Positions 1-64,000 of a stretch of DNA of 64,000 nt are shown one piece after another. Below the pieces are notes generated by a model, which was given only the letters and a program-made list of their open reading frames with translations, ran no database searches and had not been told where the DNA came from. Numbering within the stretch: the stretch's first letter is position 1; each line of letters opens with the position of its first letter. The stretch lies in the NCBI GenBank assembly GCA_011839185.1, contig GCA_011839185.1_3918.1. One strand, written 5' to 3'. The position numbers were made by a program, and so were the translations under genes. Source of the DNA: a phage.

Positions 1-140
1 AACCAGCTTCATCGCCACATGTAACTATTTTAAAAGATGCTTCATTCTCATACTGTGAAGCCATAAACTTTTTAAGCATCTCTTTAAGGAAGTCTGCATG
101 AGCATCTTGTAAGAAGATATCAATCATAGTTAATCACCTA

Positions 141-500
141 TTATGGGAACAAGCACTTAATGTCGTCGTTTTTGAAAACAAAACTCGTGTAGTTGTGACC
201 ATCAACATCCAACCAAACAGCCTGAACATCTACACCGTCAAGATTATGGTAAAGCTCTTTGATGAAGTGGTCTTTTACAATCTGACTGCTAGTGGTTTCC
301 AGCTTAATGTTCGAGATTGCTGAACCTACAGCCATGTAGCCCATGACACGTTTCTTCTCAGTGTGCTTAATCTTACCATCTTTGTAAGCCATAATGAGAT
401 TGGAAAGAATTTTTACACCGTAGTACTTTTCAAGGTGAGTAGGTGCACCATAAAAGCCTAATGCGAAGTTTTCAGAGTGGATAATGTTTTCACGTTTCAT
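141..500 (-). CDS. hypothetical protein (119 aa)
   Basis: Intact ORF in leftward gene block; no recognisable motif. Confidence 0.4.
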   Translation of the reverse strand: MKRENIIHSENFALGFYGAPTHLEKYYGVKILSNLIMAYKDGKIKHTEKKRVMGYMAVGSAISNIKLETTSSQIVKDHFIKELYHNLDGVDVQAVWLDVDGHNYTSFVFKNDDIKCLFP

Positions 501-501
501 A

Positions 502-801
502 TTAATCTGCCAACCTTAAATTGAAATTAACACCAAATTTTTCACACACTTCCAACATATACTCAAGAGAGACATTCCCAGTGAGGTGGATTATGTTGGA
601 TACACGAGCTTGAGAGATACCACAAATTTTAGCGACTTGTTCTTGAGAAAGACCTCTGGATTTAATCTCTCTCTTAAAACGATGTGCAACGAAGTCTCTC
701 ATTTCGTCTACATCCATTGGGCAAATATAACTCTCCATTTCAGCCTCTCTATCAGCCTCCCAATCATCTTGTGGAGCATAAGGGTCAAAAACCTCATTCA
801 T
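502..801 (-). CDS. putative helix-turn-helix (XRE/Cro-like) DNA-binding protein
   Basis: Segment LSQEQVAKICGISQARVSNI resembles an HTH; start moved to second Met (GGAAG-like RBS upstream). Confidence 0.45.
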   Translation of the reverse strand: MNEVFDPYAPQDDWEADREAEMESYICPMDVDEMRDFVAHRFKREIKSRGLSQEQVAKICGISQARVSNIIHLTGNVSLEYMLEVCEKFGVNFNLRLAD

Positions 802-1006
802 CTTTCTTCTTCCGTTTACGTGAAGTATCAATTAATGAGTCTATGTTTGTAGCTCTGACCTTTTCACGTTCATCATTAAGATAATCATCAAGAGCCTTTT
901 CAATCTGTGAATCATCTTGACAGATGACTGTAAAGACTGTAAAGCCGTCTGTATCATCAATTATCTTACCATAACCGCTTCTGGGATGTAACTTTTTAAG
1001 AGCCAT
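794..1006 (-). CDS. hypothetical protein (70 aa)
   Basis: ORF only; lysine-rich C-terminus. Confidence 0.3.
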   Translation of the reverse strand: MALKKLHPRSGYGKIIDDTDGFTVFTVICQDDSQIEKALDDYLNDEREKVRATNIDSLIDTSRKRKKKDE

Positions 1007-1007
1007 A

Positions 1008-1391
1008 TCAAATACCTGTGCAGCTTCTGTTTTCTAAGAAATACTCAACACCATACATAGCTTTTTGCATCAAATCTTCTTTAAACTGAATACGATGATT
1101 GAGCATAGCCTGTACATCAATATCATCAGGGTGCTTCTCTTTAATGTTTGCAGATTGCAGGAAATACTCTGCAAGAACACGATACTGATAGTCAGTTACC
1201 TTATCAGTCATCTCTGTTAAAGACTCTTCAGAGATTGGTTTAAGTAACTCACCATTAGTCAAAGCAACACCTTTAACAATCTGGCAAGTGTCTTTTGGAA
1301 CACCTGATAAGCCCACATTTGGAAGTTCTGTTGCATTGACTGGTAAGTTCATTACCATAACCATTGCAGCGGCTAATAAAATCTTTTTCAT
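1008..1391 (-). CDS. putative secreted/periplasmic protein
   Basis: N-terminal signal-peptide-like MKKILLAAAMVMVMNLPVNA. Confidence 0.45.
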   Translation of the reverse strand: MKKILLAAAMVMVMNLPVNATELPNVGLSGVPKDTCQIVKGVALTNGELLKPISEESLTEMTDKVTDYQYRVLAEYFLQSANIKEKHPDDIDVQAMLNHRIQFKEDLMQKAMYGVEYFLENRSCTGI

Positions 1392-1394
1392 AAT

Positions 1395-1915
1395 GACCTC
1401 AAAGTTATATTAAATTTTGTATTACATTGAGTATAAAAATAAGCTATAACACCTGACTTGTCAACAGATTTTATAGCTTATTTGGCAGATTTTTTATAAG
1501 GCTACTGCCATCCTTCCATACATCACCTTACCTTACCTCACCTAACCATACCTAACCAAACTACACCATACAATACCTTGTTAAAAGACCCTCTTAAAAG
1601 GCCTTTTAAAAAGGTAAGTCTCATTTTAATGTAGCTGAGACTAACTACCCATACATTACCTTACCATACCAGACCTCACCCTACCTTAACTTACCTTACT
1701 CTATCCTACCAAACACCACTTAAAAACCCTCTTAGAAGACTCTTAAGTGATGTAATCGGATTTTTATGTAGCTCCGATTAACTACCCATACCAAGCCTAA
1801 CCTGACCGCACCAAACCTTACAACACCACACCATACCTGACCATACCAAACCTCATTAAAAGACCCTCTTAAAGACCTTTTAAAAAGGAGCCTCCGAAGA
1901 GGCTACCTAGTCAAC
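1395..1915. repeat. G-depleted (plus strand) C/A/T-rich tandem blocks with a conserved hairpin unit
   Basis: About 70-nt stretches almost free of G (e.g. ccatccttccatacatcaccttaccttacctcacc) alternating with conserved aaaagaccctcttaaagacc...taagtctcattttaatgtagctgagacta units. Confidence 0.6.
1876..1904 (-). terminator. rho-independent terminator (minus strand)
   Basis: Hairpin AGCCTCTTCGGAGGCT followed by T-run on minus strand, just downstream of the 1916-2356 gene. Confidence 0.5.
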
Positions 1916-2356
1916 TTAGAAAGGTTTTCTACGTTGCTTGTTAATGTTAGCTTTCATAGCAGCTAAATGGTTTTGCTGTTCAATCAGTCGTGAGCGTTCT
2001 TGATGGCTAAGTGCCATAGTGTTCACATTCTCAATCGCTTGAGTGGCTTGCTTTAAAGCGCGACCAATCTTACCAGACATTTTACGTTTTGCAATAGTTG
2101 CTTGATGCTTAGGCTCAACCACACGATAACCAACACCCATTGAAGCAACCAGATAAATCTTCTCTTCTTTAAGAAGCTTCTCAATAAACTTCTCAAGTCG
2201 GTTTAGACGTGTAAGCGCATAAGCCTTCATTTCATCTTCGTACTTAACAATGTCACCTTGATAAGTTGGCTTCACAATACCTAAGAAGGTATCCATCTCA
2301 GAGTGTGATACAGTGTCACCGTAACTAAACTTTGCTGCTAATGCTTTCGTATTCAT
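1916..2356 (-). CDS. hypothetical protein (146 aa)
   Basis: ORF with good coding continuity; no motif recognised. Confidence 0.45.
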   Translation of the reverse strand: MNTKALAAKFSYGDTVSHSEMDTFLGIVKPTYQGDIVKYEDEMKAYALTRLNRLEKFIEKLLKEEKIYLVASMGVGYRVVEPKHQATIAKRKMSGKIGRALKQATQAIENVNTMALSHQERSRLIEQQNHLAAMKANINKQRRKPF

Positions 2357-2358
2357 AA

Positions 2359-3330
<972 letters not shown>

Positions 3331-3529
3331 TGGTTTATGATGCTCAGTATACTCACCAAATTTTCTATGTCAACAACTTTTATAAAAAAGTTCTGATAGC
3401 TATATGCGTCACGAAACAAAAGATTGTAAACAAGACACCTATTGCAAAAGATGTGTCCAAAAGCTTACTTGCAACGTATGACAATACAAAGACAACCAGT
3501 ATAAACAAAATGACTGTACTGAACATAGT

Positions 3530-4630
3530 TTACTCATAATCCCTAATAACTAGCCCGACAGGGAACTGTAAAGAACCCTTACGAGTCATCTTCTGGAACT
3601 GTACCGTTAAAGGCTTCCCGATAAACTCTTCAGGATGCTCAGCAAGATACTGTTTCTTCTCGTGTGTAGTTTTCCATGAAACATCTACAAAGACGTTAGG
3701 AAGAGTCTCTACAACGAACTTACCATGACCACGTTTATCAGTCTTTACACCAGTCACTTTAAACTCTTCAGTGTGCATCTTCTTGTGCTTAATCAAGAAG
3801 TATGAACGGTGACCACACTCATAGAATGAGTTTTCAGAGATTGAACGGTACATTGCACCTTCAAACTTAGCTTCAACCCACTTATCATGAGCTTCATCAA
3901 ACTCTTCCCAAGAGTTAACACGGCGAGACTTGACAGGAACAACTTTACAGCCATCTCTAAAGTCATTCAATGGTGAAGTCTCAATAATATCTCTACGCTC
4001 AGGCCACGTCTTAGTACTGTCACAGATATCGTACCAGTAGAACTGGAGTAGATGTCGGTCTGGATTGTCAGCATTCTTAATCATAGACACAATATCTTCT
4101 AAGTCCCAACCGTGAGCATAAATCTCACCATCAAAGTCTTCGACTTGTGGGTGCAATTTAAGCAACAAAAGCAAATCTGGGATTAGTTCTGCTGGGACGT
4201 TGTAAACAGTATTCTCACGAGAGTAAGCCGTGAAACTAACTGAGTCATTATTTCTTGAAATTCTACAACGGACACCATCAAGTTTTGGTTGAGCATCAGC
4301 AGGAAATATCAAATACTTTGCATGACTAACCTTTGCAGCATCATGAGCAAGCTGTACACCTACCTTCTCAGTATTCTGTGCAGACTCTTTCGTGTAAGCA
4401 TAACCTTTACGGTCAACTTGCTTTTTATACTTAGCAGCAACTTCAAAGAGAGCTTGCTGTTCAGCGTTACGCTCATTCTTTTTACCGATGTTTTTAGGTT
4501 CTGCTGTATACTCTTCAAACATCATCTTGCCATTTTCTTTACCATACGTGGTAACAACTTTGTCACCTACAGCAACACATGACCAGACGTTGAAGGAGCC
4601 ATCTTTATTTTGTTTGTACAGAATTGTCAT
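3530..4630 (-). CDS. ATP-dependent DNA ligase
   Basis: Nucleotidyltransferase motif I KLDGVRC (KxDGxR); start set at second Met with GAGGT RBS. Confidence 0.7.
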   Translation of the reverse strand: MTILYKQNKDGSFNVWSCVAVGDKVVTTYGKENGKMMFEEYTAEPKNIGKKNERNAEQQALFEVAAKYKKQVDRKGYAYTKESAQNTEKVGVQLAHDAAKVSHAKYLIFPADAQPKLDGVRCRISRNNDSVSFTAYSRENTVYNVPAELIPDLLLLLKLHPQVEDFDGEIYAHGWDLEDIVSMIKNADNPDRHLLQFYWYDICDSTKTWPERRDIIETSPLNDFRDGCKVVPVKSRRVNSWEEFDEAHDKWVEAKFEGAMYRSISENSFYECGHRSYFLIKHKKMHTEEFKVTGVKTDKRGHGKFVVETLPNVFVDVSWKTTHEKKQYLAEHPEEFIGKPLTVQFQKMTRKGSLQFPVGLVIRDYE

Positions 4631-4835
4631 TTTTAACCTCTGAATGATACCAAGTATAACAAGCATTACATGCGTAAAGCTCTAAGTCATTTTTATCTGG
4701 TTTATGGAAACAGTTTGACCCACAACGACACCGGAATAGCTTACCATCAACACGAAGAATGAATGTTTCAAGCTCACCCTCTTCTGTAAGGACGGCGTTA
4801 TTATATTTGTTATCTTTATCCATTTGTACTCTCAC
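4605..4835 (-). CDS. small zinc-ribbon-like protein
   Basis: CRCGSNC ... CNAC cysteine pairs. Confidence 0.35.
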   Translation of the reverse strand: MRVQMDKDNKYNNAVLTEEGELETFILRVDGKLFRCRCGSNCFHKPDKNDLELYACNACYTWYHSEVKNDNSVQTK

Positions 4836-4979
4836 CTGTGTCAGATTTCATATAAGACCTGTCGCTAAACCTTTTAATGAAATGTACAACGCATTTCGGT
4901 GTATCTTTTACATCTTTGATGTGCAACCTTTCGAAACTGCGCACTGTGAAGGTTGCATCTGTCATTGTTTGCTTAGGTT

Positions 4980-5237
4980 TCATTTTCTCTTACCACCAAT
5001 CTCTACGTCGATAACTTGAACATCACCAGCAACATCAAACTTATGAATGATGCTCTCAACAGTATAAGTCCAACCATCAATGCGAACCAACTCACCTTCT
5101 CGTGGGACGATTGGATTACGTTGAGCTATTGTTGTAGTGGAGTGAACAACATCATAACGATAGGTATAGTTTACTAATACTTCCATCGTGAAAACCTCAC
5201 TCAATAACCGTAGTGTGTGATTGTCCATTTTTGCCAT
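4980..5237 (-). CDS. hypothetical protein (85 aa)
   Basis: ORF only. Confidence 0.35.
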   Translation of the reverse strand: MAKMDNHTLRLLSEVFTMEVLVNYTYRYDVVHSTTTIAQRNPIVPREGELVRIDGWTYTVESIIHKFDVAGDVQVIDVEIGGKRK

Positions 5238-5454
5238 AGTTGTAAGATGTTGTTGTTTGAGAATTTGGACATCTTACAACAACAATATCTCTGCTTATAG
5301 CATCACCATTGAGTTTGTAGATTTTGCAGTCTTGCATCTCTGGAGGGAGGCTGTAAGAAGCATCTTTGTTTTCATAAGATGGGTTGCATCCAGCCAGAAA
5401 AATTACTCCAAGTGCAACCATTGCTTTCACACAACTCTTAACCTTATTGTTCAC
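5197..5454 (-). CDS. putative lipoprotein
   Basis: Signal sequence with lipobox VIFLAGC followed by polar mature region. Confidence 0.45.
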   Translation of the reverse strand: MNNKVKSCVKAMVALGVIFLAGCNPSYENKDASYSLPPEMQDCKIYKLNGDAISRDIVVVRCPNSQTTTSYNYGKNGQSHTTVIE

Positions 5455-5586
5455 GATAGTCTACCTCTCTGTATGTTTTTAAATAGTGAGTGATGAGTTC
5501 TGGTAATTCACTACGTTTAACGTTTGAACGAAGAAGTGTCCAGTCAAAACCTTTACCAACCCTTCCCCAGAGACTGTACAGTTTCT

Positions 5587-5820
5587 TCATATCAACTCCA
5601 GAATATCAATACGTTCACCCTTAAGGACTCCTGTACGGTCTCTTGCAATCTTACCGTCAACGATAAGGATATGCGCGACCTTTAAAGCCTCACGATTAAA
5701 ACCTTTTAAGAACTTGCTAGGCATCACGACAATGGACATCTCCTGAATCAACTCTGGAGTATAGCAATTGTCATGAAGTTGCTGAATAACGTCTGCAAGT
5801 GTCATTTTTGGTGTCTCCAA
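5587..5820 (-). CDS. hypothetical protein (77 aa)
   Basis: ORF only. Confidence 0.35.
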   Translation of the reverse strand: METPKMTLADVIQQLHDNCYTPELIQEMSIVVMPSKFLKGFNREALKVAHILIVDGKIARDRTGVLKGERIDILELI

Positions 5821-6011
5821 TACTCAATGTCAATAAGTTCTTGTGCAATGCTTTTCAGATTACCTTTCAAGAAAACCTTCTCAGAACCTGAAAGAGATGA
5901 ATTGTCAATTAACCTGTTCATTCTCTCAAACAACTTCTGCTTACGGTTCTTGATAGTTTCCTTTGAAGCACCTTTCATCATTGCTGCATGGGTTCTTCCA
6001 CGGTGACTCAT
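5802..6011 (-). CDS. hypothetical basic protein (69 aa)
   Basis: ORF only. Confidence 0.3.
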   Translation of the reverse strand: MSHRGRTHAAMMKGASKETIKNRKQKLFERMNRLIDNSSLSGSEKVFLKGNLKSIAQELIDIEYWRHQK

Positions 6012-6062
6012 AAGCCCTCCTATACAAGATGTAGTATAAGGTACTCTTCCCTGAGCACCTTG

Positions 6063-6614
6063 TCAACTTAGTTTTGCAAACTCTCCGTGGAGTTTAATAG
6101 CAGCTTCACAGTAAGCTTTATGGGCTTCTTCTGGTGTGTCAAACATACCAAGATGATAGTTTTTACCTTGTAAACGTATCATTGCTCGAAACCTTTTACT
6201 TATCTTCTGTACACCTTTTGGCAACCCAGATGGGGACTCTCTTGACCGATTGCAAGAGTTTTGTGAAGCTGTACAAACCCTTAAATTCAAGTACCTATTG
6301 TCCCAACCGTCCCCATTCTTATGGTCAACCTGTAAGGTTTTATCAGGTAGATATCCATCCATATACAAGATAACTAAACGATTTGCTTGGTAACCCCTTC
6401 CATCAATCAGCAACTGAACTGACTTGTGTCCATCAGTATTTGTTCTGTAGTTTCCAGCCCTCTTACCTCCAAATCTAGAGTTAAAGTTTGCATTACCTTC
6501 TCTAAACTTCCAAGTAAAGACCCCTGTTTCGGGGTCGTAGTCCAATAGCTCCTTAAGACGAATTTCTGTAATCATTTCAACACCATCAATGTACTTCCAA
6601 CCAGCTCTTACCAA
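6063..6614 (-). mobile_element. HNH homing endonuclease with AP2-like DNA-binding domain
   Basis: HNH motif LQVDHKNGDGWDNRYLNLRVCTASQNSCN; C-terminal EEAHKAYCEAAIKLHGEFAKL (AP2-like); sits immediately 3' of the DNA polymerase gene. Confidence 0.65.
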
Positions 6615-9285
6615 CCTTACCTGTGCCAGTTACAAGCGTCTCACTCTTCAAACCTAAATTCTTAGATGCCTGACCATACATCCAGTCAGTTATGGCTTTA
6701 ACTTCTTGAGTCATACTTTCTGGGCATTCCCAACTGTTTTCATCGTGGTATGCCAGCAAAAGCCTAGCACCAATTGCTGGTTTTCGTCCATTTAATTTTG
6801 TCAATCCTTCTTCACATGCTCTTCTACAAGCAAGGTTAATTGCCTCATTTTGAATCTGAGCCTCTGAACCCATGAGCAAATAATTCAATAACTTATGTGG
6901 AGATTTACACCACAACCAAGCTCCAGCAACCTTTACAAAACCCCCTTTAGAGATTGCAGCAGTCTTACCAAACACCTCTTCAAGTGCCTTTTTAGTTGCT
7001 TTGTAGTCAGCTTCCAAGTCATCTAGCAGCTTCTTAATTTTAGGCAAACGAATAAAGTAAGTCTGTTTAGTCAGCGCACCTTCCTGAGTAGTTGCAGCTT
7101 TAATCGTCTTAGCAAACTTTTCATCACCTGCACCGAACAGTAGTGCATAGATACCATTCTTAGCTTTCTTACGACCTTTGCTAATCTCATGAAGAAGATT
7201 CTCATCCTGAGTAGCTCGACAAGTCAAGATATCCTGCTCATCATTCAAGCTAAAGTAAATACTGTTCAGTGTATGTGCATCAGTCCCTGAATAGACAACG
7301 TACAGGTCATTCTCAGAGTCATAGCGAAGGTACTTATCAATCTCTGGGTTTAGGTACTCATCAAAATGTTTGCAGTAATAGCGTCCATCTTCTTGACGAA
7401 TAAACTCAATCTCTTCTTTACCTTGCGTTACCGCTTTGGTGAAGTCTTTGTCACCCATAAAGTTACAAAGGAGAACTAGCTGGGCTGAGTTCATGTCTAC
7501 AGAGACAACATTAGTACCTTCTTCACAAATCCACACTGCCCTCATTGGTTCCCCATAGACAGCAGCACCAGACGGTACGTTTACAATACCATATTGTGTC
7601 ATACGTCCAGTTGAAGTACCAAATACCATTGCACCAGCACTAAGGCGACCATCTGGACGAATCTGGTTCAGCCAACCTTTCTCGTCATCCTTTGAGTTCT
7701 CAATAGTTCTGCGTCTGTGCATCAAAGTGTAGTACTTAGCAATCTTCTGTCCAAGCTCACCTTCAATCGTATCATAAGATGATTCAGTAAGTTTTGGTGA
7801 AGTACGGATTAAGCAAGGTTCAAGCAAATCTGTGTATTTCTTCACGGACCAGTTATGCTCAATGTACTGAACACCTTCATGTTCAACATAACTCAAACCA
7901 CACCGCTCAACCATTTCCTGCCACTTAGGATGTTTTGTAATCATCTTTTTATTGTCTTTGAAACGACAAACTTTGACAGGGCGACCATCTGAGTCTTTCT
8001 TGTAGTTCCAGTCATCTGGAATCCAACCAACTGATTTCAAGTAGTCTTTAACAACTGCTACCTGAGTCATGCGAGAAACTTCGAACTCAATTGGTGTATA
8101 TGGTGCATCAATCAAACCTGTGTAGCGACTTGACTCAAGTTCAAAGTGGTTAACAACGTGACTGTTATAGTACTTCACAGTTTTGACTGTTTTCACTGGC
8201 TTCCAGTCTTTGCATTTCTTACCAATCTTTGCATTCAACTCATTGCAAATTGCACGAGCATCCTTCATTGCTACAAAGCCTTCCTTGTACTCTTCACCAG
8301 TTACAGAGTTGGTTGGGGTGTAGCAATTTCTCTTTTCAATGTTAAAAATCTTTGTAGTTGGCTTACCAAATGGCTTGATTTCGTATGTCTGCATCTCACC
8401 GTTACGTACCTGCTGACGGTACTTTGTCTTAGGGTACTTGGTAATTCTCTTCAGTCCATCTGCATGACCGAATGCTTCAACATACTCATTCCAAGCTTTT
8501 GCAAACTCTTCTCCAGTGACTTTACCTTTGGTCTTAATAGTTGGAGGTAGATGTGGTTCAACCTCTGAAGCAAGCTCATTAGTCAACTTGTCAAGCTCCT
8601 TTACATGGAACTCCATAAGCTCCTTATCAGCTTTCCAACCATTGATAGCTTGTTGACTCATCCAGAAAGATGTTTCTTTAGCTCGCATATAGGTTTCATA
8701 AGTATCTATGCCACACTTCTTAAGCTTGAGATACTCATTATCAAGTGCCCGTTTAGTTTTGGCGTTAATACGGATATCTTCTACAACACGAGTGAAGATT
8801 TCTGCATTCCACACACCCCAATGTTCAATCTCTGGTTTACGAACACCAACACGAGCACCCCATGCAGCCAAGCCATGAGCACCTTTATAGCCTTTTGGAG
8901 TTGGCCTATCCATCCACTGAACACGAGACTGAATAAGAGAATCCTGAAAGAAATTACTCCACGGCTTACATTTTGGATTATCAAAGTTCCATAAATCCGG
9001 TGCAATGTGATTGAAAACCCACCAGTCATAACCGAGGCCATTATGGATACAAAGTCGTTTTGCCTTTAACGCAAACTCAACACCTTCACGTAAACCACCC
9101 TTAATGTACTTAGTGTACTTGTGACCGAGGATAGGCTCATCTGTAAAGACCCATACAGGTGGCTCTTCATCGTCAGATTTATAGTCTGCAAAAGCCATTA
9201 CGTGAACTTTAGTGAACTCAAGGAGTAAACCATCAGTTTCTGTATCACCAACTAAATGTAAGTTTTTAAAATCTACGTTTTCCAT
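6586..9285 (-). CDS. DNA polymerase, family A, with 3'-5' exonuclease domain
   Basis: Exo motif VGDTETDG; pol motifs resembling A (VSVDMNSAQL), B (RKKAKNGIYALLFGAG) and C (YHDENS); start set at MENVDF with GGGAG RBS. Confidence 0.9.
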   Translation of the reverse strand: MENVDFKNLHLVGDTETDGLLLEFTKVHVMAFADYKSDDEEPPVWVFTDEPILGHKYTKYIKGGLREGVEFALKAKRLCIHNGLGYDWWVFNHIAPDLWNFDNPKCKPWSNFFQDSLIQSRVQWMDRPTPKGYKGAHGLAAWGARVGVRKPEIEHWGVWNAEIFTRVVEDIRINAKTKRALDNEYLKLKKCGIDTYETYMRAKETSFWMSQQAINGWKADKELMEFHVKELDKLTNELASEVEPHLPPTIKTKGKVTGEEFAKAWNEYVEAFGHADGLKRITKYPKTKYRQQVRNGEMQTYEIKPFGKPTTKIFNIEKRNCYTPTNSVTGEEYKEGFVAMKDARAICNELNAKIGKKCKDWKPVKTVKTVKYYNSHVVNHFELESSRYTGLIDAPYTPIEFEVSRMTQVAVVKDYLKSVGWIPDDWNYKKDSDGRPVKVCRFKDNKKMITKHPKWQEMVERCGLSYVEHEGVQYIEHNWSVKKYTDLLEPCLIRTSPKLTESSYDTIEGELGQKIAKYYTLMHRRRTIENSKDDEKGWLNQIRPDGRLSAGAMVFGTSTGRMTQYGIVNVPSGAAVYGEPMRAVWICEEGTNVVSVDMNSAQLVLLCNFMGDKDFTKAVTQGKEEIEFIRQEDGRYYCKHFDEYLNPEIDKYLRYDSENDLYVVYSGTDAHTLNSIYFSLNDEQDILTCRATQDENLLHEISKGRKKAKNGIYALLFGAGDEKFAKTIKAATTQEGALTKQTYFIRLPKIKKLLDDLEADYKATKKALEEVFGKTAAISKGGFVKVAGAWLWCKSPHKLLNYLLMGSEAQIQNEAINLACRRACEEGLTKLNGRKPAIGARLLLAYHDENSWECPESMTQEVKAITDWMYGQASKNLGLKSETLVTGTGKVGKSWLEVH

Positions 9286-9345
9286 TTTTACTCCCTCTAA
9301 AAGCATTAACCTCATACATTACTGCAAAAAATTATAAAAAGCAAG

Positions 9346-9374
9346 TTGACAATGTACTTGACAAGGTGTTAATC
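9346..9374 (+). promoter_or_regulatory. sigma70-like promoter candidate
   Basis: TTGACA, 17-nt spacer, TTAATC; in divergent intergenic region before rightward block. Confidence 0.35.
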
Positions 9375-9542
9375 TTTGCGAAGTGGGTTTTTACTTAAAA
9401 GGTTACTTAACAGTTTAACTATACAGATACTTTAAAACTCTTAAAAGATTATTTAATAGCTTTTAAAAAGCTTTAAAGTATAACGTATAGAATACGTTAA
9501 GATAAAAGATTAAAACTTAATAGTTACTTAAAAGAGGCTTAC

Positions 9543-9965
9543 ATGCAGAAAATGTTTGTTCACCCAGACATAGCTGACTTTGTTAGAGCTTTGCAGAAGT
9601 TGGAAGAACTTGACATTGCTGCTCAACGGGAATATGCTCACCATCACAGGAGAATGGTCGATATACAACATGAAATAGAGTTGTCTGAAAACTATGAAGA
9701 TGACTTAAAATGCTCTGTGTTTGAGCATATGAAAGATGTTGCTACAGCGAGACGTAAAGCTAAAGACACAGTTGCTTTACTAGATTCTCTTAAAAAGAGG
9801 TTGCAAAGTGGTACAGACCTGTGTAATCTAGCATCACTGATTAACGATGTTGAAACTTCTTGGGATAGGCACTATTATCCACGTTCTGAAAAGACACTTG
9901 ACTTTTCTTCATCTGAAAACTTAAAATGTTCTAGAAAGAAACTTAACCAACTGAGAGAGAAATAA
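9543..9965 (+). CDS. hypothetical protein (140 aa)
   Basis: First ORF of rightward block. Confidence 0.45.
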   Translation: MQKMFVHPDIADFVRALQKLEELDIAAQREYAHHHRRMVDIQHEIELSENYEDDLKCSVFEHMKDVATARRKAKDTVALLDSLKKRLQSGTDLCNLASLINDVETSWDRHYYPRSEKTLDFSSSENLKCSRKKLNQLREK

Positions 9966-9966
9966 T

Positions 9967-10776
9967 ATGAATATCGATGTAGAAAAGATGCTTGAAGAAA
10001 AAGGTATTGACGAAGCATTTTTAATCAATGCCGTAGAAAGCATGGCTATGATTCTTCGTGGTAATAACTACACAGAACAGTTTATGCCTGCAAGCTATAA
10101 CCTACCTAAAGACAAGTCTGATAACGGTGCTTTTGCAGAACAGGTTAATATGATGTTGACAGACACTACACTTGCTCTGGCATCTATTGCAGTTGGTGTT
10201 GATGCGCTTGCTGAGTTCATTTTTTATGAAATGCAAAAGAATGACTATATCAGAATGTCAGATGAAGATAAGGAACTGTTGCTGACTAAGGACACTGATT
10301 TCATTATTGATACGCTTATCTCATCAACGAGTGCTGTTATGGCTGTTCTTGAGAAGCGCATGGAAGAGAAACTTTCACGATATGAAAAACTTGATTGGGG
10401 CGTCGAAGAATTAAACCCACGAATCAAAGAGATTATCCAGCAAACTAAGGATTCTTTGGAAGAAGCTGTTGAAAATGACTCTGTAGCTGATATAGAACCA
10501 CTTCAGGTGAAAGTTGCACTGATGATTCCAGCTATATCTACGATGATGAATATCGTTGCACTAATCCAACTTTCACAGATGATGGGTGTGAGTATTGAGT
10601 TCATTGAAGAGATGACTGGCGGAGTCAGTATGCAAGCAATCAATGATGTTTTGGTGAACATTGGTGCTTCCATCATTGAAGAGAAACTACGCATTAACTT
10701 CGGTGATGCTTTTGTGAAGCAACTTTCAGCTATGGCTGAAAAGAGTCTGCTGAGCAACTACACTAAGTCTTTATAA
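9967..10776 (+). CDS. hypothetical protein (269 aa)
   Basis: ORF; no motif recognised. Confidence 0.45.
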   Translation: MNIDVEKMLEEKGIDEAFLINAVESMAMILRGNNYTEQFMPASYNLPKDKSDNGAFAEQVNMMLTDTTLALASIAVGVDALAEFIFYEMQKNDYIRMSDEDKELLLTKDTDFIIDTLISSTSAVMAVLEKRMEEKLSRYEKLDWGVEELNPRIKEIIQQTKDSLEEAVENDSVADIEPLQVKVALMIPAISTMMNIVALIQLSQMMGVSIEFIEEMTGGVSMQAINDVLVNIGASIIEEKLRINFGDAFVKQLSAMAEKSLLSNYTKSL

Positions 10777-10783
10777 ATCTTAC

Positions 10784-10810
10784 AAGCCTCCTTAGTTGGG
10801 GGCTTTTTAG
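10784..10810 (+). terminator. terminator-like hairpin plus T-run
   Basis: AGCCTCC..GGGGGCT followed by TTTTT. Confidence 0.4.
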
Positions 10811-10827
10811 TAATTAATGGAGATAAA

Positions 10828-11571
10828 ATGAGTAATATTATAGCATTTACTGGAAAGGCACGTTCTGGAAAAGACACCTCATGTTCTATTGTGAAGAACA
10901 TCTTAGAGGATGAGTACGGATACAATGTTGCAGTAATGGCCTTTGCGGACAATCTTAAACTCTCTGCATCAAAGATATTTGACTTGACTTGGAATGACCT
11001 GTACGGTGAAACTAAAGAGACTCCGCAGGTATTTGACTTATCATATCATGAACTGATGTTTAAAGTTACGGAAGCTATGGAGTTCACCTTCAGAGATGAA
11101 CGTTACCATATGGACTTCAAGCTTATGTCAGAGTTAACCGGACGATTAATCATGGAGCTTAAGAAGGTTGCTAAACCGACTCTATTGACACGTCTGGGGT
11201 TTAGCAAAAAGTATAAATTCTCATCAAGACAAATTCAACAGATTTGGGGTACTGAAGTTGTCCGTAAAGTAATGGGCGACAAGTTCTGGTCTAAAGACCT
11301 TGAAAAAAGAATGGTTAGATTCCATGAAATGTGCTCACTTAGAAATCAATATGGTTTTGTCTTAATCAGTGATTTAAGATTTGACTCTGAAGCTGAATGG
11401 TTGAGTAGATTTGCACACCAAACTATTGAAGTAAAAAGAGACAATGTGGACAAAGTTTCATCACATGTTTCAGAAAATGGGATTTCTACAAAATATGAGC
11501 GTGACATTATTCATAATAATGGTACTCTTGCAGACCTTGAGAACAAGCTAAGAGCCATCATTAAAGTTTAA
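10828..11571 (+). CDS. deoxynucleoside monophosphate kinase-like protein
   Basis: N-terminal P-loop IIAFTGKARSGKDT, similar to the T4 gp1 N-terminus as I recall it. Confidence 0.55.
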   Translation: MSNIIAFTGKARSGKDTSCSIVKNILEDEYGYNVAVMAFADNLKLSASKIFDLTWNDLYGETKETPQVFDLSYHELMFKVTEAMEFTFRDERYHMDFKLMSELTGRLIMELKKVAKPTLLTRLGFSKKYKFSSRQIQQIWGTEVVRKVMGDKFWSKDLEKRMVRFHEMCSLRNQYGFVLISDLRFDSEAEWLSRFAHQTIEVKRDNVDKVSSHVSENGISTKYERDIIHNNGTLADLENKLRAIIKV

Positions 11572-11579
11572 AAGAGGTA

Positions 11580-11780
11580 ATGAAGATGAGAGTAAAAGAC
11601 AATTTTAAAGTTATTGACCACCGTTTAGTGGAACTCTCATCTCTTTCCAATGAGGTAATGATTGAACGTCTTAAGAGAGTTGAATCACGAAGGAAAGAGA
11701 TTGCAGATGAAATTCATGAACTGGACAAGATTGAAAATGGATTGAAGGCAGAACTACAACGAAGAGGTGCTAATGTCTAA
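11580..11780 (+). CDS. hypothetical protein (66 aa)
   Basis: ORF only. Confidence 0.35.
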   Translation: MKMRVKDNFKVIDHRLVELSSLSNEVMIERLKRVESRRKEIADEIHELDKIENGLKAELQRRGANV

Positions 11781-13758
11781 AGGTCGTAAATTGAAAGAGG
11801 CTGGTCAGTTTGTTGGTCATTGCGCATGTCCACGTTGTGGTTCATCAGATGCTGGTTCAATCTATCACCATGACGATGATTCTTATTCAATGACTTGCTT
11901 TAGTTGTAACAAAGGTTTCCCAGAGTGGGATTTTGATAAAGGACAAATCGTGAGCACTTATTCTACTGGTTCAGACAATAAAAACCGTACTTTCCGTGGA
12001 ATGGATTTAGACGATGTAAAAGAAAACCTAGAAGCAATGGACTTGAAAGATAGGAAGATTCCTGCAAAAGTCCTTGAACGCTTAGGTATCAAGGTTGACA
12101 TTGATAGTGACGGTGAAATTGATGCGCACTTCTATCCAACTTACAAACGTAATGAAGATGGTAAGCTAGAACATGTTGGCTACCGTGTTCGTCACCGTTA
12201 CCCAGAAGACCATCCAAAAGAGCACCTACGTGGTAAGCTAAAAGACTTTTCTGGTGGTGTTGGAGACATTAAAGGTGAACTAGCAATGTTCGGTTCATGG
12301 ATTGCTCCAGAAGGTGGTAACCGTCTATTCATCTGGGAAGGTGAGATGGAATGTGCGACAGCAATCTATATGACTTCTTTGGCGATTAAAGATAAGTCTC
12401 GTCGTAAGAATTACTGTCACGTATCTGTTCCGTCAGGTGCAAACATTAAGTCTATCAAAGACAACTATCAGTACATCACATCATTTGATGAGATTTACTT
12501 GTGCTTTGATAACGATGAAGCAGGTGCTAAAGCTACCAAAGAGGCTGCTGGTATCCTACCTATTGAGAAGGTTCGTTTATTCCAGTATCCAGAAGGTGTA
12601 AAAGACCTTAACGAATGGTGGACAAAGTTCTATAAAGAGAAAGACACAGTTCTTGAAGGGTTTAAGCAGCGTATCTACAATGCGCCCCGTTACTGCCCTG
12701 CTGGTATCAAGAACTTCGCAGATGGTTTTGAGGCAATGAAGAATCGTGGTCAGATTCCATTGATTCCTTTCCCAGAATCTTTCGGAGATTTGAACAGGCT
12801 GACTTATGGCGGTTATGGTTTAGGTGAGATTACAACTCTGGCAGCACCATCTTCAGTGGGTAAATCAGCATACACTCGTGAAATGATTTATACTGCTTGG
12901 AAGGATACCGATTACAATATTGGTGTAATTCCGGTCGAAGATACCTATGAAGAGTTGATGGAGATGCTTTGTGCAATCCACCTGAGCAAGCAGATTTCTG
13001 AGATTCCTTATGACGAACGTGATTGGGATGAATTGAAGGAAGCACACACAGAACTATCTAAAGGTCGTCGTATCCACATCGTAGACCATCAAGGGGCAAT
13101 TGACCAAGATAACTTGCTGGAGTTTGTTGACTATCTTGTTAACAGTTTAGACTGTAAGATTATTATTCTTGACCCTATTACGTTGGCTCTGTCACGTTCT
13201 GATACGGATGAAGAGGAAGTATTGTCTGAACTATTGCGTCGTTGCAAACGCTACCAGTATGCACAGGTAAACGTCTGTCACGTTCGTAAGAGTGCAGGTG
13301 GTCAGAAAGCTAACTCTGAAGGTGGGGATATCTCTGAAGAGGATATTAAAGGTTCTGGTGCGTATTTCCAGATTTCTATGAACAACATTCTGTTAATGCG
13401 TAACAAGGTTGACCCAGACCCTGTTAAGAAAAACTTGACAAAAATCAAGTTAACTAAATGTCGTCGTCACGGTAAGTCAACGGGTATTGCTGGTCATACT
13501 TGGTACAATCCAGATACAGGACGTCTCATCAAAGCATCTGGTTGTGGGGTTGACATTGATGGTGCAGCAGAAAATATTCGCCAACAGTTTGGTATTGGCG
13601 AAGCTGAAGACCATTACGATGACTCTTTGCCACATTATGAGGATGAAGTGTTTGACCGTGAGACTGGTGAAGTCTATACTGAAGAGCAGCGTCAAAGCTC
13701 AACGATTCCACCTGTATTAAGTGAGGATGCAGATGACTACCCATTCGAAACTGAGTGA
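11767..13758 (+). CDS. bifunctional DNA primase-helicase (T7 gp4-like)
   Basis: N-terminal Zn ribbon CPRCG...CFSCN; TOPRIM-like FDNDEAG; helicase Walker A LAAPSSVGKS. Confidence 0.85.
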   Translation: MLMSKGRKLKEAGQFVGHCACPRCGSSDAGSIYHHDDDSYSMTCFSCNKGFPEWDFDKGQIVSTYSTGSDNKNRTFRGMDLDDVKENLEAMDLKDRKIPAKVLERLGIKVDIDSDGEIDAHFYPTYKRNEDGKLEHVGYRVRHRYPEDHPKEHLRGKLKDFSGGVGDIKGELAMFGSWIAPEGGNRLFIWEGEMECATAIYMTSLAIKDKSRRKNYCHVSVPSGANIKSIKDNYQYITSFDEIYLCFDNDEAGAKATKEAAGILPIEKVRLFQYPEGVKDLNEWWTKFYKEKDTVLEGFKQRIYNAPRYCPAGIKNFADGFEAMKNRGQIPLIPFPESFGDLNRLTYGGYGLGEITTLAAPSSVGKSAYTREMIYTAWKDTDYNIGVIPVEDTYEELMEMLCAIHLSKQISEIPYDERDWDELKEAHTELSKGRRIHIVDHQGAIDQDNLLEFVDYLVNSLDCKIIILDPITLALSRSDTDEEEVLSELLRRCKRYQYAQVNVCHVRKSAGGQKANSEGGDISEEDIKGSGAYFQISMNNILLMRNKVDPDPVKKNLTKIKLTKCRRHGKSTGIAGHTWYNPDTGRLIKASGCGVDIDGAAENIRQQFGIGEAEDHYDDSLPHYEDEVFDRETGEVYTEEQRQSSTIPPVLSEDADDYPFETE

Positions 13759-14167
13759 TAGTTATAAAAGAGAGGGGTTCACACCCTTCTTTGAAGAAAA
13801 AAGTTTAAATAAATTTCAGGAAGAGTGTTTGACAAAGGTTGATAGGTTCTATAGAATGCTCTACATGAAATGTGATGGAGGTGTTGAGGTAGAAGAAAAG
13901 TTCCATCACAGTATTATCACAGTCACTATTACTATACCTCAGCATAATATTGGTTGGCTGTTTATAATGAAAGAAAATGTGTTTGAATATCAAGTATATC
14001 GGAGAATATCATGAAACACTCTAAAGCATTTGAAAAAGTTTTTGGGGATTCCTTAAAAGCCACTGCTGGAAAACCAGCAAGATACTATGAAGAAAAACGT
14101 GTAAGAACTGGAAAAACTGCACGTAAAGCAGCTTCTAAAGATAAGCACAACTTCCAGTAATTAGTGT

Positions 14168-14196
14168 TTGACAATAGAGTATCAACAAACTAGAAT
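14168..14196 (+). promoter_or_regulatory. sigma70-like promoter candidate
   Basis: TTGACA, 17-nt spacer, TAGAAT. Confidence 0.4.
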
Positions 14197-14232
14197 TGGT
14201 GCTCTTCATAAATTGAGATAGAGGTTTAAATA

Positions 14233-15090
14233 ATGTCTAAAGTTGTTAAAATGAAAGCTCCGGTAGAGAAGTACAATGGTACTGAACGCCAAACTCTGCG
14301 TTACCTGCTGAAAGATGTCTGGTTTTATTACCTGAACACTTCACCACGTCCGGGAAAAGGTAAGTCTATTGATAAGAAATTCCCAGGCAAAGACTGTAAC
14401 TACAGTGTATCAATTCTTGCAGAAGACGGTAACAAACTGTTTAAAGAGTTTACTAAGTCTAAGAAAAACCCAGAAGGTTGGGATAAAGTTACTACTGAAG
14501 CAGTTGATGCAGACGACTTCGAAGAGAAGTTTGGTTGCAAACCACCATTTGAAGCAGACACTTACTACATCTTGAAAGTGAGTCGTGCAGCAGCTTATAA
14601 AGATGGTGCTGTATGGACAGCTAAACAGTCATTCCCTGTTATGCTTATTGAAGAAGTAAATGGTAAGCGTGTAGCTGTTAAGCAGCCGATGAAGAAAATC
14701 AAAGCTCAAGCATCTGATAAACATGAAGATGATAAGAACTATGATGTAATTCATCCAGATATTGCAGTTGGTAACGGTTCTTTTGGTAGTGTGATTCTTT
14801 CTACTCACTTCTACACTTTTGAGAACAATGTTCTGACAAAACCTATTCAGGAACAGTTTATCATCGATACCCTTGTACCTTACACTGGTGGTAACGGTGC
14901 TAATGGTGAACCTGAACTGGATGAAGACGAACTGGCTATGCTTGGTCTTGATGGTGTCGAAGATAACGGTGAAATCACTGAAGAAGACGCAACAGACCAT
15001 AAATCTTCGAATGAGTCTGATGATGGTGATGATGAAGATTTGCCAGACCCAGATGACGAAGAAGATGAAGACTTCGATACAGAAGACTAA
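14233..15090 (+). CDS. putative ssDNA-binding protein with acidic C-terminal tail
   Basis: Position after primase-helicase; highly acidic C-terminus ...DDEEDEDFDTED as in T7 gp2.5-type SSBs. Confidence 0.45.
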   Translation: MSKVVKMKAPVEKYNGTERQTLRYLLKDVWFYYLNTSPRPGKGKSIDKKFPGKDCNYSVSILAEDGNKLFKEFTKSKKNPEGWDKVTTEAVDADDFEEKFGCKPPFEADTYYILKVSRAAAYKDGAVWTAKQSFPVMLIEEVNGKRVAVKQPMKKIKAQASDKHEDDKNYDVIHPDIAVGNGSFGSVILSTHFYTFENNVLTKPIQEQFIIDTLVPYTGGNGANGEPELDEDELAMLGLDGVEDNGEITEEDATDHKSSNESDDGDDEDLPDPDDEEDEDFDTED

Positions 15091-15108
15091 TCTCTAAAAG
15101 TTACTTTA

Positions 15109-15136
15109 AAGCCCTGTACTTAGTATGGGGCTTTTT
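15109..15136 (+). terminator. rho-independent terminator
   Basis: AGCCC..GGGCT hairpin followed by TTTTT. Confidence 0.5.
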
Positions 15137-15152
15137 CATATGGAGAGCCATA

Positions 15153-16193
15153 ATGGAGAAGTACACATTAACAAAGCTTCCCGATTCAGTTACACATGTC
15201 TTTATTGACTCTGATAGTATTGCCTATAAAGGTGCTTGTGTAGTTGAGAAAGCAAAGTATAAATACGTTAATAAACTCACAGCAGAAGAATCTGAACCAT
15301 TTGATAATGCGAAAGATGCTGCAAGATGGTTAGCAGACCAGAGAATCCTTGTGGAAGAGCTTGGCCTGACATTTGAGGAAGATGAATGGGAAAGACAAAC
15401 TTGGAAAGAAGCTAAGAGTGAAAAAGAAGCTATCATGGCTACTCAACAGGTGCTTCAGGAATGGCTTAAGATTGTTGGTAAAGAAAGAACTTGGGTAGGT
15501 TATTTAACAGAGAAGGGTGTGCATAAACATAAAGACATTAAAGGTCTTGAGCACCAATATCAAGGTAATCGTAAAGATGCTGTCACACCAACACACTTAG
15601 TCGCTTGTCGTGAATACCTTTTATCCAGACCAGAGTTCAAGCTCTTAAAGGGGGGCTTCGAAGCCGATTCAATCGTAATTGCTAAAGCTGAAAAGATGGG
15701 TAAGAAGGCTGCTCTTATGAGTATTGACAAAGACCTTCGACAAGCTGAAGGAACTTATTGTATTGATATGACTTATGAAAAATCACCACTAATCTTTATT
15801 GCTGATAACAATGTTGGTGATATCTGGGATTGTCCTATCAAATCAAAACCAAAAGCTGCAAAAACAGTTGGTGTAGGTTTTAAATTCTTGTGCTATCAGG
15901 CTGTTGCTGGAGATAATGCAGACAACTACTTCGGGCTTAAAGGTGCTGGTAAAGTGGCTGTGATGAATGCTTTAGATGGTAAAGAGACCTACAAAGAGTG
16001 TCTTGATGCTATCTATGAACTCTATGCTAAAAAAGACTCTTACACCTATGTATCATGGGATGGACAGACAGTTACAAAGACACCGTTAGAGCTAATGGAA
16101 CAGCATTTCTGGATAGCTTATCAAGAAAGAAATCCAAAAGATAATTTCTCTTTTAAGAAATATAATTGGGAGCCGTGTATGAATGAAGATTAA
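15153..16193 (+). CDS. 5'-3' exonuclease / flap endonuclease
   Basis: GFEADSIVIA (FEN GxEADD-like) and H3TH-like FGLKGAGKVAVMNAL. Confidence 0.7.
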   Translation: MEKYTLTKLPDSVTHVFIDSDSIAYKGACVVEKAKYKYVNKLTAEESEPFDNAKDAARWLADQRILVEELGLTFEEDEWERQTWKEAKSEKEAIMATQQVLQEWLKIVGKERTWVGYLTEKGVHKHKDIKGLEHQYQGNRKDAVTPTHLVACREYLLSRPEFKLLKGGFEADSIVIAKAEKMGKKAALMSIDKDLRQAEGTYCIDMTYEKSPLIFIADNNVGDIWDCPIKSKPKAAKTVGVGFKFLCYQAVAGDNADNYFGLKGAGKVAVMNALDGKETYKECLDAIYELYAKKDSYTYVSWDGQTVTKTPLELMEQHFWIAYQERNPKDNFSFKKYNWEPCMNED

Positions 16194-16680
16194 AGGATTT
16201 GGCAATTGCCCCACCTATGGTCATTGGGTGTCTTTATGTGGGGAAGTTGACCCCACTAAACATTTTGGTTTTGTCTATTTAGTACACTGTAAGAAAACCG
16301 GACAATATTATATCGGAAAGAAACAGCTTAATAGTGTGACTAAAAGAAAAGTTGCTGGCAAGACTCGGAAGAAGGTAGTCACTAAGGAGAGTGATTGGAT
16401 GACTTATGAAACTTCTTCTGAGTATATTAAAAAAGATATTGAGAGCTTTGGAAAAGAATTTTTTGACTTTTACATTATTCAGACCTACTACACAAAAGGT
16501 GGCCTAGTCTATGGTGAAGCAAATCTTCAACATAAATTCGATGTAATGACAAAAAGGATTGACTCTAAGCTCAGACTCTTTTACAATGCCAATATTGCAG
16601 CAATTAAGTTTATTACTAAAGAAACTTATGAAGATGCTGAAAAAAGAATCTATAAGGTAATGAAAGCAAACTGTGCTTGA
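16183..16680 (+). CDS. GIY-YIG domain protein (possible homing endonuclease)
   Basis: FVYLVHCKKTGQYYIGKK fits the GIY...YIG spacing. Confidence 0.45.
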   Translation: MKIKGFGNCPTYGHWVSLCGEVDPTKHFGFVYLVHCKKTGQYYIGKKQLNSVTKRKVAGKTRKKVVTKESDWMTYETSSEYIKKDIESFGKEFFDFYIIQTYYTKGGLVYGEANLQHKFDVMTKRIDSKLRLFYNANIAAIKFITKETYEDAEKRIYKVMKANCA

Positions 16681-16686
16681 TAACTA

Positions 16687-16950
16687 TTGAGAGAGAATAA
16701 AATGTTTAATAAAAGCAAAGCTGTGAGTCATGTAGCAAAAGTTGACAGTAAGATTGAAGAACTTGAGCGCATTCTTGCAAATGCTAGAGAGTTGATAATT
16801 AAAGAAGTTGAAGCTGTTGAATCTCAAATGCAGCACCTAATGCTTAAACGCCAAGAGCTACGTGAACATCTGGAATATATTGAAACACGAGAGCTAAAGG
16901 TTAACAGATATTTTAAGGAGTCCGAATGTTTAACTCAAGAGAATCAGTAA
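16687..16950 (+). CDS. hypothetical protein (87 aa)
   Basis: ORF only. Confidence 0.4.
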   Translation: MRENKMFNKSKAVSHVAKVDSKIEELERILANARELIIKEVEAVESQMQHLMLKRQELREHLEYIETRELKVNRYFKESECLTQENQ

Positions 16951-17681
16951 AAAACTGGAATCTTCGTTGCGGAAAAACTCAAAAACAACCATACAGTAAT
17001 GAGTATTGGGAGTCTTTGAAATCTCAATCTCTGTGTATGCTTGAAGAAGCAAAAGAGCTTGTAAAAGCAATTGAAGAGAAAGACCCCATTGAGACACTGG
17101 ATGCTCAGGCAGATTTGCAATATGTTCTTGACGGTTTGATTTACCTGTCACAACATGACCATAACGGTGCTATGAAAGCTGTTTGCCATAATAATGACCT
17201 GAAATACACAGACGATTATGAAGAAGCTTTAAAACGTCTTGCAGATATTGAGAAGCGTACTGGTCAAGATTGTATTGTCAGAATGTCAGTAGTTGATGGT
17301 AAAGAGTGGTACGCAATTGTTCGTGTAGCCGATGGGAAGATTATGAAGCAATCGAATCTCCCAAAAGTACAGCTTGGTGAATACATTGTAGAACTTGAAA
17401 GCCAAGAACTTTTTGTGGTAGTATCTGAGACATGCGTTATCTGCAAAGGTATTGTAGGTAGCTTAAAGGATTTGGGTGTAGATGGTTTTGTAGAAGTTAA
17501 TCCAATTACCTCTAAAGCAGATAAAGACTTCTGTAAAGAGAACGGACTATGGATTGCAGATATTGTCTACTATGATGGTGAGCAGTTCCATGTAACCTCA
17601 TACCCGAAACTGAATTATGATGCTAATAACCTGAAGTGCTGGTTAAAAGGGGTTGGTTATAATGGATTCACAGAACATTAA
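16926..17681 (+). CDS. hypothetical protein (251 aa)
   Basis: ORF only. Confidence 0.45.
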   Translation: MFNSRESVKNWNLRCGKTQKQPYSNEYWESLKSQSLCMLEEAKELVKAIEEKDPIETLDAQADLQYVLDGLIYLSQHDHNGAMKAVCHNNDLKYTDDYEEALKRLADIEKRTGQDCIVRMSVVDGKEWYAIVRVADGKIMKQSNLPKVQLGEYIVELESQELFVVVSETCVICKGIVGSLKDLGVDGFVEVNPITSKADKDFCKENGLWIADIVYYDGEQFHVTSYPKLNYDANNLKCWLKGVGYNGFTEH

Positions 17682-17985
17682 TAAAGAAGGTGTGGCTCAG
17701 AAGAGCCACTTCTCAAACTACAATATTTCTATGACGGTGTTTATGAATGACCCGTTACTAGAAAAATATGGTGAGACTCCAGATACACTTCTGGACAATG
17801 AACAAGTTTTAAAAGCAGTCCTGTACAAATATGGGATTGATATTGAGAAAGAATATTCTTTTGAAATCTGCCAACACAGGAATACTTTTGGTAAAGTTGT
17901 AATGGCTCCACTATTCATGGGTGTAGAAAGAACTGACTATGGTTGGTTATATCTAAAAAGAAACTTGGAGAAATACCGTGTCTAA
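17653..17985 (+). CDS. hypothetical protein (110 aa)
   Basis: ORF only; start uncertain. Confidence 0.4.
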   Translation: MVIMDSQNINKEGVAQKSHFSNYNISMTVFMNDPLLEKYGETPDTLLDNEQVLKAVLYKYGIDIEKEYSFEICQHRNTFGKVVMAPLFMGVERTDYGWLYLKRNLEKYRV

Positions 17986-18313
17986 AGCAAAAAAGCTATC
18001 TTATGATGACATTATCTCAGGTGCTAAATTAGGTGTTGACAGTATCGGACAAGATGTTAAGCACGGAGACACAGTTATGTACTGTGATGACCGAAGAGGC
18101 AGAAGTGCAATCTTGTTTGGAAGAATTGTTTGCAAGATGCGAGGTAACTACGTTGTTGCAGACATGGATGAGAACACTACACAAGAGCTTGAAGCAATTA
18201 TGAATGGCAACACATCATCGTGGTTCCTGAATTGTATGCACACTTCATCAGTCACAAAGGTAAGCGATAAGTTTTACGATATGTGGCAGAATGAGCAAAT
18301 TTTCAAGATTTAA
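17978..18313 (+). CDS. hypothetical protein (111 aa)
   Basis: ORF only. Confidence 0.4.
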   Translation: MSKAKKLSYDDIISGAKLGVDSIGQDVKHGDTVMYCDDRRGRSAILFGRIVCKMRGNYVVADMDENTTQELEAIMNGNTSSWFLNCMHTSSVTKVSDKFYDMWQNEQIFKI

Positions 18314-18317
18314 ACTA

Positions 18318-18342
18318 GGGAGCCTCTTCGGAGGCTCTTTTC
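18318..18342 (+). terminator. hairpin plus T-run (terminator or attenuator before nrdA)
   Basis: GGAGCCTC TTCG GAGGCTC followed by TTTTC. Confidence 0.5.
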
Positions 18343-18359
18343 ATCTGTAGGATTTAAAA

Positions 18360-20594
18360 ATGATTAAGACAATTAAAAAATCAAACGGTACAGTAGTAAG
18401 CTTTGACCCAGAAAGACTGAATAAATGGGCATCATGGGCAGATAAGCGTGGAATTATCTGGTCAGAAGTCACTATGGAAGCTATGAAACGTGTCTATGAA
18501 GGTTGCACCACAAAAGAGATGCACCAAGCCATGATTGATGTTTGTGTTGATAAACAAACTCAAGAGTACTCAGATATGGCTGGACGGCTACTTCTGGGTA
18601 TTATCTACAAAGAAGCCTTTGGAGGCTTTACTAAGGTTCCTACGCTGGTTACCTTCGTTAAAAATATGGAGAGAGCAGGACTTTGGGAGAAGATGGATTA
18701 TTCACAGGAAGAACTTGAATACCTGCAAGGCTACATCGTACACTCAAAAGATATCTCTTACGGCTATGCAGTGTTGAAACAGTTCAGAGATAAATATGGT
18801 ATCCGTGATATTAAAACGGGAAGACTTTTTGAGTCACCACAATTTATGTTTATGGGTATGGCTATGAAAGCCTTTGAGAAGCAACCAAAGCACCGTAGAC
18901 TGCAAGATGTTATTAAGCTGTACACTTACCTATCTGACCTGAAGATTAATGCTCCTACACCTTATCTGAATGGTTTACGTGCTACTAAATCAGGTTATGC
19001 GTCATGCTGTTTGATTAAGGCGAATGATACTGCTGAATCTCTCGGTATTGCTGCAAAGGTTGCTTATGACATGACTACAAAGCAAGCTGGCATTGGGATG
19101 CTGATGGAGACTCGTACTATTGGTGATGGTATCCGTCAAAATACTATTGAGCACATGGGTAAACTACCTTATTACAAGCTTGTACGCTCATCTGTAGAGG
19201 CAAACAAACAGAAGAGTCGTGGTGGTTCAGCTAATAACTTCTACACTGCTCTAGACCCGCAGATTGAAGATTTACTGCGTTTGAAGCACCCTACAACGGT
19301 TCCTTCTAAACGTATTAATGAGATGGACTACTCATTCGGCACAAACGATTATTTCTGGCAGTGTGTTCAGTATGATACAGATTGGTTGCTATTCTCTTAC
19401 AAAGATGCACCAAAACTCTATGACATGTTCTACACAGCATCTGCTGATGAGTTTGCTATGGCAGTTGGTCATGCAGTACATTCAGGTGTTAAGCATAGAC
19501 GAGTCAAGGCTCGTGAAATTGCTAAGCTGTTTATTCAACAGCGTTATGCTACAGGTCGTGTGTATCCATTCTTCACTAACAATGCAAACACACATACACC
19601 ATTTAAAGAACCATTGAAGATGTCAAATCTTTGTATGGAAATTGTATTGCCAGTGTATGGTTTTGAGAAAGAGACAGACCTTTACAGAGACGATGCTGTG
19701 AAAGAGGATGGTGAGGTGGCTCTTTGCTTCCTAGCTAGTTTGGTTGCAGGGAGAATTTCAGAAGATGAATACGCTGACGTTGCTTATTATGCTCTTGCAA
19801 TGGTTGACTCCGTTATTGACCTTATGGATTATCCGTATCCGTCGATGCGTAACCATGTTCAGAAGCGTCGTTCTGTTGGGATTGGCCTTACAAATGTGGC
19901 TCATTACCTTGCGAAGAACTACGTGAACTATTCTTCAAGAGCGGGTAAGACGAAGCTTCATGAGCTTGCTGAAATGCACTCTTACTACTTACACGAAGCT
20001 TCTTTGAGACTTTCTAAAGAACGTGGTGTACCTGAATACATGAAGTTCACTAAGTACCCTGAAGGATGGGTTCCTCCGAAGACAGCTAACAGGAAGATTG
20101 ATGAGAAGCATGATGCAAAACTTCGTTATGATTGGGATGACTTAGCACAACGTATTAAAGAAAATGGTGGAATCCGTAACTCTGTATTAGAAGCTTACAT
20201 GCCTAATGAGAGTTCTTCACTGGCAACTAATACGACAAATGGCTTGTATCCAATTCGTGACTTTATTTTAACTAAAAAGTCTGCAACTGGTAACGTACTG
20301 TTTATTGTTCCAGATTATGAAGAGTTGAAGTATGTCTATGAAATTGCTTGGGATATTGACACCTTTGACCTAATTGATTGTTATGCAATTGTTCAAAAGT
20401 TCACTGGTCAAGCTATCTCTTCAGATTTCTATGTTGACTACGCAAAAGCGAAGAAGGTATCATTGGCTCAAGCTTTGAAGTATATGATTTATGCCAACTC
20501 AGTAGGTATGAAAACCATGTACTACCTTAACAGCCGCATTGGTGTAGGTAAATCTGCACTGCAAGATGCTTATTGCGAGGGTTGTGGTGTTTAG
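18360..20594 (+). CDS. nrdA: ribonucleoside-diphosphate reductase large subunit (class I alpha)
   Basis: 744 aa; active-site-like SNLCMEI; followed by small subunit and glutaredoxin-like genes. Confidence 0.85.
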   Translation: MIKTIKKSNGTVVSFDPERLNKWASWADKRGIIWSEVTMEAMKRVYEGCTTKEMHQAMIDVCVDKQTQEYSDMAGRLLLGIIYKEAFGGFTKVPTLVTFVKNMERAGLWEKMDYSQEELEYLQGYIVHSKDISYGYAVLKQFRDKYGIRDIKTGRLFESPQFMFMGMAMKAFEKQPKHRRLQDVIKLYTYLSDLKINAPTPYLNGLRATKSGYASCCLIKANDTAESLGIAAKVAYDMTTKQAGIGMLMETRTIGDGIRQNTIEHMGKLPYYKLVRSSVEANKQKSRGGSANNFYTALDPQIEDLLRLKHPTTVPSKRINEMDYSFGTNDYFWQCVQYDTDWLLFSYKDAPKLYDMFYTASADEFAMAVGHAVHSGVKHRRVKAREIAKLFIQQRYATGRVYPFFTNNANTHTPFKEPLKMSNLCMEIVLPVYGFEKETDLYRDDAVKEDGEVALCFLASLVAGRISEDEYADVAYYALAMVDSVIDLMDYPYPSMRNHVQKRRSVGIGLTNVAHYLAKNYVNYSSRAGKTKLHELAEMHSYYLHEASLRLSKERGVPEYMKFTKYPEGWVPPKTANRKIDEKHDAKLRYDWDDLAQRIKENGGIRNSVLEAYMPNESSSLATNTTNGLYPIRDFILTKKSATGNVLFIVPDYEELKYVYEIAWDIDTFDLIDCYAIVQKFTGQAISSDFYVDYAKAKKVSLAQALKYMIYANSVGMKTMYYLNSRIGVGKSALQDAYCEGCGV

Positions 20595-20649
20595 TTTTAA
20601 CAACTATGAGGGTCGTAAAAGACCCTCTAAAAATAACTTTGGAGAGACC

Positions 20650-20907
20650 ATGAAAGATTTAATAGAAAAACATGAGCGACCAATATACTTGCTCTACAAA
20701 CCCCGCAAAACATTGTACTATGTGAGCAGCACAGGTATCATGATAAAGCAGAATGATGACTTATGGGTCACTGGAGCCTCTTACATCTCTACAGCAGATG
20801 GTAAAATCTACGCAAGACCTTATGAGATGTTTAATAAAGAAAATTGGGAAGTTTTAGATAGAAAACAAGCCTTAGAGATGATAAAGAAAGGAGAAATCAC
20901 ATTATGA
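20650..20907 (+). CDS. hypothetical protein (85 aa)
   Basis: ORF between nrdA and nrdB; start set at ATG preceded by GGAGAG. Confidence 0.4.
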   Translation: MKDLIEKHERPIYLLYKPRKTLYYVSSTGIMIKQNDDLWVTGASYISTADGKIYARPYEMFNKENWEVLDRKQALEMIKKGEITL

Positions 20908-21977
20908 TTAACCAACACCCAATCTTTTTAGGTGGTGAGAGAAAGACATTTGACTCACTTAACAAGCACTACCCAAAAATCTTTGAGCTATATAAACAAC
21001 AAAAAGCGCAAGACTGGTCAGAAGATGAGTTCCCTTTTGAACAATCACGTCTTGATTTTGAGAGTGTGCCAGCATCAATGTCAGGTGTAATGCTTGAGAT
21101 TCTTAAGTGGCAGTGGGAAGCAGATACCCAAGTTGCTAAGAGTTTAGCGTTTGCTTTTGCACCATTCATCTCTGATGACATTTATGCAACTGCAATTATG
21201 AAGCAGTCTGAGATTGAAAACTTACATGCTCTGACTTACTCAGAGATTGTAAGGCAATGTATTAAAAACCCTGAAACAATCTTAGATGAGATTAACCAGA
21301 ACATTGCTGTACAAGACCGATTAAAAACTGTGAATCGTGTTCTTGAAGAATTGCTGGATGAAGGTATAAACTATCGACTGAGTTATGTCCGTGACTCACT
21401 TCTGGACAAAGACCCTTTACACTTCCATAAAGTGATTCTGAAAGGTCTATTTGCAGTGACTGCACTGGAAGGTATATCTTTTATGGCATCCTTTGCATGT
21501 ACTTTTGCACTTGATGCTCAAGATAAATTTCAGGGTATTGCTCAAGCTGTTCAGAAAATTATGCTTGATGAAATCCTTCACACTAAAATTGATATTGAAG
21601 TTTTAAAAGAAACTTTAAGAGACGATGAGTGGCAAAAAGCTTTCCAACAAATTCTTCCAGAGATTAAAGTAATCTTAGATGAAGTAGTTGAAAGCGAAGA
21701 AAAATGGTCGTATTATATCTTCTCCGAAGGACGTGCTGTAGTTGGTTTAAATACAAAGCTTCTCCATGAGTGGGTTTACTATAATGCTGCCCCACTGTAT
21801 GATATGTTTGGCATTCCCAGAGATTTTGTAGCTCCTAAAGAACCACCTCTGAAGTATATGATTAAGAAGATGGAAATTGATAAAGAGCAGAATGCTAATC
21901 AGGAGCAACAGAACGGCGCGTATTTATTGAATACTGTTGTAGATGATTTGAATAGTGGATTTTTAGAGGTTCCTTAA
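20904..21977 (+). CDS. nrdB: ribonucleoside-diphosphate reductase small subunit (class I beta)
   Basis: 357 aa ORF directly after nrdA; size and context. Confidence 0.75.
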   Translation: MINQHPIFLGGERKTFDSLNKHYPKIFELYKQQKAQDWSEDEFPFEQSRLDFESVPASMSGVMLEILKWQWEADTQVAKSLAFAFAPFISDDIYATAIMKQSEIENLHALTYSEIVRQCIKNPETILDEINQNIAVQDRLKTVNRVLEELLDEGINYRLSYVRDSLLDKDPLHFHKVILKGLFAVTALEGISFMASFACTFALDAQDKFQGIAQAVQKIMLDEILHTKIDIEVLKETLRDDEWQKAFQQILPEIKVILDEVVESEEKWSYYIFSEGRAVVGLNTKLLHEWVYYNAAPLYDMFGIPRDFVAPKEPPLKYMIKKMEIDKEQNANQEQQNGAYLLNTVVDDLNSGFLEVP

Positions 21978-22219
21978 TGACTTATGTAATTTACTCCAAA
22001 ACTGGATGCCCTCAGTGTGAGACTGCAAAGAATTTTGCAAAAGCTCGTGGTATTGACCATGTTGTGAGAATGTTAGGGCAGGACTATGAACTGTCAGACC
22101 TGATGGATATTGCACAGATGCCAGTTCGTCAGATGCCATTCATCATGAAAACTGATGGTCAAAATCTAAAACCTGTTGGGACGCTACAGAATTTTATGGT
22201 AGAGGTGAATAATGCTTAA
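21977..22219 (+). CDS. nrdH: glutaredoxin-like protein (NrdH-type redoxin)
   Basis: 80 aa with CPQC redox motif near N-terminus; start overlaps nrdB stop. Confidence 0.7.
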   Translation: MTYVIYSKTGCPQCETAKNFAKARGIDHVVRMLGQDYELSDLMDIAQMPVRQMPFIMKTDGQNLKPVGTLQNFMVEVNNA

Positions 22220-22418
22220 ACGCCTTTGGGAAGGTTTGGTTGTTGATGCACCAGCCATTGTGATTGGTATGCTTGTTGTTAACCTATTTACTGATTTTGA
22301 ACAAGGTTCATTGTTTGGAGCCATGCTATTATGGGTTATCTTTGAAATATTAGAGATACAGCTAGGCATCACTGAAAAACTAAGAAAACTCGTTTCAAAG
22401 TTTTCTAAAAAGATTTAA
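22212..22418 (+). CDS. small hydrophobic protein (68 aa)
   Basis: Hydrophobic segment PAIVIGMLVVNLF. Confidence 0.3.
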   Translation: MLKRLWEGLVVDAPAIVIGMLVVNLFTDFEQGSLFGAMLLWVIFEILEIQLGITEKLRKLVSKFSKKI

Positions 22419-22423
22419 AATGA

Positions 22424-22447
22424 AAGGGTCTCTTCGGAGACCTTTTT
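22424..22447 (+). terminator. rho-independent terminator
   Basis: GGGTCTC TTCG GAGACC followed by TTTTT. Confidence 0.5.
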
Positions 22448-22466
22448 AGCATGTAAAGGGGCAATA

Positions 22467-24611
22467 ATGAACAAAGTACAGATTATTAAAAAGAATGGCT
22501 CACTTGAAGAACCTGATATCAAAAAAGTTTTAGCAGCAGTAACTAAGTCAGCTAACAGGGTTGGGTATAAAGAACTTCCACCAGATGTTACCCAAGCTCT
22601 TGAGTCAGCATTCATGAGGATTCTGGTGAAGTCCACTAAGCAGAATAATTTGCTCATCTCGGTAAATGACATTCACAGTATTGTTGAGGGTGCTTTGGCA
22701 GAAGTCAATCACGAGATTTACGAGTCTTACTCAACATATAGAAATTACCGTAAAGAGGTTGCTCAAAATTGGGATGAGCTTTACCAAAAGACTAGAGACA
22801 CACTCTTCTTAGGTGACCGTGAAAATGCCAACTTTGACAGCAGTTTAATTTCTACAAAAGGTTCAATTATTCGTGGTTATCTGACTAAAGAAATCTTTAA
22901 ACAATACCATTTAACACCAGAGGAACTTGAAGCCATTGAAAAAGGGTTTATCTACATCCATGACTTAAGAGACTTAATTTTTGGTGGTATTAACTGCTGC
23001 TTGTTTGACATTGGTAAAGTACTGAAAGGTGGCTTTGAAATGTCTGGCATCGAATATTGTGAACCGAAGTCTGTGCTGTCGGCCTTACAAGTTATTGGTG
23101 ACGTAGTTCTTTCAGCAACTGCACAGCAATTTGGTGGCTTTACTTTAGCAGAGATTGACAAGGTACTTGTACCGTATGCTAAGAAGTCTCTACGCTATCA
23201 TGCTGAGAAAGCAACATCTTATGGTATTCCTAAAGAACATTACCATAATTATGTCATGGAGCAGTTACAGATTGAATTAACTCAAGGTTTCCAATCACTT
23301 GAAATGAAGCTAAACACTGTACCTTGCAGCCGTGGTGATTTCGCATTCACAACTTTAACATTTGGTTTACTTGACTCAGATATGTCTAATGAAGACAACC
23401 GATTACAATACATGATTGCAAGTACTCTCCTAGATGTTCGTATGAATGGACAAGGGAAGAGCAAGAAGCCTGTTGTATTTCCTAAACTGGTTTATATTTA
23501 TGACCAGAAGAGGCATGATGAAAATATCTGTCAAGGTCAACTGTACAGTAAAGCCATTGAGTGTTGCTCTAAAGCAATGTATCCAGATTTCTTAAGTGTA
23601 TCTGGTCATGGTGCTGTAGCAGAGGCTTTTGAGCGTTCTGGCAAGGTAATTTCACCGATGGGTTGCAGAGCCTTCTTATCTCCATATCTTAATGAGGATG
23701 GAGAAGAGTTCTATGTTGGTCGTGCTAATATTGGTGCTGTATCTTTGAACTTACCAATGATTTATCAGTACGCCAAAGAGAATGGTTTAGATTTCTGGAA
23801 AGAGCTTGATAAGTACCTAGAGATGATTCGCAGCTTCCACAAGAAACGCTACGAAATGATTGCTAATATGCCAGCAAGTTCTAACCCTCTTGCATTCACA
23901 CAAGGTGGTCTGTACAAAGGAACTAAGAAACCTACTGACAAGGTTGGTTGGGATATTGTGAAGTCCTTCACAGCTTCTTTTGGGGTTACTGCGCTTGATG
24001 AGTTATCTGTTCTTGCTGAGGGTAAACGACTTCATGAAGTTGGAAGCTATAGTTTTGCATACGATGTTCTGGCATACATCAACATGAAAACTGAAGAGTT
24101 TAAAAACGAAGATGGCTTCTTATATGCCGTCTATGGTACTCCAGCAGAATCACTTTGTGGAACTCAACTAAAACAGTTCAGAGATATGCTTGGCGTTATT
24201 AAAGGTGTTTCTGACAAGGAATACTTCACAAACAGTTTTCATATGAATGTTGCAGCAGACATCTCACCATTTGAGAAGCAGGACTTAGAAGAGCCATTCT
24301 TCCATATCTGTAGAGGTGGCAGAATCCAGTATGTAAGGGTGGCTAACCCAGAAAACTTATCAGCACTTAAAAGCTGTATTACAAGAGGCATGTTGAAAGG
24401 TTTTTATCAGGGACTTAACTTTGACTTAGCAATCTGTGAGCATTGTGGTAACAGGCCAAAGGCTGATGTTGAAGAATGTGAAGTTTGTCACTCACATGAT
24501 ATCTCTGTGATTAACAGGGTGTGTGGGTATCTTGGATGGACTAAGATTAAAGGTGAATCCCGAATGAACGATGCAAAAATCGCTGAGATTCGTGATAGAG
24601 TCTCTATGTAA
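22467..24611 (+). CDS. nrdD: anaerobic ribonucleoside-triphosphate reductase (class III)
   Basis: 714 aa; C-terminal CEHCG...CEVCH Zn site and glycyl-radical motif RVCGYLG. Confidence 0.9.
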   Translation: MNKVQIIKKNGSLEEPDIKKVLAAVTKSANRVGYKELPPDVTQALESAFMRILVKSTKQNNLLISVNDIHSIVEGALAEVNHEIYESYSTYRNYRKEVAQNWDELYQKTRDTLFLGDRENANFDSSLISTKGSIIRGYLTKEIFKQYHLTPEELEAIEKGFIYIHDLRDLIFGGINCCLFDIGKVLKGGFEMSGIEYCEPKSVLSALQVIGDVVLSATAQQFGGFTLAEIDKVLVPYAKKSLRYHAEKATSYGIPKEHYHNYVMEQLQIELTQGFQSLEMKLNTVPCSRGDFAFTTLTFGLLDSDMSNEDNRLQYMIASTLLDVRMNGQGKSKKPVVFPKLVYIYDQKRHDENICQGQLYSKAIECCSKAMYPDFLSVSGHGAVAEAFERSGKVISPMGCRAFLSPYLNEDGEEFYVGRANIGAVSLNLPMIYQYAKENGLDFWKELDKYLEMIRSFHKKRYEMIANMPASSNPLAFTQGGLYKGTKKPTDKVGWDIVKSFTASFGVTALDELSVLAEGKRLHEVGSYSFAYDVLAYINMKTEEFKNEDGFLYAVYGTPAESLCGTQLKQFRDMLGVIKGVSDKEYFTNSFHMNVAADISPFEKQDLEEPFFHICRGGRIQYVRVANPENLSALKSCITRGMLKGFYQGLNFDLAICEHCGNRPKADVEECEVCHSHDISVINRVCGYLGWTKIKGESRMNDAKIAEIRDRVSM

Positions 24612-24614
24612 AAC

Positions 24615-24643
24615 TTGACAAGGTGATGTGGGTCTTGATAGGC
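24615..24643 (+). promoter_or_regulatory. promoter candidate sharing the ACTTGACAAGGTG box
   Basis: TTGACAAGGTG box also present at 9357 and 54254; -10 weak. Confidence 0.3.
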
Positions 24644-24765
24644 TTACATCACCTTTTTTATTGGATGTTAGATATGACAGATAGTATTATTGGGTTGTTC
24701 ATAGGTTCTGTCTTACTAGGGTTCTTTTTAGGACTCTCTTATTGTGAATTGAGAGATAAGTTAAA

Positions 24766-24966
24766 ATGTTTAAGATATCAAAAGCGTTGATATACATACT
24801 CCACATTCTAATCTTCTTCTTTGGTGTTAGCGTTATGGTATGGGGTTTTTCAGACCCACAATGGAGTTTCTCATATCATGGTCAGATGGATTTATGGCCA
24901 TGCTTCAAACCATTTTTAGGATTAGCTATAGCATTCAGTACATTACCAACTAAGGTGAAATTATGA
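24766..24966 (+). CDS. small membrane protein (66 aa)
   Basis: Hydrophobic helix ILHILIFFFGVSVMVWGF. Confidence 0.3.
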   Translation: MFKISKALIYILHILIFFFGVSVMVWGFSDPQWSFSYHGQMDLWPCFKPFLGLAIAFSTLPTKVKL

Positions 24967-25358
24967 TTAAGTTAAGCCAAAAACAGTTAGAGTGGATTAA
25001 AGATTATGCCTCAGAGTGTGGCTCTTGTGAAAAGAATCACGTAAGATACTCAACATTCCACACGGTCTTCACATTGTATATTGGCGACAATGTTCTAAGT
25101 GATTCTGTAGAAGATGGTGTAGCATTGCCTAATGAATTGCTTGACAAATTAGCTGTAGTCACTGGAACTTGGTCTGAAGAAGACGGTCATGAACTATCTA
25201 ACGATGTTGTCTTCTACAGTCTTGAAAACATCATGAATCCAGAGTACATTATGCTAATGACTTGCGCACAAGATTGTGTACCATTACAAAACTTCATTAA
25301 AGAGCACTGTGAAGAATTTATTACTAAACAGGTTCCTTGTCAGGTGGTGTTTGAATGA
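24963..25358 (+). CDS. hypothetical protein (131 aa)
   Basis: ORF only. Confidence 0.4.
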   Translation: MIKLSQKQLEWIKDYASECGSCEKNHVRYSTFHTVFTLYIGDNVLSDSVEDGVALPNELLDKLAVVTGTWSEEDGHELSNDVVFYSLENIMNPEYIMLMTCAQDCVPLQNFIKEHCEEFITKQVPCQVVFE

Positions 25359-25417
25359 GTAAAACAATTCGAAGAAAAGGTTTAAAGAACGTTTATATTT
25401 ATTGGTGAGGTAACTAG

Positions 25418-25903
25418 ATGAATTACATGGAGATTAGACCATTTGACACAGCTAATGGTGAAGGGGTTCGTGTAAGCCTCTTCGTAGCTGGTTGTAAGCA
25501 TCACTGCGAAGGCTGCTTTAACAGGGAGTCTTGGAAGTTTAATGCTGGTAAAGAGTTTACTTATGCAAACCTCTACGGTATCATTAAGTTAATGGATGAT
25601 GAGGCCATCAGTGGGTTGTCAATACTCGGTGGAGAGCCTCTGGATGATAGAAATATTCAAGAGGTTACCAACATATGCAAGCGTATTAAAACTGTTTATC
25701 CAGAAAAGTCTATATGGCTTTGGACAGGTTTTCAACTGCACGAAAAAATTCACCTAGATGTGATGAAATATGTTGACGTGGTGATTGATGGTAAGTATGA
25801 TTCATCTAAACCAACAGTTAAACCATATCGTGGTTCTGATAACCAAAACCTCTGGAGAAAAGAGTATGGGTGGCAAGGCGATTGTCAGTGGAGAGCCGAG
25901 TAA
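25418..25903 (+). CDS. nrdG: anaerobic ribonucleotide reductase activating protein (radical SAM)
   Basis: CKHHCEGC (Cx3Cx2C) cluster motif; lies downstream of nrdD. Confidence 0.8.
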   Translation: MNYMEIRPFDTANGEGVRVSLFVAGCKHHCEGCFNRESWKFNAGKEFTYANLYGIIKLMDDEAISGLSILGGEPLDDRNIQEVTNICKRIKTVYPEKSIWLWTGFQLHEKIHLDVMKYVDVVIDGKYDSSKPTVKPYRGSDNQNLWRKEYGWQGDCQWRAE

Positions 25904-26027
25904 GTCTCGTTGTAAAGTAGGTTATCGGTAAAGGCCACTTTACAATGTTCTACAGAACAAACTTAACCGTTGGTGTCACTGAAGAAGAACTTAAAACATT
26001 TTGTGAAAAGATTGAGAGAGATATGAA

Positions 26028-26285
26028 ATGGGACTCTGGAATAGTTTTAAATCAAAAGTAAAAGCCGCACTAGCTTCATTAGGTATGCTCACTGGGGTTG
26101 ATGTGACTCATCTTATGCAGAACTTTAAGATGGATGAGAAGCTGGCTAATGAGATTATGGAAAGTATCTATGTAGGCCGTGGCAAAGGTGGTAAGAAACA
26201 AGCCCACCGTCCGTCTGGTGCAGCAGCTATTAAACGAGCAGCTAAGAAAGCTCGTAACCGTAAACGTAATAAGAAGGCTAAATAA
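26028..26285 (+). CDS. hypothetical basic protein (85 aa)
   Basis: Lysine/arginine-rich C-terminus. Confidence 0.35.
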   Translation: MGLWNSFKSKVKAALASLGMLTGVDVTHLMQNFKMDEKLANEIMESIYVGRGKGGKKQAHRPSGAAAIKRAAKKARNRKRNKKAK

Positions 26286-26287
26286 TC

Positions 26288-26608
26288 ATGAGCAAAGTTT
26301 ATAACACTCGCAAATTACAGATTTTCGTACTGTGCCAGTTTATGGCTAAAGAATACAACTTCTACTATTGTGGTACAGGTTTTATTAGTGATGATGATGG
26401 CTCATACCTTCCATTCAAAGAAGCTGTGAAGCTCTTTAATGAAGAGGAAAGCTCTAAGAAAGATATTGAAAAGGTGAAACTGACCTACAGCAAGAAAGAT
26501 AAGAAGATTATCTGCCTAGATAACTTTGTAAAAGTTACTGGAAAAGCAAAAGAGCTTATGGATGAGAGTGAGATTCCATTCACAAGCCTCTTGAAAGTAG
26601 CTCAGTAA
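26288..26608 (+). CDS. hypothetical protein (106 aa)
   Basis: ORF only. Confidence 0.4.
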   Translation: MSKVYNTRKLQIFVLCQFMAKEYNFYYCGTGFISDDDGSYLPFKEAVKLFNEEESSKKDIEKVKLTYSKKDKKIICLDNFVKVTGKAKELMDESEIPFTSLLKVAQ

Positions 26609-26621
26609 GCAGATACTATAA

Positions 26622-26650
26622 GGGAACTGTAAAGGTTCCCTTTTTATTTT
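26622..26650 (+). terminator. rho-independent terminator
   Basis: GGGAAC..GTTCCC hairpin then TTTTTATTTT. Confidence 0.55.
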
Positions 26651-26659
26651 GGAGATAGT

Positions 26660-27175
26660 ATGTACCTGTCAAATCTGAAACGTTCTGCTGCAATGTCAGT
26701 GTTAAGACTCAGTTTTGAGGAACGTCAAGAGTTCATTGACTCCCACCAATACGACCCTTCCAACTCCAATCACATGATTCTCTGGAATCGTGAGAGTACT
26801 CGTGAAAGAGCATTATTTCGATATTACCCACACTACACCATAGATAATCTGTATGAATGTTTTGTTGTGAAGAACACCATTACAGTACTCAATAAACTTT
26901 GCAGATACACAGGCAGTCAATCCTTCACATTAGGTCATCACAAACCTGTTACAAAAGGTGGTGAACATCACTGTGCAAACTGGTTTATCCAAACTAAAGC
27001 TGATAACCAGAAGCAAGGAGATAGCCTCCTAAGTATCCCTAAGATGACCTATGAAGAGCAAGAGAAATATATCAAAAATAATATGCCAGATGTGCTTGAC
27101 AACAACTATACAGATTTGGCAATATCTCTCCTGTTGAAGTTCGAGACAGTTTATAGGGCAACTTATAATGGCTAA
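26660..27175 (+). mobile_element. HNH endonuclease (free-standing)
   Basis: HHKPVTKGGEHHCANWFIQTKADNQKQGD resembles an HNH motif. Confidence 0.55.
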
Positions 27176-27446
27176 AGAAAAGTGGGAGATTTTACCATTA
27201 GTCAGTGAAGGAGGTAATGGTTGTGAAATGTACATGATACGTGGTCATGTTCCAGAGCCAATTGCACTTGAGATGGTAAACAACTTTACAGATGGTTCTT
27301 ACAAAGACTTAGGCGAACCAACTGTCAAGCAACAATGGGTTAAACCTGTACCAGACAGCACAGGTAACTGTAGTGTACTTTATCACGTTGTAGACCCTGC
27401 AAAATGCAAATCTGCAATGGCAGTAACAAACGTAACTTTTGATTGA
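27168..27446 (+). CDS. hypothetical protein (92 aa)
   Basis: ORF only. Confidence 0.4.
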   Translation: MAKEKWEILPLVSEGGNGCEMYMIRGHVPEPIALEMVNNFTDGSYKDLGEPTVKQQWVKPVPDSTGNCSVLYHVVDPAKCKSAMAVTNVTFD

Positions 27447-27461
27447 GAGAGAGAGAAAACT

Positions 27462-28343
27462 ATGAAAACAACTATCCGAGTTCTGCTTAATGCTAATACT
27501 AAAGGTAGCATTCAAGAAGTCTTTAACATTATCCAATTCCCGTCTGGTGAGATTGGTGGCAACTTCTCCGAAGACTTTGTTGGATTTGCTGAAAAATTTG
27601 CTGGACAGATTGATAATGCTTTCTTCGCAGTGCAAGGCTATGACAAAGATACGCTATTTGCATTAGCTCTGGCTAAAGAGGCAGTTGATAAATTGGTTCC
27701 TCAAGGTTCAGCTACGAAGACAGTTGTTTTTGGATTCTTACCAAACGCACGTTATGACCGTCACATGTTTAAAGGTGATGCAGCAGCCCTTAAGGTATTT
27801 GCTAATTTGGTAAATGCAATGGAGTTTGATGCAGTATGTGCTTTGGACACTCACAGTAACGTTGCAGAAAACCTTTTCAAGTGCTTCCACAACTTACCTC
27901 AGAAAGAGTTTGCAGCACACTTTGCAAGTGACCCTCGCATTGATTACTTGGTAGCTCCAGATGCAGGTGCAGCTAAGAAGACTGAAGAGACTGCTAAAGA
28001 GGTTGACAAGCCTTACATTACAATGGCAAAAGTTCGCAACCTGAAAACTGGTGAAATCACTGGTATGCGACTTCTCGATGATGTAGACTTAACTGGTAAA
28101 ACCGTCATGATTCTTGATGATATTTGTGATGGTGGTCGAACATTCGTAGAGGCTGCAAAGTGTCTTCGTGAAGCTGGAGCAGAACGTGTGGAACTGTATG
28201 TGACACATGGTATTTTCTCTAAAGGTGTCCAGAACCTTCTTTACAATGGTATTGACCATGTTTATACTACAAACTCTTTAGGAAATGCTGAAGACCGTGG
28301 GTTATCACATTTCAACAAAGTAACTGTAGCAAACCTTGATTAA
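27462..28343 (+). CDS. ribose-phosphate pyrophosphokinase (PRPP synthetase) family protein; candidate ADPR-PP synthetase of a NARP1-type pathway
   Basis: PRTase-type PRPP-binding motif VMILDDICDGGRT; size and layout of Prs family; adjacent to Nampt-family gene. Confidence 0.75.
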   Translation: MKTTIRVLLNANTKGSIQEVFNIIQFPSGEIGGNFSEDFVGFAEKFAGQIDNAFFAVQGYDKDTLFALALAKEAVDKLVPQGSATKTVVFGFLPNARYDRHMFKGDAAALKVFANLVNAMEFDAVCALDTHSNVAENLFKCFHNLPQKEFAAHFASDPRIDYLVAPDAGAAKKTEETAKEVDKPYITMAKVRNLKTGEITGMRLLDDVDLTGKTVMILDDICDGGRTFVEAAKCLREAGAERVELYVTHGIFSKGVQNLLYNGIDHVYTTNSLGNAEDRGLSHFNKVTVANLD

Positions 28344-28352
28344 AACTTTATA

Positions 28353-28374
28353 GGGGCTTTTAAGCCCCATTTTG
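28353..28374 (+). terminator. short hairpin between the two NAD-salvage genes
   Basis: GGGGCTTTTAAGCCCC then ATTTT. Confidence 0.35.
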
Positions 28375-28388
28375 AGAGAGATTAAAAG

Positions 28389-30170
28389 ATGACTAAATCA
28401 CTTTATGCAGTACCAGCAGGTTTAAACGCAGATGCTTACAAATCTGGTCACATTTACCAGTATCCTAGTGCAACAGAATACTTGATGTTCAACCTAACAC
28501 CACGTAGTGACAAATGGTTTAACAGCCCTTTAGCAATTGACGGTGTAGTGGCTTTTGGTATTCAACGTTTTGTTAAAGATTACCTGATAGACCACTGGAA
28601 CGCCACCTTCTTTGAACGTGACAAAAAAGAAGCAATTGATGAAATCTTAGAAGTCATGAACGGTGTTCTGGGTAAAGATGCTATTGGTCGAGAGCATTGG
28701 GAAGCACTCCATGACTTAGGTTATCTACCAGTTGAAGTATACGCTGTAGAAGAAGGCACAGTTGTCCCTATGCGTGTACCAATTATTGTCTTCCAGAACA
28801 CTGTTTCAGGTTTCCATTGGGTAGCGGGGTATCTTGAAGATGCTTTCTCTGCTGAGATTTGGAAGGCTTGTACCATTGCAACTATTGCATTGCACTACAA
28901 ACGTATCTGTAAGAAGTGGGCTGACCTTACTTGTGACAACGACTTGCATTTACCTTATCAGTGCCATGACTTTGCTATGCGTGGTATGTCCGGCTTTACT
29001 GATGACGCATTTAACGCTGTAGGACACTTAACCAGCTTTAAAGGAACTGATAGTTTCCCTGCTGTGTATACAGCTAAACGCATCTATGGGCAGTCCTACC
29101 CAATCTCTGATATTGGTAGTTCTGTACCAGCCACTGAACACTCTGTAATGTGTGCAAACATTGCTTGGGAAGGTGGTAATGAATTGATTGAAGAAGAAAG
29201 ACGCTTCAAAGGTGAGTTGCAAACCTTCCGTCGCTTCTTAACAGAGACTTACCCGACTGGTATTGCAAGTATTGTTTCAGACACTTATAACTTCTGGAGA
29301 ACTGTGTCAGAAATCTTGCCAGCACTTCGCAAAGAGATTATGGAACGTGACGGTAAACTGGTAATTCGTCCTGACTCTGGAGACCCTGTACATATTGTCA
29401 CAGGTTATAAAGCAATCCACTTAGAGTGTGCTAAAAAGGCTTATTATGAACACCTAAGCAAGCTGGAAGCCAGTGACACAATGCTGAATGCTGTTCTGAA
29501 CATGAAGCTTGAGAATATCAACTATGGTATTGCTGGATGGCTACTGTCAGAAGGCTATGAAATGGTTGTTGACAGAGAAGACTTTGAAGTTGCTGATACA
29601 GTGATGTTGAAAAATGCTTATATGGTTGGTTCTGCAAACGTTGTAACACGTCCTGTAGCAGAGATTGATGGGGCCATTAAGACCCTGTATAACATCTTTG
29701 GAGGAACTATCAACTCTAAAGGGTTTAAGGTACTGGATGAGCACATTGGACTTATCTATGGTGACTCTATCACGTTGGAACGTGCAAACGAAATCCTGAA
29801 GCGTTTGTATGAAATGGGTTTTGCAAGTTCTAACGTAGTGTTTGGTGTAGGTTCTTACACTTACCAGTACATGACTCGTGACACCTTTGCATTTGCTGTC
29901 AAAGCAACTCTTGCGAGCATTGGTGGTAAAGAGATTATGCTTGCAAAAGACCCTAAAACAGATAGTGGTATTAAGAAGTCTGCTTTTGGTGGTGTAGCCC
30001 CTATGTGGGATGGTGAGAACCTGAAAGCTGTAGATGGCTATGGATTCCAGAGTTTTGCAGATGCACTTGAACACCCAGCTTGTGCTTTACGTCTAGTCTT
30101 TAGCGACTCTGAGCAGTTCGGCTACACAACTCTTGGCGATATTCGAAATAATATTGACAAGCAGCTTTAA
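28389..30170 (+). CDS. nicotinamide phosphoribosyltransferase family protein (Nampt/NadV-like; candidate Namat)
   Basis: Matches to Nampt motifs as recalled: NADAYKSGH, HDFAMRGMSGF...FKGTDS, VPATEHSVM, IRPDSGDP. Confidence 0.85.
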   Translation: MTKSLYAVPAGLNADAYKSGHIYQYPSATEYLMFNLTPRSDKWFNSPLAIDGVVAFGIQRFVKDYLIDHWNATFFERDKKEAIDEILEVMNGVLGKDAIGREHWEALHDLGYLPVEVYAVEEGTVVPMRVPIIVFQNTVSGFHWVAGYLEDAFSAEIWKACTIATIALHYKRICKKWADLTCDNDLHLPYQCHDFAMRGMSGFTDDAFNAVGHLTSFKGTDSFPAVYTAKRIYGQSYPISDIGSSVPATEHSVMCANIAWEGGNELIEEERRFKGELQTFRRFLTETYPTGIASIVSDTYNFWRTVSEILPALRKEIMERDGKLVIRPDSGDPVHIVTGYKAIHLECAKKAYYEHLSKLEASDTMLNAVLNMKLENINYGIAGWLLSEGYEMVVDREDFEVADTVMLKNAYMVGSANVVTRPVAEIDGAIKTLYNIFGGTINSKGFKVLDEHIGLIYGDSITLERANEILKRLYEMGFASSNVVFGVGSYTYQYMTRDTFAFAVKATLASIGGKEIMLAKDPKTDSGIKKSAFGGVAPMWDGENLKAVDGYGFQSFADALEHPACALRLVFSDSEQFGYTTLGDIRNNIDKQL

Positions 30171-30182
30171 AAGTATATGATA

Positions 30183-30208
30183 AGAGGCTCCTACGGGAGC
30201 CTTTTTAA
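30183..30208 (+). terminator. rho-independent terminator
   Basis: AGGCTCC TACG GGAGCCT followed by TTTTT. Confidence 0.55.
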
Positions 30209-30223
30209 TTTCTGGAGAAGATT

Positions 30224-30559
30224 ATGAAAATCAAAGAAATGAACATCAATATTGTCTTAGAAGAACGCTGGGAGAACATCAAGAAGCCTGAAAATGGTCA
30301 TAAGTTCCTCAACAAAATCTTAGTAGCAGCTAAAGAAGAACTGACTGGCAAGATTGCAGCAGCAGTCACAATAAAAGTTTGTGTAAAAGGTCTTCCAGAC
30401 AACCACCAATTTGCGCTTGACGAGTTTAAAAAAAGCTTCTACAATCCAAACAAACAGATGCTTGAAAGTAACTTTGCAGTATCTACAAGTATCGTCCATG
30501 ACAGAAGCTTTATCCTTTACAAAAATATGAGAGGTGAGTCATGCAAGCATATTGGATAG
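30224..30559 (+). CDS. hypothetical protein (111 aa)
   Basis: ORF only. Confidence 0.4.
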   Translation: MKIKEMNINIVLEERWENIKKPENGHKFLNKILVAAKEELTGKIAAAVTIKVCVKGLPDNHQFALDEFKKSFYNPNKQMLESNFAVSTSIVHDRSFILYKNMRGESCKHIG

Positions 30560-30745
30560 AAATTTTACTGTCACTTGGTAGCGTAGCAGTATTTGTTTAC
30601 CTTCTTTGCAAGTACTATGCAGAGTACAAGAAGTGTGATTACTGCAATGGGGAAGGGTATACAAGAGCAGGTTGTTGCCCTATGTGTGGTGGTTCTGGTA
30701 AAATGTTTAATAAGTAATTTAACAGTAAACTAAGAGGAAAGTATT

Positions 30746-33112
30746 ATGCGCATGGTAAATGACCACGCAGAAGTGATTAAGAGTTCAACTTCTTTAGAGA
30801 CGTCTCAAGCACAGATTACAATGACACCTGAGATGTTCAGCCTTTTGAGTTCTGGTGTATATACCTTTAAAGAAAGGGCAGTGATTCGTGAACTGTCATG
30901 TAACGCAGTAGATGCTCAGAAAGAAGCTGGAAAAGAGAACATTCCGTTCCATGTGCATTTACCTACTCGTTTTGAGCCTTACTTTGAAGTTCGTGATTTT
31001 GGAACTGGATTGACTCATGATAAAGTTATGAGTTTGTACCTAAACTACGGGGCTTCTACGAAGAATGACTCTAATGACTACATTGGTGCAATGGGTATCG
31101 GCTCAAAATCCCCATTTGCAATTGCTCAGTCATTCACAGTATCTAGCTATGTTGATGGTGTTGTTAATAAGTACTCTGTTTATCTTGAGAATGGTATCCC
31201 TCAAGTAACTAAGCTGACCACTAACCCAACAAAAGAACCCAATGGTTTAGCTGTACGTGTGGCAGTTGCTGACCACCGTATCTCAAAGTTCTTTGAAGAA
31301 GCTGGAAATGTGTACTCATACTTCACTGTAAAACCAGAAAGTAATATTGAGTACGACGATGTATTAGCAGATATGAACGTCATTGCCCGTGAAGAAGGTG
31401 TTTATGATGCCATGATTCATAAGCAAAGCTGGCGTTCTAGTGGTAACAGGACAGAGTTTAATGTGGTGATGGGTAATATTGCCTATCCAGTGAACATGGA
31501 AGCATTACTTGGTGATGATTTCTTCAAAGTCTTGCCAGAGTTTTTCCGTAGGAGCGTAGACCTTGTAAACATCTACATGCCTATTGGTTCAGTTGCTATA
31601 GCAGCTTCTCGTGAAGCATTGCAGATGAATGATACGACAAAAAATGTTATCATCGAGGCTACCAAAAAGATAACTGAAGCAATTACAAAGGATGTTATCA
31701 AGAAAGTTAATAGCCAACCTACACTCATGGATGCTGCACAGGCTTATGCAGAGTTACGTTTGAACTCACGAGAGATGTTTAATGCTGTGTGTCCAAAGCT
31801 AGAGTGGGGAGGCGTTAAGCTTGATTCTCTGGAAGAAGAATTGTTAAACATTCGTCGTGGAATTATCTACGCAGAAGACGGCTCAGTCATTTATGAACGT
31901 GACGGTAAAGGCAATATTAAGGTTGATAGGAACGGGAACAATATCCCTAAAGTAGATTATCTTTATAACCCAGTTGCTTATGTCAAGTTCAACTCTTTAG
32001 AGAGTAAGATTCGTGCAACAGCACTTTCCTACACTCAAGAGGCAAGTATGTTCAATATCTTTGGCGCAATGCGTAAAAGCCAAATTGAACAGTTTTTGTT
32101 CGTGATTAATGACCGTCGCAATAAAAATGGTACTGAGAAGACTGTAGGCCGCAATCAGATTCTGCGTGGTGCATGTCGAGACTACGCCAGTGAGTCAAGT
32201 CTGTTTCACAGATATAATGGTATTGTGTTTGTATTCTCGACTGAAAAAGAGTTAGACGACCTAATCAACCTACACAAACTTGATAAAAGCTTGTTAAAGA
32301 TTGTGAAGATGTCTGATAAGGAACATCACTATCAGCGTAAAGAAGCTGTAAGAGGTGTTGTAAAACTCTGGAAAGCTGTTCCAGCAGAAGGTGTAGCTTC
32401 CTATAAAGAGGTTTCAGAGGACTTAGATACGATTGAAGAGCCTCAGCTTTATATTAAGGCAGTAGGCGACACAGTTGATGGCGAATGTTTTTGCTCATCT
32501 CCAGAAGATGTAGCTAAGTCAGTTGCCAATGTCATTGGAAAGAAAGTATATGTTTTCCGAAAAGCAAATTGGAAAAAGATACCAGAAGACTGGATTGAAG
32601 TAGATGAGAAGCTCTTGAATGACAGCTTAACTGATGTTCACTGGATTAACCATAACAGGTATATGACACGTATCTATATGAATGGTGTCCTTGACCTTAC
32701 AAGCAGTTGGATTATTGCCAGAAACTTTACGTTCAATAACAGGAAGATTTCTCGTGGCTATTGTTATTCGCGGGATACAAACAAAACTATCTTCTTAGAA
32801 GGTAATGAAGATGCTGTAGAGGCAATGTTTGGTAAAATCCAATACGTTGCTGCACCATTTGCATACACTTACATTATTAGTGTGTTGCAAGATTTGAAAA
32901 GGTGTCTTGATAATGATACAAAGCTTTACAAGAAAATTAAGAAAGCTGGTGACCGCATGGTCATTAAGGTGACAAACTACCTTTCAAAAAGAAAACAAGA
33001 AAACTTCTTGCTTTCTCATTTAGATTGGAATAAAGTGTCACCCATCGAAGTGAGTAAGTTCTTAGGCTTTGATGTGAAGTGTGTTCCAGAAGGGACTACA
33101 ATTTACGATTAA
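30746..33112 (+). CDS. rIIA: rIIA-like protein
   Basis: 788 aa; N-terminal region resembles the GHKL/HATPase-like part of rIIA proteins; followed by putative rIIB. Confidence 0.65.
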   Translation: MRMVNDHAEVIKSSTSLETSQAQITMTPEMFSLLSSGVYTFKERAVIRELSCNAVDAQKEAGKENIPFHVHLPTRFEPYFEVRDFGTGLTHDKVMSLYLNYGASTKNDSNDYIGAMGIGSKSPFAIAQSFTVSSYVDGVVNKYSVYLENGIPQVTKLTTNPTKEPNGLAVRVAVADHRISKFFEEAGNVYSYFTVKPESNIEYDDVLADMNVIAREEGVYDAMIHKQSWRSSGNRTEFNVVMGNIAYPVNMEALLGDDFFKVLPEFFRRSVDLVNIYMPIGSVAIAASREALQMNDTTKNVIIEATKKITEAITKDVIKKVNSQPTLMDAAQAYAELRLNSREMFNAVCPKLEWGGVKLDSLEEELLNIRRGIIYAEDGSVIYERDGKGNIKVDRNGNNIPKVDYLYNPVAYVKFNSLESKIRATALSYTQEASMFNIFGAMRKSQIEQFLFVINDRRNKNGTEKTVGRNQILRGACRDYASESSLFHRYNGIVFVFSTEKELDDLINLHKLDKSLLKIVKMSDKEHHYQRKEAVRGVVKLWKAVPAEGVASYKEVSEDLDTIEEPQLYIKAVGDTVDGECFCSSPEDVAKSVANVIGKKVYVFRKANWKKIPEDWIEVDEKLLNDSLTDVHWINHNRYMTRIYMNGVLDLTSSWIIARNFTFNNRKISRGYCYSRDTNKTIFLEGNEDAVEAMFGKIQYVAAPFAYTYIISVLQDLKRCLDNDTKLYKKIKKAGDRMVIKVTNYLSKRKQENFLLSHLDWNKVSPIEVSKFLGFDVKCVPEGTTIYD

Positions 33113-33117
33113 AGTGT

Positions 33118-33147
33118 TTGACAAGGGGCTTCAAAGCCCCTTAGAAT
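33118..33147 (+). promoter_or_regulatory. sigma70-like promoter candidate overlapping a hairpin
   Basis: TTGACA, 17-18-nt spacer containing GGGGCTTCAAAGCCCC, TAGAAT. Confidence 0.35.
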
Positions 33148-33191
33148 AGCCTTACAAAATGATTTATTAACTAACAAGAGAGAGTAATAAG

Positions 33192-34301
33192 ATGACTACT
33201 AAAACTAAAGCACAGATTGACGCAGAAATTTACAAACTGGTTAAAGAAGGTAAGCTGACTAAAACAGCTATTGCACAGAAATTTAATACTTCAACCCGTT
33301 CAGTTGGTCGTGCTGTAGAGCGTCATGAAGCAACCTTAAAAGGGAATAAGAAGGCGACTTCTACACCAGCTACGAAAACTTTGAAGCAAGTTGCTAAGAC
33401 CTTTAAGAAGAAAGCTGGCAAACCAGTTGAAAAGGCTGTTAAAGAGTCTGTACAGAAAGCTCCGGTGAATAAACTGCATGAAGCTATGCAGAAAGATGAC
33501 AAGATTGAGTACATGATTACTGGTGACTCTGTAATTATGACTTACGGTTCAGAATCTGAAATTGTTGAGTCTACTCATCCGAACTATCAAGATATTGTAG
33601 TTCATGTTGTGAAAGGTGAGTTTAAGAAAGCCTTTGAACTGATGAACATTCGTAAGTCTATCGAAAACTTCACTCAGGGTGCTATCACAATCAAAGGTGA
33701 CAAGCTATTCTACGGTGCTGTTGAGATGCGTTCTACTCTGGTTGACCGTATTCTTCACATGATGAAGACTGGGGATAAAGGTTTTGAACGCCTTGTGATG
33801 TTCTTCGAAAAACTGATGGAAAACCCATCTAAAGATTCTGTAGAACAACTTTGGGGCTTCGTATCTCACCTTGATGTTGAAATTGATGAAGAAGGTTACA
33901 TCATTGGTTGGAAGAAAGTATCTACTCGTGAAGGCAAGTTGGTTGATTCTCACACCTACAGAGTGCCTAATGATTTGGGTAACATTGTAGAAATGCCACG
34001 TTGGATGGTTGATAATAACCGTAACGTGACTTGCTCTCAAGGTCTTCATGTTGGTGCTTGGGATTATGTTCGTTGTTTCTCAGGTGATACAATTCTGAAG
34101 GTTCGTGTCCATCCACGAGATGTTGTATCTGTTCCAACTGATTACAACGATATGAAGATGCGCTCATCTCGTTATGAAGTTGCAGCAATCGTTGATAATC
34201 AACGTAAAGTGTTGAAAGCATGGGATGGCAAGACTGAAGCTTTACATGTCATCGTTGGTACTGCTGGTGAACTCATCTCTCAGCGTAAACGTGAAATCTA
34301 A
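33192..34301 (+). CDS. rIIB: rIIB-like protein (by position and size)
   Basis: 369 aa ORF immediately after rIIA-like gene; no motif verified. Confidence 0.4.
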   Translation: MTTKTKAQIDAEIYKLVKEGKLTKTAIAQKFNTSTRSVGRAVERHEATLKGNKKATSTPATKTLKQVAKTFKKKAGKPVEKAVKESVQKAPVNKLHEAMQKDDKIEYMITGDSVIMTYGSESEIVESTHPNYQDIVVHVVKGEFKKAFELMNIRKSIENFTQGAITIKGDKLFYGAVEMRSTLVDRILHMMKTGDKGFERLVMFFEKLMENPSKDSVEQLWGFVSHLDVEIDEEGYIIGWKKVSTREGKLVDSHTYRVPNDLGNIVEMPRWMVDNNRNVTCSQGLHVGAWDYVRCFSGDTILKVRVHPRDVVSVPTDYNDMKMRSSRYEVAAIVDNQRKVLKAWDGKTEALHVIVGTAGELISQRKREI

Positions 34302-34316
34302 TAAGTAATTTCTTAA

Positions 34317-34343
34317 AAGGCTGCTTCGGCGGCCTTTTTTATT
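34317..34343 (+). terminator. rho-independent terminator
   Basis: GGCTGC TTCG GCGGCC followed by TTTTTTATTT. Confidence 0.55.
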
Positions 34344-34401
34344 TGTATTTTGTGCAGAGTGCTGTATAATTGTTGTCACGATAAACTAAACAGGAGAACC
34401 A

Positions 34402-34950
34402 ATGAAGAAATTGATTCTAGGTTTGTGCTTAATGTTTACAGCACACTTATCTTATGCAGTTGACTGCCCAGAGCTATCAATTAGCCAAAAAGTGAACATG
34501 TTAAAAGCTTACCAGTATGGTGAGAATAACATGGGTAAAGGTTGGGGTATCACTCTAGCAGCTATAGCCTTACAAGAGTCAGAGTTAGGTCTGAAGGTAG
34601 AAAATAAAAAGACCCATGACTATGGTATCTTCCAGAATCACTTGAAGACTGTTGTAAAGCGTAACAAAATTAGTCCTAATGTTGCTAAAAAGAAACTCTT
34701 AAAAGATTTTGACTATGCCGCAAAAGAAACACATAAAGAGCTTGAGTTTTGGACGAAGGTACATGGTCAGCCAAAGTCAAAGAAGACTTTACAAAAAGTT
34801 TTAGCATCATATAATGCTGGGTATTCGTACAAAACCCCTAAAGCTAAGAAATACTCTCAAGATGTCTATAACAATATGAAAGTTATCGCTCAATGTGAAT
34901 TTGCAACAAACATTTCTAAGGTAAATCATGAAAAAATTAAGAAAGTCTGA
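34402..34950 (+). CDS. secreted lytic-transglycosylase-like protein
   Basis: Signal peptide MKKLILGLCLMFTAHLSYA; ALQESELG...DYGIFQ resembles the SLT catalytic motif. Confidence 0.45.
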   Translation: MKKLILGLCLMFTAHLSYAVDCPELSISQKVNMLKAYQYGENNMGKGWGITLAAIALQESELGLKVENKKTHDYGIFQNHLKTVVKRNKISPNVAKKKLLKDFDYAAKETHKELEFWTKVHGQPKSKKTLQKVLASYNAGYSYKTPKAKKYSQDVYNNMKVIAQCEFATNISKVNHEKIKKV

Positions 34951-35623
34951 TGAAGTCCTGTGCCACGCTTATGACTTGCATCCTCATGAGTTAGGTCTTG
35001 ATTCCTGTGTATGGACTCCAGAACAGTGCAGGGATTTTGAAGACACTGCAAGAGAAGTTGTATGTTCACTGGAAGAGTTCCACACATCAGAACCAATTGT
35101 GAACGTTGTGGACAAAGAGACTGGACAAACTATAGGTGTAAGGCGTGATAGTTTAGTCATAGTCAATAAAGACCTTGTAGAAAAAGGTAACCTCATCTTA
35201 GCAGATATTGATGGTGTTCTTACAAATTTTAATCACGAAGATTGCTCAACGGAATTGACTGATGGGTCATTCTCACAGTACACTAATCTTCTTGACTCTG
35301 TAAGAGCAAAACCAACGTATGTTTTTAGTATTATTGATGCAATTGCTAATCATGCTGCCATTGGACTCTTGACAGCGAGAGGTGAATCTCAGAGAATACC
35401 TACTGAGATGTTTTTAAGGCATAACATAGAGCATGATTACATGCTTTTTATGCGTGGTTTTGGAACTAACTCTATAAGTGCAGAAAGTTTAAAAGTGAGG
35501 ATGATTCAGTCTTGCATTCTTCCTTATTTTAATATAGTATGCTTTATAGAAGATACAGAGAAGAATGTTCAGAAGGTAAACAGAATCCTTCCACACATTA
35601 AAACCATGTTAGTTAAACATTGA
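34928..35623 (+). CDS. HAD-superfamily phosphatase (possible 5'-deoxynucleotidase)
   Basis: HAD motif I LADIDGVLT. Confidence 0.45.
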   Translation: MKKLRKSDEVLCHAYDLHPHELGLDSCVWTPEQCRDFEDTAREVVCSLEEFHTSEPIVNVVDKETGQTIGVRRDSLVIVNKDLVEKGNLILADIDGVLTNFNHEDCSTELTDGSFSQYTNLLDSVRAKPTYVFSIIDAIANHAAIGLLTARGESQRIPTEMFLRHNIEHDYMLFMRGFGTNSISAESLKVRMIQSCILPYFNIVCFIEDTEKNVQKVNRILPHIKTMLVKH

Positions 35624-36099
35624 GAGAAAAACTTATGAACAATATCATTACGGTAGCACTGGACGATACGGCAAACAAATCTGAAGTAGTTCGTAAAATG
35701 ATTCAAGGTAACTTTGAAGGTAAAATTTTCCGTGCTGTTAATGTAAAAGCTGATGGCAGTATTCGTGAATACCGTGCATTGTTGAATGTTAAAAAGCACG
35801 TAAAAGGTGCTGGTTCAACGACTGCACACAAAGAAAACCTGATGACTATCTATGATATGGGTAAGGCTTCAGAGTTAGGTGCTGAAGGTATCGTTAAAGA
35901 AGGTGCTCCGTATCGCTCTTTCAATCTGGAAACTACTCTTATGCTTTCCTTTACGAGTGGTTCTAAAACAATCACTTATCTCTTTACTGATGCTGCAACG
36001 GTATCTGCTATTAAGGATAGCACTGTCAAAGCTGGCGTAGTTGCTGCTGCAAAAGCTTCTTCGATGGCTGCAAATATCCTTGCTAAAGTCCTCGGTTAA
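35620..36099 (+). CDS. hypothetical protein (159 aa)
   Basis: ORF only. Confidence 0.4.
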   Translation: MREKLMNNIITVALDDTANKSEVVRKMIQGNFEGKIFRAVNVKADGSIREYRALLNVKKHVKGAGSTTAHKENLMTIYDMGKASELGAEGIVKEGAPYRSFNLETTLMLSFTSGSKTITYLFTDAATVSAIKDSTVKAGVVAAAKASSMAANILAKVLG

Positions 36100-36109
36100 G
36101 GTTAAGATA

Positions 36110-36133
36110 CAGGCTCCTTCGGGAGCCTTTTTC
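36110..36133 (+). terminator. rho-independent terminator
   Basis: AGGCTCC TTCG GGAGCCT followed by TTTTTC. Confidence 0.55.
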
Positions 36134-36151
36134 ATTTCAGGAGATTGTTAA

Positions 36152-36499
36152 ATGACATTTAAAGAGTTCTGTCAAGCTACTTTCATAATTGTTTTCTTAG
36201 TTGGGGCAGGTGTCTGGGGAGGATACTCTTACAGAGACTACCAAGTTGCTGAAACTGAGCTAAACAATGAGAAGCTGATAAGTGTTGCTAAAGATGCTTA
36301 TCAGGAAGGATTAGCTACACTGAGCACCAATTACAAAAATGATTTGAAAGATGTGCTTGCTAAGAATAAGCACACAAAAGAGGTACTAACGTATGAAAAA
36401 ACTAAGCCAGAGTTTTATAATGTTTGTGTTACTGATAATTATGTCAGGGTGTTCAACGAACAAAGTGAACAGTACATTCAAAAACTCCCAAGTAAGTGA
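36152..36499 (+). CDS. putative i-spanin (inner-membrane spanin subunit)
   Basis: Single N-terminal TM FIIVFLVGAGVWGGY then charged periplasmic domain; overlapped by a lipoprotein ORF. Confidence 0.45.
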   Translation: MTFKEFCQATFIIVFLVGAGVWGGYSYRDYQVAETELNNEKLISVAKDAYQEGLATLSTNYKNDLKDVLAKNKHTKEVLTYEKTKPEFYNVCVTDNYVRVFNEQSEQYIQKLPSK

Positions 36500-36662
36500 G
36501 AGTGATAAGTACACTCAAGAAGATTCAAGATTCACTATCAAAGGTAATACTGGTAGTGATGTGGCAGCAGCCCTTGAGTTCTATCGTGATGGATTTTACC
36601 AGTGCACAATCAAAGCTAATAACCTTATTGATATGATTTTATTAGGAAATAAACAGCAATGA
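36393..36662 (+). CDS. putative o-spanin (outer-membrane lipoprotein subunit)
   Basis: Lipoprotein signal with lipobox IIMSGC; starts inside the preceding ORF in another frame. Confidence 0.45.
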   Translation: MKKLSQSFIMFVLLIIMSGCSTNKVNSTFKNSQVSESDKYTQEDSRFTIKGNTGSDVAAALEFYRDGFYQCTIKANNLIDMILLGNKQQ

Positions 36663-36928
36663 CAGAGAATGAAGATACTTTTTACGTAGAAGGATACTTA
36701 CTGTTACCGCGACCAAAAGAAACTTATATGCGAATTGACTTTATACCAACCATTATGGATAATGTGATGTGTCATATCTTTATGCAGGGTGTCACAGCAC
36801 AGCTTAAGCATGTTGGTAAAGAGTGCAAAATAAAGGTTGACACTCATCCAGAAATCAAAGAGAATCACTACACATGGTTCTTACCAGACTCTAAAGAAAT
36901 CTTAGCAGTTCTTAAAACGAGGAAGTAA
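36659..36928 (+). CDS. hypothetical protein (89 aa)
   Basis: ORF only. Confidence 0.4.
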   Translation: MTENEDTFYVEGYLLLPRPKETYMRIDFIPTIMDNVMCHIFMQGVTAQLKHVGKECKIKVDTHPEIKENHYTWFLPDSKEILAVLKTRK

Positions 36929-36930
36929 CT

Positions 36931-37257
36931 ATGCAGATTAATGGAAGAGACTTTGTAGCCGTTTACTACGAGAAAGATAAAGAGGTTGGTGTAGCACAAG
37001 TAACTTACGGCAATGGTAAGTGGCTATATGGAACAATCGCAGTAGTTGGAACAAGAAGTGACACAAAAACTTTTAAAGATTGTGTTGACCTTCTTGAAGA
37101 ATCCATTCAGAATCATTGGTGTCTGATATGGATGACTGACAACGAAGTGATAGAACGCTTCAAAAAGATTGATATCAACATTGATAGTATTGAGCATGTT
37201 GATTTATACGAGCTAACTGAGAAGGTAAACTATGAAAGTAATACTAGCCAGAGATAA
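36931..37257 (+). CDS. hypothetical protein (108 aa)
   Basis: ORF only. Confidence 0.4.
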   Translation: MQINGRDFVAVYYEKDKEVGVAQVTYGNGKWLYGTIAVVGTRSDTKTFKDCVDLLEESIQNHWCLIWMTDNEVIERFKKIDINIDSIEHVDLYELTEKVNYESNTSQR

Positions 37258-37459
37258 AAAGACACGAAAGCTTATCAGGTCAGCAGTGTTCATTGGACGA
37301 AATGAGGTCATCCCATTTACAGCAAATGATGTGATAGCTTACAGGAAGAACTTAGTATTCACTGACTGCTTACGTGGCTTCATCTCTGAACCATTGGAAG
37401 ACTTTAAAAGTCGTTGTGGTAAAGGTATCATCATTCAAGAGGCAATTATTCATGGCTGA
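37232..37459 (+). CDS. hypothetical protein (75 aa)
   Basis: ORF only. Confidence 0.3.
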   Translation: MKVILARDKKTRKLIRSAVFIGRNEVIPFTANDVIAYRKNLVFTDCLRGFISEPLEDFKSRCGKGIIIQEAIIHG

Positions 37460-37652
37460 CTTCTGTAAAGATTGTTCTATCGAAATGTTCGGACGTGATA
37501 CAGGTGACTTAAAAGGTCTTATCACTGAAGATGACTTTAAAGCTGGTTATGCAATGCCAGTAATCTGTGAAGGTTGTGGGTGCATCTGGGTAGACCACGA
37601 AGGGCAGCGTGTAAAACCTTCAGAAGATAAAGAATCTTGGGAGAGATGTTAA
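37452..37652 (+). CDS. small zinc-ribbon-like protein
   Basis: MADFCKDCS...CEGCGC cysteine pairs; start set at internal ATG. Confidence 0.35.
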   Translation: MADFCKDCSIEMFGRDTGDLKGLITEDDFKAGYAMPVICEGCGCIWVDHEGQRVKPSEDKESWERC

Positions 37653-38438
37653 ATGGGTATTGTAAAAATCATCAATGGCGATATCTTTGCCGCATTTGAT
37701 AAAGGTAAGTTTGACATTATTGGTCACGGTTGCAACTGTATGAATTTAATGGGTGCAGGTATCGCTGACAAGATTTCTAAACTTTACCCAAAAGCATATG
37801 AGACAGATACAGAAGTCTATCTATATGCAGGTGGCATAGGTCACAAACCCTGTGAAAATTTACTGGGTAATTTCTCTGTAGCACGTTTAAAACAAGGTCG
37901 TATAGCTAACCTTTACACTCAGCTTAAGACTGGTAAAGATGCCCGATACAGTGCTTTAGAGTCATCTTTGAAACAGCTTAACAGATACTGTGAAGTTAAT
38001 CAGTTGAAGAAAGTTGGTTTACCTATGATTGGTGCAGGTATAGGTGGGCTGGACCCTCAAGCTGTCACAGTTATCATCAATCAGGTGATGAAGAGTGTAG
38101 ATGTTTATCTGTATGTCTATGAAGGAGAGATGTACCACAAGTTACGCTCAGGTTGGAAGAACTACTGTGAACCAGAATACTTTGCAGGTGTAGCAGTGTT
38201 CACGGATAACGCAGTTACCCTCTTCAGACGAAGAAAAGGTAAGATACATCAAAGTAACCCTCCGGTTGAAAGGATGTCTCTAAGTAACGCTCTAGTTACC
38301 CACCTGTCGAAGAGCAATCACAGAATAGCTGTGACATTTGGTAGTGATGCAGATGCTTACATCTATGCAAGAACTGATGAGGATATCGAGGCAATTTTCT
38401 CATCACCGGAAGTTACCTTCTTAGACGCAAAGAACTAA
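37653..38438 (+). CDS. macro-domain (ADP-ribose binding/processing) protein
   Basis: INGDIF...DIIGHGCNCMNLMGAGIA and LPMIGAGIGG resemble macro-domain signature regions as recalled from YmdB/MacroD. Confidence 0.65.
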   Translation: MGIVKIINGDIFAAFDKGKFDIIGHGCNCMNLMGAGIADKISKLYPKAYETDTEVYLYAGGIGHKPCENLLGNFSVARLKQGRIANLYTQLKTGKDARYSALESSLKQLNRYCEVNQLKKVGLPMIGAGIGGLDPQAVTVIINQVMKSVDVYLYVYEGEMYHKLRSGWKNYCEPEYFAGVAVFTDNAVTLFRRRKGKIHQSNPPVERMSLSNALVTHLSKSNHRIAVTFGSDADAYIYARTDEDIEAIFSSPEVTFLDAKN

Positions 38439-38439
38439 G

Positions 38440-38760
38440 AAACTCTGTAGAATATTCACAATAGACTAAGCCTTTCTTATCTGGTAAATTTTTCAGGTAA
38501 GGGGGGCTTTTTCATTTCAGGATTGTGCAGGTAGAGTTCTGTATAGAAATCTGTAGAGAAAATTTTGAACTCCAAAGGGAAAATTCATTTTCAAGCTGTG
38601 CAGGTAATCTCCAAAGAGCTTTTTCATTTTCAAAACGTGCAGACCCCGCTCAGGTCGGGCAAGAAAAATCATTTTAGAATCGTGCAGGTAGGTTTTTATA
38701 GAGAGTCAGACCAACCCCTCTCCCCCTCTTACTCCCCCTCTCCCCAAAAGTCAAGAGAAA
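38440..38760. repeat. direct repeats of a CATTTTCA...GTGCAGGTA box plus a C/T-only tract
   Basis: At least four copies (near 38505, 38585, 38625, 38672) and cccctctccccctcttactccccctctcccc at 38716-38748. Confidence 0.55.
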
Positions 38761-38865
38761 AATTTGTAGTGGATTGAAAAATAATTCTTGATTTGTGTTT
38801 TGTTTTGTGGTAGTCGTGCGCGCCCGTTCATTTCCCAACCTTACAAAAATATTTAATAAAAACCG

Positions 38866-38894
38866 TTGACACGCCAAACAAGTTTACGTACTAT
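38866..38894 (+). promoter_or_regulatory. sigma70-like promoter in front of the small-gene array
   Basis: TTGACA, 17-nt spacer, TACTAT. Confidence 0.45.
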
Positions 38895-38943
38895 TTGCAT
38901 CAGACGGGCAAGCTAGCCACTTCCTAAACTGGAGAATCTAAAA

Positions 38944-39135
38944 ATGGCATCAAGAAAAATCAAAGTCGGTGATGAGGTTAACGTTAAGTATGAGCACTCT
39001 CATAAAATGTTAACTATTCGCTCTTACAAGGTTTATCAGGTGGAAGCTATCCACGAAGACGGTACATTTTCCCTAAAAGGACATAGCGAACGTTTCCCTG
39101 CTGAATTGTTCGAAAAATGGAGTACTAAAAAATGA
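38944..39135 (+). CDS. small hypothetical protein (63 aa)
   Basis: Preceded by conserved CTAAACTGGAGAATCTAAAA-ATG context. Confidence 0.45.
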   Translation: MASRKIKVGDEVNVKYEHSHKMLTIRSYKVYQVEAIHEDGTFSLKGHSERFPAELFEKWSTKK

Positions 39136-39338
39136 TTTACAGCCGTGAATTGATGGTTACAACTAACGTTAACACAAAGGTAAAACGTTTTTACATGCAA
39201 ATCTGTGGCGTATGGTCCAGAATATCAGAAGCCGACTATTGCAACTATGTAGAAACGGCAATCAACTCGAATTGCTACCTTACAAGAAACACTAAGAATT
39301 TTACAAGGCAGACAGCGATTTACTACTACGATAAATAA
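39132..39338 (+). CDS. small hypothetical protein (68 aa)
   Basis: ORF overlapping previous stop. Confidence 0.4.
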   Translation: MIYSRELMVTTNVNTKVKRFYMQICGVWSRISEADYCNYVETAINSNCYLTRNTKNFTRQTAIYYYDK

Positions 39339-39424
39339 AGTACTTTACAAGGGGCTTATAGTTCGATAGAGTAAGCCCCAGATAAAGAGCTTTACTAACT
39401 AACCTTAAACTAGGAGATTCTAAA
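39338..39424. repeat. intergenic cassette family A (stem-loop plus conserved box plus RBS)
   Basis: AAGTACTTTACA-GGGGCTTA..TAAGCCCC-AGATAAAGAGCTTTAC...CTAAACTAGGAGATTCTAAA; copies also near 39806, 40186, 41258, 42050, 43320. Confidence 0.7.
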
Positions 39425-39805
39425 ATGGCTTATCGTGCACCGAAATTCATCAACAAAGACAACTTTCGCAACGTACTGGAGAAGGCACTTGATGAAAAAT
39501 TTAAAGGTAACATTATTATTGTTCACTCATTCAATTTTAAGTATGACATCAACGGGAATAAAATCAACCATTACACGGCAACAATGATAGACGGTACGTT
39601 ATCAAGTGAAAAAGCCGTACTGAATGCACTTGCTGGACGTGGTAAAAACCTGATAAGCTGCAATAAGAGACGTTATCAAGGTGGCGCATATGGTTATGAT
39701 GATGCTGTTTACCATCTTGAAAATATGGGCTATTCAGTGGAGAAAGCTGGAGCGTCTCAAATAATTGGTAGTGATGGTTATGTGACAATATTCAAAATTA
39801 ACTGA
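39425..39805 (+). CDS. small hypothetical protein (126 aa)
   Basis: ORF with conserved upstream cassette. Confidence 0.45.
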   Translation: MAYRAPKFINKDNFRNVLEKALDEKFKGNIIIVHSFNFKYDINGNKINHYTATMIDGTLSSEKAVLNALAGRGKNLISCNKRRYQGGAYGYDDAVYHLENMGYSVEKAGASQIIGSDGYVTIFKIN

Positions 39806-39893
39806 TAAAGTACTTTACAAGGGGCTTATAGTTCGATAAAGTAAGCCCCAGATAAAGAGCTTTACCACTCAATCCTAAATTGGAGATTCTAAA

Positions 39894-40184
39894 ATGGCTA
39901 TTATCAAAAACGTTGTAATTCCTGCAAAAACTCGTGATGACGCTCGCATCATGGCGAAAAAGTTAGGCGGGAAAGTGGTTGACAATGGAAAACAATCTGC
40001 TGTAAGATGGGGCGTAAAGGCTGATAAACAGTTGAAGCTAAAAAATTCACCGATAAACCTTTTTACATGTGTAAGCACTATCGGGAAGACAAATGTATAC
40101 ACGAAAAAGGCATATATTAGACGCATAACCTTAACATCCCCCATTCGTACAATGAGAAGTTATGCAAAGCTGAAAATTAACTGA
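39894..40184 (+). CDS. small hypothetical protein (96 aa)
   Basis: ORF with conserved upstream cassette. Confidence 0.45.
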   Translation: MAIIKNVVIPAKTRDDARIMAKKLGGKVVDNGKQSAVRWGVKADKQLKLKNSPINLFTCVSTIGKTNVYTKKAYIRRITLTSPIRTMRSYAKLKIN

Positions 40185-40272
40185 TAAAGTACTTTACAGG
40201 GGGCTTAAAAGTTGATATCTTAAGCCCCAGATAAAGAGCTTTACCACTAAATCCTAAACTGGAGATTCAAAA

Positions 40273-50293: not shown

Positions 50294-50579
50294 CGTTAAA
50301 CTCTCTGACGAAGAAATAGTTGACTTTATTATTACCTACCATAAGGTCAAAGCAGGTATTCTCAAAAGGTTTGTTGTAGGCATCGTATGAAGTGTACGTA
50401 TCAGCTACTTGTTTAGTATTGAGCTTTTTACTTGATGGGTTTAAGAGGCCACCATACAGTTTCTTGATAGCCTCTTCTACAACAGACCAGATGATTTCGT
50501 CAGTAATTTCTTCGTACAGGTCAAGTTCACGCTCTAGTGAGAAGTCACAAATAGGGAAGATAACCTGTACTTTGCTCAT
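50286..50579 (-). CDS. hypothetical protein (97 aa)
   Basis: ORF only. Confidence 0.45.
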   Translation of the reverse strand: MSKVQVIFPICDFSLERELDLYEEITDEIIWSVVEEAIKKLYGGLLNPSSKKLNTKQVADTYTSYDAYNKPFENTCFDLMVGNNKVNYFFVREFNDE

Positions 50580-50974
50580 TAACGAATAACCTGTGAAACT
50601 TGAATTGCTTCAGTTACAGACAAATCACCAACTTTCTCTTCTTTGATGAAAGTAAAGGTGAGTTCAACAGGTTCTTGCTCTTCTTGCTCAACTGGAATAC
50701 CGTTAAGCTCATCAAAGATTGATTGGGTAGTCCAGTCTTCTCCACCATCTGGATAGTGGATGGCATAAAGAGGAAACTCTAAATTATACCAAGCAAAAAC
50801 AGGACAACCGTCTGCATCATCTCGGCATCTGTGGAGGTACGTATTTGTACCTTCAAAATGCAAATGAAGATTGCCATTCTTCTCAAAGAGAAGAGCATCT
50901 CGCAGGTCTAGTTCCTCATTTTCGCTGTAACGACTGACATCAACTTTAACGTGGATATGACTGTTATTATTCAT
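50579..50974 (-). CDS. hypothetical protein (131 aa)
   Basis: ORF only. Confidence 0.45.
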   Translation of the reverse strand: MNNNSHIHVKVDVSRYSENEELDLRDALLFEKNGNLHLHFEGTNTYLHRCRDDADGCPVFAWYNLEFPLYAIHYPDGGEDWTTQSIFDELNGIPVEQEEQEPVELTFTFIKEEKVGDLSVTEAIQVSQVIR

Positions 50975-51365
50975 AAAAACCTCTCTCTGCTTGTTCGATT
51001 TTTGCTCTTAAAGTTTCGCAATGCTGTAAATGGTAGTTAGCTTCTTGTTCATGTGTTGCTAACTGCCTTTCAAGAACAGTTTTATAGTAACCTGCAAGTT
51101 GCTCTTTTGTCAATGGGTGCTCTGAAATAATATCAAGTCCACTTTCACCAAGAGGATTGAATTGTCCATGCTCATTGACATTGTAAGTCTCAAACTTGAA
51201 CATACCATTGTTCACAGACTCAATAGGTGACAGTTCAACAAGCTCTACAGTAAACCGTGTATACACCTTGTCGCCTCTTGAAACTACATTGTTTCCAATG
51301 ATGCGTACAAGCGAACCATTACGAGTGTATTTAAAAGTCCCAAAATCACTAGCCCAAAGCTTCAT
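50967..51365 (-). CDS. hypothetical protein (132 aa)
   Basis: ORF only. Confidence 0.45.
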   Translation of the reverse strand: MKLWASDFGTFKYTRNGSLVRIIGNNVVSRGDKVYTRFTVELVELSPIESVNNGMFKFETYNVNEHGQFNPLGESGLDIISEHPLTKEQLAGYYKTVLERQLATHEQEANYHLQHCETLRAKIEQAERGFYE

Positions 51366-51379
51366 AGTTTTCTCCTTAG

Positions 51380-51408
51380 AAAATAAAAAAGGCTCCCGAA
51401 GGAGCCTA
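51380..51408 (-). terminator. rho-independent terminator (minus strand) after lysozyme gene
   Basis: GGCTCC TTCG GGAGCC hairpin followed by T-run on minus strand. Confidence 0.5.
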
Positions 51409-51416
51409 TGAAGATA

Positions 51417-51881
51417 TTACTTTGGATATACACTGTCAAGATAAATGTCAGCTTCCATTCTACGTCTGTTTTTCAGACCGTTTGAAGTGACCTTCTTACC
51501 TTTGACTGTAACCTTGTTCCACCACTGCATAGCTTCTGCACAACCTACCTTATTACCAGCATTGTGGCGCTTGATAAATGTGGAATCCTGCATAGCTGTG
51601 ATACCGATGTTGTATGTTTCACTTACAAGTGCATCGAACTCATTCTGAGTAGTTGGAACCTTGATAGCTTTGTTCACTGCTGCAACAAACTTCTCAACAT
51701 CCGCGAGAAGATACTGTTCAGCTTGTTCAGCGGTGATTTTCATTCCCATCTTAACAGGTTTTCCGTCAATACGGATTGTACCATACCCGATTGTTGGGAT
51801 TCCGGCAGAGTCTTCGTAAGCCTCTAACTCCAGACCTTCGAAGAACTTAATAGCTTCTAAACCTTTTCTTGAGAGTTGCAT
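51417..51881 (-). CDS. lysozyme (glycoside hydrolase family 24-like endolysin)
   Basis: N-terminal EGLELEAYEDSAGIPTIGYG matches the T4/lambda-type lysozyme catalytic region. Confidence 0.8.
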   Translation of the reverse strand: MQLSRKGLEAIKFFEGLELEAYEDSAGIPTIGYGTIRIDGKPVKMGMKITAEQAEQYLLADVEKFVAAVNKAIKVPTTQNEFDALVSETYNIGITAMQDSTFIKRHNAGNKVGCAEAMQWWNKVTVKGKKVTSNGLKNRRRMEADIYLDSVYPK

Positions 51882-52765
51882 TATGCCTCCCCTGCTGGGT
51901 TAACAGTAACTGTTGCAGCATTAGACGTTACAGAACCACCTGCACCAGTAACTACACAGGTGTAGCTTCCTGCATCAGCAGCGGTTGCACCTTCTTTGGT
52001 GTAAGTTGCAGTAGTTGCATCGAGGATGTCTTCCTCACCTTTCTTCCATTGGTAACCTGTCGCACCTGTTGCCACAACATTCAGCGTTAAGGTCTCACCT
52101 TCAGTGATTTCTTGATTTGCTGGCTGTTGAGTGATTACTGGAAGTGCATTCACAGTAACTGTTGCTGCATCTGAGGTAACACTTGTTCCACCCTCTCCAG
52201 ATACAACACAAGTGTATGAACCAGCGTCAGAAGGTGCTACTGACTGTTTTGTGTAAGTTGCAGAATTGGCACTAGGGATGTCCTCACCATCCTTTTTCCA
52301 TTGATATCCAGTGGCATTAGTTGCAATAACGCTTAGGGTAAGTGTACCCCCTTCATTTACTGTTTGATTGGTTGGTTGCTGAGTGATTGATGGTGGTGTG
52401 ATGACATCTTTCAACTTAGCATTCAACATTGAGAACGGCTTAACTCTTGCCAACCATTCACAGTAAATTGTGTCAACATCTTTACCATTGATGATTGCAT
52501 ACTGCAAATCCATGAAGAAATCAGCAGTTCTCATCTGTGCACCAACACTGTAAAGCAATTCATCACTAAATGGAACTTTGTAGTCTGGTTTGTAGTCAAA
52601 CTTCTCAACTTCTGCAATATCAGCTTCAGGCCAATATGAACTATAGGTAAGTGGTAAAATAGCCTCTTGATATGTTCTAAAATCATATCTCTTACCAGCC
52701 TTTACGTTTGCAATGAAGCCCTTCACAAACTCTTTAAAGTCTGGGTAAGTCTTTGCTTTAATCAT
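51881..52765 (-). CDS. protein with two tandem Ig-like repeats at C-terminus
   Basis: Two about 85-aa repeats (ITQQP(A/T)NQ..EG(E/G)TLTL.V.ATGATGYQWKK...GSYTCVV); N-terminal domain paralogous to next ORF. Confidence 0.5.
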   Translation of the reverse strand: MIKAKTYPDFKEFVKGFIANVKAGKRYDFRTYQEAILPLTYSSYWPEADIAEVEKFDYKPDYKVPFSDELLYSVGAQMRTADFFMDLQYAIINGKDVDTIYCEWLARVKPFSMLNAKLKDVITPPSITQQPTNQTVNEGGTLTLSVIATNATGYQWKKDGEDIPSANSATYTKQSVAPSDAGSYTCVVSGEGGTSVTSDAATVTVNALPVITQQPANQEITEGETLTLNVVATGATGYQWKKGEEDILDATTATYTKEGATAADAGSYTCVVTGAGGSVTSNAATVTVNPAGEA

Positions 52766-53133
52766 TTCTTTTTAGCCTCTAAATGTGCGTTTAGTCTAAA
52801 ATAACCTTTGTGGTGTGGAGATACATCACCAACAACAATGCCTTTAACCTTATAACCTTTACCAATTACATACTGAATATCCATAAGGAATCTCCCAAGA
52901 CCAACAATATGGAACATTGGATATAATAGGTTCTCAGAGTCTGGAATATTGATTTCAGGTTTGTAGGTGTGTTGTTTGCTTGTTGGTGTAATATCTTCTT
53001 CAGGCCATTTACTGAGTCTCCATGTCAAAGGTGTTGGGATAACATCATTAAGGTTGTACCTTTCACCATTTTGCACGGAATTGATATAGGATTGTAGGAA
53101 GCAATAAAAGTCTTTTGCACTCTTAGCTTTCAT
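52762..53133 (-). CDS. hypothetical protein, paralog of N-terminal domain of preceding gene
   Basis: Shared MD(I/L)QY(A/V)I and W(P/L)E(E/A)DI segments. Confidence 0.45.
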   Translation of the reverse strand: MKAKSAKDFYCFLQSYINSVQNGERYNLNDVIPTPLTWRLSKWPEEDITPTSKQHTYKPEINIPDSENLLYPMFHIVGLGRFLMDIQYVIGKGYKVKGIVVGDVSPHHKGYFRLNAHLEAKKK

Positions 53134-53180
53134 TAAATATCCTTATAAATAGTTAAAGGGGCTGATGCCCCTATTCACAC

Positions 53181-53771
53181 TTAAGCTTTGGTCTTAAGTA
53201 GGTTTTTAAGTTTTTTAAGATTCATACTCTCATCAAACTTAAAACCAAATCCATTGACATAATCAATGAACTCGGATTTCTTACTGAGTGACAATGCGTA
53301 ACTCATATCGAAGTTCTTACTTGTTTCTGCGTCTGGACTAGAGTTCACATCAAATGAAATTTCTGTAGGTTCTTGCTTACTTTTTCTCATATTATCAACC
53401 AACAAACATGTATAGTTTGCTGGATAGAAGTTTACACTACCATCAACGTAGCTGTACTTATTATTATGGATAAGGTTTGAAAATACCTTAAGAAATGTTT
53501 CTGAGTCGTGGCAAACAAGTTTGAATTGGCTGCTCTCTCCAAGCGCAACTAATGAGTACGGACTTTCACTATCAAAGTCATAATTTGGATTCGATGGCGT
53601 CACTGTTACACGCATCAAGTTATTAGCGATAGTCTTCTGTTTAAAAGAATTTTGAACATAGTGAAGACCTCTATCACACTGATTGACTAGCTCTTTAAGT
53701 AGGTCATTTGCATATGGTGAATTAATTGATACAGAGCCATCACTATTGTAATTAAAACTTACTGTTAACAT
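53181..53771 (-). CDS. hypothetical protein (196 aa)
   Basis: ORF only. Confidence 0.45.
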   Translation of the reverse strand: MLTVSFNYNSDGSVSINSPYANDLLKELVNQCDRGLHYVQNSFKQKTIANNLMRVTVTPSNPNYDFDSESPYSLVALGESSQFKLVCHDSETFLKVFSNLIHNNKYSYVDGSVNFYPANYTCLLVDNMRKSKQEPTEISFDVNSSPDAETSKNFDMSYALSLSKKSEFIDYVNGFGFKFDESMNLKKLKNLLKTKA

Positions 53772-53998
53772 TTTTCAGTTCTCCTGCGATTTATAATTTT
53801 GCTGCAATAGAGAAACGAAGTAAACTCACTGGAAGAAACCATTAAGTGTTGTTCACTAGATTGAGCCATTGCCCTGAAATACATTCCAGTCAAAGCATCA
53901 TAGTGACTATTCTTTCCAATTGAGGTTATATAGCCATGACTCTTTGCAGTTTGATATAAATCTATAATATCTGCGATTTCTAATTGGGAACTACACAT
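53765..53998 (-). CDS. hypothetical protein (77 aa)
   Basis: ORF only. Confidence 0.35.
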   Translation of the reverse strand: MCSSQLEIADIIDLYQTAKSHGYITSIGKNSHYDALTGMYFRAMAQSSEQHLMVSSSEFTSFLYCSKIINRRRTEKC

Positions 53999-54390
53999 AG
54001 ATAATCCTCTTGTCTTCTGTAATTTTGAAAGAACAGGTACAGACCAATTTCAGAGGATGAATAGTAGATTAACTCTACCCTTTTTGATTCCTTACAGTGA
54101 TTGGTATTCTTACCTTTCTTCGGTTTATTTGATTTTCTCATTAAGTCTCCTTTGTAGAACAAGGCAGACCTACAGCTTTAACTAAGATGGTACAGTAATC
54201 CATACAACAAGTCAAGAACTATTGCAAGTTAAAAAAGTTGTTGACAAAGTACTTGACAAGGTGTAGGCTTATAAATACTTAGAAGATAACTTAAAAGGTT
54301 CCTCTAAAAAGGCTATTTAAACAGATATCTTTCTGGATATCTATCTTTTATCTTAAAAGCCTTTTAAGAGGTCTTATAAGAGGCATACCA

Positions 54391-54762
54391 ATGAAAAACA
54401 GAACAAACAAAGGCCAGTTTAAAAAAGGCCAGTCTGGAAACCCATCTGGAAGACCAAAAGGCTCTCGTAACAAAAGCTCACTTGTAAAAGCTCAACTGAC
54501 CATTGATAATTCTGCTGAGTTTGCTGCAAAGTTGTTTGAAGCAATTGTTACAAGGGATGCTGCTAAGCTTGCAGAGTTCGGGTTAAACACAGACGACGTA
54601 ACCATCAAGAGCATGATTGAGGTCGGTAAAACTATCATGACTCACTCAGCAGGTGAGATGAAAGCCATTGCAGCAGACACTAAGAAGACTCCTGATAATG
54701 GTGGTCAGTCTCAGACAGATAACAAACCAACGTTCTCTGCTGTAGCGACTCTTAAAAAATAA
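54391..54762 (+). CDS. conserved phage-like protein with basic N-terminal GNPSGRPKG motif
   Basis: KGQSGNPSGRPKGSRNK motif. Confidence 0.45.
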   Translation: MKNRTNKGQFKKGQSGNPSGRPKGSRNKSSLVKAQLTIDNSAEFAAKLFEAIVTRDAAKLAEFGLNTDDVTIKSMIEVGKTIMTHSAGEMKAIAADTKKTPDNGGQSQTDNKPTFSAVATLKK

Positions 54763-54843
54763 TTTTAAAAGATGTTGACAGACTCTACAAAGTTGCTCTA
54801 AAGTCTGTCACATCAAACAACAAATGAGAGAAGAGAGTAAAAT

Positions 54844-56259
54844 ATGAGCGAATTATTTAAACATGCGCACCTTCATGCAGGTCGAACTGAAAATGGTGCT
54901 GTAAACCATACTTCATCAATGTCTGCTCTTGTAGACTTTTACAAAGCTGCTGGTTCAAGCCGTAGTAACGTAGAAATCTTACCAGACCTGTTCTACAAAG
55001 CTTTGCGTGAGGATGTTGATGTTGCAGTTCGTATTTTGCTTCATATGCGAGATGTACGAGAAGGTATGGGTGAGCGTAAAGCCTTCAGAACTGTTTTGCT
55101 TCAAGCAATTGAAGATAAAGTTTTAGAGTCTACGCAGGTTCTTCGCATTATGGATAAGATTGCAGAACTTGGTCGTTTTGATGACTTCAAAATCTTCGTA
55201 GGTACTCGTTTCGAGACAGATGCCTTCAAACATTTAGAAGAAGCATTACTAGACCCTGCAACAGCAGGTTTGGCGGCTAAGTGGTTACCACGAGTCAAAC
55301 CACGTCATAAGCAGTTTGTAAAACGTTTCTGCAAGTTTGCCAACTTGAGTGAGAAAGAGTACCGCACACTGTTGTCTGCACTATCTGATACAGTTGAGCA
55401 AAAAATCTCTGCTAATGAGTTTGGTAAGATTGACTACAGTAAGATTCCTTCACTTGCTGCTGCACGTTACCAAAAACTGTTTAACCGTAAAGATGGAGAG
55501 CGTTACAAAGCTTACATCGAGTCCTTATCAAAAGGTGAGGCTAAGATTAATGCTGGTGCTGTTTACCCATACGATGTGATTAAATCTGTCAAGCATGGTA
55601 ATGCAGATGTTGCTAATGAGCAGTGGAAAGCACTACCAAACTGGATGGCAGAAGGTGAAAACATCTTGTGTATGTCTGATGTATCAAGTTCAATGTCTTG
55701 GGTGAATTTTGGCTCCATTACTGCTCTGGATATTGGTGTATCACTTGCCTTGTATGTAGCAGAACGCAATACAGGTTGCTTTAAGAATGAGTTGATGGTT
55801 TATTCAACAAACCCTCACTTCATCGAACTGAGTGGTGATTTACGAAACCGTCATCGTCAGGTGATGCGACACGTTGAATATGGCTCAACTAACTTACAAG
55901 CAGCTTTTGACCGCATTCTTGAGACAGGCAAAAGAAACAACTTGACTCAGAAAGATATGCCAAGTAAGCTTATCATCTTCTCCGATATGGAGTTTAATCA
56001 GGTTGATGGGGCTAACGGTCGTACAAACTTTGAAGCAATTCAGAGTAAGTACAAAAAAGCTGGATATGAGATGCCACAACTGGTATTCTGGTACTTAGCA
56101 AACCGTAATGGTACTTGCGAAGTATCTGTTAAGGATAACGGTGTAGCAATGGTATCAGGGTTCTCTCCAGCCACTTTAAAAGCTCTGCTTGGTGGTGAGA
56201 AGTTTGACCCAATCAGTGTAATGCTCAAAGCAGTAATGATTGACCGTTATATCTGGTAA
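54844..56259 (+). CDS. von Willebrand factor A (vWA/MIDAS) domain protein, possibly TROVE/Ro60-related
   Basis: MIDAS-like DVSSSM ... GSTN ... FSDME in C-terminal half; 471 aa; immediately upstream of tRNA cluster. Confidence 0.55.
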   Translation: MSELFKHAHLHAGRTENGAVNHTSSMSALVDFYKAAGSSRSNVEILPDLFYKALREDVDVAVRILLHMRDVREGMGERKAFRTVLLQAIEDKVLESTQVLRIMDKIAELGRFDDFKIFVGTRFETDAFKHLEEALLDPATAGLAAKWLPRVKPRHKQFVKRFCKFANLSEKEYRTLLSALSDTVEQKISANEFGKIDYSKIPSLAAARYQKLFNRKDGERYKAYIESLSKGEAKINAGAVYPYDVIKSVKHGNADVANEQWKALPNWMAEGENILCMSDVSSSMSWVNFGSITALDIGVSLALYVAERNTGCFKNELMVYSTNPHFIELSGDLRNRHRQVMRHVEYGSTNLQAAFDRILETGKRNNLTQKDMPSKLIIFSDMEFNQVDGANGRTNFEAIQSKYKKAGYEMPQLVFWYLANRNGTCEVSVKDNGVAMVSGFSPATLKALLGGEKFDPISVMLKAVMIDRYIW

Positions 56260-56277
56260 AAAGTTTTAAAAAGGGTA

Positions 56278-56306
56278 TTGACAATGTGTTTAATACCCTT
56301 TAATAT
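56278..56306 (+). promoter_or_regulatory. sigma70-like promoter upstream of tRNA cluster
   Basis: TTGACA, 17-nt spacer, TAATAT. Confidence 0.45.
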
Positions 56307-56423
56307 GTTCTACATAGAAACGAAATGAGAGCTTTTCTAAGATACTGAAAAATATTTTAAAAAGTTCTTGACAACCACTAAAAAATAATGTTAAAGTGGT
56401 TACATAGAGTTTGAAAAGTTTAT

Positions 56424-56497
56424 CTCTGTTTAGCTCAGCTTGGTAGAGCGTTCCGTTTGGGGCGGTAAGGCCGGAGGTTCAAGTCCTCCAACAGAGA
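56424..56497 (+). tRNA. tRNA-Pro (anticodon TGG)
   Basis: Cloverleaf by eye: acceptor ctctgtt/aacagag, anticodon loop tttgggg, T-loop ttcaagt, CCA encoded. Confidence 0.75.
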
Positions 56498-56507
56498 CCA
56501 AATTAAT

Positions 56508-56582
56508 GTTCCAGTGGACAAAATGGTAAAGTCACCACTCTTTCAAAGTGGATATTTGAGGGTTCAAATCCCTTCTGGAACG
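56508..56582 (+). tRNA. tRNA-Glu (anticodon TTC)
   Basis: Acceptor gttccag/ctggaac, anticodon loop ctttcaa, T-arm gaggg-ttcaaat-ccctt, CCA encoded. Confidence 0.75.
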
Positions 56583-56676
56583 CCAGTTTTGACAGAAGAC
56601 CAATTACAGCAAACTTAATCTTATTCATCTGAAGGTAAATCGGACAAAGAAGAGATTTGGTCTGGTCATTAAGAAT

Positions 56677-56750
56677 TGCGGGTATAGAGAAAGGGCGTCT
56701 CACATGTCTCATTAGCATGGTATCGGCAGGTTCGACTCCTGCACCCGCCT
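56677..56750 (+). tRNA. tRNA with CAT anticodon (Met or Ile-lysidine type)
   Basis: Anticodon loop ctcatta; 1-72 mismatch; T-arm gcagg-ttcgact-cctgc; CCA encoded. Confidence 0.6.
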
Positions 56751-56836
56751 CCAAATTTACAGAAGACCGTTTACAGCAATATTTATTAAATTTTTAGCGG
56801 AAAAATTGAAAGATACGGTCTGGTAATACTAAACAT

Positions 56837-56910
56837 GGTTAGGAAGCACATAAGGTATGTGCGGTCGCCTGTTAAGCGAATGGCACAGGGTTCGAATCCC
56901 TGACTAACCG
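56837..56910 (+). tRNA. tRNA-Asn (anticodon GTT)
   Basis: Anticodon loop ctgttaa; T-arm caggg-ttcgaat-ccctg; CCA encoded. Confidence 0.7.
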
Positions 56911-56982
56911 CCAAATTTAGGAGAGAAGCGATTGCTCACCGATTTGTAAGGTGCAAGTCCTTAGCCTGAATAGAAATCAAAT

Positions 56983-57067
56983 GTGTCGTTATCCCGTAGA
57001 TGGTAGCGGTGGGGACTGTAAATCCCTTGTCATTGAGACTCGGTAGGTTCGACTCCTACACGGCACA
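56983..57067 (+). tRNA. tRNA-Tyr (anticodon GTA), long variable arm
   Basis: 85 nt; anticodon loop ctgtaaa; acceptor gtgtcgt/acggcac; CCA encoded. Confidence 0.7.
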
Positions 57068-57075
57068 CCAATAAA

Positions 57076-57150
57076 GGTTATGTAGTTTAATTTGGTTAAA
57101 ATACTCCCCTGTCACGGGAGATGATGAGGGTTCAAATCCCTTCGTAACCG
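57076..57150 (+). tRNA. tRNA-Asp (anticodon GTC)
   Basis: Anticodon arm ctccc-ctgtcac-gggag; T-loop ttcaaat; CCA encoded. Confidence 0.7.
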
Positions 57151-57298
57151 CCAATTTTGAGAGGGCTATTTAGCCCCTCCCTTAAAGGGTTCTTACGAGT
57201 ATCCTTTAAAGGAGCAGAAGACCAAATACAGCAAGTTACTTAAAATTTCAAGCCAATTTAATTTTGAAAAATTTAAAACTTGGTCTGGCTCAACAAAT

Positions 57299-57432
57299 TT
57301 ACAGAAGACCGTTTACAGCAAAACTTAAACAATCTATTTCTCGGTAAAGAAAAGGCGAAGGTTCGATTCCTTCACTCGGCAGATGTCGAGTTGGTGTAAT
57401 GGTAGCACTTAAGATGATAAACAACGGTCTGG
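57299..57432 (+). ncRNA. candidate structured spacer RNA with tRNA-like T-arm (unit 4 of a repeated family)
   Basis: Conserved 5' box CAGAAGACCGTTTACAGCAA pairs with 3' ACGGTCTGG; contains canonical T-arm gaagg-ttcgatt-ccttc (57357-57373) without matching 5' acceptor, and a D-arm-like agttggtgtaatggtagcac. Confidence 0.4.
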
Positions 57433-57581
57433 TAATTATCTTTGTAGATAAGTTATTAAGCTTACCTGTGAGTATGCGACCACAAAGGGTGAAAGGGTAA
57501 ATTCTAGATTTAAACCTAAAAAGGCACATCGCTACAGACCTTAAGCAAGTCTGGGTAGCTTATCTACAAAGATAATTTAAT

Positions 57582-57654
57582 GGAAGTGTAGCAGAATGGT
57601 GATGCGGCAGACTTTTAATCTGACAGGCGATGGGTTCGAATCCCTCCACTTCTA
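57582..57654 (+). tRNA. tRNA-Lys (anticodon TTT)
   Basis: Anticodon loop cttttaa; acceptor ggaagtg/cacttct; weak T-stem; CCA encoded. Confidence 0.65.
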
Positions 57655-57735
57655 CCAAATTCACCCTTAACTGAGAAACACCTGCGCGGCTGGAAACACC
57701 CACTCAACAGTTTCTCTAACTAGGGTACTTATTCT

Positions 57736-57809
57736 GGTTCAGTCGCAGATAAGGTAATGCAAGGGTCTCATAAGCCCTATGAATGTGGGTTCGATTCCCA
57801 TCTGAACCT
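57736..57809 (+). tRNA. tRNA with CAT anticodon (Met or Ile-lysidine type)
   Basis: Anticodon arm agggt-ctcataa-gccct; acceptor ggttcag/ctgaacc; CCA encoded. Confidence 0.7.
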
Positions 57810-57828
57810 CCAATTCGTTGGTGATATT

Positions 57829-58314
57829 ATGTTTTGTGCTAATAAAGATTGTGACAACAAAGCCGTTAAAGGTGGAAAGTATTGTTCACGCTCTTGTGCT
57901 GCAAGGGTAAACAACAAGAGTCATCCAAAAAGAAGACAAGAAGGCTCTTGTCATTCATGTGGAAAGCAGACACCAAAATCAAGAAAGTATTGTGATGAAT
58001 GTATTTCAAATGGTATTCTGAAACAATACAAAAACCCCGATGAAGAAAAGAAAGCGAAGTCACAACACGTTAAAAAGTCTCGTGACAAACTTAAGAGGGT
58101 TTTAGTTGATTACAAAGGTGGTTGTTGCTCAATTTGTGGATACAATAAGTGCATAAAGGCTTTAGAGTTTCACCACTTAGACCCTAATACAAAGGACTTC
58201 ACAGTAGGACAAAAACACTTCTCTATAGAGGTAATGAAGTCTGAAGTTGATAAGTGTGTATTACTGTGTGCAAATTGCCACAGAGAGGTACACGAAGGGG
58301 TAACAAAGCTGTGA
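57829..58314 (+). mobile_element. HNH endonuclease nested between tRNA genes
   Basis: C-terminal CANCHREVHEG HNH/Zn motif and multiple CxxC pairs; start reset to ATG at 57829 (track start 57757 lies inside the tRNA). Confidence 0.6.
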
Positions 58315-58380
58315 AAGCACATATGGATGTGCATTCGGCTGATAACCGAAAGGCAGAAGGTTCGAATCCTTCTCACAGTA
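58308..58380 (+). tRNA. tRNA-Ile (anticodon GAT)
   Basis: Anticodon arm ttcgg-ctgataa-ccgaa; T-arm gaagg-ttcgaat-ccttc; 5' end overlaps the HNH stop codon. Confidence 0.7.
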
Positions 58381-58398
58381 CCAATTTCAATAAAGTTG

Positions 58399-58427
58399 TT
58401 GACATTGAGATGTGACTACTTTATAGT
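58399..58427 (+). promoter_or_regulatory. sigma70-like promoter inside tRNA cluster
   Basis: TTGACA, 17-nt spacer, TATAGT. Confidence 0.45.
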
Positions 58428-58630
58428 AACCTTAGTTTTCGTTGCGTAGCGTCTATTTTGCAAATTTAAAATAAATGCAAACGACAATGTTTTTCTGGCA
58501 GTAGCTTGATAGGCTAAACACCAGTGAGGTCTTCCAATCCCTCATCAAAGAATTTGGCGTACTCGCCCACGGTATGATTAATAAGGTGGGCATCTTTAAG
58601 GGCTTTCTAAGAGAGTCTTTAAAGATTAAT

Positions 58631-58704
58631 GCACCCTTAGTTCAACTGGACAGAGCAAATGACTTCTAATCATTGAGTTACAGGTTCGAATCCTGTAGGG
58701 TGTG
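58631..58704 (+). tRNA. tRNA-Arg (anticodon TCT)
   Basis: Anticodon arm aatga-cttctaa-tcatt; acceptor gcaccct/agggtgt; CCA encoded. Confidence 0.75.

Positions 58705-64000: not shown

What the first reader, a model, noticed from the sequence alone, without database searches (positions are those of the whole stretch)
57299..57580. tRNA-like fragment (T-arm without acceptor partner) and a 19-bp long-range inverted repeat next to it
Unit 4 contains a canonical T-arm (gaagg-ttcgatt-ccttc, 57357-57373) followed by actcggc, but no complementary 5' acceptor strand upstream; a D-arm-like agttggtgtaatggtagcac follows it (permuted order relative to a tRNA). Immediately downstream, AATTATCTTTGTAGATAAG (57434-57452) is perfectly complementary to CTTATCTACAAAGATAATT (57559-57577), enclosing 106 nt. 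This is the kind of architecture seen in Y-RNA-like RNAs with tRNA-mimicking modules, or in a degenerate or split tRNA. The cluster lies just downstream of a vWA protein that might be Ro60/TROVE-like (see separate finding), which makes a Y-RNA-like interpretation worth testing, though it is speculative.
Basis: inference. Interest (0 to 1): 0.6.

Follow-up and report, generated by a model that had tools for sequence, protein, structure and literature searches.

The report
Y-RNA-like RNAs beside a phage Ro60-like gene
The "broken tRNA" is a conserved tRNA-mimicking small RNA, one of four to five structured RNAs that sit beside a Ro60-like phage gene and share a stem-plus-ACAGCAA signature that recurs next to this gene in very distant phages.

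The parts
54844..56259 (+). Ro60-like protein gene (471 aa; Pfam DUF2828 + DUF7788, PHROG 850 'RNA-binding protein'): helical-repeat N-terminal half plus a vWA domain with MIDAS residues D279-x-S281-x-S283, T349 and D381
   Evidence: Inferred orthologue of Bas63 gp130.
56278..56397 (+). Two sigma-70-like promoter matches (TTGACA-17-TAATAT at 56278-56306; TTGACA-18-TAAAGT with a TG at 56368-56397) upstream of the first tRNA. They probably drive the tRNA and small-RNA array.
   Evidence: consensus matches only; the number found is not above shuffles. The 16-mer around TTGACA is repeated (D17).
56593..56665 (+). Unit 1: CAGA-AGACCAA-tt-ACAGCAA, 44-nt variable module, TTGGTCT-GG. Lies between tRNA-Glu and tRNA-Met.
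   Evidence: (D8). Rfam Class I 19.7 bits.
56760..56823 (+). Unit 2: CAGA-AGACCGT-tt-ACAGCAA, 35-nt module with a small hairpin, ACGGTCT-GG. Lies between tRNA-Met and tRNA-Asn.
   Evidence: Rfam Class I 20.1 bits.
57215..57288 (+). Unit 3: CAGA-AGACCAA-at-ACAGCAA, 45-nt module, TTGGTCT-GG.
57302..57432 (+). Unit 4, the tRNA-mimic unit: closing helix AGACCGT/ACGGTCT and core ACAGCAA (57315-57321) enclosing a tRNA-like module.
57333..57355 (+). V hairpin of unit 4 (equivalent of the variable-arm region).
   Evidence: Pair 43/53 of alignment A3 changes on both sides in two sequences.
57357..57373 (+). T-arm GAAGG-UUCGAUU-CCUUC, almost invariant across Ounavirinae.
57374..57391 (+). Capped acceptor-like hairpin ACUCGGC-AGAU-GUCGAGU (7 bp).
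   Evidence: Three compensated versions occur among relatives.
57393..57409 (+). D-arm GUGU-AAUGGUA-GCAC, preceded by U8-like U57392. A14, G18, G19 and A21 equivalents are present.
57434..57577 (+). IR element: structured RNA of about 150 nt closed by a 22-24-bp helix. It starts directly after unit 4 and ends 4 nt before tRNA-Lys.
57525..57543 (+). Terminal hairpin inside the IR element, CAGAC-CUUAAGCAA-GUCUG. It keeps the AG...CUG stem signature with a core-like loop (CUUNAGCAA) and may be a minimal copy of the unit motif.
   Evidence: stem G-C to A-U compensated, loop conserved. Minimal hairpin units exist elsewhere. AGCAA is enriched in unit interiors.

Best explanation
Positions 56593-57577 encode four, probably five, small structured RNAs that are transcribed together with the tRNA array and released by tRNA-processing nucleases. 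They are most likely the RNA partners of the Ro60-like protein encoded just upstream (54844-56259), which makes this a divergent Ro60/Y-RNA-type particle. The part all units share is a 7-bp helix joining the RNA's two ends (first pairs A-U and G-C, 3' end CUG), followed on the 5' side by a 2-nt linker and single-stranded ACAGCAA. I take this to be the protein-binding handle. The interior is a swappable module. In units 1-3 it is short and AU-rich. In unit 4 it imitates the top half and elbow of a tRNA (V hairpin, T-arm, capped 7-bp acceptor, D-arm, no anticodon arm), as in bacterial YrlA. Such a module could tether the particle to, or act as a decoy for, enzymes that recognise tRNA shape. The inverted-repeat element is a further conserved RNA. 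Its long perfect helix is also a plausible RNase III site separating unit 4 from tRNA-Lys. What is shown: the sequence and structure conservation, the covariation, the linkage to the gene, and the Ro60 fold. What is inferred: expression, processing, binding and biological role.
Against: No expression, RNA-end or binding data exist for these RNAs. Everything here is comparative. The canonical Ro-binding motif GNCGAAN0-1G is absent. Rfam YrlA does not hit the window's unit 4 at all and stays below its gathering score of 69 in relatives. Pfam does not assign the protein to TROVE. gp130 alone, from a plasmid or inserted into T7, counters Ppl, so at least that activity does not need the phage RNAs. 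Only 36 of the 80 distant viral loci have a strict signature-bearing unit (47 with the looser definition). Core variants exist and were not counted systematically. In some phages the motif lies in the gene's own 5' leader, which fits a cis-regulatory role equally well.
Confidence: 0.68

Rival explanations
1. The units are cis-acting elements, not stable trans-acting partner RNAs. They could be autoregulatory operators on the Ro60-like gene's mRNA, or processing signals for the polycistronic tRNA transcript, with the IR element as an RNase III site.
For: Many units in distant loci lie 11-60 nt upstream of the gene's start codon. In Vibrio phage phi-pp2 the motif sits in the 5' leader, 22 nt before the ATG and just after a promoter-like sequence, with no tRNAs nearby. 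The IR element has a near-perfect 22-24-bp helix whose pairing is maintained by compensation, which is the kind of duplex RNase III cuts (established knowledge). gp130 works against Ppl without phage RNAs.
Against: There are up to four copies per locus. Units also lie downstream of the gene or up to about 1.2 kb away inside tRNA arrays (window; Yersinia phage). Elaborate tRNA-like modules have no obvious use in an operator. [quoted passage not shown] The two readings are not mutually exclusive.
Confidence: 0.17
2. Unit 4 is a decayed or rearranged tRNA gene, a pseudogene produced by recombination or homing-endonuclease activity in the tRNA array, and has no function of its own.
For: Its T-arm region is 84% identical to that of the array's tRNA-Ile (D5). 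HNH endonuclease genes are interspersed in the array. tRNA arrays are known to be recombination-prone (general knowledge).
Against: The permuted order with a capped 7-bp acceptor is kept across Ounavirinae with three compensated acceptor versions. It recurs in at least eight unrelated loci, always inside an ACAGCAA-type closing stem and always on the gene strand. About 210 phage records conserve the stretch.
Confidence: 0.04
3. The ACAGCAA-stem RNAs act through something other than the Ro60-like protein, for example by binding a host RNA chaperone or nuclease, or by base-pairing through ACAGCAA to a conserved target. On this view they merely share regulation or inheritance with the gene.
For: No binding data exist. 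Extra AGCAA copies are enriched in unit interiors (26 against 7.3 expected), which would also fit a multivalent sponge for another factor. The look-alike Dictyostelium Class I RNA is known to bind an RRM protein, Rnp1A.
Against: The tight, strand-specific adjacency to this one gene holds across phages of very different hosts, and none of the other nine window proteins tested from this neighbourhood recurs in those loci. Every characterised Ro60 has its partner RNAs encoded next to it.
Confidence: 0.11

Closest known systems
YrlA-type bacterial Y RNAs with Ro60/Rsr (Rfam RF02553; Chen et al. 2014, PMC4201824)
   Same: The RNA is encoded next to a ring-shaped Ro60-fold protein gene, often in several copies. 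A stem joins the RNA's 5' and 3' ends. One RNA per locus carries a tRNA-like domain in the order V, T-arm, capped acceptor-like stem-loop, D-arm, with near-invariant T and D loops. Like M. smegmatis YrlA, the acceptor stem here has 7 bp.
   Different: The protein belongs to DUF2828/DUF7788, not Pfam TROVE, and shows about 13% identity to Ro60 in structural alignments. The presumed binding handle is a 7-bp helix plus ACAGCAA in place of GNCGAAN0-1G. The Rfam model scores are sub-threshold or absent. The RNAs are embedded in a phage tRNA array.
Thermus phage phiLo Ro60 with Yrl1/Yrl2 (PMC12135203), and Y RNAs of mycobacteriophages, CcrColossus and phage G
   Same: A phage-encoded Ro60-fold protein with phage-encoded partner RNAs next to the gene, and a proposed role in evading host defence (phiLo Ro60 recruits host PNPase).
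   Different: Those are canonical TROVE proteins, and their RNAs carry the conserved CGAA motif. No ACAGCAA handle and no tRNA-array context are reported.
Dictyostelium Class I RNAs (Rfam RF01414; Kjellin et al. 2021, PMC7919456; pattern in PMC5054030)
   Same: A short terminal stem whose structure is conserved but whose sequence is not, joining the 5' and 3' ends. It starts with G and ends C-UG. The same single-stranded motif follows the 5' strand (D. discoideum GTTGRC-CTT-ACAGCAA...GTCAAC-TG; phage W-G-N5-UU-ACAGCAA...N5-C-W-G). The interior is variable, the length is similar (42-65 nt against about 50-70 nt for short units), and there are many copies. RF01414 is the only Rfam family that hits the units (13-30.7 bits).
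   Different: Class I RNAs are eukaryotic nuclear genes with their own promoter element. The linker is usually one nucleotide longer. All phage scores are below the 41.5-bit gathering score, and many units are not hit. The known direct binder is the RRM protein Rnp1A. Whether Dictyostelium has a DUF2828 protein was not testable here.
Circularly permuted tRNA-like genes (two-piece tmRNA genes; permuted tRNA genes of red algae), from general knowledge
   Same: The T-arm and 3' acceptor strand precede the 5' acceptor strand and D-arm in the gene.
   Different: Those are processed into functional aminoacylatable molecules with a CCA end, and in the case of tRNAs an anticodon arm. Here there is no anticodon arm, no CCA after the 3' acceptor strand, and the acceptor is capped by a 4-nt loop.

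Membership tests
YrlA / bacterial Y RNA (RF02553) | tRNA-like domain in the order (V) - T-arm - capped acceptor-like stem-loop - D-arm, enclosed by a stem formed from the RNA's two ends | tested here: met
   MFE fold; alignment fold with a compensated acceptor stem; structural census.
YrlA / bacterial Y RNA (RF02553) | tRNA tertiary-interaction nucleotides (U8, A14, G18-G19, A21, T-loop UUCRAnn) | tested here: met
   Read from the sequence: U57392, D-loop AAUGGUA, T-loop UUCGAUU. The 15-48 Levitt pair would be A-C, so that one is not canonical.
YrlA / bacterial Y RNA (RF02553) | Conserved GNCGAAN0-1G Ro-binding motif in the 5' strand | tested here: not met
   The 5' strand carries AGACCGU-UU-ACAGCAA instead. 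A GGCGAAG at 57354-57360 lies at the V/T junction and reads GGAGAGG in Felix O1 itself, so it is a chance match.
YrlA / bacterial Y RNA (RF02553) | Score at or above the Rfam gathering threshold (69 bits) | tested here: not met
   No YrlA hit on unit 4 even in a 156-nt search. Related units in L106 and L053 reach 36.7 and 39.2 bits.
YrlA / bacterial Y RNA (RF02553) | Encoded adjacent to a Ro60 orthologue | tested here: inconclusive
   The adjacent protein has the Ro60 fold but belongs to Pfam DUF2828/DUF7788, not TROVE.
YrlA / bacterial Y RNA (RF02553) | Bound by the Ro60 protein; carries tRNA-type modifications (DusA, TruB) | not testable with these tools
   Needs RIP or EMSA and modification mapping.
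Ro60 / TROVE protein | Ring of helical (HEAT-like) repeats followed by a vWA domain with a MIDAS site | tested here: met
Ro60 / TROVE protein | Sequence-level membership (Pfam TROVE PF05731, or a PDB Ro60 hit by sequence) | tested here: not met
   Pfam gives only DUF2828 and DUF7788. phmmer against PDB finds no Ro60. NCBIfam gives nothing.
Dictyostelium Class I RNA (RF01414) | Short stem joining the 5' and 3' ends, conserved in structure but not in sequence, with conserved terminal residues | tested here: met
   The 7-bp helix covaries. A G-C pair and a 3' C-W-G are conserved. Compare the D. discoideum pattern ending C-TG.
Dictyostelium Class I RNA (RF01414) | 11-nt motif CCUUACAGCAA directly after the 5' stem strand | tested here: inconclusive
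   In the window 9 of the 11 nt (UUACAGCAA) are present in units 1, 2 and 4, and 8 of the 11 in unit 3 (AUACAGCAA). The linker is 2 nt against 3, though a 3-nt linker occurs in Yersinia phage P778.
Dictyostelium Class I RNA (RF01414) | Score at or above the Rfam gathering threshold (41.5 bits) | tested here: not met
   13.0-20.1 bits in the window, 30.7 in L072, 14.7 and 17.3 in L032, none in L095.
Dictyostelium Class I RNA (RF01414) | Dictyostelid nuclear gene with a DUSE promoter element about 60 nt upstream | tested here: not met
   This is a bacteriophage locus.
Canonical tRNA | Cloverleaf with an anticodon arm, detected by tRNA finders | tested here: not met
   ARAGORN gives no call at 57299-57433. 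Rfam tRNA gives a truncated 15.5-bit match covering only the T-arm and 3' acceptor strand. There is no anticodon arm and no CCA.

The most novel reading that the evidence does not exclude
The ACAGCAA-stem RNAs and DUF2828/DUF7788 proteins form a second, widespread Ro60/Y-RNA-like particle family that reaches into eukaryotes. On this reading the Dictyostelium Class I RNAs, so far described as unique to Dictyostelia and with no clear mechanism, are the eukaryotic counterpart of these phage RNAs and bind a DUF2828-type Ro60-like protein. DUF2828 proteins occur in plants and in giant viruses of protists, and Class I RNAs share the terminal stem, the UUACAGCAA motif and the 3' CUG end.
Probability: 0.3. 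Interest if true: 0.9.

Novelty: new variant of a known kind. Interest (0 to 1): 0.74.

Why it matters
DUF2828/DUF7788 is a large family of unknown function in phages, giant viruses and eukaryotes. In the Felix O1-like phage Bas63 it is a transferable counter to the Ppl defence system, by an unknown mechanism. A conserved, easily recognised RNA signature next to the gene gives that protein a concrete candidate ligand, and it turns "some tRNA genes may be Y RNAs" into specific RNAs that can be cloned, mutated and pulled down. It extends the Ro60/Y-RNA principle of a ring protein, a handle stem and a swappable module that includes a tRNA mimic to a second protein family with a different recognition motif. 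About 210 sequenced Ounavirinae genomes leave this stretch unannotated or call spurious ORFs on it. If the Dictyostelium resemblance reflects a shared protein partner, it would offer a mechanistic lead for a 20-year-old orphan RNA class.

Tried and rejected
- Rfam at gathering threshold, and in sensitive mode, on the window: no YrlA, Y RNA or any other family covers unit 4 or the IR element. The one weak YrlA hit (61141-61263, 17.3 bits) spans two real tRNAs and is spurious.
- Sequence searches of the protein against PDB and NCBIfam gave nothing useful. Only structure comparison revealed Ro60.
- The AlphaFold-database fold search, which would have listed eukaryotic and Dictyostelium homologues, was unavailable.
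- Avesson 2011, Aspegren 2004 and the Sim/Wolin 2020 review are not held, so the other Class I-binding proteins could not be checked.
- The MAFFT alignment of tRNA-like units from different phages (A4) was too poor in the variable parts to build a trustworthy covariance model. I used explicit structural censuses with strand and decoy controls instead.
- A relaxed-core scan of the rest of the tRNA array found only noise. The ACTGAAGACCGT site at 59731 is not a unit.
- A conserved anticodon-like stem in unit 4 (CUUA/UAAG in the MFE fold) is not supported in relatives.
- The 76-aa ORF on the minus strand (57299-57529) is mechanical. Felix O1 RefSeq annotates no CDS there.
- Tandem real tRNAs can imitate the T-AS-D pattern when the 'loop' contains CCA (L074 1012, L103). 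These were discounted.

Full report
**What the window is.** ARAGORN finds 26 tRNA genes on the + strand between 56424 and 62203. BLAST places the region in Felix O1-like phages (Ounavirinae): it is 96% identical to Escherichia phage MET-P1-301 and to Salmonella phage Felix O1. In the annotated relatives Felix O1, Si3 and Henu11, the stretch between tRNA-Asp and tRNA-Lys carries no annotation. About 210 phage records contain 56590-57581 at 80% coverage or more. Among the 60 records listed across the full range of matches, the annotations under it are only tRNAs, HNH endonucleases and 'hypothetical protein'.

**Checking the observation.**
- No tRNA is called at 57299-57433, and Rfam tRNA gives only a truncated 15.5-bit match.
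That is true, but the strand exists downstream. GTCGAGT (57385-57391) pairs with ACTCGGC (57374-57380) over a 4-nt loop.
- The minimum-free-energy fold therefore shows a V hairpin, a T-arm, a capped 7-bp acceptor hairpin and a D-arm, all enclosed by a helix made from the two ends of the unit.
- The inverted repeat is real. It is 22 nt at 95% complementarity, and the element folds with z = -5.5.

**The repeated unit.** 'Unit 4' is the fourth copy of a motif that matches exactly four times: AGAAGACC-N4-ACAGCAA at 56594, 56761, 57216 and 57303. The only other matches in the 64-kb window carry three mismatches. Each copy is followed 35-101 nt later by N4'-GGTCTGG, where N4' is complementary to N4.

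**The neighbouring protein.**
- The 471-aa ORF at 54844-56259 is Pfam DUF2828 + DUF7788 and PHROG 850 'RNA-binding protein'. Sequence searches against PDB and NCBIfam find nothing.
- An AlphaFold model built from 36 homologues is confident (pLDDT 87.7, pTM 0.87).
- The top 11 Foldseek hits in PDB are all full-length Ro60/TROVE proteins.
- The MIDAS residues DxSxS, T and D are invariant in the family.
- This is not new for the protein. [quoted passage not shown] It speculates that some of the tRNA genes might be Y RNAs but identifies none. I infer orthology with this ORF from genus, position and fold. I did not retrieve the Bas63 record itself.

**Does the RNA go with the gene?** I fetched 80 viral loci whose protein is 29-47% identical to the window's.
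- A strict definition (7 of 7 pairs, fixed 2-nt linker, ACAGCAA) gives 82 hits on the gene strand against 15 on the other. Dinucleotide shuffles give 9-27.
- Adding the signature W-G at the 5' end and C-W-G at the 3' end leaves 57 units in 36 loci. Of these, 52 lie within 1 kb of the gene and most within 400 nt, on either side.
- As a control that does not depend on selecting for pairing: 68 5' halves (WG-N7-ACAGCAA) lie on the gene strand against 5 on the other. Sixty of the 68 have a perfect 7-bp partner, against 18-23 for decoys of the same composition.
- Across 37 distinct stems, six of the seven pairs change on both sides, and one G-C pair is invariant. The covariation score is 0.81 against 0.09-0.16 when the 3' partners are slid. 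The two inner positions that I had not selected for are mostly unpaired, so the helix is 7 bp followed by a 2-nt linker.
- Of ten window proteins from this neighbourhood, only the Ro60-like gene recurs in the distant loci, which were themselves fetched by that gene. DUF5681 recurs in 1 of 80 and the HNH gene in 3 of 80.
- The result repeats in an independent set of 80 contigs from bacterial and archaeal genome assemblies: 32 against 3 halves and 20 against 0 full units, mostly 20-280 nt upstream of the gene.
- Named phages show it too. Yersinia phage vB_YenM_P778 has several units in its tRNA array. Vibrio phage phi-pp2, which has no nearby tRNAs, has the motif in the gene's 5' leader.

**The tRNA mimic is a family trait.**
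- Within Ounavirinae the acceptor hairpin of unit 4 occurs in three fully compensated 7-bp versions (ACTCGGC/GTCGAGT, ACACGTT/GGCGTGT, ACCCTTC/GAAGGGT). The T- and D-arms are almost invariant. This is the pattern described for YrlA.
- I ran a structural census for a T-arm followed immediately by a capped hairpin with 6 or more of 7 pairs and then a D-arm. It finds such modules in L043, L044, L045, L053, L055, L058, L094, L106/107 and the window. All are on the gene strand. The other strand has none with a 7/7 stem and a D-arm.
- L074 holds a further such module that the census pattern missed.
- All of them sit inside closing stems of the same type. Their cores are slight variants (UUCAGCAA, UACCGCAA, UUCCGCAA, UUUCAGCAG, UUGCAGCAU).
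- The Rfam YrlA model hits two of them well above noise though below threshold: L106 over the full model at 36.7 bits (E 2e-4) and L053 at 39.2 bits (E 3.8e-5).
- Unit 4 has the U8, A14, G18-G19, A21 and T-loop equivalents but no anticodon arm and no CCA.

**The inverted-repeat element.**
- It is 94-99% identical in close Felix O1 relatives. BLAST misses it in the more divergent Ounavirinae (L003, L020-L025), but the structure is conserved there.
- In the alignment fold, eight pairs change on both sides. They include several in the long helix and one in the terminal hairpin.
- That hairpin, CAGAC-CUUAAGCAA-GUCUG against CAAACC-CUUUAGCAA-GGUUUG, keeps the AG...CUG-type stem ends and a loop one base away from the unit core.
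- Minimal hairpin units of 33-38 nt exist in other phages. AGCAA is enriched inside unit interiors: 26 observed against 7.3 ± 2.5 in shuffles.
- I therefore read the element as a fifth, composite RNA that may present one more binding site. Its perfect 22-24-bp helix is also a plausible RNase III site between unit 4 and tRNA-Lys. This part is the least certain.

**Mechanism.**
- Two sigma-70-like promoter matches lie between the gene and the first tRNA. The scan finds no terminator-like site on the + strand between the first tRNA and 58400. Spacers to the flanking tRNAs are only a few nucleotides. Co-transcription and release by tRNA-processing enzymes is therefore the simplest reading, but it is inferred.
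- By analogy with Ro60 and Y RNA, I propose that the closing helix plus ACAGCAA is the handle bound by the ring protein, and that the interior is a module that gates or tethers.
- The tRNA-like module could recruit, or act as a decoy for, enzymes that recognise tRNA shape. All of this is inferred.
- The main caveat is that gp130 alone restores plating on Ppl hosts, even when moved into T7. That activity therefore does not need these RNAs.

**Comparison with known systems.**
- Canonical phage Ro60s are TROVE proteins, and their Y RNAs carry a CGAA motif. Here both the protein family and the RNA handle differ, and formal YrlA membership fails on the motif and on the threshold.
- The only Rfam family that touches the units is the Dictyostelium Class I RNA, at 13-31 bits against a gathering score of 41.5. 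Some units are not hit at all.
- The architectural match is close. The D. discoideum pattern is GTTGRC-CTT-ACAGCAA...GTCAAC-TG. The phage pattern is W-G-N5-UU-ACAGCAA...N5-C-W-G.
- Class I RNAs are reported to be unique to Dictyostelia. They bind the RRM protein Rnp1A plus three other proteins.
- The DUF2828 fold occurs in giant viruses of protists and the family occurs in plants. Whether dictyostelids encode one could not be tested here.

**Verdict.** The Y-RNA-like interpretation is supported by comparative evidence. The tRNA-pseudogene reading is rejected. The RNA family is absent from Rfam 15, and I found no description of it in the searched literature. I class it as a new variant of a known kind. 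No experimental evidence for expression or binding was available.

Noticed in passing
window 58394-58630: Weak tmRNA-type matches (permuted tmRNA RF04321 at 20.3 bits; tmRNA RF00023 at 15.9 bits) in the gap between tRNA-Ile and tRNA-Arg. One distant phage with the same Ro60-like gene has a clear permuted tmRNA (L055 293-616, 71.7 bits).
   Followed up: no
window 59697-59792: A structured spacer between tRNA-Thr and tRNA-Val, closed by CAGAGGTC/GACCTCT. It contains GAAGACCG, the 5' stem sequence of the units, but has no ACAGCAA core. It is not a unit under the definition used here.
   Followed up: partly
window 59200-59289: A long hairpin (26-nt arms, 85% complementary, 38-nt loop) between tRNA-Ser and tRNA-Leu. 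It draws only spurious plant miRNA-precursor matches in Rfam.
   Followed up: no
window 57185-57209 and 61094-61118: A 25-nt repeat, AAGGGTTCTTACGAG(T/A)(A/G)TCCTT(T/A)AA (88% identical), at two separate places in the array. A similar CCTTTTACGAGGGTTCTT occurs in the array of the Yersinia phage (L112, about 5730).
   Followed up: no
window 56914-56982: The gap between tRNA-Asn and tRNA-Tyr contains a T-arm-like hairpin, AAGGTGCAAGTCCTT (56948-56962), with no tRNA call. It may be another tRNA-derived fragment.
   Followed up: no
window 57757-58314: An HNH endonuclease ORF (PHROG 2255; annotated as 486 nt in Felix O1). Its mechanical ORF start overlaps tRNA-Met (57736-57812) and its stop overlaps the first bases of tRNA-Ile (58308).
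   Followed up: partly
window 57299-57529, minus strand: A mechanical 76-aa ORF covers unit 4 and part of the IR element. Several GenBank records annotate 'hypothetical protein' over this stretch. These calls are probably spurious, given the conserved RNA structures on the + strand.
   Followed up: partly
L111 (Vibrio phage phi-pp2) 2960-3000: The UUUUACAGCAA motif lies in the 5' leader of the Ro60-like gene, 22 nt before the ATG and just downstream of a TTTACA-17-TATAAT promoter. This suggests possible autoregulation by the protein.
   Followed up: partly
L112 (Yersinia phage vB_YenM_P778) about 5205-5215 and 5400-5410: The 3' ends of two units read CCAGCAACAA, so the core-like CAGCAA is repeated immediately after the 3' stem strand.
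   Followed up: no
window 56268-56283, 56358-56373, 61693-61708, 61756-61771: A repeated 16-mer, AAAAAGnnnTTGACA. It forms paired promoter-like sites in front of the tRNA array, and again at about 61.7 kb.
   Followed up: no

Follow-up and report, generated by a model that had tools for sequence, protein, structure and literature searches.

A proven free-standing homing endonuclease of a phage tRNA cluster is SegB of T4, which is absent from close relatives; its gene is co-inherited with the flanking tRNA genes and is expressed from the tRNA precursor transcript, and the recognition site of the enzyme includes the tRNA T-loop motif (PMC2330249). Maturation of the tRNAs has been proposed to cut segB between its last sense codon and its stop codon, and such negative control has been suggested both for T4 segB and for the enzymes of phage T5 (PMC2330249). 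The products of the HNH genes of the T5 tRNA region have been described as site-specific endonucleases, and these genes as the chief origin of the differences between T5-like genomes (PMC10644984). Two of the genes run into the downstream tRNA, hegC for 14 nt and hegD for 23 nt. The T5 tRNA-region HNH endonucleases go by the names hegA-E and F-TflI, II and IV (Akulenko et al. 2004).

Free-standing HNH homing endonucleases also lie between other genes: T4 MobE and the other Mob HNH endonucleases are enzymes of the PF01844 class whose genes are inserted between conserved phage genes (PMC2790892), and they share His-Me finger group 1 with F-TflIV (PMC5714182). Surveys have remarked on HNH genes within phage tRNA clusters (PMC6409571), and the 2010 genome paper on Felix O1 noted six HNH genes (PMC3185647).

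Here we analyse an open reading frame (ORF) in a stretch of phage DNA of 64,000 nucleotides, referred to below as the window. The window comes from a Felixounavirus, that is, a Felix O1-like myovirus of the Ounavirinae; 266 GenBank phage records match the region around the ORF, nearly all of them from Felix O1-like myoviruses of this genus. We consider it likely that the ORF is a free-standing HNH homing-endonuclease gene in a Felixounavirus tRNA cluster, where homing is what we infer from sequence comparison and from analogy. The element is another allele of the known free-standing homing-type nuclease genes, with T4 SegB and the T5 HNH genes as precedents.

Comparison with these precedents shows both likeness and difference. 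The window protein is analogous to SegB, not homologous to it: SegB has a GIY-YIG catalytic domain and NUMOD3 DNA-binding motifs, whereas the window protein combines an HNH domain with two zinc ribbons at its N terminus, and the activity of SegB is proven, whereas that of the window protein is presumed by analogy. T4 Mob, compared by description only, has a different domain architecture and lies between protein-coding genes rather than tRNAs. The T5 hegA-E genes were considered as homologues and rejected, since BLASTP gave E=0.013 over 55 residues for hegA and E>1 for the others. T5 itself shows no significant similarity, whereas other Demerecviridae (NBSal005, VCPH) carry true homologues, wedged between tRNA genes in the same way.

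The orthologue in Felix O1 is ORF44 (Felix01p085, NP_944863.2, annotated 'HNH endonuclease'), which occupies the very same site, with tRNA-Met before it and tRNA-Ile after it. Like the window gene, it encodes 161 aa and overlaps tRNA-Ile by 7 nt, and the two proteins are 81% identical; the window gene, however, belongs to a different clade from ORF44, one shared with KEP3 and Henu11, and DNA identity between the two clades is 85%. A literature search found no experimental paper on the window protein or on Felix O1 ORF44. The window gene is of little importance in itself, its Felix O1 orthologue being already annotated and the residence of endonuclease genes in phage tRNA clusters, which they shuffle, being an established idea for T4 SegB and T5. 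A three-part pattern may nevertheless merit study: the almost exclusive residence of the subfamily in tRNA clusters, the frequent ends on U8-A9-G10 and, in this genus, the link to one of three tRNA-Ile alleles.

Results and Discussion

A precise insertion between two tRNA genes

The tRNA cluster of the window extends over 56424-62203 and comprises 26 tRNA genes, every one of them on the + strand (ARAGORN). The first-pass annotation, made from the letters of the window, had described an HNH gene wedged between two of them, carrying the motif CANCHREVHEG, starting about 20 nt after the 3' end of one tRNA and stopping within the first bases of the next. All of this holds. ARAGORN and Rfam agree with its coordinates (Table 1), both flanking tRNA genes are complete and intact, and the motif is found in the translation. 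The longest mechanical ORF at the locus is 57757-58314, and the ATG at 57829 is the start common to ten homologous loci; it lies 17 nt past the CCA end of tRNA-Met and 20 nt past position 57809. The stop codon TGA (58312-58314) coincides with nucleotides 5-7 of tRNA-Ile, giving an overlap of 7 nt between ORF and tRNA. The sequence GGTGATA, which contains the presumptive ribosome-binding site, is kept in 10 of 10 HNH-carrying loci.

Table 1. Positions of the features discussed in the text, numbered from the first letter of the window
Feature	Position	Strand	Basis and remarks
HNH_3 + AP2 free-standing endonuclease gene	6063-6614	-	Pfam; PHROG 99, E=2e-60
GIY-YIG (SegE-like) ORF, catalytic domain only	16183-16680	+	Pfam PF19835, E=9e-28
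ORF with weak HNH similarity	26660-27175	+	phrog_3500 (unknown function), E=6e-92; phrog_2214, E=1.3e-4
Stronger promoter-like site	56278	+	Consensus scan; ahead of first tRNA
Promoter-like site TTGACA-18-TAAAGT with TG extension	56368-56397	+	Consensus scan; ahead of first tRNA
Weak promoter-like site, 9/12 matches	56756-56783	+	Consensus scan
tRNA-Met(CAT)	57736-57812	+	ARAGORN; Rfam 57736-57809 without CCA, 55.6 bits
tRNA-Met 3' CCA + A	57810-57813	+	Left edge of the insertion site
Inserted segment, 493 nt	57814-58306	+	Comparison with the REP5 and BPS17L1 empty sites
Shine-Dalgarno-like GGTGAT	57820-57825	+	Read from sequence; 3 nt ahead of ATG
HNH endonuclease ORF, 161 aa	57829-58314	+	PHROG 2255; homologues; AlphaFold
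N-terminal region, two predicted four-cysteine zinc ribbons	57835-58002	+	33-sequence alignment
HNH (beta-beta-alpha-metal) catalytic domain	58117-58296	+	Conserved residues
tRNA-Ile(GAT), allele A	58308-58383	+	ARAGORN; Rfam 58308-58380 without CCA, 60 bits
Promoter-like site TTGACA-17-TATAGT, 11/12 matches	58399-58427	+	Consensus scan; just past tRNA-Ile

Insertion sites were compared with those of related phages, as had been proposed for a check. The two tRNAs are only "AA" apart at the empty site in REP5 (CCTCCA-AA-GCTGTG) and only "AT" apart in BPS17L1 (CCTCCA-AT-GCTGTG). Because REP5-type relatives have the tRNAs separated by "AA" only, the HNH gene is recognized as a precise insertion of 493 nt. 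The insert consists of a 15-nt leader, in which the ribosome-binding site lies, followed by the HNH ORF as far as its third-from-last codon, AAG, which the insert boundary splits; it brings no stop codon, and the last bases, G-CTG-TGA (the last base of AAG, the final sense codon and the stop), are supplied by tRNA-Ile. A direct microrepeat, CAA, flanks the insert at 57811-57813 and 58304-58306, and the boundary is ambiguous by 3-4 nt. The ORF is intergenic, lying between tRNA genes, and does not sit within an intron or an intein.

The gene is often mis-called, being left unannotated or extended into tRNA-Met. The Felix O1 RefSeq record carries no annotation of the tRNA-Met upstream of ORF44.

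The predicted protein is a constrained HNH nuclease

As judged from its similarities, the ORF is not a chance reading frame. It matches PHROG 2255 ('HNH endonuclease') with E=2e-33 and another PHROG HNH family with E=3e-24, and a large protein database contains 2,492 homologues at E<1e-5. Pfam did not place the protein, the match to HNH (PF01844), at 14.1 bits, falling below the 21.4-bit cut-off; it took PHROGs and the search for homologues to do so. No GIY-YIG match was found in the protein with Pfam or PHROG.

The two predicted zinc ribbons are formed by C3, C8, C19 and C23 and by C41, C44, C55 and C58, and all eight cysteines are invariant in an alignment of 33 sequences; this N-terminal region is presumed to be a DNA-binding module. 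The HNH domain contains a CxxC pair (C100, C103), H115-H116, N149, a second CxxC followed by histidine (C147, C150, H151) and H155. The 33 full-length family members all have the 12 cysteines, H115-H116 and H151, and nearly all have N149 and H155. The structural zinc site is made up of the invariant C100, C103, C147 and C150, so that two CxxC pairs bracket the HNH motif.

An AlphaFold model of the protein has a mean pLDDT of 92, with a strand-strand-helix arrangement at residues 112-156. The best fold matches of the C-terminal domain are the HNH domains of Cap5, Cas9, ZRANB3, McrA and Gme HNH, with scores that are low because the domain is small (~55 residues). A sequence search of the PDB gave nothing significant, the best match being the HNH of a group II intron maturase (E=0.06), and neither sequence nor fold searches found a solved structure with the whole architecture of two ribbons and HNH. 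On its conserved residues and modelled fold, the protein qualifies as a member of the HNH / His-Me finger nucleases (PF01844 class).

Nei-Gojobori dN/dS values lie between 0.05 and 0.20, both within and between the two clades of the gene described below, and the HNH protein is therefore under purifying selection. With its catalytic and zinc-binding residues kept, the predicted protein is intact and selectively constrained.

A housekeeping role in phage DNA metabolism was also considered, in which a non-mobile HNH enzyme would be associated with terminase or would nick the genome in the manner of T5 SciA. We regard such a role as very improbable. The protein does weakly resemble the HNH nickases Gme and GVE2, but the similarity is confined to the generic HNH core; moreover, most members of the genus lack the gene, which therefore cannot be essential, and its location is the tRNA cluster, away from the terminase and replication genes. 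A terminase-associated HNH protein like HK97 gp74 was rejected on the same location and on the absence of the gene from ~95% of relatives.

A sporadic gene associated with one tRNA-Ile allele

The HNH part of the locus was covered in 11 of 266 records in a first search, and a distant DNA search combined with tblastn brought the number to 12 Ounavirinae records, which include three of Felix O1 or FO1a and a Henu12 copy that ends at a contig end. The gene is thus present in 12 of ~263 related GenBank records, and ~95% lack it at this site. The Escherichia phage KEP3 is the closest relative at the locus (98.5% over 1.3 kb).

The copies fall into two clades, between which identity is 85% at the DNA level and 81% at the protein level. 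One contains the window, KEP3 (100% identical to the window), Henu11 (98%) and Henu12; the other contains Felix O1, garuso, Sl26, L27, S.Kent and others. Between clades the gene differs by 15% in DNA (dS ~0.5), whereas the tRNAs on either side of it do not differ and the identity of the backbones is 96-99%. Nor does the clade of the gene track the neighbouring 78-nt spacer indel: both clades occur beside both versions of the Lys/Met spacer. Two of 10 copies, those of MET-P1-301 and OPT-SAL01, share a frameshift at one A-run, which could reflect decay or sequencing error; decayed copies would be expected at a late stage in the life cycle of a homing gene.

The copy in Henu11, a Mooglevirus, was considered as a recent transfer of the HNH gene specifically. 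This was rejected, as the entire tRNA cluster of Henu11 is 90-100% identical to that of the window.

The slot that follows tRNA-Met is occupied by tRNA-Ile(GAT) in three alleles, whose mutual identity is just 62-67%. The upstream neighbour, tRNA-Met, is 97-100% identical across 15 of 15 compared relatives. Allele A is found in 47 records, allele B in 111 and allele C in 105, counts that include duplicate Felix O1 records. All 10 of the HNH loci checked carry allele A. If all 12 HNH records are taken as A, the gene is present in 12 of 47 allele A records versus 0 of 216 with B or C (Fisher p=3e-10, or p=5e-8 with duplicate records removed, in a test that ignores phylogeny). This linkage would fit an enzyme that targets the tRNA-Met/tRNA-Ile(A) junction, and it would also fit an HNH gene that travels together with allele A; it could simply reflect the shared ancestry of a sub-lineage.

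That last reading leads to the main alternative to homing, namely that the gene is a resident accessory one, handed down vertically within a single sub-lineage, repeatedly lost elsewhere by microhomology deletion, and not, or no longer, homing. The flanking CAA repeats would make precise deletion mechanistically easy and, because loss by CAA slippage could also give 'empty' sites, presence and absence alone do not prove gain by homing. Confinement to allele A genomes and the frameshift shared by two copies point in the same direction. The idea of a resident gene nevertheless seems unlikely to us, since it sits poorly with clades that differ by dS ~0.5 inside nearly identical backbones and that adjoin both spacer versions. 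Strong purifying selection, in a gene with which most relatives dispense, argues against it too, fitting instead a selfish nuclease whose spread depends on its being active, as does the scatter of the family over different inter-tRNA positions and unrelated phages.

Expression and a model for homing

The consensus scan listed no + strand promoter-like site between the weak site at 56756-56783 and the HNH ORF that could serve as a promoter of its own. There is also no segB-like hairpin over the ribosome-binding site of the gene (fold z=+0.64). Because neither a nearby promoter-like site nor such a hairpin was found, the ORF is most likely translated from a polycistronic tRNA precursor. The likely source of this transcript is the TG-extended site ahead of the first tRNA, a promoter call that we infer from a scan whose total of sites is not above shuffled expectation. 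The site just past tRNA-Ile, whose sequence is conserved in the relatives compared, would put the HNH ORF and tRNA-Ile last in the first tRNA transcription unit.

These observations, together with what is known of T4, suggest the following model, whose promoter and RNase P arguments come from the consensus scans and the T4 literature. Having no promoter of its own, the HNH ORF would be transcribed within the polycistronic tRNA precursor and translated from GGTGAT before the precursor is processed. The cut by RNase P at the 5' end of tRNA-Ile (58307/58308) would then remove the stop codon, and the enzyme would be kept low. In a mixed infection, the enzyme would nick or cut the intact tRNA-Met/tRNA-Ile(A) junction, or nearby tRNA sequence, of a relative without the gene. 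Recombinational repair off the HNH-carrying genome would copy the gene, probably with the adjacent tRNA-Ile allele, into the recipient. The carrier genome, by contrast, would be immune, because the insertion splits the target site. Ongoing gene conversion and marker exclusion between co-infecting relatives, for which the first-pass annotation had named such genes as candidates, may reasonably be supposed by analogy with T4 SegB (PMC2330249).

Relatives in the tRNA clusters of other phages

The family to which the window gene belongs is repeatedly found among tRNA genes. In Felix O1, the paralogues ORF45 and ORF47 (46% and 37% identity over the HNH part) lie elsewhere between tRNA genes, and homologues with 38-41% identity belong to the tRNA clusters of two other phages, Tequintavirus NBSal005 and Vibrio phage VCPH. 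The VCPH ORF begins 14 nt past one tRNA, and both the VCPH and the NBSal005 ORFs end 10 nt into the next. All three of the metagenomic homologues looked up likewise lie among tRNAs. On a wider scale, of the 80 IMG/VR viral contigs encoding the closest relatives, 73 have a tRNA no more than 1.5 kb from the gene, most commonly tRNA-Asn as the neighbour, and the stop codon falls inside the downstream tRNA at 32 of the 61 loci that have one on the same strand; close relatives are included in the counts, which therefore lack phylogenetic independence.

The position of these stop codons is itself recurrent. In 13 of 24 distinct overlapping junctions the stop is TAG at tRNA positions 8-10 (U8-A9-G10), and in two more it is at positions 9-11. 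The U8-A9-G10 sequence (UAG) is universally conserved in tRNA. Because stops inside tRNAs recur among relatives, the overlapping ends are a recurrent feature of the HNH subfamily and no local accident. The stop codon of the window gene differs from this, being TGA at nucleotides 5-7.

A broader reading, which we put forward tentatively as a possibility, is that the window gene belongs to a large HNH subfamily (two zinc ribbons plus HNH) specialised for phage tRNA clusters. Its members would enter at the 5' edge of tRNA genes, very often beside tRNA-Asn, end on U8-A9-G10 without a stop codon of their own, have their expression gated by RNase P and, by cutting tRNA genes, drive the exchange between phages of tRNA cassettes such as the A, B and C alleles of tRNA-Ile; the subfamily would then be the HNH counterpart of SegB. 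A systematic, phylogeny-aware study of the pattern could explain the reshuffling of phage tRNA repertoires.

Among relatives, the tRNA slots Pro, Asp, Ile, Ala, Thr, Leu-TAG and Arg-TCT hold alternative, highly divergent cassettes, and on these comparisons the whole tRNA cluster is a recombination mosaic. Rfam gave no family match for the structured 78-nt Lys/Met spacer or for other spacers.

Divergent cassettes at several slots, and the strong association of the HNH family with tRNAs, could also be expected of a domesticated nuclease that helps the phage, for example by cutting tRNA genes and so promoting cassette rearrangement or amplification against host defences that target tRNAs. A precedent exists: segmental amplification of the tRNA-Tyr locus driven by SegB allows escape from Septu, and tRNAs are found with enrichment near genes for homologues of SegB (PMC13096335). 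That benefit, however, was shown in T6 for a GIY-YIG enzyme, which is of a different family. The gene studied here is missing from the site in ~95% of related records and so is not required, and the window shows no duplication of tRNA segments on either side of it. We therefore think domestication quite improbable, and prefer to see the gene as a free-standing, probably homing, endonuclease gene.

Other endonuclease-like genes of the window

Three further ORFs had been grouped with this gene in the first-pass annotation as free-standing homing-endonuclease-like genes inserted at conserved loci. That view stands for the tRNA-locus gene and for one of the three, an HNH-AP2 gene, both of which are sporadic and have empty sites; it does not stand for the other two, which are near-universal in the genus. 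For neither the tRNA-locus gene nor the HNH-AP2 gene do we find the opposite pattern, presence in all relatives with degenerate motifs.

The HNH-AP2 gene was correctly said to abut the DNA polymerase gene, its mechanical start overlapping the last 29 nt of the polymerase ORF (6586-9315). Its HNH_3 domain scores 45.4 bits, above the cut-off of 24.8, while the AP2 match (E=7.5e-6, 26.6 bits) is below its cut-off of 33.3 bits. This allele and its flanks are covered to at least 80% in just 25 of 243 relatives, and the empty site in wV8 has ~10 nt where the window has ~520. The FO1a allele is 43% identical, although its last 28 residues are identical to those of the window. By these comparisons it is a second sporadic gene of the homing type (HNH_3 + AP2, I-HmuI class). 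The HNH and HNH-AP2 loci are hot spots of presence and absence that distort alignments and phylogenies, a point of use in comparing or engineering Felix O1-like therapeutic phages.

The GIY-YIG-like character claimed for the second ORF is borne out by its SegE_GIY-YIG domain (Table 1). The third, at 26660-27175, had been called HNH, for which there is a weak signal (phrog_2214), whereas its best match is to a family of unknown function (phrog_3500). Both were considered as sporadic insertions and rejected on their near-universal distribution in the genus: the GIY-YIG ORF and its flanks are covered to at least 80% in 172 of 227 relatives, and the region of the third ORF in 194 of 224. The two look like resident genes, with no sign of mobility in these comparisons. 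Among the records with lower coverage of the GIY-YIG region, the four listed at 67% all keep the ORF, and SUSP2 and EcSzw_1 match its upstream flank only.

Possible exchange within the tRNA cluster

The slot for tRNA-Ile(GAT), which follows tRNA-Met at 58308-58383 in the window and was also compared in loci L013, L014, L016 and L017, is occupied by one of three alternative alleles that share 62-67% pairwise identity. These alleles, of which the window carries A, occur at similar frequencies (A, B and C in 47, 111 and 105 records, respectively). Alternative or absent cassettes were also found in the Pro, Asp, Ala, Thr, Leu-TAG and Arg-TCT slots when 15 relatives were compared. Together, the tRNA-Ile alleles and the other variable slots point to a cassette-like exchange of individual tRNA genes. 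U8 is near-universal at tRNA position 8. Allele A departs from this with an A (window 58315; GCTGTGA-AA-GCAC), whereas B and C follow the canonical U8-A9 pattern; even so, allele A reaches 60 bits against Rfam's tRNA model.

Exchange may also involve larger units. We compared window 56300-59400 with Henu11, a phage of the genus Mooglevirus. The upstream backbone genes are 71-78% identical, whereas the entire tRNA cluster is ~90-100% identical. This difference suggests either that the whole cluster has been exchanged between genera or that it is strongly conserved.

The spacer between tRNA-Lys and tRNA-Met is another variable element, and its occurrence is independent of the HNH gene. It measures 4 nt in Felix O1 and REP5, which the window replaces with 78 nt. 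The stem-loop predicted for the longer form is strong (-21 kcal/mol, z=-4.3), and its stem is preserved in Henu11 by two compensatory pair changes (GAGAAAC/GTTTCTC to GAAGAAC/GTTCTTC). A search of the 78-nt spacer against Rfam matched no family. By analogy with the small stable RNAs of the T4 and T5 tRNA clusters, the spacer could encode an RNA of this kind.

Features in and around the tRNA clusters
Feature	Location	Size	Remarks
tRNA-Lys/tRNA-Met spacer	window 57658-57735	78 nt	
Protein-coding ORF	window 60285-60842	185 aa	inside tRNA cluster; kept by relatives as 'phage conserved protein'
Protein-coding ORF	window 61231-62028	265 aa	inside tRNA cluster; 'putative membrane protein' in garuso annotation
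Paralogous HNH genes, Felix O1	L011 4330-4722 and 5640-6053		in tRNA cluster

Endonucleases and other protein-coding genes

Protein-coding genes within the cluster also differ between phages (see table). The Felix O1 HNH paralogues have no counterparts in the window; ORF45 follows tRNA-Ile, and ORF47 lies between tRNA-Gly and tRNA-Thr. Similarly, the window lacks a 405-nt CDS that lies upstream of tRNA-Ser in typing phage 15 and BPS17L1, as well as the additional tRNA-Trp that precedes this CDS in typing phage 15 (region L016 3991-4480).

We also considered the 80 IMG/VR loci (L026-L105) that encode the closest relatives of the window HNH protein. These ORFs very often stop on a TAG formed by tRNA positions 8-10, as in 13 of the 24 distinct junction sequences whose stop codon overlaps the downstream tRNA. 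The commonest neighbor is tRNA-Asn(GTT), which accounts for 19 of 45 tRNAs lying close downstream and for 22 of the 53 nearest upstream ones; tRNA-Asn is likewise the preferred target, in T2L, of SegB, the T4 tRNA-cluster homing endonuclease. Not all copies of the HNH gene are intact as sequenced: MET-P1-301 and OPT-SAL01 share an identical 1-nt deletion in an A-run near codon ~73, leaving a truncated protein of 87 aa. The deletion may reflect genuine gene decay or a sequencing error at the homopolymer.

Two other endonuclease loci also vary. Overall, the window HNH-AP2 protein is only 43% identical to FO1a gp94, yet the last 28 residues and their coding DNA are nearly identical (window 6063-6150; L025 801-890). 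This mismatch suggests a recombination breakpoint within the endonuclease gene itself. Finally, where the exonuclease gene meets the GIY-YIG ORF (window ~16180), BPS15Q2, ASO1B, LF110P2 and LF82P5 contain ~490 extra bases. This junction looks like a further site of polymorphic endonuclease insertion, one that is empty in the window; an HNH endonuclease is annotated there in BPS15Q2, ASO1B, Mushroom, CRP22, HMD-P8 and GEC_vB_NS7.
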